Both the position numbers and the translations under genes were made by a program. Under the pieces are notes generated by a model. The model saw nothing but the letters and a program-made list of their open reading frames with translations. It searched no databases and was not told where the DNA came from. Shown here in pieces: positions 1 through 35,540 of a stretch of 35,540 nucleotides of DNA. The stretch's first letter is position 1; each line of letters starts with the position of its first letter. Source of the DNA: Octopus bimaculoides. Lineage: Eukaryota. The stretch covers positions 78,980,310 through 79,015,849 of the forward strand of contig NC_068987.1 of NCBI RefSeq assembly GCF_001194135.2. The letters are read 5' to 3'.

Positions 1-10350: not shown

Positions 10351-11090
10351 CTAACATACATACATATATACATACACACGCTTACACACTCACACAATTC
10401 GAATGCTCATAGAATTTACCTGGTTGGTGCTGGAAATAAACTTAAATTTTTGTTTACAAACATTACCTGTAAATTCTTGCTACCATGTGCTTCGATATGG
10501 TGGCTGTTGTTATTTGCGATGCTCTCATTGTAGGTGCTAGCCTTCTTTTTTTTCTTCTTTCTTTTATATTTTTTTCATGTCCTGTTTTCTCTTTTCTTAT
10601 CGGTCATTTTAGACCATTCTAGATTCTTGGTATTAAACCACGATATTTCTTCTTTGGTTCATCATATGCAACCAAAACAACAAACCTCATAAAAATATTT
10701 TGTTTTATTCGATTATTTTTTTTTTGTTCTTTGCCGCCATTCAACTTCTTCTCTTCTCAAATATCAATTATCCATTGATCAATTATCGATCCTCAATTAT
10801 CAATTAACAGTACTCTCTTGCAGCAGGTACCGGAACAAGTTGTTGATGTACAAATATAGAAGACAACTTGAGAGAGTCTAAACATTTTCTATTTTCTTCT
10901 CCTTTTCCTCCTCTTTTAACCTTCTTTCTTTCTCTCCCTTCTCCTCTCTTTCGTCAACCCCCCCTCTCTCTCTGTTTACCTTCCTCTCACTTTCTATTGT
11001 TCTCTTCTTTGTTGTCGTTATGCATGATGTTGATTTTCTTTCGGAGTTATTTCATTCATTGGAAACATACATGCAACCATACATACATCC

Positions 11091-11156
<66 letters not shown>

Positions 11157-11277
11157 TCATTTCATCATTCATGTATACCTGTATAAGCGGTATATGTGCG
11201 TGTTTATGCATTCGCACATATACGTATATATTCATATATACACACACATACAAACATGTATGTGCATATATATATAT

Positions 11278-11330
<53 letters not shown>

Positions 11331-11672
11331 TGCATATATATATATATATATATATANNNNNNNNNNNNNNNNNNNNNNNNNNNNNNNNNNNNNNNNNNNN
11401 NNNNNNNNNNNNNNNNNNNNNNNNNNNNNNNNNNNNNNNNNNNNNNNNNNNNNNNNNNNNNNNNNNNNNNNNNNNNNNNNNNNNNNNNNNNNNNNNNNNN
11501 NNNNNNNNNNNNNNNNNNNNNNNNNNNNNNNNNNNNNNNNNNNNNNNNNNNNNNNNNNNNNNNNNNNNNNNNNNNNNNNNNNNNNNNNNNNNNNNNNNNN
11601 NNNNNNNNNNNNNNNNNNNNNNNNNNNNNNNNNNNNNNNNNNNNNNNNNNNNNNNNNNNNNNNNNNNNNNNN

Positions 11673-11725
<53 letters not shown>

Positions 11726-11833
11726 GTGTGTGTGTATGTGTGTGTGTGTGTGTGTGCATATGTACACACAGAAACATATATGTGTATATACATGTGTGCA
11801 TGCAAATGTATATGTATGAGTGTGTGTATCTGC

Positions 11834-11877
<44 letters not shown>

Positions 11878-12277
11878 ATACACACACACACACATATATA
11901 TATGTATACACACACAATCTCTTCTATTATAACATGGGTGGTCTATAGAAATAACGCCGTTTCTAACTTTTCCTAACTACCTACATGACATTTCCCCACC
12001 ATCCCCGCCCATCTTCTTTCTTTTCTCCCTTTCACTCCCTTCGTGTATTTCTTTCCTATTTCATTGTTGTTTTAAATTGCTTTTCTTTTAGTAAACTCTT
12101 CCCTTTTTTGGACTATTTTGTCTGTTTACTTTGATAAAAGACAGACAGATAAATAATACATATATAGCCAGAACATGAGAATTTAAAATCACTTCTTTAA
12201 CTTTCTAAGACATCTCAACGCTTCTAAAAGCAAACTTCGTTTGTTTATTTACGTTTGTCGTAATTTGAATTTAATAC

Positions 12278-12342
<65 letters not shown>

Positions 12343-12522
12343 ATGTGTCGGAGCGTACTTACATGCATATATAAAGATATATACGTGTTCTATGAATGTA
12401 CGTATTTTGTATCTATGGATTTAACAAGAATGTAAATTTATTTATTAGTAGTAAATAGTAACAACCAATATATTTTGCGCTAAATCATTTTTAGTTACTT
12501 CAATATTCTTTATCCATACCAC

Positions 12523-12590
12523 TTTTCTTTTTCCTTTCTTTCTTTCTTCCTTTCTTTCTTCCTTTCTTTCTTTCTTTCTTTCTTTCTTTC
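12523..12590. repeat. (TTTC)n microsatellite
   Basis: Direct reading. Confidence 0.9.
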
Positions 12591-13330
12591 CATCTAACCA
12601 TGTTTTCATTCTTTCCATCTAACCATGTTTTCATTCTTTCCATCTAACCATGTTTTCATCNNNNNNNNNNNNNNNNNNNNNNNNNNNNNNNNNNNNNNNN
12701 NNNNNNNNNNNNNNNNNNNNNNNNNNNNNNNNNNNNNNNNNNNNNNNNNNNNNNNNNNNNNNNNNNNNNNNNNNNNNNNNNNNNNNNNNNNNNNNNNNNN
12801 NNNNNNNNNNNNNNNNNNNNNNNNNNNNNNNNNNNNNNNNNNNNNNNNNNNNNNNNNNNNNNNNNNNNNNNNNNNNNNNNNNNNNNNNNNNNNNNNNNNN
12901 NNNNNNNNNNNNNNNNNNNNNNNNNNNNNNNNNNNNNNNNNNNNNNNNNNNNNNNNNNNNNNNNNNNNNNNNNNNNNNNNNNNNNNNNNNNNNNNNNNNN
13001 NNNNNNNNNNNNNNNNNNNNNNNNNNNNNNNNTTCCATCTAACCATGTTTTCATTCTTTCCATCTAACCATGTTTTCTTTCTTTCCATCTAACCATGTTT
13101 TCATTCTTTCCATCTAACCATGTTTTCTTTCTTTCCATCTAACCATGTTTTCATTCTTTCCATCAAACCATGTTTTCATTCTTTCCATCAAACCATGTTT
13201 TCATTCTTTCCATCTAACCATGTTTTCATTCTTTCCATCTAACCATGTTTTCTTTCTTTCCATCTAACCATGTTTTCATTCTTTCCATCTAACCATGTTT
13301 TCATTCTTTCCATCTAACCATGTTTTCATC
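12588..13330. repeat. 25-bp minisatellite, unit TTCCATCTAACCATGTTTTCATTCT, spanning a gap
   Basis: Three units left of the gap (12588-12660) and twelve right of it (13033-13330); two single-base variants (...TTTCTTTCT and CATCAAACC); no spacers. Confidence 0.97.
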
Positions 13331-13514
13331 TCAGTCAATATTTTCGTTCTGTTATCCTTTCGGGTAACAGAAATCGATAATAAAGTAACCAATTCCAAGG
13401 AGTACCATACATACATACATACATACATGTACACACCTATCACCCTCAATTCTCCTGCCAGAATTTTGAGCAGCCCTGTGCCCTATACTGGACACTATCG
13501 TCAGTGGAATTTGA

Positions 13515-13665
13515 ACTTTACGTTTCGAGTCAATATCTCGCTGAATTTAACTTTGTCATTCATCCTTTCGTGGTCGATAAAATGAGTACCAGTTACATAA
13601 TGGGGGACGATGTAAGGGACGATGTAATCGGCTATCCCACTCTCCTAAAACTGTTGACCTTAGAA
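13515..13665 (+). mobile_element. Family B copy, degenerate
   Basis: tttacgtttcgagtc...aactttgtcattcatcctttcgtggtcgataaaatgagtaccag; 12-bp tandem duplication gggacgatgtaa at 13604-13627. Confidence 0.7.
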
Positions 13666-14508
13666 TTAACTTAATGCTTCGGAACAGGTGAATCGGTTGT
13701 GCGTAGAGACAATCATGTTGCATTTATTGCGGGGTCCCTCCGATTTGATTTCAAATCCAGCTGAAACCAAACGACTGTGCGTTAGTTTCGAGGCAGATAA
13801 AGTAAAATAACACTCCAGGGCGATGGCATGTTGTATTTGTTTCGACTCTGACATACGGAGATCAAATCTCGCCAAGATCACACTCATTATTTTTCTTTCT
13901 CTTTTCGTGACAGATAAAATTAATCACTGGATCAAGGCAATGGATTAGCACCGACTTTTATGTATGTCTTGTAGTAGTTGTTCAGGATTTTTTTTTTTCT
14001 TTGTATTCTTGAATGATATGCATATTCCACCGCCTGATTTAAAATTACTATTTAGTCCTTTCAAGGAGTTCGATCTGTTGCAAGCTTTTGGGCTACGTCC
14101 TTGGATTAAGGATAACGTTTTAACATTCACCTAGCATTCTTAGAGGACCGGAAAATAAAAGCTGCCCTTCACTTTCTGGCTAAATAGTTCAAAATGAAAT
14201 GATGGATATAATAACAAATATAACATTTACATTACTACAAAACATGCAGACTTGTATGGTCTACATGAAGAATTGAAATTTTGTCCCTCCTGCATTCTAA
14301 TGCATTGATACTTTACTTCTATTTGTTGGATGGCCGGTTATGTGGTCTGTCAGCTAAAAATGAGAAATACGAAAAAAAGAAAAAAATGGGCTGGAGTTCG
14401 ATTTTAATACGCACTTTTTTTTTTAACTAAGTTTCCCTGTGTTGTCTTGTTTCTGGAAAGTTCTTTTTTTTTATTATTACAGTCTCTCCTTGATCTCCAT
14501 TTATTTTG

Positions 14509-14558
<50 letters not shown>

Positions 14559-14949
14559 TTTGTAAGTAGCATGCACGAAACTATCGGCTCTTGAGTCAGT
14601 TTTTAACTTCCTACAAACAAAAGAAAGTTAAGAATACTCGTGTATTGAGTTTCATTTCTCCTGTTGGTTCTACCAAATCTGTGTGTGTGTGTGTGTGTGT
14701 GTATCCCAGTTGCCTTTTCATCTGGAGATTCCAGGACGTGACACTGGTTCATTACATATATACATACATACATACATACATACACACATAAGGAGAGTGT
14801 ATGCATAGTGTTAAAGGGTGTGTGTGCCCCAGCATAGCCGTATATCCACAATTCCATAACTAAAACTAATAACAACAGCCGTGTTTCCACATTTCCAATA
14901 TTTTCATTTTATGGTTTCTTCTTTTTTCGTCACTGCCAAATATTCATAT

Positions 14950-15021
14950 ATCTATCTATCTATCTATCTATCTTAGTAGATACGTGTCTTAGCAGATAGA
15001 CAGACAGATAGATAGATAGAC

Positions 15022-15080
<59 letters not shown>

Positions 15081-15098
15081 CAGATAGACAGACAGATG

Positions 15099-15170
<72 letters not shown>

Positions 15171-15260
15171 TGCAGATAGACAGACAGATAGATAGATATC
15201 TTTTTATTATAGCCACACAGGGCTAAATACAGAAAATGGACAAATTACAAAGTAGAGCTT

Positions 15261-15327
<67 letters not shown>

Positions 15328-15335
15328 AATAGGCA
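14950..15335. repeat. (TCTA)n followed by long (GATA/GACA)n tetranucleotide arrays
   Basis: Direct reading; about 60-bp spacer at 15199-15260. Confidence 0.95.
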
Positions 15336-15445
15336 GACACACAGACATAAATTTCAAAGTTTTAAATTTCTACAAAATACAAATTTCAATTCAGAAAAAA
15401 ATAAGGGAGAAAAATGCAATTCAAAGTCAAAAAAAGATAAATATA

Positions 15446-15610
15446 GGCGCAGGAGTGGCTGTGCGGTAAGTAGCTTGCTTAACAACCACATGGTTCCGGG
15501 TTCAGCCCCATTGCGTAGCATCTTGGGCAAGTGTCTTCTACTATAGCCTCGGACGGACCAAAGCCTTGTGAGTGGGTTTGGTAGACGGAAACTGAAAGAA
15601 GCCCGTCGTA

Positions 15611-15612
<2 letters not shown>
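15446..15612 (+). mobile_element. SINE family A, well-preserved 5' half with Pol III A/B-box-like motifs
   Basis: A-box-like TGGCTGTGCGG 15456-15466, B-box-like GGTTCAGCCCC 15499-15509, CORE-like tcttgggcaagtgtcttct; runs into (TA)n and then a gap. Confidence 0.9.
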
Positions 15613-15651
<39 letters not shown>

Positions 15652-16206
15652 NNNNNNNNNNNNNNNNNNNNNNNNNNNNNNNNNNNNNNNNNNNNNNNNN
15701 NNNNNNNNNNNNNNNNNNNNNNNNNNNNNNNNNNNNNNNNNNNNNNNNNNNNNNNNNNNNNNNNNNNNNNNNNNNNNNNNNNNNNNNNNNNNNNNNNNNN
15801 NNNNNNNNNNNNNNNNNNNNNNNNNNNNNNNNNNNNNNNNNNNNNNNNNNNNNNNNNNNNNNNNNNNNNNNNNNNNNNNNNNNNNNNNNNNNNNNNNNNN
15901 NNNNNNNNNNNNNNNNNNNNNNNNNNNNNNNNNNNNNNNNNNNNNNNNNNNNNNNNNNNNNNNNNNNNNNNNNNNNNNNNNNNNNNNNNNNNNNNNNNNN
16001 NNNNNNNNNNNNNNNNNNNNNNNNNNNNNNNNNNNNNNNNNNNNNNNNNNNNNNNNNNNNNNNNNNNNNNNNNNNNNNNNNNNNNNNNNNNNNNNNNNNN
16101 NNNNNNNNNNNNNNNNNNNNNNNNNNNNNNNNNNNNNNNNNNNNNNNNNNNNNNNNNNNNNNNNNNNNNNNNNNNNNNNNNNNNNNNNNNNNNNNNNNNN
16201 NNNNNN

Positions 16207-16247
<41 letters not shown>
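16207..16247. repeat. (AG)n microsatellite within GA/CA-rich low-complexity DNA extending to about 17330
   Basis: Direct reading. Confidence 0.9.
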
Positions 16248-16250
<3 letters not shown>

Positions 16251-16459
16251 TCTGAGTGACTGTACAAAGAGAGAGGGTGAGTGTGTAATGTGTGTGTGTG
16301 GGGGGGGGAACTGTGTGCCTGTGTGGTCTATACAAACACGATCTAACTAAAAGACTAAGAGACAGACACAACAAATACACAGAAAGACAGATAGATAGAA
16401 GGAAAGAGAGAGAGAAACCGACAGGCGAAATAAAGAAAGAGAGAGAGAAAAAAGAGAGA

Positions 16460-16498
<39 letters not shown>

Positions 16499-18404
16499 TT
16501 ATGAGTAAATGTGTGTGTGTTTATGTTTGTGTAGATACAATAAGCGTCGAAGTAAAAGACCGCGAGGCTGGGGAAAAGAGAGACAGGAGGAATAGAGAGA
16601 GAGTGATAGATACGGAATCGGAGAGATACAGAGAGTGTGAGAGAGGGAGAGATATTATGAGAGAGAGCAAGAGAGAGAGAGGGGAGAGTGTGCGTGTGAA
16701 AAGGAGAGTGAATGTGCCTGTATGTTGTCTATTTAATGTTTGTAGTCTTTTCTACAACTCTGGATAAAATAACCTCCTCACACACACACACGCAGACACG
16801 CACACACGCACACACGCACACGCACACGCACTTACAAATAAAAAAGCACCAAACACACATACACACACACACACATACAGGCACACACACAATCTCTTGT
16901 TTCTTGGCCCACAGCTACACACGCATACACCTATTTCCCCAATGTTTTAGTGTACTCTCTCTCTCTCCTCTCACTCTTTCTCTCTCACGCACACAGACAA
17001 ACCAACACACATATATACACATACACAATATCAGCGTACGTACATTCAAACACAGAGATATCGCCTTCTCTTCTACGTCCTCTGCCTTATTTGCCCTACC
17101 CCCACCTTGCATGCTTGCGCGGCTTCGCACCAGGACGCTAGCGCACGTTCATGTATGTTTCTTTCGTTCTTTCATCCTCTCCAGCATTCTCTCTCTCTCT
17201 CTCTTTCAGTCCATCTCCCATCTATTTCTACTCTTTCTCTACACATTCACAAGCACTGAGTATTCTCTTTCTCTCCCTTTCTCTCTTTATTTTTTTCTAA
17301 CTCTCACGCGCACTCCCACAATCATCATTTTTCAGGCTGGTCTTGTTGATTTCTTAACACANNNNNNNNNNNNNNNNNNNNNNNNNNNNNNNNNNNNNNN
17401 NNNNNNNNNNNNNNNNNNNNNNNNNNNNNNNNNNNNNNNNNNNNNNNNNNNNNNNNNNNNNNNNNNNNNNNNNNNNNNNNNNNNNNNNNNNNNNNNNNNN
17501 NNNNNNNNNNNNNNNNNNNNNNNNNNNNNNNNNNNNNNNNNNNNNNNNNNNNNNNNNNNNNNNNNNNNNNNNNNNNNNNNNNNNNNNNNNNNNNNNNNNN
17601 NNNNNNNNNNNNNNNNNNNNNNNNNNNNNNNNNNNNNNNNNNNNNNNNNNNNNNNNNNNNNNNNNNNNNNNNNNNNNNNNNNNNNNNNNNNNNNNNNNNN
17701 NNNNNNNNNNNNNNNNNNNNNNNNNNNNNNNNNNNNNNNNNNNNNNNNNNNNNNNNNNNNNNNNNNNNNNNNNNNNNNNNNNNNNNNNNNNNNNNNNNNN
17801 NNNNNNNNNNNNNNNNNNNNNNNNNNNNNTGCATACTTTATTCCTACATATGTTTCAGATGATTACAACCTGTGTGATCCATAGGGATCTTTGATAGTAA
17901 AATTGTAACCTTCTCATCAGGGAAAGCATGGGAATCATCTTAAACGTAAGAGGAGTTCCTGCCTTAAAAACAGGAACTAAACCACAGTTATTTTGTGTTC
18001 TTTGCTACATTGGTTTCTATTAACCCATTTATTCTATCAGAAGAATTTTTATTCATTAAGATAGAAGAAATACACATAATTATATATAGGTGCTCCGTTA
18101 TTTTTCTGTGTAGAAGATCATGTTATTCCATCCAGTAGGTATGAGAGATTCTGCTGCTATTTGGGGAGGGTTAATTTCTACAGTTAATTCCTCTCGTCCA
18201 ATTGGACAACTATTGTTTTAAACTATCTAGGCTTAGCTACGGTTGGATAGACACCAATGGGTCAATAGGGTTAGGGCGCGCATGCATACGTACACCTACA
18301 CACGCGCGCGCGCATGCGTGCTATATATATCCATATCTTAAATTATAGAAAGATCCGATAATGAATGAATAAAATGAACAAAATAAAACAGAAGCAAAAA
18401 AAGA

Positions 18405-18635
18405 TGCTGCCTCAACATGGGAACTTCTATGAGACACCTCACCGTGCTTGAAATAACAACCAGGTTCCCTCTACCTCACGCTATCGTACATTTTAAAATA
18501 AAATCTGAATATCAAGTGCTACATTAAATGACAATGCATTATGAGATATACGATACCGGGTAAAAAAGCAATCATATCTGGAACATTTTAGGTCATATCT
18601 CTTTTTAATTAGGGCCAGCATGAAGTTAAACAACG
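18405..18635 (+). mobile_element. Family E, highly degenerate copy
   Basis: gtgcttgaaataacaacc...cacgctatcgt...taggtcatatctct...gggccagcatgaagttaaacaac parallels the copy at 32899-33090. Confidence 0.45.
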
Positions 18636-19067
18636 ATTGTCACTACAAACAAGACAATATAAGAAAAAATATCACCTTTAAGGCCTTTTGTATGCCTACC
18701 ACGACTTCATTACTACGACTGACACCAACAACAGCATCAATGCTAATACCACCAAATTCAAGCGGAACACTACCAATATCACTAAATTCAACATCAACAC
18801 GACCAACACCAACACTGCAATCACAACTGGCTCCAATGCAACACTATAGATAGGTTCTTTCTTTTTCTCGCTAATGATTTCTCTTTACTTACCTGCCTCT
18901 CCCTCTCTCTCTCTCTCTCTCCATCAACTATCATGAACGCCAGTATCATCAGCTCACTAGTACCAACATGACCACCACCACTAGTCTCCCATTTCTTGAA
19001 TGACTTCAGTAAGTGTGACCAATGTATAACATAAGAAAATAAAACCGTATTGATAATTTTTACTGTT

Positions 19068-19433
19068 AAGCGTGAAGCTTCGTGGTTTTGTGGTTAGGGT
19101 TAGGGTTAGGGTTAGGGTTAGGGTTAGGGTATTCGGCTCACGGTCGTATAGTCGTATAGTCGTGAGTTCGATTCCCGGACGCCCGTTATATCCTTGAGCA
19201 AGTCACTTTATTTCACGTTGTTCCAGTCTACTAAGCTGGCAAAAATAAGTCGTGCCTGTATTTCAAAGGGCCAGCCTTGTCACATGGGGTGTCATGCTGA
19301 ATCTCCTTGAGAGCTACGTTAAGGGCATGCGTGTTTGAGCAGTGCTCAGCCACTTGCACGTTAATTTCACGAGTAAGCTGTTCCACTGAGCGGATCAATT
19401 GGAACATTCATCATCGTAACCGATGGAGTACCA
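19068..19433 (+). mobile_element. SINE family C (tRNA head + CORE-like domain), near full length
   Basis: B-box-like GAGTTCGATTCCC 19164-19176; CORE-like tccttgagcaagtcactttatttcacgttg; same domain as the minus copy at 28277-28535. Confidence 0.85.
19094..19129 (+). repeat. Interstitial telomeric-type repeat (TTAGGG)6 inside the SINE head
   Basis: Six perfect TTAGGG units between GTGG and TATTCGGCTCAC. Confidence 0.97.
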
Positions 19434-19437
19434 CTAA

Positions 19438-19630
19438 ACTGGCAGAGTGTTGGTAGATTGGTTACAATGTTGGAGAAATTGCTTAGTGGCATTCTGTCCG
19501 TCTTTACTTTCTGAGTTCAAATTTGCCTTTCATCCTTTCAGGATCAATAAAATAAGTACCAGTTGAGCACGGGGGTCGATGAAATCGATTAGCTCCACTC
19601 CACCAAATTTCAGGCCTTGTACTTATAATA
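19438..19630 (+). mobile_element. Family B copy directly after the family C copy
   Basis: ctggcagag...gtccgtctttactttctgagttcaaat|ttgcctttcatcctttcaggatcaataaaataagtaccagttgagcacgggggtcgat...aaatttcaggccttgt; about 15-bp internal deletion relative to 32041-32240. Confidence 0.85.
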
Positions 19631-20954
19631 ACAATGATTCTTATTCTAATTGCATGGGATTAAGGAGTAAATGGCGAGATGCATCAAACGGAGGGAAGAA
19701 AATGACGGTGTTAAAAGTCGCTGGTATACAAGATAAGTTTTACGGCTGAAATTCTTTTGGTATTTATGCTCTACGGCTTCTCTTGACTAACTTAGGGTTA
19801 AACAATAACAATACTCCGCACCACCTCTTACTCACTTTCTTCCCCTCTCTCTCTCTCCCCTNNNNNNNNNNNNNNNNNNNNNNNNNNNNNNNNNNNNNNN
19901 NNTCCCCCCTCTCTCCCATTCTCTCCCTCTCTCTCTCCTGTCGCATCTTGATGTCTTAAAACAAACGAGGACGTGATTTATAAGTATATTTAGAGCAACA
20001 GAAAAAATAATTCAACGGTAACTTGGTAGTCAGGTTTCTTTACATTTTAAGTTCAAATACTGCTGCCATTAATTTTTGCCGTTCATCGCTTTTCGAGTGA
20101 TGATAAAATAAATTATCATTGAAATATTAGTCAATTTAATATTCCTGCAAAGCACCCTAGATGTAAATGGAGGAAGATTAACACAAACTTATTAGATAAT
20201 TAATTTGGATGCAATTTTTATGTGATAGACAAAAATAGATGAGACAGTTATATAATGTTTACAATGCAGGCATATTCGAGCAGGGATGAAATGGCGCCAA
20301 ACCGTATTAATGTTGAACTTTTTTCTTTGTTCTTTATTTTGTTCTTTTTTAATGTTTATTATTGTTGTTGCTTTTACTGTTAGCCTCAGGTCAAAACTGA
20401 TTGAAGAGGGAACACACGTTGCCTTAGGTACAATGTATGTGGGAAAAAAAAAAAGAATGGGTACTCCTGCCTGGAACATCCTGATTATACATTAGATAAA
20501 GAAGGACTGATTTAGGGTCAAATAACAACCAATATAAGAACTAATATAGTAATGATCTACATGCCTACCAATGTTAAGCTTAATCTTATGGGCAGACCCC
20601 AGATTGAAATAGCGCTTCCACACGTGAGATAGTGTTGCATCTTTCTTATCTATGGCGTTACTGTTTCATCCACAACTTTTCCCGTACTTGTTGATCTCCA
20701 TGTCGAAAACTGTGTACCTGCTCTTACATTTAGACTGGGCTAATGCTTTGCATTTGAAGCCATACAATTACGCATATACATGAGGCCTTGCTACTACTCC
20801 AATTATGTGGTATTACTGCTGCTTCTACATTTGTAACTGTGACAGTTTTGCTTCTTCTATGTCTGGGATCGTGCTACTATTTATGCATATTGGACTATGC
20901 TGCTACAGCAACACCCGGAACGGAGATGCTGTACTTAAGTCTTGAATAGTGGTA

Positions 20955-21048
20955 CTTGAGGAGAGGAATCTCTCTGATGTCCGATACTTCAACCACACGT
21001 AAAACACACGGGCCTTCTGTCTGTTACCACAAATCTCATTTTGCTTTC
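20955..21048 (-). mobile_element. Possible decayed CCHC zinc knuckle of a LINE ORF1 (L1/Tx1-like)
   Basis: Minus-strand translation ESKMRFVVTDRRPVCFTCG*SIGHQRDSSPQ approximates CX2CX4HX4C with one extra codon and the last Cys as Ser (TCT). Confidence 0.35.
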
Positions 21049-21701
21049 ATTTGTTAAGTAAACACGGTTGAGAACTATTTATGATCCTATAGCGGTAACA
21101 TATGTAGATCGGGCTGAACCTTCGAATAGTTCTGGAGAATTGAAGATTTTCTCTTAGTCACTTCTCCATATTTCTCCACAGTCATTTCTGTGTTCAAGAG
21201 ATTTGTACGGCGCAGTCGTGTATATAATGAACTATGACCTTTGTCATGCATTTCAATACATATGATACGAGGAGTTGATCATGAGAAGCGCATATTATTG
21301 TTGATAACATCCGAGCCACTTTTTCCTCGTGTGTATAATGCCAGAACTAAATTGAAATTCAGCTTCTCTTTACGTATCAAAATCCCTTCAGATTTCTTTG
21401 AGACACTCTTCTATTTGTGTCTGCGTCGGTTTGTCCACTTTTCTAGTCCTGCATTTCATCCATTTATAAACAACTGAGTGTGTCTGCTTCCGGTGTGGTG
21501 GTATTTGTATAAGAAGCGTAACAGCAAAGCCAAATCCGTCTCTCTCTGCGATAAGGGTAACTGTCATACGTATATATTTTAATACATTTAAAGAAAGAAA
21601 GATATTAGATAGACTGCTGTGTTTGATTTGAAGAATGAAACTTAATATGGTGTGGCATTCATTTATTAAGGTCTTAGGGTAGGAGAAAAAAAAATATAAC
21701 A

Positions 21702-22491
21702 AACATAAGATATTATGCAGAGGACACAGTCTTATTTGTAGAATCGGAAAAGAAACTGCAGAGACTTCTGGATGTAGTGGTCAGAGAAAGTGAGAGGAAG
21801 GGGCTGTTCATAAAATAGAGTGGTGACGAAAAAAGGGAAGCCCAAAGTGCATGCGGAAAGTGAACGATAAAATCATTAAGCAGGTATCATCCTCCAACAA
21901 CTTGAAACTTTGATCACAGAAGACGCAGGATGTGTGTAGGAGATCAAGCCGAATAGTGCTGGCGAATAGTGCATTCCCCAAATTGTATAACAACTCGAAA
22001 AACCGTGCTCTGAGCATTTAGACGAAGATCCGTATATTGAACTGCTATGTCTACCTTGTGTTAATGTATGGAAATGGGGTATGGCCTATAACATCAGAAA
22101 TGAGAAGGTGTTTGGAGAGCTGTGATATGTGGTTCTTAAGAATAGTGAGGATAGCTTGGACAAAGTGTCTAATGAAATAGTCTGTGGTAAATAGGAAACT
22201 GGTCTGTGGTAAATAGGAAAATGTGAGATAAGGGTCAAGCAATAAATATTTCTTGGTCACGTGATGGGGAAAGAGGGTATAGAGAATTTAGGGATGACCG
22301 GAAATATTGAAGGGAAAAGAAGCAGGAAGGTCAAAGCTGATTTGGGTGTCAAGATTGATGACATAGTTGGAAGGAACAGGCATTATGCATCAGGAAGCGG
22401 AACTGTAACCGAAAACAAAGAACAGAGTATTGTGGCAGGACATCATCGCCTATGTCCTACATTCTGGACATGGCACCTAAAGAAAGAATGA
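21702..22491 (+). mobile_element. Decayed RTE-clade LINE, 3' part of reverse transcriptase ORF
   Basis: NIRYYAEDTVLFVESEKKLQRLLDVVVRESERKGL (YADD-like motif), KIIKQVSS, FLGHVMGKEGIENLGMTGNIEGKRSR and terminal GHGT* (22480); many stops and frameshifts; 22-bp tandem duplication at 22180-22220. Confidence 0.9.
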
Positions 22492-22564
22492 TCCATTTAT
22501 CAAGTGTTTAATTTTTACACATTAGTGATGTCAAAAGTTACGGCGGCGTACTGAGAAAATGAGA

Positions 22565-22770
22565 TAAAGGCGCCTCTACATGGCTATTTAAACTGTCGGA
22601 AATAGCAGCAAAGTCTCATTCTTAAATTAAATTTGACCGTCTTGAAAAATGGGAAAGGACTTCACAATACTCGAGAGAAATGAGGAAAATACCAAATGAG
22701 AAGGATATGTCACACATGTTCACCATCTTAGGTCTGTTTGATCAAGGCTGACAGATTTGAAGCTAAACGA
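22565..22770 (+). mobile_element. Family E copy, degenerate
   Basis: ggaaatagcagcaaagtctc...ccgtcttgaaaaatgggaaaggac...taggtctgtttgatcaaggctgac...gctaaac. Confidence 0.6.
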
Positions 22771-22809
22771 GAAGGGCAAGTAGAATTCAAAGGGAAAAGT
22801 TTGTAGTTT

Positions 22810-23850
22810 GCTGTATGACCTGCTAAAAACAGCAGTCTAAATATATCCAAAATATCTCTAGATATCATTTACAGCCTTGAAAAGGAAGGACACTTTGAAG
22901 AATATACAGGGTTTTGGGGCTAAATTTGAGGATTTGTTATGTCTCCTTTTTCCAGGAACAGCTTGATATATTGTTGAATAGTGAACGTTGAAGAGTATAA
23001 ATGTGAAAGTTGTAGTTCAGAAAAACTTAGCTAATATGGAGGACTAGAAGCCATCTGAAAATTGGAAATGAGTTAACTATATCACGATGAATCTCGCCAA
23101 ATATAAAGATACCGACAGCATGACAGCTACACTATACTTTAGGAACTCCGTAACAACTGTAAGACGTGACATGGAAAGAGGCTACGTTGTCGCAACCACC
23201 TGGAAGGGTCGGCAGGAGTTCTGACTGCGGCTTCACACCTGAATTCGTTCCCACACTTTTAAACAGGGCCTTTGGATAAATTCAGATACCTGTGTGTAGC
23301 TGCTGGAAACTGGTCAATCGCTGCCAGGTTGGGTTGTTGCTGAAAGGCCATATGTGTAACAGCAGGAATCGGTTCCTTGCTATTCCTCCGGAAAGAGTGA
23401 GATGTAGTTGTCAGAGACTTCATTAGCCCCAATTTCTGGCCTTTTAATACCTATAATTGTAATCCCATGGATTACTACGTGTAGGGTGTCTTTTTAAGAA
23501 GACACCAACAGCTCTGTCTGCAACACCAAGGCCGAGCTGGTAGCCAAGATCAATGAGGTATTCGAAGATCTTACGAGGGACACCGTGAGTTACGCATGCG
23601 CCAGGACCTGAAGCCGTCTAGAGGCCGTGATAGAAGCAGTTGAGCTATTTTCAGTAAATTGTTATCTCGCAGTCATAATGTAATCGATTTTTTTTTTAAT
23701 AATACTTTTATTTTGGGGTGGGATTTTTTTTTTGTTTTCCTTTTATGCAAACTCTCTCATCTGATTCGAACACCCTGTACTAGGAAAGGATTAGATGGTC
23801 AGAATTGGAGTGCCTTTGATCACAGGTATACCCGATAATAATTAATTTGG
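22810..23850 (+). mobile_element. Family E copy split by the Tc1/mariner insertion
   Basis: 5' part gacctgctaaaaacagcag...aaggaaggacac ends at 22906; 3' part gatggtcagaattggagtgcctttgatcacaggt resumes after 23779; collinear with 32899-33090. Confidence 0.6.
22907..23777 (+). mobile_element. Internally deleted Tc1/mariner (DDxD type, maT-like) transposon with degenerate terminal inverted repeats and TA duplication
   Basis: TA|CAGGGT at 22905-22912 and ACCCTG|TA at 23772-23779, about 19/30 matches between termini; N-terminal MED*KPSENWK from ATG 23036; C-terminal RPYV*QQES..., FWPFNTYNCNPMDYYV*G, CNTKAELVAKINEVFEDL...SRLEAVIEA. Confidence 0.85.
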
Positions 23851-24317
23851 AAATAAACATAGGGCCAACGTGGTTGATGAGCTATCTAACAATGACGGCA
23901 AAAGTTTTCTGTCTGTCTGTCTTTGTTTCTGTGTTTCTCTCTCTATCGCTCTCTTTCACACACACATACGCACCCATCATAATCAAAGCATTTTCATAAG
24001 TTTTTTTAGGAAATATCCATGATTGTTTTTCGACATCTAGTTATCCCTTGATTCATGGCCTCTGAGTAATATGAAGCTTTCCTTTCGTAAGTCTCAAGTT
24101 ATTCTGTGGTTTAAATCAAATTGAGAATGTGTATCATATAAACAAATCACCAGGGAAATGAATCCAGTGTAACACCTGTTATACTCAGGACAGGTAAAGA
24201 GTTAACTGAGAAGAAAACATACATTAGATTACAAGACAAGACGGACGTGGCTGAAAAATGGCAACAATAGCAATAAAACAACAAAAATAATACTGTAATA
24301 TCACACGTGTTATACAT

Positions 24318-24405
24318 CCTTCCGGTTTCCGAATATAAAGGATTTAAAGCAGGTTTGCAAACCTTCCGGTTTCCGAATATAAAGGATTTAAAGCAGGTTT
24401 GCAAA
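24318..24405. repeat. Perfect 44-bp tandem duplication
   Basis: CCTTCCGGTTTCCGAATATAAAGGATTTAAAGCAGGTTTGCAAA twice, no mismatches. Confidence 0.97.
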
Positions 24406-24699
24406 CGCAATACTCTGCATATTATTGATTTCATGTGCCAAAAAAATATTTTTTAAATGGATGAGGAAGAGTAAAACTTTGTATTTTTCTTTTGTTTGTC
24501 GCGTCTGTTATTTTATCCTTTGTTCTTGTTATTGAACTGTGGCCATAGTAGTGCAACATCTTAAGAAAATGTTTTAGTCAGTTATATGCATGCTGGTATT
24601 TCTGGCACATATTGATTTTTATCAATAGAGCAGCTAGATTACGTATATGAAATTTTGCTTCCTATATATCTTGGATTAGTAAATGCGTTAAATTTTCAA

Positions 24700-24870
24700 A
24701 AATTGTGCGTTGTGGTATTTGTTCCGTCTTTTTACATTCTGAATTCAAATCCAGACGAGGTCAGCTTTTCCATCTACCCTTTCGGAATTGATGAAAATAG
24801 TGTCTCAATGAAGTACAGGGTTCGAGAGATATTAATTAACTTTTCCCTCAAAATTGCTGGCGTTGTATGT
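24700..24870 (+). mobile_element. Family B variant, degenerate
   Basis: gttccgtctttttacattctgaattcaaatccagacgaggtcagc...ccctttcggaattgatgaaaata...aaaattgctggcgttgt. Confidence 0.6.
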
Positions 24871-25147
24871 GAATCAGAAAACATGTATTATATATTTTTT
24901 GTAAGAGCAAATTAAAAAGAAAAACTTATGATGAATGAATTTAATGGACATAAAATAAATGAATAATGAGAAACTGTAATGTAAATGGCAAACATTGATT
25001 TATTAGATATATGCATTTAAAGAACGATTGAGCTGTCGGTCAGTTTGTGTACAGCATCAAACAAATCATTACACACCAACACCACCACACCACCACACCA
25101 CATACCACCACACCACCATACCAGTCCACACTACATTACACCACTCC

Positions 25148-25227
25148 GCACGCACTAGCACTGACCACTTCCCAGCACCCACACCAGCGCACACACTAGC
25201 ACTGACCACTTCCCAGCACCTACACCA
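25148..25227. repeat. 41-bp tandem duplication in CAC-rich DNA
   Basis: gcac(g/a)cactagcactgaccacttcccagcacc(c/t)acacca twice. Confidence 0.9.
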
Positions 25228-27126
25228 TCATCCACACATCTACACATGCACACGCGCACACGTCAAGGTCACTAACCCCCTTCCACACGCACATATACGC
25301 TCTCACATACACACGCACGCGCACCTTCATTTTGGGATCACCGCTACTTTATTATCTACGGCAGCAGTTGTCTCTTCATTGGAAATTGGTAGTTAGACGT
25401 TTGTGAATGGAACTCAACAGTGTCTGGAGGACTTATAGAAGTGAGTGGAGAAATGAAAGAAAGAAGTACACAATATGTTTAGTAGGAGTTACATATATTA
25501 TTTAAAACAGTTTCATTCGGCTCTATATCACTTAAAGTTTTGCAGGCTACTGATAGAAACCTGCCACATTCAGGCACAAATTACTGAATGGAGGAATACA
25601 GGAAGTTCAATATGACTGCTGGAAAATGGGCTGCTGTTGGTCAAGGCAGGTCACGTGGTGTTGTTATATGTGAGATAGGCAATTCAACGACACCAGATGT
25701 GTTAGAAAGAAGAATTTCTTGGACCGCGTGGATTGACAGAAGCTGGTAGCGCCTTGGTGACTGGTGAGCATGTGAAGGGACTTGGAAGTCGACAGAAGGA
25801 AGGCCGCTGAGTTTGTGCGCGCGCGTGTGTGTGTGGATTCCAAATGTAGAACCGGAAGAAGATAAAGCTATAACTAATAGTGAATTATGGGTTCATGTTC
25901 CATGAGCAGCCTTCGACATTTTTACCTACACAGTTTTACTTCGTAGACCTTGAAGTCTCTAACTTCTTACTATGTAAACATTATGTATGTGTGTGTGGTG
26001 GGGGTGTGCATGTATAGAAGTGAAACATTTGCCTGTGTGTATCCGCCATCTTGAATGTAATATATGCTTTTTCATGGTTTTGTGTCACGTTTCTTCTGCA
26101 TTAGTTACTTAAACGCATGTCATGGTTAACAACGGCACAAAAGCAGCAGTTCCATCTCAGTGTGCTTAAAAACTATCCATAGTACAGTAAGCTGATGAAG
26201 GGCACATTATCGCCAACATATTTTTTGTTTGATTTGTCTGTTAAGTCATTTTATCTTTATTCCAATATCCTACACAAACACACACACTCGAAATAAAGTA
26301 CGGTAAACATCAGATGTAGTTTATAAAATTTGTTCCCTACGTACGTTTCACCACTGTGTTTATTTGCATTCTCCGCAGTGGATATTCATAGTGCAATTAA
26401 AAGCTGATCTAAAACAGTTTTTCAAGGCAACACTGTATGACATTTTATTTACACTGATCCAACGCTATACATGGTGCTCTAACCTTCCCAGCAGCTGTGG
26501 TATATCAGGCTGTAAGCACAGGAAGTATATATGCTTCATTTATTCCATGGATGACATTTGAAGTGAAATAAATAGTTCATATTTTAATGAAATAAATGGA
26601 ATAAATAGTTCATATTTTAAAGTTTAGAGCAAATTTTACCGAACATAATGTTTTTTCTTTTGTCAAATTGCTAAATTATAGGTACATCAAAAGTACTGAA
26701 CTTATGCTATCAAGATATGAGGTACAAATACCAATACACATATACATAGTTAAGCACGCACGCGCATGCGCATCGACTTTTGCACAGTTTTCATCTTGTA
26801 AATTTTCTCTTCACGTATAGGTAAAACGGGGCTACAAATACTGACTCAGGGCGTCGACTTCTCCCTTGAAATCCAAACACCTTTCCGCATACTTCCACTG
26901 CTGAGCTACCTTGCGTCTTCTCCATATCAAACTAAAGATCCTCTAGAGTTTGTGGAGCACCCCATGGGAAATTCTTCACTACCTTGCAAAGTGCTCCACT
27001 CGGTGCTACAGATGAACCTGCCATTACCTTTTTGATCCCCGTTCTTGATGTCTTTCTAATTGGGTTCATTACCATCAAATTCCATAGCTGGAGCAGGTGG
27101 ACCGATCAGCAACATGCAGTCCTAAT

Positions 27127-27174
27127 ATTATTTACATTATTTACTTTATTCGAACCTGAGTTCTCATTCCTAAG
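27127..27174 (-). mobile_element. Inverted, internally deleted copy of the hammerhead-bearing repeat at 27591-27734
   Basis: Reverse complement CTTAGGAATGAGAACTCAGGTTCGAA matches 27591-27616 (24/26) and is joined to AAAGTAAATAATGTAAATAAT matching 27711-27732. Confidence 0.75.
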
Positions 27175-27290
<116 letters not shown>

Positions 27291-27377
27291 TCCCTAGTGC
27301 AAAAAATCGTGTTAACTGGAACGACTCATGTACTGAGAAGACCATTATCGCTGTGAAGACAACATCCATTCATGAAT

Positions 27378-27408
<31 letters not shown>

Positions 27409-27550
27409 TTGTTTTTAAAAATACATATTTTACCTCTGAATTTGTGTGTGTAAACTGGGAATGCGTACAATGAGTTTCTCTGCCCTAGGTGTACGGAAAA
27501 CACTCGGCGAGAAATGGAAGAAAATTTGAAGAAAGAAGAAAAAAACAACA
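27291..27550 (+). mobile_element. 5'-truncated R4/Dong-like LINE 3' end flanked by (AAT)n
   Basis: VQKIVLTGTTHVLRRPLSL* at 27297-27356, then a 3' UTR ending in an A-rich stretch and AAT repeats. Confidence 0.75.
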
Positions 27551-27590
27551 ACATAATACTAATAATAATAACAACAGCATCTAAAAATAC

Positions 27591-27760
27591 CTGAGGAATG
27601 AGAACCCAGGTTCGAAATTTCCCCTTCCCCAGGACACCTGAAGAAGGCTGGAGTGTATATCAGCCGAAACGTTGTGTTAGCAACAAACAAGATGAGGACA
27701 AATATCCGTCAAATGTAAATAATGTAAATAATGTCTATAACTCCTCTTCTCTTAAATATA
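27591..27760 (+). mobile_element. Putative Penelope-like / retrozyme-type terminal repeat fragment carrying a hammerhead
   Basis: Contains the motif at 27633-27678 and a TGTAAATAA repeat; family assignment is inferred from the known association of minimal hammerheads with Penelope-like elements; no PLE ORF seen. Confidence 0.5.
27633..27678 (+). ncRNA. Minimal type I hammerhead ribozyme motif
   Basis: Stem I GACAC 27633-27637 / GUGUU 27674-27678; CUGAAGA 27638-27644; extra A 27645; stem II GGCUG 27646-27650 / CAGCC 27661-27665; GAAA 27666-27669; palindromic ACGU stem III; GUU triplet 27671-27673. Confidence 0.75.
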
Positions 27761-28121
27761 GAAATGTAGTCCTAGACACTTAATACCTGGAATCATCATT
27801 GAAGGTGTCTCTGAGGTGACGTGGCCGCTGTACATCTGCCCCCGTGCCTATTTCGTAAACCAATATGGATTCGCTAGAAAAGCTACTCGCTTCTTGGCTC
27901 TCTCCCCTTCTGTGGACTCTATGCCACTTAACACATCTTTAATTACATAAGCCTCTTCTGAGTGTTACTCCCCTGACTTATTAGCGATCCCTTTGCCTCC
28001 TTCCTGACGTCCTTGAATTGCTGCCCCTAATTCTTAAGCTCTTTCCTAAGTCGATCTATTTTACCGGATCTGTTGCTTCTAATGTAGGGATGTTTCGGTG
28101 CTATGTTTCCTACGTGGAAAG

Positions 28122-28175
28122 TGAAGTCACTGAAGAGGTTACATGTGGTGACCTCTTATGTGGCGAAACACTTCA
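28122..28175 (+). ncRNA. Hammerhead relic lacking the cleavage-site segment
   Basis: CUGAAGA 28130-28136; GUUACAU 28138-28144 / AUGUGGC 28158-28164 (2 G-U); GAAA 28165-28168; UGAAGU 28122-28127 / ACUUCA 28170-28175; stem III and NUH absent. Confidence 0.4.
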
Positions 28176-28276
28176 GACGAAGGACTCTAAAATAAGAATG
28201 AGTGAAGAATGAGTATATAGTGAGTGTGTTTATTTGGCAGAAAAAAAACAAAAAACAATGACCATGCCGAAATGCT

Positions 28277-28535
28277 GAGACCCCCTTCGGTCATGACTGA
28301 CCATGGGATTGCACCTAGAAAGTTACCCTCCCAGGCACAAGTCCGCGCAAGGCTGTTAATGGAAGACAAGCAGTCGCCCATGCATACCGGCCTTCCCTCT
28401 CCACGCCACAAGTCTTATCCAAGGGAAAGGCAAAGGGGCCGATACAGCTTGGCACCTGTGACGTCGCAACTCATTTCTACAGCTGAGTGAACTGGAGCAA
28501 CGTGAAATAAAGTGTCTTGCTCAAGAATACAACAC
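28277..28535 (-). mobile_element. SINE family C' (same CORE-like domain as C, different 3' body), head lost in gap
   Basis: Reverse complement ttcttgagcaagacactttatttcacgttgctccagttcactcagctg matches 19191-19238; downstream sequence unrelated to C. Confidence 0.85.
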
Positions 28536-29617
28536 NNNNNNNNNNNNNNNNNNNNNNNNNNNNNNNNNNNNNNNNNNNNNNNNNNNNNNNNNNNNNNNNN
28601 NNNNNNNNNNNNNNNNNNNNNNNNNNNNNNNNNNNNNNNNNNNNNNNNNNNNNNNNNNNNNNNNNNNNNNNNNNNNNNNNNNNNNNNNNNNNNNNNNNNN
28701 NNNNNNNNNNNNNNNNNNNNNNNNNNNNNNNNNNNNNNNNNNNNNNNNNNNNNNNNNNNNNNNNNNNNNNNNNNNNNNNNNNNNNNNNNNNNNNNNNNNN
28801 NNNNNNNNNNNNNNNNNNNNNNNNNNNNNNNNNNNNNNNNNNNNNNNNNNNNNNNNNNNNNNNNNNNNNNNNNNNNNNNNNNNNNNNNNNNNNNNNNNNN
28901 NNNNNNNNNNNNNNNNNNNNNNNNNNNNNNNNNNNNNNNNNNNNNNNNNNNNNNNNNNNNNNNNNNNNNNNNNNNNNNNNNNNNNNNNNNNNNNNNNNNN
29001 NNNNNNNNNNNNNNNNNNNNNNNNNNNNNNNNNNNNNNNNNNNNNNNNNNNNNNNNNNNNNNNNNNNNNNNNNNNNNNNNNNNNNNNNNNNNNNNNNNNN
29101 NNNNNNNNNNNNNNNNNNNNNNNNNNNNNNNNNNNNNNNNNNNNNNNNNNNNNNNNNNNNNNNNNNNNNNNNNNNNNNNNNNNNNNNNNNNNNNNNNNNN
29201 NNNNNNNNNNNNNNNNNNNNNNNNNNNNNNNNNNNNNNNNNNNNNNNNNNNNNNNNNNNNNNNNNNNNNNNNNNNNNNNNNNNNNNNNNNNNNNNNNNNN
29301 NNNNNNNNNNNNNNNNNNNNNNNNNNNNNNNCATGACAGTTACTTTGTTGAAGGTTGTATATACGCACATATATACATATGCATATACACATATGTAAAC
29401 ACACACACACATATATGTGTGTGTGTGCGTTTGCCCCTCTCACCATCGTCTAACGGTGAATTGATACAACGTCTTAGATACATATATGTACATATATAAC
29501 CTTACTTATACATATATAAACAAGTATACACAATCATATTGACACTCACACACGCTCACAAATATACATATTATCTTAAAGTATACATGCATATACGCTT
29601 AACCATCACTACACCTA

Positions 29618-29665
<48 letters not shown>

Positions 29666-30132
29666 CATAGACCCAACACGTGTATGTGTATTTGGTTAAG
29701 TGGATCGATGTTAAAATAACTTGACGCTAATACCAATGCGACCATGTGCCTCCTAAGCAGTCATTCGACCAGCTAGAAATAGTTGCAAAATTTCACTCAA
29801 ATCACACTCACAAGGCTCCTCAATAAACGAAAGACATAAAAAATACTACTCTATTTCAGGGTGGGGACGGAAGTAATTCGGAGTTCCTCATTGTTGTCTC
29901 GAATGTCATTAATCGTCAGTTGGCTTCATTAGATGAGATAGAGGGCTTAAATGCCAATATTTATATTTTTATACATGTCATACGCAGTGAATCGAACACA
30001 CGAACACAGGCATTACAATTTCACGATACATTGAGTGGATAAGGAAACATATGCATACAAGCACACACATAGAAGAAAACATTATTGTAATTGTGTAAAT
30101 ATACATCTACATACATCATATATATATAAAAC

Positions 30133-30182
30133 TGCTGTCGCTGCTGCTGTTGCTGCTGTTGCTACTACTTACTACTACTACT

Positions 30183-30247
<65 letters not shown>

Positions 30248-30256
30248 AACTACTAC
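30133..30256. repeat. Compound (GCT)n-(ACT)n microsatellite
   Basis: Direct reading. Confidence 0.95.
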
Positions 30257-30352
30257 ACAGAAGCATAAATTATCACACGCGCACAAAGACAGGCGCACGC
30301 ACTGCATATGTAGTCCCAGAAGAAATTAAATGATACATGCGTATATTTTGAC

Positions 30353-30714
30353 GCATGTGTGGTACCTAGCTTGCTTACCAACCACACGGTTCCGGGTTCA
30401 GTCCCACTGCGTGGTACCTTGGGCAAGTGTCTTCTACCATAACCTCGAGCCGACCAAAGCGTTGTAAGTGGATTTGGTAGACCGAAACTAAAAGAGGCCC
30501 GATGTATATATGTGTGTGTGTGTGTGTTTGTGTGTGTGCGCTCGCACGCGAGTATGTGTTGGTCCCCTCCCCCCACCACACACACAACATCGCTTGACAA
30601 CCGATACTGGTGTGGTTGCGTCCCCGTATCGTAACTTAGCGGTTCGGCAGAAGAAACCAATATAATAAGTACTAGGCTTACGAAGAATAAGTCCAGGGGT
30701 CGATTTGCTAAAAG
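30353..30714 (+). mobile_element. SINE family A, near full length with internal (TG)n
   Basis: Head ggttccgggttcagtcccactgcg, CORE-like accttgggcaagtgtcttct, internal TG tract 30503-30555, 3' body caacatcgcttgacaaccgat...cttagcggttcggc...ggggtcgatttg. Confidence 0.9.
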
Positions 30715-31124
30715 ATAAAGGAATAAAAGAATATATTCACACGTGTATGTAAATATAAATACACATTGGCTTAGTCTTTCTTTCTGGATTTTTTTTCTAT
30801 CTACGTGCAGGTACGTAACAACGGGTGCGTGCGCGTGCACATGCGTTTTTATACATATGTCTGTGCCTCTGTGTGTTAATTTATGTATATATGTGTATGC
30901 GTGTTGGTGTATACCAACCTACCTAGTTGTTACCTACCGATCTATCTACCTACCTACCTACCTACCTACCTACCTGTTTACCTACCTACATACATACATG
31001 CACACAAGGTCTTTCGCTACACCACTAAATTAATAGGACGTCTACCCCGGTTCTCAAGCGGTGGATGTGAAGAACAAACATATAGATGCGGAGGTAGTGT
31101 ACAGAGAGAGAGAGAGAGATGGGG

Positions 31125-31272
31125 AGGGCTTTTACGGATTTACCGTCTACGAAATTCACTCGCAAAATATTGGTCAGGATGGGACAATAGTCAAAGACAC
31201 TTGCCCGAAGTACCACGCAATGAGACTGGCTTGAAAACCACGTGGTTTTTAACCACAAGTCCATGGCCACGT
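31125..31272 (-). mobile_element. SINE family A, degenerate 5' half
   Basis: ccgtctacgaaattcactcgcaa...aagacacttgcccgaagtaccacgc...aaccacgtgg. Confidence 0.7.
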
Positions 31273-32024
31273 CTATTCTAATTCCTTGAAAATGCAAAAA
31301 AACTATGAAGATCATGAGACTAAAAACGCAGGTGATTTAGTCTTATGTCGTCCTCACCCAAACGATTTAATGTCTATGAACCATTAATATATCTTATATA
31401 TCGTTGTCATTATTGTCTTCCAAACTGTAACTGTTCATACCCAGTATTGTTCCCAGGTCTAATCTGACCTGGAAATAGTAGCACCGGCCATGGTTCCAGC
31501 TATGAGTTAATGAGTATGTCACGGAATTACATCCAGAAGAAGACCACTCGCAGACACTCCAGCCAACCCAGAGCAGGTGAGGCCCTGGAGCTCTTTAACT
31601 GTTTACCTAAGGGACGGTATCTGATAACTACTGTTCTTGAGATACTTGTTGCATCAGATCAACACAAGTTTGAAGAACTAGAGAATGGGTCTAGTTCTGC
31701 ACAAACCATACCCACAAAATAATATGCATTGTACAGGATGTTCAAAACAAACAAAAAAAAAAAAAAAAAAAAAAAAAAAAACAAGACACATCACACTTTA
31801 AGTCCAATGATGATTGCAAGAAGTGACGAAGACAAGTAGAAGACGCTGCTCTATATCTTCAGCTTTGACCCTGCACACAAGCTGTCATAGAGTGATGGTC
31901 GTTTCCCACTCTCCTACAGAATGCAGTCATACCTCATTGAACCCTCACTTGTCATCGTAGTATCAAAGAAGTCCATCATACTTCTGCGGTACCACATGCA
32001 AGTGCAATAACATTTCGATACCAC

Positions 32025-32240
32025 TATTCTATTCTATACTAGGCACAAGGCCCGAAATTTTGGGGGAGGGGCCAGTTGATTAGATCGACCCTACTACGCA
32101 ACTGGTACTTAATTTATCGACCCCGAAAGGATGAAAGGCAAAGTTGACCTCGGCAGAATTTGAACTCAGAACGTAAAGACAGACGAGATATCGCTAAGCA
32201 TTTCGCCCGGCGTGCTAACGTTTCTGCCAGCTCGCCGCCT
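32025..32240 (-). mobile_element. SINE family B, best-preserved copy with (ATAGA)-type tail
   Basis: Sense strand AGGCGGCGAGCTGGCAGAAACGTTAGC...GAGTTCAAATTC...GTCAACTTTGCCTTTCATCCTTTCGGGGTCGATAAATTAAGTACCAG...AAAATTTCGGGCCTTGTGCCT. Confidence 0.92.
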
Positions 32241-32898
32241 TTTTCGACAACCCCTATTACCTCTGCATCTTTAACATACCTCTTAAACTCCTGACACCAC
32301 CAAAGTTCTACACCGTTAACATACCACTTGTACCCTCCACATCACCACAATACCATTGCTATATTCCTAACCCCTCATCATCTATACAGTCTGCTTTCTG
32401 AAACTATTACCTACACATCCTTGAAACAACTAATACTAATGACATACTCATATTCCAGCAGTAACATTAATAGCATTGCTCTACCATTGCAATACAACTA
32501 CTACTTATAGACCGTTATACTACTGACTCTAATAACATATAACCTTCACCTCGAACACCACTCTATGTCTCATCTCACATCTATGCACTGCAAAGTAGCA
32601 CTAGTGCAGCTATCACCATTACACAACATACACACTGCCATGCAAACTAAGGACATAACAATCTCGCCACTCTCACACAGCTGACACTTATCCTGTACCA
32701 AACACATATTTCCATAGCAGTGGCATAACACTTATTCTGTACAACAAATATCACCCCTACGTCATTAGCATATATTCTACACCTCTAATAGATCATGATT
32801 AAGATTGTTGTTACGAATGATTCCAGAAGTCGCACTTGCTCCTCCATACGTTTCAAACAATATATTTACAACTTTCCTCGTGACCTTTAACAATGTGA

Positions 32899-33090
32899 GT
32901 CTTTACGTGGCCACTCAACCTGCTAGAAATAGCAAGTAAATATCTTGCAACACATGTTCGCACTGTTTTAAAAGAAGGAAGAATATAATGGGCAATACAG
33001 TAATTACAAAAAAGACAAGATGGTCAAGGAAAAACTGTCCTTGGGCATATGTCTTTTGGATTTAGTCTGACCTAGAGCTAAACAATAAAA
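32899..33090 (+). mobile_element. Family E, reference copy in this window
   Basis: ttacgtggccactcaacctgctagaaatagc...aaagaaggaag...aagacaagatggtca...ctgacctagagctaaacaa; fragments also at 9340-9380(-), 29757-29810, 31448-31505(-), 34145-34260. Confidence 0.65.
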
Positions 33091-33354
33091 AATTCACTGC
33101 TGTTGATATCATTCTATCACGGCCAATGCTTCTGAAGTTTTCTCCTACGCCCCTTACATCCCTCACTACAGCCTGTTTGTTCTTTTAATAAAACCTTCGG
33201 GTGGTGTACAAAAAACTGTCTGCTTTTGGACAACATGTTACTTCGTTCTTGTGGGCAGTCTTTCTCGTCGTATGCAAGACGTCAAGAGGTTGCTAACTTC
33301 AGTTTTGCTCAGCTATTTTCCATTTCTTCAAAGAAAGAGAATCAAAACAGCATT

Positions 33355-33465
33355 TGGCAGAATGCTTCACAGAATATGTTCCTACTTTCAGTGCTCTGAG
33401 TTCAATTTCGACTGAAGCCAACTTCGGTATCCATCCTTTTGTGGTTGATAAGAAAAATACCAATA
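33355..33465 (+). mobile_element. Family B, degenerate
   Basis: ctctgagttcaatttcgactgaagccaacttcggtatccatccttttgtggttgataag. Confidence 0.55.
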
Positions 33466-34013
33466 CAGAACGCTAATTAGAGAGTTGAACAAGATCTTTG
33501 AGAGAGGGGAGTCCAATTCGTTTGTGGCAATTGGTAATGATTACAAATGAATTGGAAAAATAATCTAAATAAAAAGGATTCTCTCAAACTGTTATGGCAT
33601 TAATGAAAAGACCGTCTGACTATCTGAAGACAAAAGAAAATCTGCAGACACAAATTTCTCCGTGAATAGGCGTCATCAGCTCAGCAATTGTGGAATCTTA
33701 GCTGCAGTAGAGAAGACCGTTCCACATCTACAAAAAATGAGCAAAACAAAACTATGACGTTGGTAATTTGCATAAATGAAACGAAAATGAACTTAAGGGA
33801 AGCATCACAGAGTAGCTAGTGGCATGTATTTGAACACAATAGATAAATTAGATAAATTATTCGATTATTAGATAAATTATTCAATTATACAAAATATCTC
33901 TACTTCGAGAGAATGTGTAGAAATCACTTAGTGGCTTTTGGTACCGACTCCAAAAGAGTAGGGTATAAACTAGCAAGAATGAAGTAAATTCTCCAAAACT
34001 GACATGCCATAAT

Positions 34014-34080
34014 GCAGTAGTAGTAGTAGTAGGAGGAGGAGGAGGAGGAGGAAGAGGAGGAGGAGCATCAGCAGCAGTAG
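34014..34080. repeat. Compound (GTA)/(GGA)/(GCA) microsatellite
   Basis: Direct reading. Confidence 0.9.
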
Positions 34081-34409
34081 TATACAGAATTTCATTTCAA
34101 TCGACAATGTGAGATTACATGCCATCTCCTGTGCGTATTCCATTACGTGGTTATTCTGCTTGCTAGAAATAACTGTCAAATCACTTATATAAAGAGTGAA
34201 AATACGGGATACTCTTGGCTAGAATATAATAAAGCCTGATAGCACAGAGATGACCACTTGTTAAATACAAGAACACGTCCACAACAAATAGTTACTATCA
34301 TACATTAAATGTAGCCTTAAAATCCATTTGGAGAGGACTGAGGAAGATAAGGGTCAGAGGTCATTTCTTCGGATTAAACTAATAAATAATGAAATAACAA
34401 GTACAGATA

Positions 34410-34432
34410 TTACTACTACTACTACTACTACA

Positions 34433-34481
<49 letters not shown>

Positions 34482-34518
34482 ATACTACTACTACTACTAC
34501 TAATAATAATAATAATAA

Positions 34519-34549
<31 letters not shown>

Positions 34550-34900
34550 AAGAAGAAGANNNNNNNNNNNNNNNNNNNNNNNNNNNNNNNNNNNNNNNNN
34601 NNNNNNNNNNNNNNNNNNNNNNNNNNNNNNNNNNNNNNNNNNNNNNNNNNNNNNNNNNNNNNNNNNNNNNNNNNNNNNNNNNNNNNNNNNNNNNNNNNNN
34701 NNNNNNNNNNNNNNNNNNNNNNNNNNNNNNNNNNNNNNNNNNNNNNNNNNNNNNNNNNNNNNNNNNGAAGAAGAAGAAGAAGAAGAAGAAGAAAAAGAAG
34801 AAGAAGAAGAAGAAGAAGAAGAAGAAGAAGAAGAAGAAGAAGAAGAAGAAGAAGAAGAAGAAGAAGAATAGTAATAGTAATAATAATAATAATAATCATA
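34410..34900. repeat. Compound (TAC)n-(TAA)n-(GAA)n-gap-(GAA)n-(TAA)n microsatellite
   Basis: Direct reading; abuts the tail of the B copy at 34908. Confidence 0.95.
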
Positions 34901-34907
34901 ATTGTTT

Positions 34908-35119
34908 CACATTTTGACACAAGACCAGAAATTTCGGGGGACGAGGAAGTCAATTGGATCGACCCCACCCAGTGCTCAACTGGTACTTATTTTATCGACC
35001 CTGAAAGAATGAAAGGCAAAGCCGACGTCGGAGGAATTTGAACTCTGAACATACCCACGGGGTAAATGCCGCTAACGATTTCGCCTGGCGTACTAACGAT
35101 TCTGCTAGCTCGCAGCCTT
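34908..35119 (-). mobile_element. SINE family B, near full length
   Basis: ttttgacacaagaccagaaatttcggg...ctggtacttattttatcgaccctgaaagaatgaaaggcaaag...gaatttgaactc...ctaacgattctgctagctcgcagcct. Confidence 0.9.
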
Positions 35120-35430
35120 AGGATAGCGAACAGGTTTCGATTCTCGATAAGAGGCTACGTTTCGTTAAACAATGTGTGTGTATGTGTATATATATATACA
35201 TGTGTGTGTGTGTATGGGTGGCTGCGCGCGTGCATATAATATATATGTACGCTATGAATCTATTACTGCAACCATTAAATCTTAGTCGAATAAAGTGTCT
35301 GTAGTACTTTTATTTTTTAAGGATTGTACTTATTCTATCATTTTGTTAATGGCGAACAGCTAGGTCACGGAGACGAACACAGAAGTAAACACATACAAGA
35401 ATACACATGCACAAACCAAGTTCATTCATT

Positions 35431-35520
35431 AGGTTATGGTAGGCCCAAAGTTATAGGAGACATGCCCAAGGTGACCCACAGTGAAATTGAACCCTGTGCT
35501 TATGATGCGAAATTACATCA
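35431..35520 (-). mobile_element. SINE family A, very degenerate fragment
   Basis: ggtaggccc...gagacatgcccaaggtgacccacagtgaaattgaacc. Confidence 0.45.
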
Positions 35521-35540
35521 AAACAATGTATGTCTATATA

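What the first reader, a model, noticed from the sequence alone, without database searches (positions are those of the whole stretch)
19081..19176. Telomeric (TTAGGG)6 array expanded from within a SINE's tRNA-derived head
Seen: six perfect TTAGGG units sit between the A-box-like TGGTTTTGTGG and the rest of the head (TATTCGGCTCAC), followed by a second small duplication (GTCGTATA x2, 19143-19158) and an intact B-box-like motif. Established: TTAGGG is the telomere repeat of many metazoans including molluscs; tRNA D-loops often read GGUUA; four or more GGG tracts can form a G-quadruplex. Inference: the parent SINE has one native GG-TTAGGG-T that was amplified by slippage or telomerase-type repair, making this family a dispersed seed for interstitial telomeric sequence that may be transcribed by Pol III.
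Basis: partly seen in the sequence, partly recalled or inferred. Interest (0 to 1): 0.7.

Follow-up and report, generated by a model that had tools for sequence, protein, structure and literature searches.

The report
Telomere repeats grown inside octopus SINE
One old copy of an octopus short interspersed element (SINE) has turned the single TTAGGG of its tRNA-like head into six perfect telomere-type repeats; this is a tidy but ordinary example of a mobile element seeding a short tandem repeat.

Summary
Window 19094-19129 is (TTAGGG)6, perfect, lying between an A-box-like motif and the rest of a tRNA-like SINE head. An 8-bp tandem duplication and a B box follow. The window is Octopus DNA, and the element (about 19070-19434) is an old, roughly 15% diverged copy of a MIR-like CORE-SINE. 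I recovered relatives through spurious ORFs on its antisense strand. Nine other copies can be read across the site (four as DNA, five as ORFs), and all nine have exactly one unit there. The rough consensus is GTGG-TTAGGG-TATTCGGCTCAC, and no SINE sequence is lost or duplicated at the array edges. The mechanism is unresolved. I lean to telomerase priming on the native GGTTAGGG at a break (about 0.45) over duplication plus slippage (about 0.35). In 72 kb of octopod DNA, this is the only one of 70 perfect complex-unit repeats with more than three copies. The "dispersed seed" idea has no support (0 of 9 relatives expanded). Pol III read-through is doubtful, because a TTTT lies upstream of the array. 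It is a new member of known kinds (short interstitial telomeric sequence; transposon-borne microsatellite), of modest interest.

The parts
19070..19434 (+). The ends are approximate.
   Evidence: It aligns over head, CORE and body to 8 distinct loci on Logan contigs at 63-75% identity. It is 84.8% identical to a rough 9-sequence consensus. No target-site duplication was found.
19083..19093 (+). A-box-like motif TGGTTTTGTGG
   Evidence: Read directly from the sequence. It fits 9 of 11 positions of TRGCNNAGTGG. Relatives read TGGATTAGAGG, TGGGTCAGTTGG and TGACTTGGTGG.
19086..19089 (+). TTTT run inside the A box, a Pol III terminator-like signal upstream of the array
   Evidence: Read directly from the sequence. 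It is absent from L015, L017 and L021 at this position.
19094..19129 (+). (TTAGGG)6, perfect. The in-phase telomeric stretch is 19092-19130. One unit is native to the family and five are extra.
   Evidence: Relatives have a single unit. ViennaRNA with its G-quadruplex option places a G4 in the minimum-energy fold (-38.6 against -27.8 kcal/mol).
19130..19142 (+). Remainder of the D-arm and anticodon-arm-like head, TATTCGGCTCACG
   Evidence: Conserved as (A)TATTCGGC in L015 and L017, and as TATTTG / TATTCT in L021 / L018.
19143..19163 (+). GTCGTATA x2.6; one 8-bp unit is a private tandem duplication
   Evidence: TRF and the repeat finder family D7. The alignment shows an 8-column gap in all relatives.
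19165..19175 (+). B-box-like motif AGTTCGATTCC
   Evidence: Conserved in L015 (GAGTTCGATTCT) and weaker in L017 and L018.
19192..19250 (+). CORE domain (CCTTGAGCAAGTCACTTTATTTCAC...)
   Evidence: Shared with a second CORE-SINE copy at 28480-28535(-) at 87% identity. Aligns to the MIR CORE.
19234..19407 (-). Spurious 58-aa antisense ORF in the SINE body, used as the handle to find relatives
   Evidence: 32 ORF clusters at E<=1e-3 in the 1.84-billion-protein library. Consensus: S.EQ.A.EINVQVAEHSTDT.TLNVVL.EIQ.DT.CDK.GPL.
19439..19625 (+). Adjacent 5'-truncated copy of the abundant octopus SINE. It is not part of the finding and marks the 3' limit of family C.
   Evidence: Translations of this family hit only Octopus bimaculoides proteins.

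Best explanation
An old copy of an octopod CORE-SINE carries, like its relatives, one TTAGGG-like unit. That unit comes from the D-loop / 3' D-stem part of its tRNA-like head (GTGG-TTAGGG-TATTCGG). Long after the copy inserted, five more units were added exactly in register, with no loss or gain of flanking SINE sequence. This much is shown. For the mechanism I infer the following: a DNA break in or next to the native GGTTAGGG left a 3' end that matches the telomerase template. Telomerase added a few repeats, and end-joining resealed the break onto the T of TATTCGG. This is the route established for short interstitial telomeric sequences of vertebrates, except that here an 8-nt pre-existing seed primes it. 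The array is a by-product with no demonstrated function. Confidence is about 0.85 for the anatomy (post-insertional, in-register expansion of a native unit) and about 0.45 for the telomerase step; the number given in the confidence field is for the whole statement, mechanism included.
For: Nine of nine other copies have a single unit, and the flanks are collinear. The window copy is about 15% diverged from the rough consensus, yet the 39-nt array is perfect. At that divergence an equally old array would stay perfect with probability of about 0.85^36, roughly 0.003, so the array is much younger than the insertion. TTAGGG is the only experimentally determined cephalopod telomere motif (Adachi et al. 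2014, as cited in PMC13218726). Sixty-nine of them have 2-2.8 copies, and only the telomeric hexamer exceeds 3, at 6.5. Ordinary stepwise growth of such units is therefore rare here, and the lone outlier is the telomerase product. Short interstitial telomeric sequences of vertebrates are reported to enter in one step at break sites (PMC8537989).
Against: No orthologous empty or intermediate allele could be examined, so one-step origin is not shown. Telomerase-mediated insertion of interstitial telomeric sequences has not been shown in molluscs. A pre-existing unit is the hallmark of ordinary microsatellite birth. PMC8537989 contrasts the vertebrate short interstitial arrays with precisely that. 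A slippage-type 8-bp duplication lies 13 bp away in the same copy. The relatives are diverged (63-75% identity) and come from sequencing runs of unknown species.
Confidence: 0.45

Rival explanations
1. This is ordinary microsatellite birth. A tandem duplication of the native unit, helped by the GG...GG microhomology in GGTTAGGG, gave two units. Replication slippage then took them to six. That the motif equals the telomere repeat is a coincidence of the tRNA D-loop sequence.
For: The family has a pre-existing unit at the site. A private slippage-type duplication (GTCGTATA, 1.6 to 2.6 copies) lies 13 bp downstream in the same copy. The window is extremely rich in simple repeats, with 152 TRF rows in 35.5 kb. 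Microsatellites born from SINEs and other retrotransposons are well documented (PMC3812793, PMC1634856).
Against: Sixty-nine of 70 perfect complex-unit repeats in 72 kb stop below 3 copies. All six units are perfect, with no intermediates. Established knowledge is that slippage of hexamers at low copy number is slow.
Confidence: 0.35
2. The array is an assembly or sequencing artefact of a gapped draft scaffold, for example a collapsed or chimeric join through telomere-like reads.
For: The window has 12 N gaps and is clearly a draft scaffold. I had no access to reads.
Against: The two sides of the array are the collinear halves of one SINE copy, with nothing missing. No gap lies within about 700 bp. 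The array is short enough (36 bp) to be spanned by single reads.
Confidence: 0.07
3. A telomeric fragment or telomerase product was inserted independently and merely happens to lie at the native unit. The seed played no causal role.
For: Vertebrate short interstitial telomeric sequences usually enter sites without pre-existing units (PMC8537989).
Against: The insertion would have to land exactly in register on the only TTAGGG of the element, with no deletion, filler or duplication. Most vertebrate insertions modify the break site: 24 of 29 informative loci in PMC8537989.
Confidence: 0.05
4. The array was already present in the source gene of a subfamily and was retrotransposed along with it.
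For: None was found. It cannot be excluded formally with only 9 relatives.
Against: None of the 9 relatives has more than one unit. None of the 35 related ORFs contains a PNPN, LTLT, VRVR or GLGL signature. The array is perfect while the copy is about 15% diverged.
Confidence: 0.03

Closest known systems
Short interstitial telomeric sequences (s-ITS) of vertebrates (Nergadze, Giulotto and co-workers; PMC8537989)
   Same: A few exact telomeric hexamers lie at an internal site, often inside or near transposons. The proposed origin is telomerase action during double-strand-break repair. At a minority of loci the flanks are unmodified.
   Different: Vertebrate s-ITS are described as entering sites without pre-existing units. 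Here the array is in register with a unit native to the SINE. No flank resembling telomerase RNA can be recognised, and the octopus telomerase RNA is not available to test this. The host is a mollusc. One-step origin is not shown.
Retrotransposon-borne (proto-)microsatellites, for example Alu- and tRNA-SINE-associated microsatellites (PMC3812793, PMC1634856)
   Same: A short motif present once or about 1.5 times in the element consensus becomes a tandem array in individual copies after insertion.
   Different: Known cases mostly involve A-rich tails or linkers and mono- to tetranucleotide units. Here a complex hexamer inside the Pol III promoter region (D-arm equivalent) is expanded, and it equals the host telomere repeat.
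CORE-SINE superfamily (MIR in vertebrates; OR1 in octopus, Ohshima and Okada 1994, as cited in PMC4824008)
   Same: It has a tRNA-like head with A and B boxes followed by the CCTTG.GCAAG..ACTT CORE domain. The consensus aligns to MIR from head to CORE. MIR reads TAGTGGTTAAGAGC where this family reads TAGTGGTTAGGGTA.
   Different: I could not obtain the OR1 sequence, so identity with OR1 is untested. The 3' body (19250-19434) has no match that I could name.
SINE-derived satellites, for example in scaled reptiles (PMC10702118)
   Same: A portion of a SINE is amplified in tandem.
   Different: In those cases the units are long SINE segments that form large arrays. Here it is a 6-bp unit, 36 bp in total, at one locus.

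Membership tests
tRNA-derived SINE (internal type 2 Pol III promoter) | A-box and B-box motifs in the 5' head | tested here: met
   The A box fits 9 of 11 positions at 19083-19093, and the B box fits 10 of 11 at 19165-19175. The A-B spacing in this copy is 38 bp longer than in relatives (30 + 8 bp).
tRNA-derived SINE (internal type 2 Pol III promoter) | Recognisable similarity of the head to a tRNA | tested here: inconclusive
   The Rfam tRNA model gives no hit at E<=10 in the window or in 8 relatives. ARAGORN finds nothing at default settings. At 90% of its threshold it draws a Val(CAC)-like cloverleaf for the head collapsed to 0 or 1 unit, and none with 2 or 6 units.
tRNA-derived SINE (internal type 2 Pol III promoter) | Short, dispersed, multi-copy | tested here: met
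   The element is about 330 bp. There are 8 distinct loci on Logan contigs, 32 ORF clusters, and a fragment inside an O. bimaculoides protein model.
tRNA-derived SINE (internal type 2 Pol III promoter) | Target-site duplications; LINE-related or simple-repeat 3' tail | tested here: inconclusive
   No flanking direct repeat was found. The copy is old and abuts another SINE. The 3' tail was not compared with LINEs.
CORE-SINE superfamily | The roughly 45-65-bp CORE domain after the head | tested here: met
   Local alignment to the MIR consensus scores 61 (family consensus) and 49 (window copy), against a shuffle mean of 20, sd 3, maximum 37.
Short interstitial telomeric sequence (s-ITS) | Exact host telomeric hexamers, a few to tens of units, at a non-terminal site | tested here: met
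   (TTAGGG)6 lies in the middle of a 35.5-kb window with unique and repeat sequence on both sides. TTAGGG is the cephalopod telomere motif according to PMC13218726. The position on the chromosome is unknown.
Short interstitial telomeric sequence (s-ITS) | Introduced in one step at a break site that had no pre-existing repeat (shown by comparison with an empty orthologous locus) | not testable with these tools
   No orthologous locus or second assembly could be retrieved. Paralogous copies show that a pre-existing unit was present, which departs from the vertebrate description.
Transposon-borne microsatellite | The motif is present in the element consensus at the position of the array | tested here: met
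   The rough consensus is GTGG-TTAGGG-TATTCGGCTCAC, and 9 of 9 relatives have a single unit.
Transposon-borne microsatellite | Stepwise length variation among alleles or orthologues | not testable with these tools
   No population or sister-species data were accessible.

The most novel reading that the evidence does not exclude
The D-loop-derived GGTTAGGG carried by this CORE-SINE family, and possibly by other tRNA-like heads, could be a preferred telomerase priming site at chromosome breaks. If so, octopod interstitial telomeric sequences would be anchored disproportionately in SINE heads. That would be the first evidence outside vertebrates for telomerase-mediated break repair, and for dependence on a seed supplied by a mobile element.
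Probability: 0.1. Interest if true: 0.6.

Novelty: new member of a known kind. Interest (0 to 1): 0.3.

Why it matters
If the expansion was telomerase-primed, this locus would be a natural example of seed-dependent telomerase action at an internal break in a mollusc. Until now that process has been documented from comparative genomics only in vertebrates, and there without seeds. It would also show how a widely dispersed SINE could spread potential sites for telomere-repeat addition, G-quadruplex formation and fragility. As it stands, the result is one short array in one decayed SINE copy. It is mainly useful as a clean worked example and as a marker candidate (a possibly length-polymorphic hexanucleotide locus).

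Tried and rejected
- A metagenome scan for TATTCGGCTCACGGTCGT gave 13 hits. All are chance bacterial matches with no SINE continuation.
The relatives are too diverged to share words.
- The same trick with the abundant neighbouring SINE gave 3 Octopus bimaculoides proteins. This identified the organism. Only one of them yielded DNA (L014, 39 kb, chromosome CM046612.1), which holds no family C copy and no telomeric run.
- P0001, P0003 and P0036 are not on record as genes.
- Searching papers for the SRR11869384-94 runs gave only an unrelated accession, so the species of the Logan contigs stays unknown.
- Rfam scans gave no tRNA or other credible RNA family in the region or in the relatives.
- ARAGORN at default settings finds nothing.
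- A search for target-site duplications found none.
- I rejected the idea that the 58-aa antisense ORF is a real gene. Its 'homologues' are simply other copies of the SINE, several of them fused to unrelated protein models.

Full report
**1. The observation**

Window 19094-19129 reads (TTAGGG)6 without a mismatch. With the in-phase GG before and T after, Tandem Repeats Finder (TRF) reports 19092-19130, period 6, 6.5 copies, 100% matches. It is the only run of two or more exact units in the 35.5-kb window. None of 100 dinucleotide-preserving shuffles reached the observed count.

- TGGTTTTGTGG lies on the left (19083-19093) and fits 9 of 11 positions of the A-box consensus.
- TATTCGGCTCAC lies on the right.
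- GTCGTATA x2.6 follows at 19143-19163.
- AGTTCGATTCC follows at 19165-19175 and fits 10 of 11 positions of the B-box consensus.

The window is a gapped draft scaffold with 12 N runs and 37.7% G+C. No gap lies within about 700 bp of the array.

**2. Organism and element**

The window is full of copies of a second, abundant SINE (for example 19439-19625, 32045-32260, 34919-35020 and 5997-6150). A six-frame translation of that SINE hits only Octopus bimaculoides proteins, so the window is Octopus DNA.

The element that holds the array runs from about 19070 to about 19434. Its parts are:
- a tRNA-like head;
- a CORE domain (CCTTGAGCAAGTCACTTTATTTCAC..., 19192-19250), shared at 87% identity with a second, head-less CORE-SINE copy at 28480-28535(-) that abuts an N gap;
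- a family-specific body.

The family consensus aligns to the MIR consensus from the head through the CORE with score 61, against 20+-3 for shuffles. Octopus is known to have a CORE-SINE, OR1 (PMC4824008). I could not test identity with OR1.

The 'tRNA-derived' label rests on the box motifs only:
- The Rfam tRNA model gives no hit.
- ARAGORN draws a Val-like cloverleaf only at relaxed thresholds, and only when the array is collapsed to 0 or 1 unit. In that drawing TTA ends the D loop and GGGT is the 3' strand of the D stem.

**3. Finding relatives**

The window holds no second head of this family. A metagenome scan gave only chance hits. A word-indexed protein search with the six-frame translation found nothing.

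A full HMMER scan with the 58-aa antisense ORF of the SINE body (19234-19407, minus strand) found 32 ORF clusters. They are clearly other copies of the element. A profile of them returned nine proteins. Eight of those lie on short Logan contigs from runs SRR11869384-94, giving eight distinct loci (L015-L028).

These contigs share other octopus repeats with the window and with the O. bimaculoides locus L014. Their species is unknown. They match the window element at 63-75% identity over up to 325 bp.

**4. The family state at the site**

Four loci can be read across the site at the DNA level:

| Copy | Sequence across the site |
|---|---|
| L021 | GGTGG-TTAGGG-TATTTG |
| L015 | AGAGG-CTAGGG-ATATTCGGCC |
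| L017 | AGTTG-GTAAGA-TATTCGGCAC |
| L018 | TTACT-TGGGG-TATTCTAC |

Five further copies are readable because their ORFs run through the head. P0005, P0011, P0019, P0022 and P0030 align collinearly to the one-unit head without a 2-residue repeat or an indel. One example is CEPNILTIEPRTF against REPNTLTTKPRSF.

So nine of nine relatives have exactly one unit. The rough consensus is GTGG-TTAGGG-TATTCGGCTCAC. Relative to it, the window copy has five extra units and nothing missing or duplicated at the edges.

The alignment also shows that one 8-bp GTCGTATA unit is private to the window copy.

**5. Timing**

The window copy is 84.8% identical to the rough consensus, so it is an old insertion. The 39-nt array is perfect. 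Had the array been as old as the copy, the chance of no substitution in 36 bp would be about 0.85^36, roughly 0.003. Either the expansion is much younger than the insertion, or the array is kept homogeneous by turnover. Inheritance from a source gene is not supported, because no relative and none of the 35 related ORFs carries the array.

**6. Mechanism**

Two known routes predict an in-register array with intact flanks.

(a) Telomerase. A break leaves a 3' end ...GGTTAG(GG) that pairs with the telomerase template. A few repeats are added, and the end is rejoined. This is the route proposed for vertebrate short interstitial telomeric sequences, which enter in one step at break sites (PMC8537989). 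TTAGGG is the experimentally determined cephalopod telomere motif (PMC13218726).

(b) Ordinary microsatellite birth. The pre-existing unit is duplicated and slippage follows, as documented for SINE- and LINE-borne microsatellites (PMC3812793, PMC1634856).

For (b): the seed exists, and a slippage-type duplication lies 13 bp away.

For (a): in the 72.3 kb of octopod DNA held here there are 70 perfect tandem repeats with complex units of 5-12 nt. Sixty-nine of them have 2-2.8 copies, and only the telomeric hexamer exceeds three, at 6.5. Duplications are therefore common, but further growth of complex units is not, and the single exception is the telomerase product.

I put about 0.45 on (a) and about 0.35 on (b). 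The rest goes to an artefact, a coincidental insertion, or inheritance from a source gene. Only the anatomy is shown; the mechanism is inferred.

**7.

- 'Dispersed seed': logically possible, because many copies carry GGTTAGGG or a near match. No other copy is expanded (0 of 9), and no genome-wide count was possible.
- 'May be transcribed by Pol III': this copy has TTTT at 19086-19089, inside the A box and upstream of the array. L015, L017 and L021 lack it at that position. Runs of four or more T are Pol III terminators (established knowledge). The A box is degenerate and the A-B distance is lengthened by 38 bp. Read-through of the array is therefore doubtful and untested.
- G-quadruplex potential: expected for six GGG tracts. 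ViennaRNA predicts it with its G-quadruplex option (-38.6 against -27.8 kcal/mol). That prediction says nothing about function.

**8. Comparison and novelty**

The feature is a short interstitial telomeric sequence by form and a transposon-borne microsatellite by origin of its seed. It differs from the vertebrate short interstitial arrays in having a pre-existing unit. It differs from the usual SINE microsatellites in three ways: the unit is a complex hexamer, it lies inside the promoter region, and it equals the host telomere repeat. I file it as a new member of known kinds, of modest interest. Interest would rise only if a census showed that octopus interstitial telomeric arrays concentrate at this SINE position.

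**9. Limits**

- Only nine relatives were available. They are diverged and come from unknown octopod runs.
- The consensus is rough.
- No reads, alleles or orthologues were accessible.
- The MIR sequence came from memory.

Noticed in passing
window 18265-18276: ATAGGGTTAGGG, two telomere-type units with one mismatch, lies about 820 bp upstream of the array. Its context is different (...GGTCAATAGGGTTAGGGCGCGC...) and follows a tRNA-like stretch, GGCTTAGCTACGGTTGGATAGAC. The expected chance count is about 0.05-0.15 per window, so it may be coincidence or another decayed SINE head.
   Followed up: partly
window 19234-19407 (-); proteins P0004, P0018, P0036: The antisense strand of the SINE body is an open 58-aa frame. 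Its 'homologues' are other SINE copies. Some are fused to real-looking protein models: an O. bimaculoides MFS transporter model (P0036) ends in 60 SINE-derived residues, and P0018 and P0004 carry the SINE-derived stretch internally or at the N-terminus. These are either exonised SINEs or annotation artefacts.
   Followed up: partly
window 12579-13329: A 25-bp minisatellite (TTCCATCTAACCATGTTTTCATTCT) has at least 15 copies at 97-98% identity and spans the N gap at 12661-13032.
   Followed up: no
window 24318-24406: A perfect tandem duplication of a 44-bp unit (CCTTCCGGTTTCCGAATATAAAGGATTTAAAGCAGGTTTGCAAA) is present.
   Followed up: no
window 28270-28535 (-): A second CORE-SINE family shares the CORE with family C at 87% identity but has a different 3' body. 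Its head is lost in the N gap at 28536-29331. The CORE regions of L024 and L026 match it at 82-91% identity.
   Followed up: partly
window, all 12 N gaps (e.g. 7187-7806, 8611-8967, 11357-11672, 15652-16206): Most assembly gaps are bordered by di-, tri- or tetranucleotide microsatellites. This suggests that the gaps are unresolved simple repeats, and it shows how repeat-rich this genome is (152 TRF rows in 35.5 kb).
   Followed up: no
L023 about 1045-1120 (locus + strand; read as reverse complement): Upstream of the family C body in this Logan contig lies a different tRNA-like head (GGCCTAGTGCGTAGGGAAGG...GGTGTTTCGATTCCC). It also reads (G)TAGGG after the A-box-like motif. A related or composite SINE may therefore share the D-loop motif.
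   Followed up: no
window 19086-19089: The A box of this copy has mutated to contain TTTT, a Pol III terminator-like run. Relatives L015, L017 and L021 lack it at this position, while L018 has TTTTT there.
   Followed up: yes
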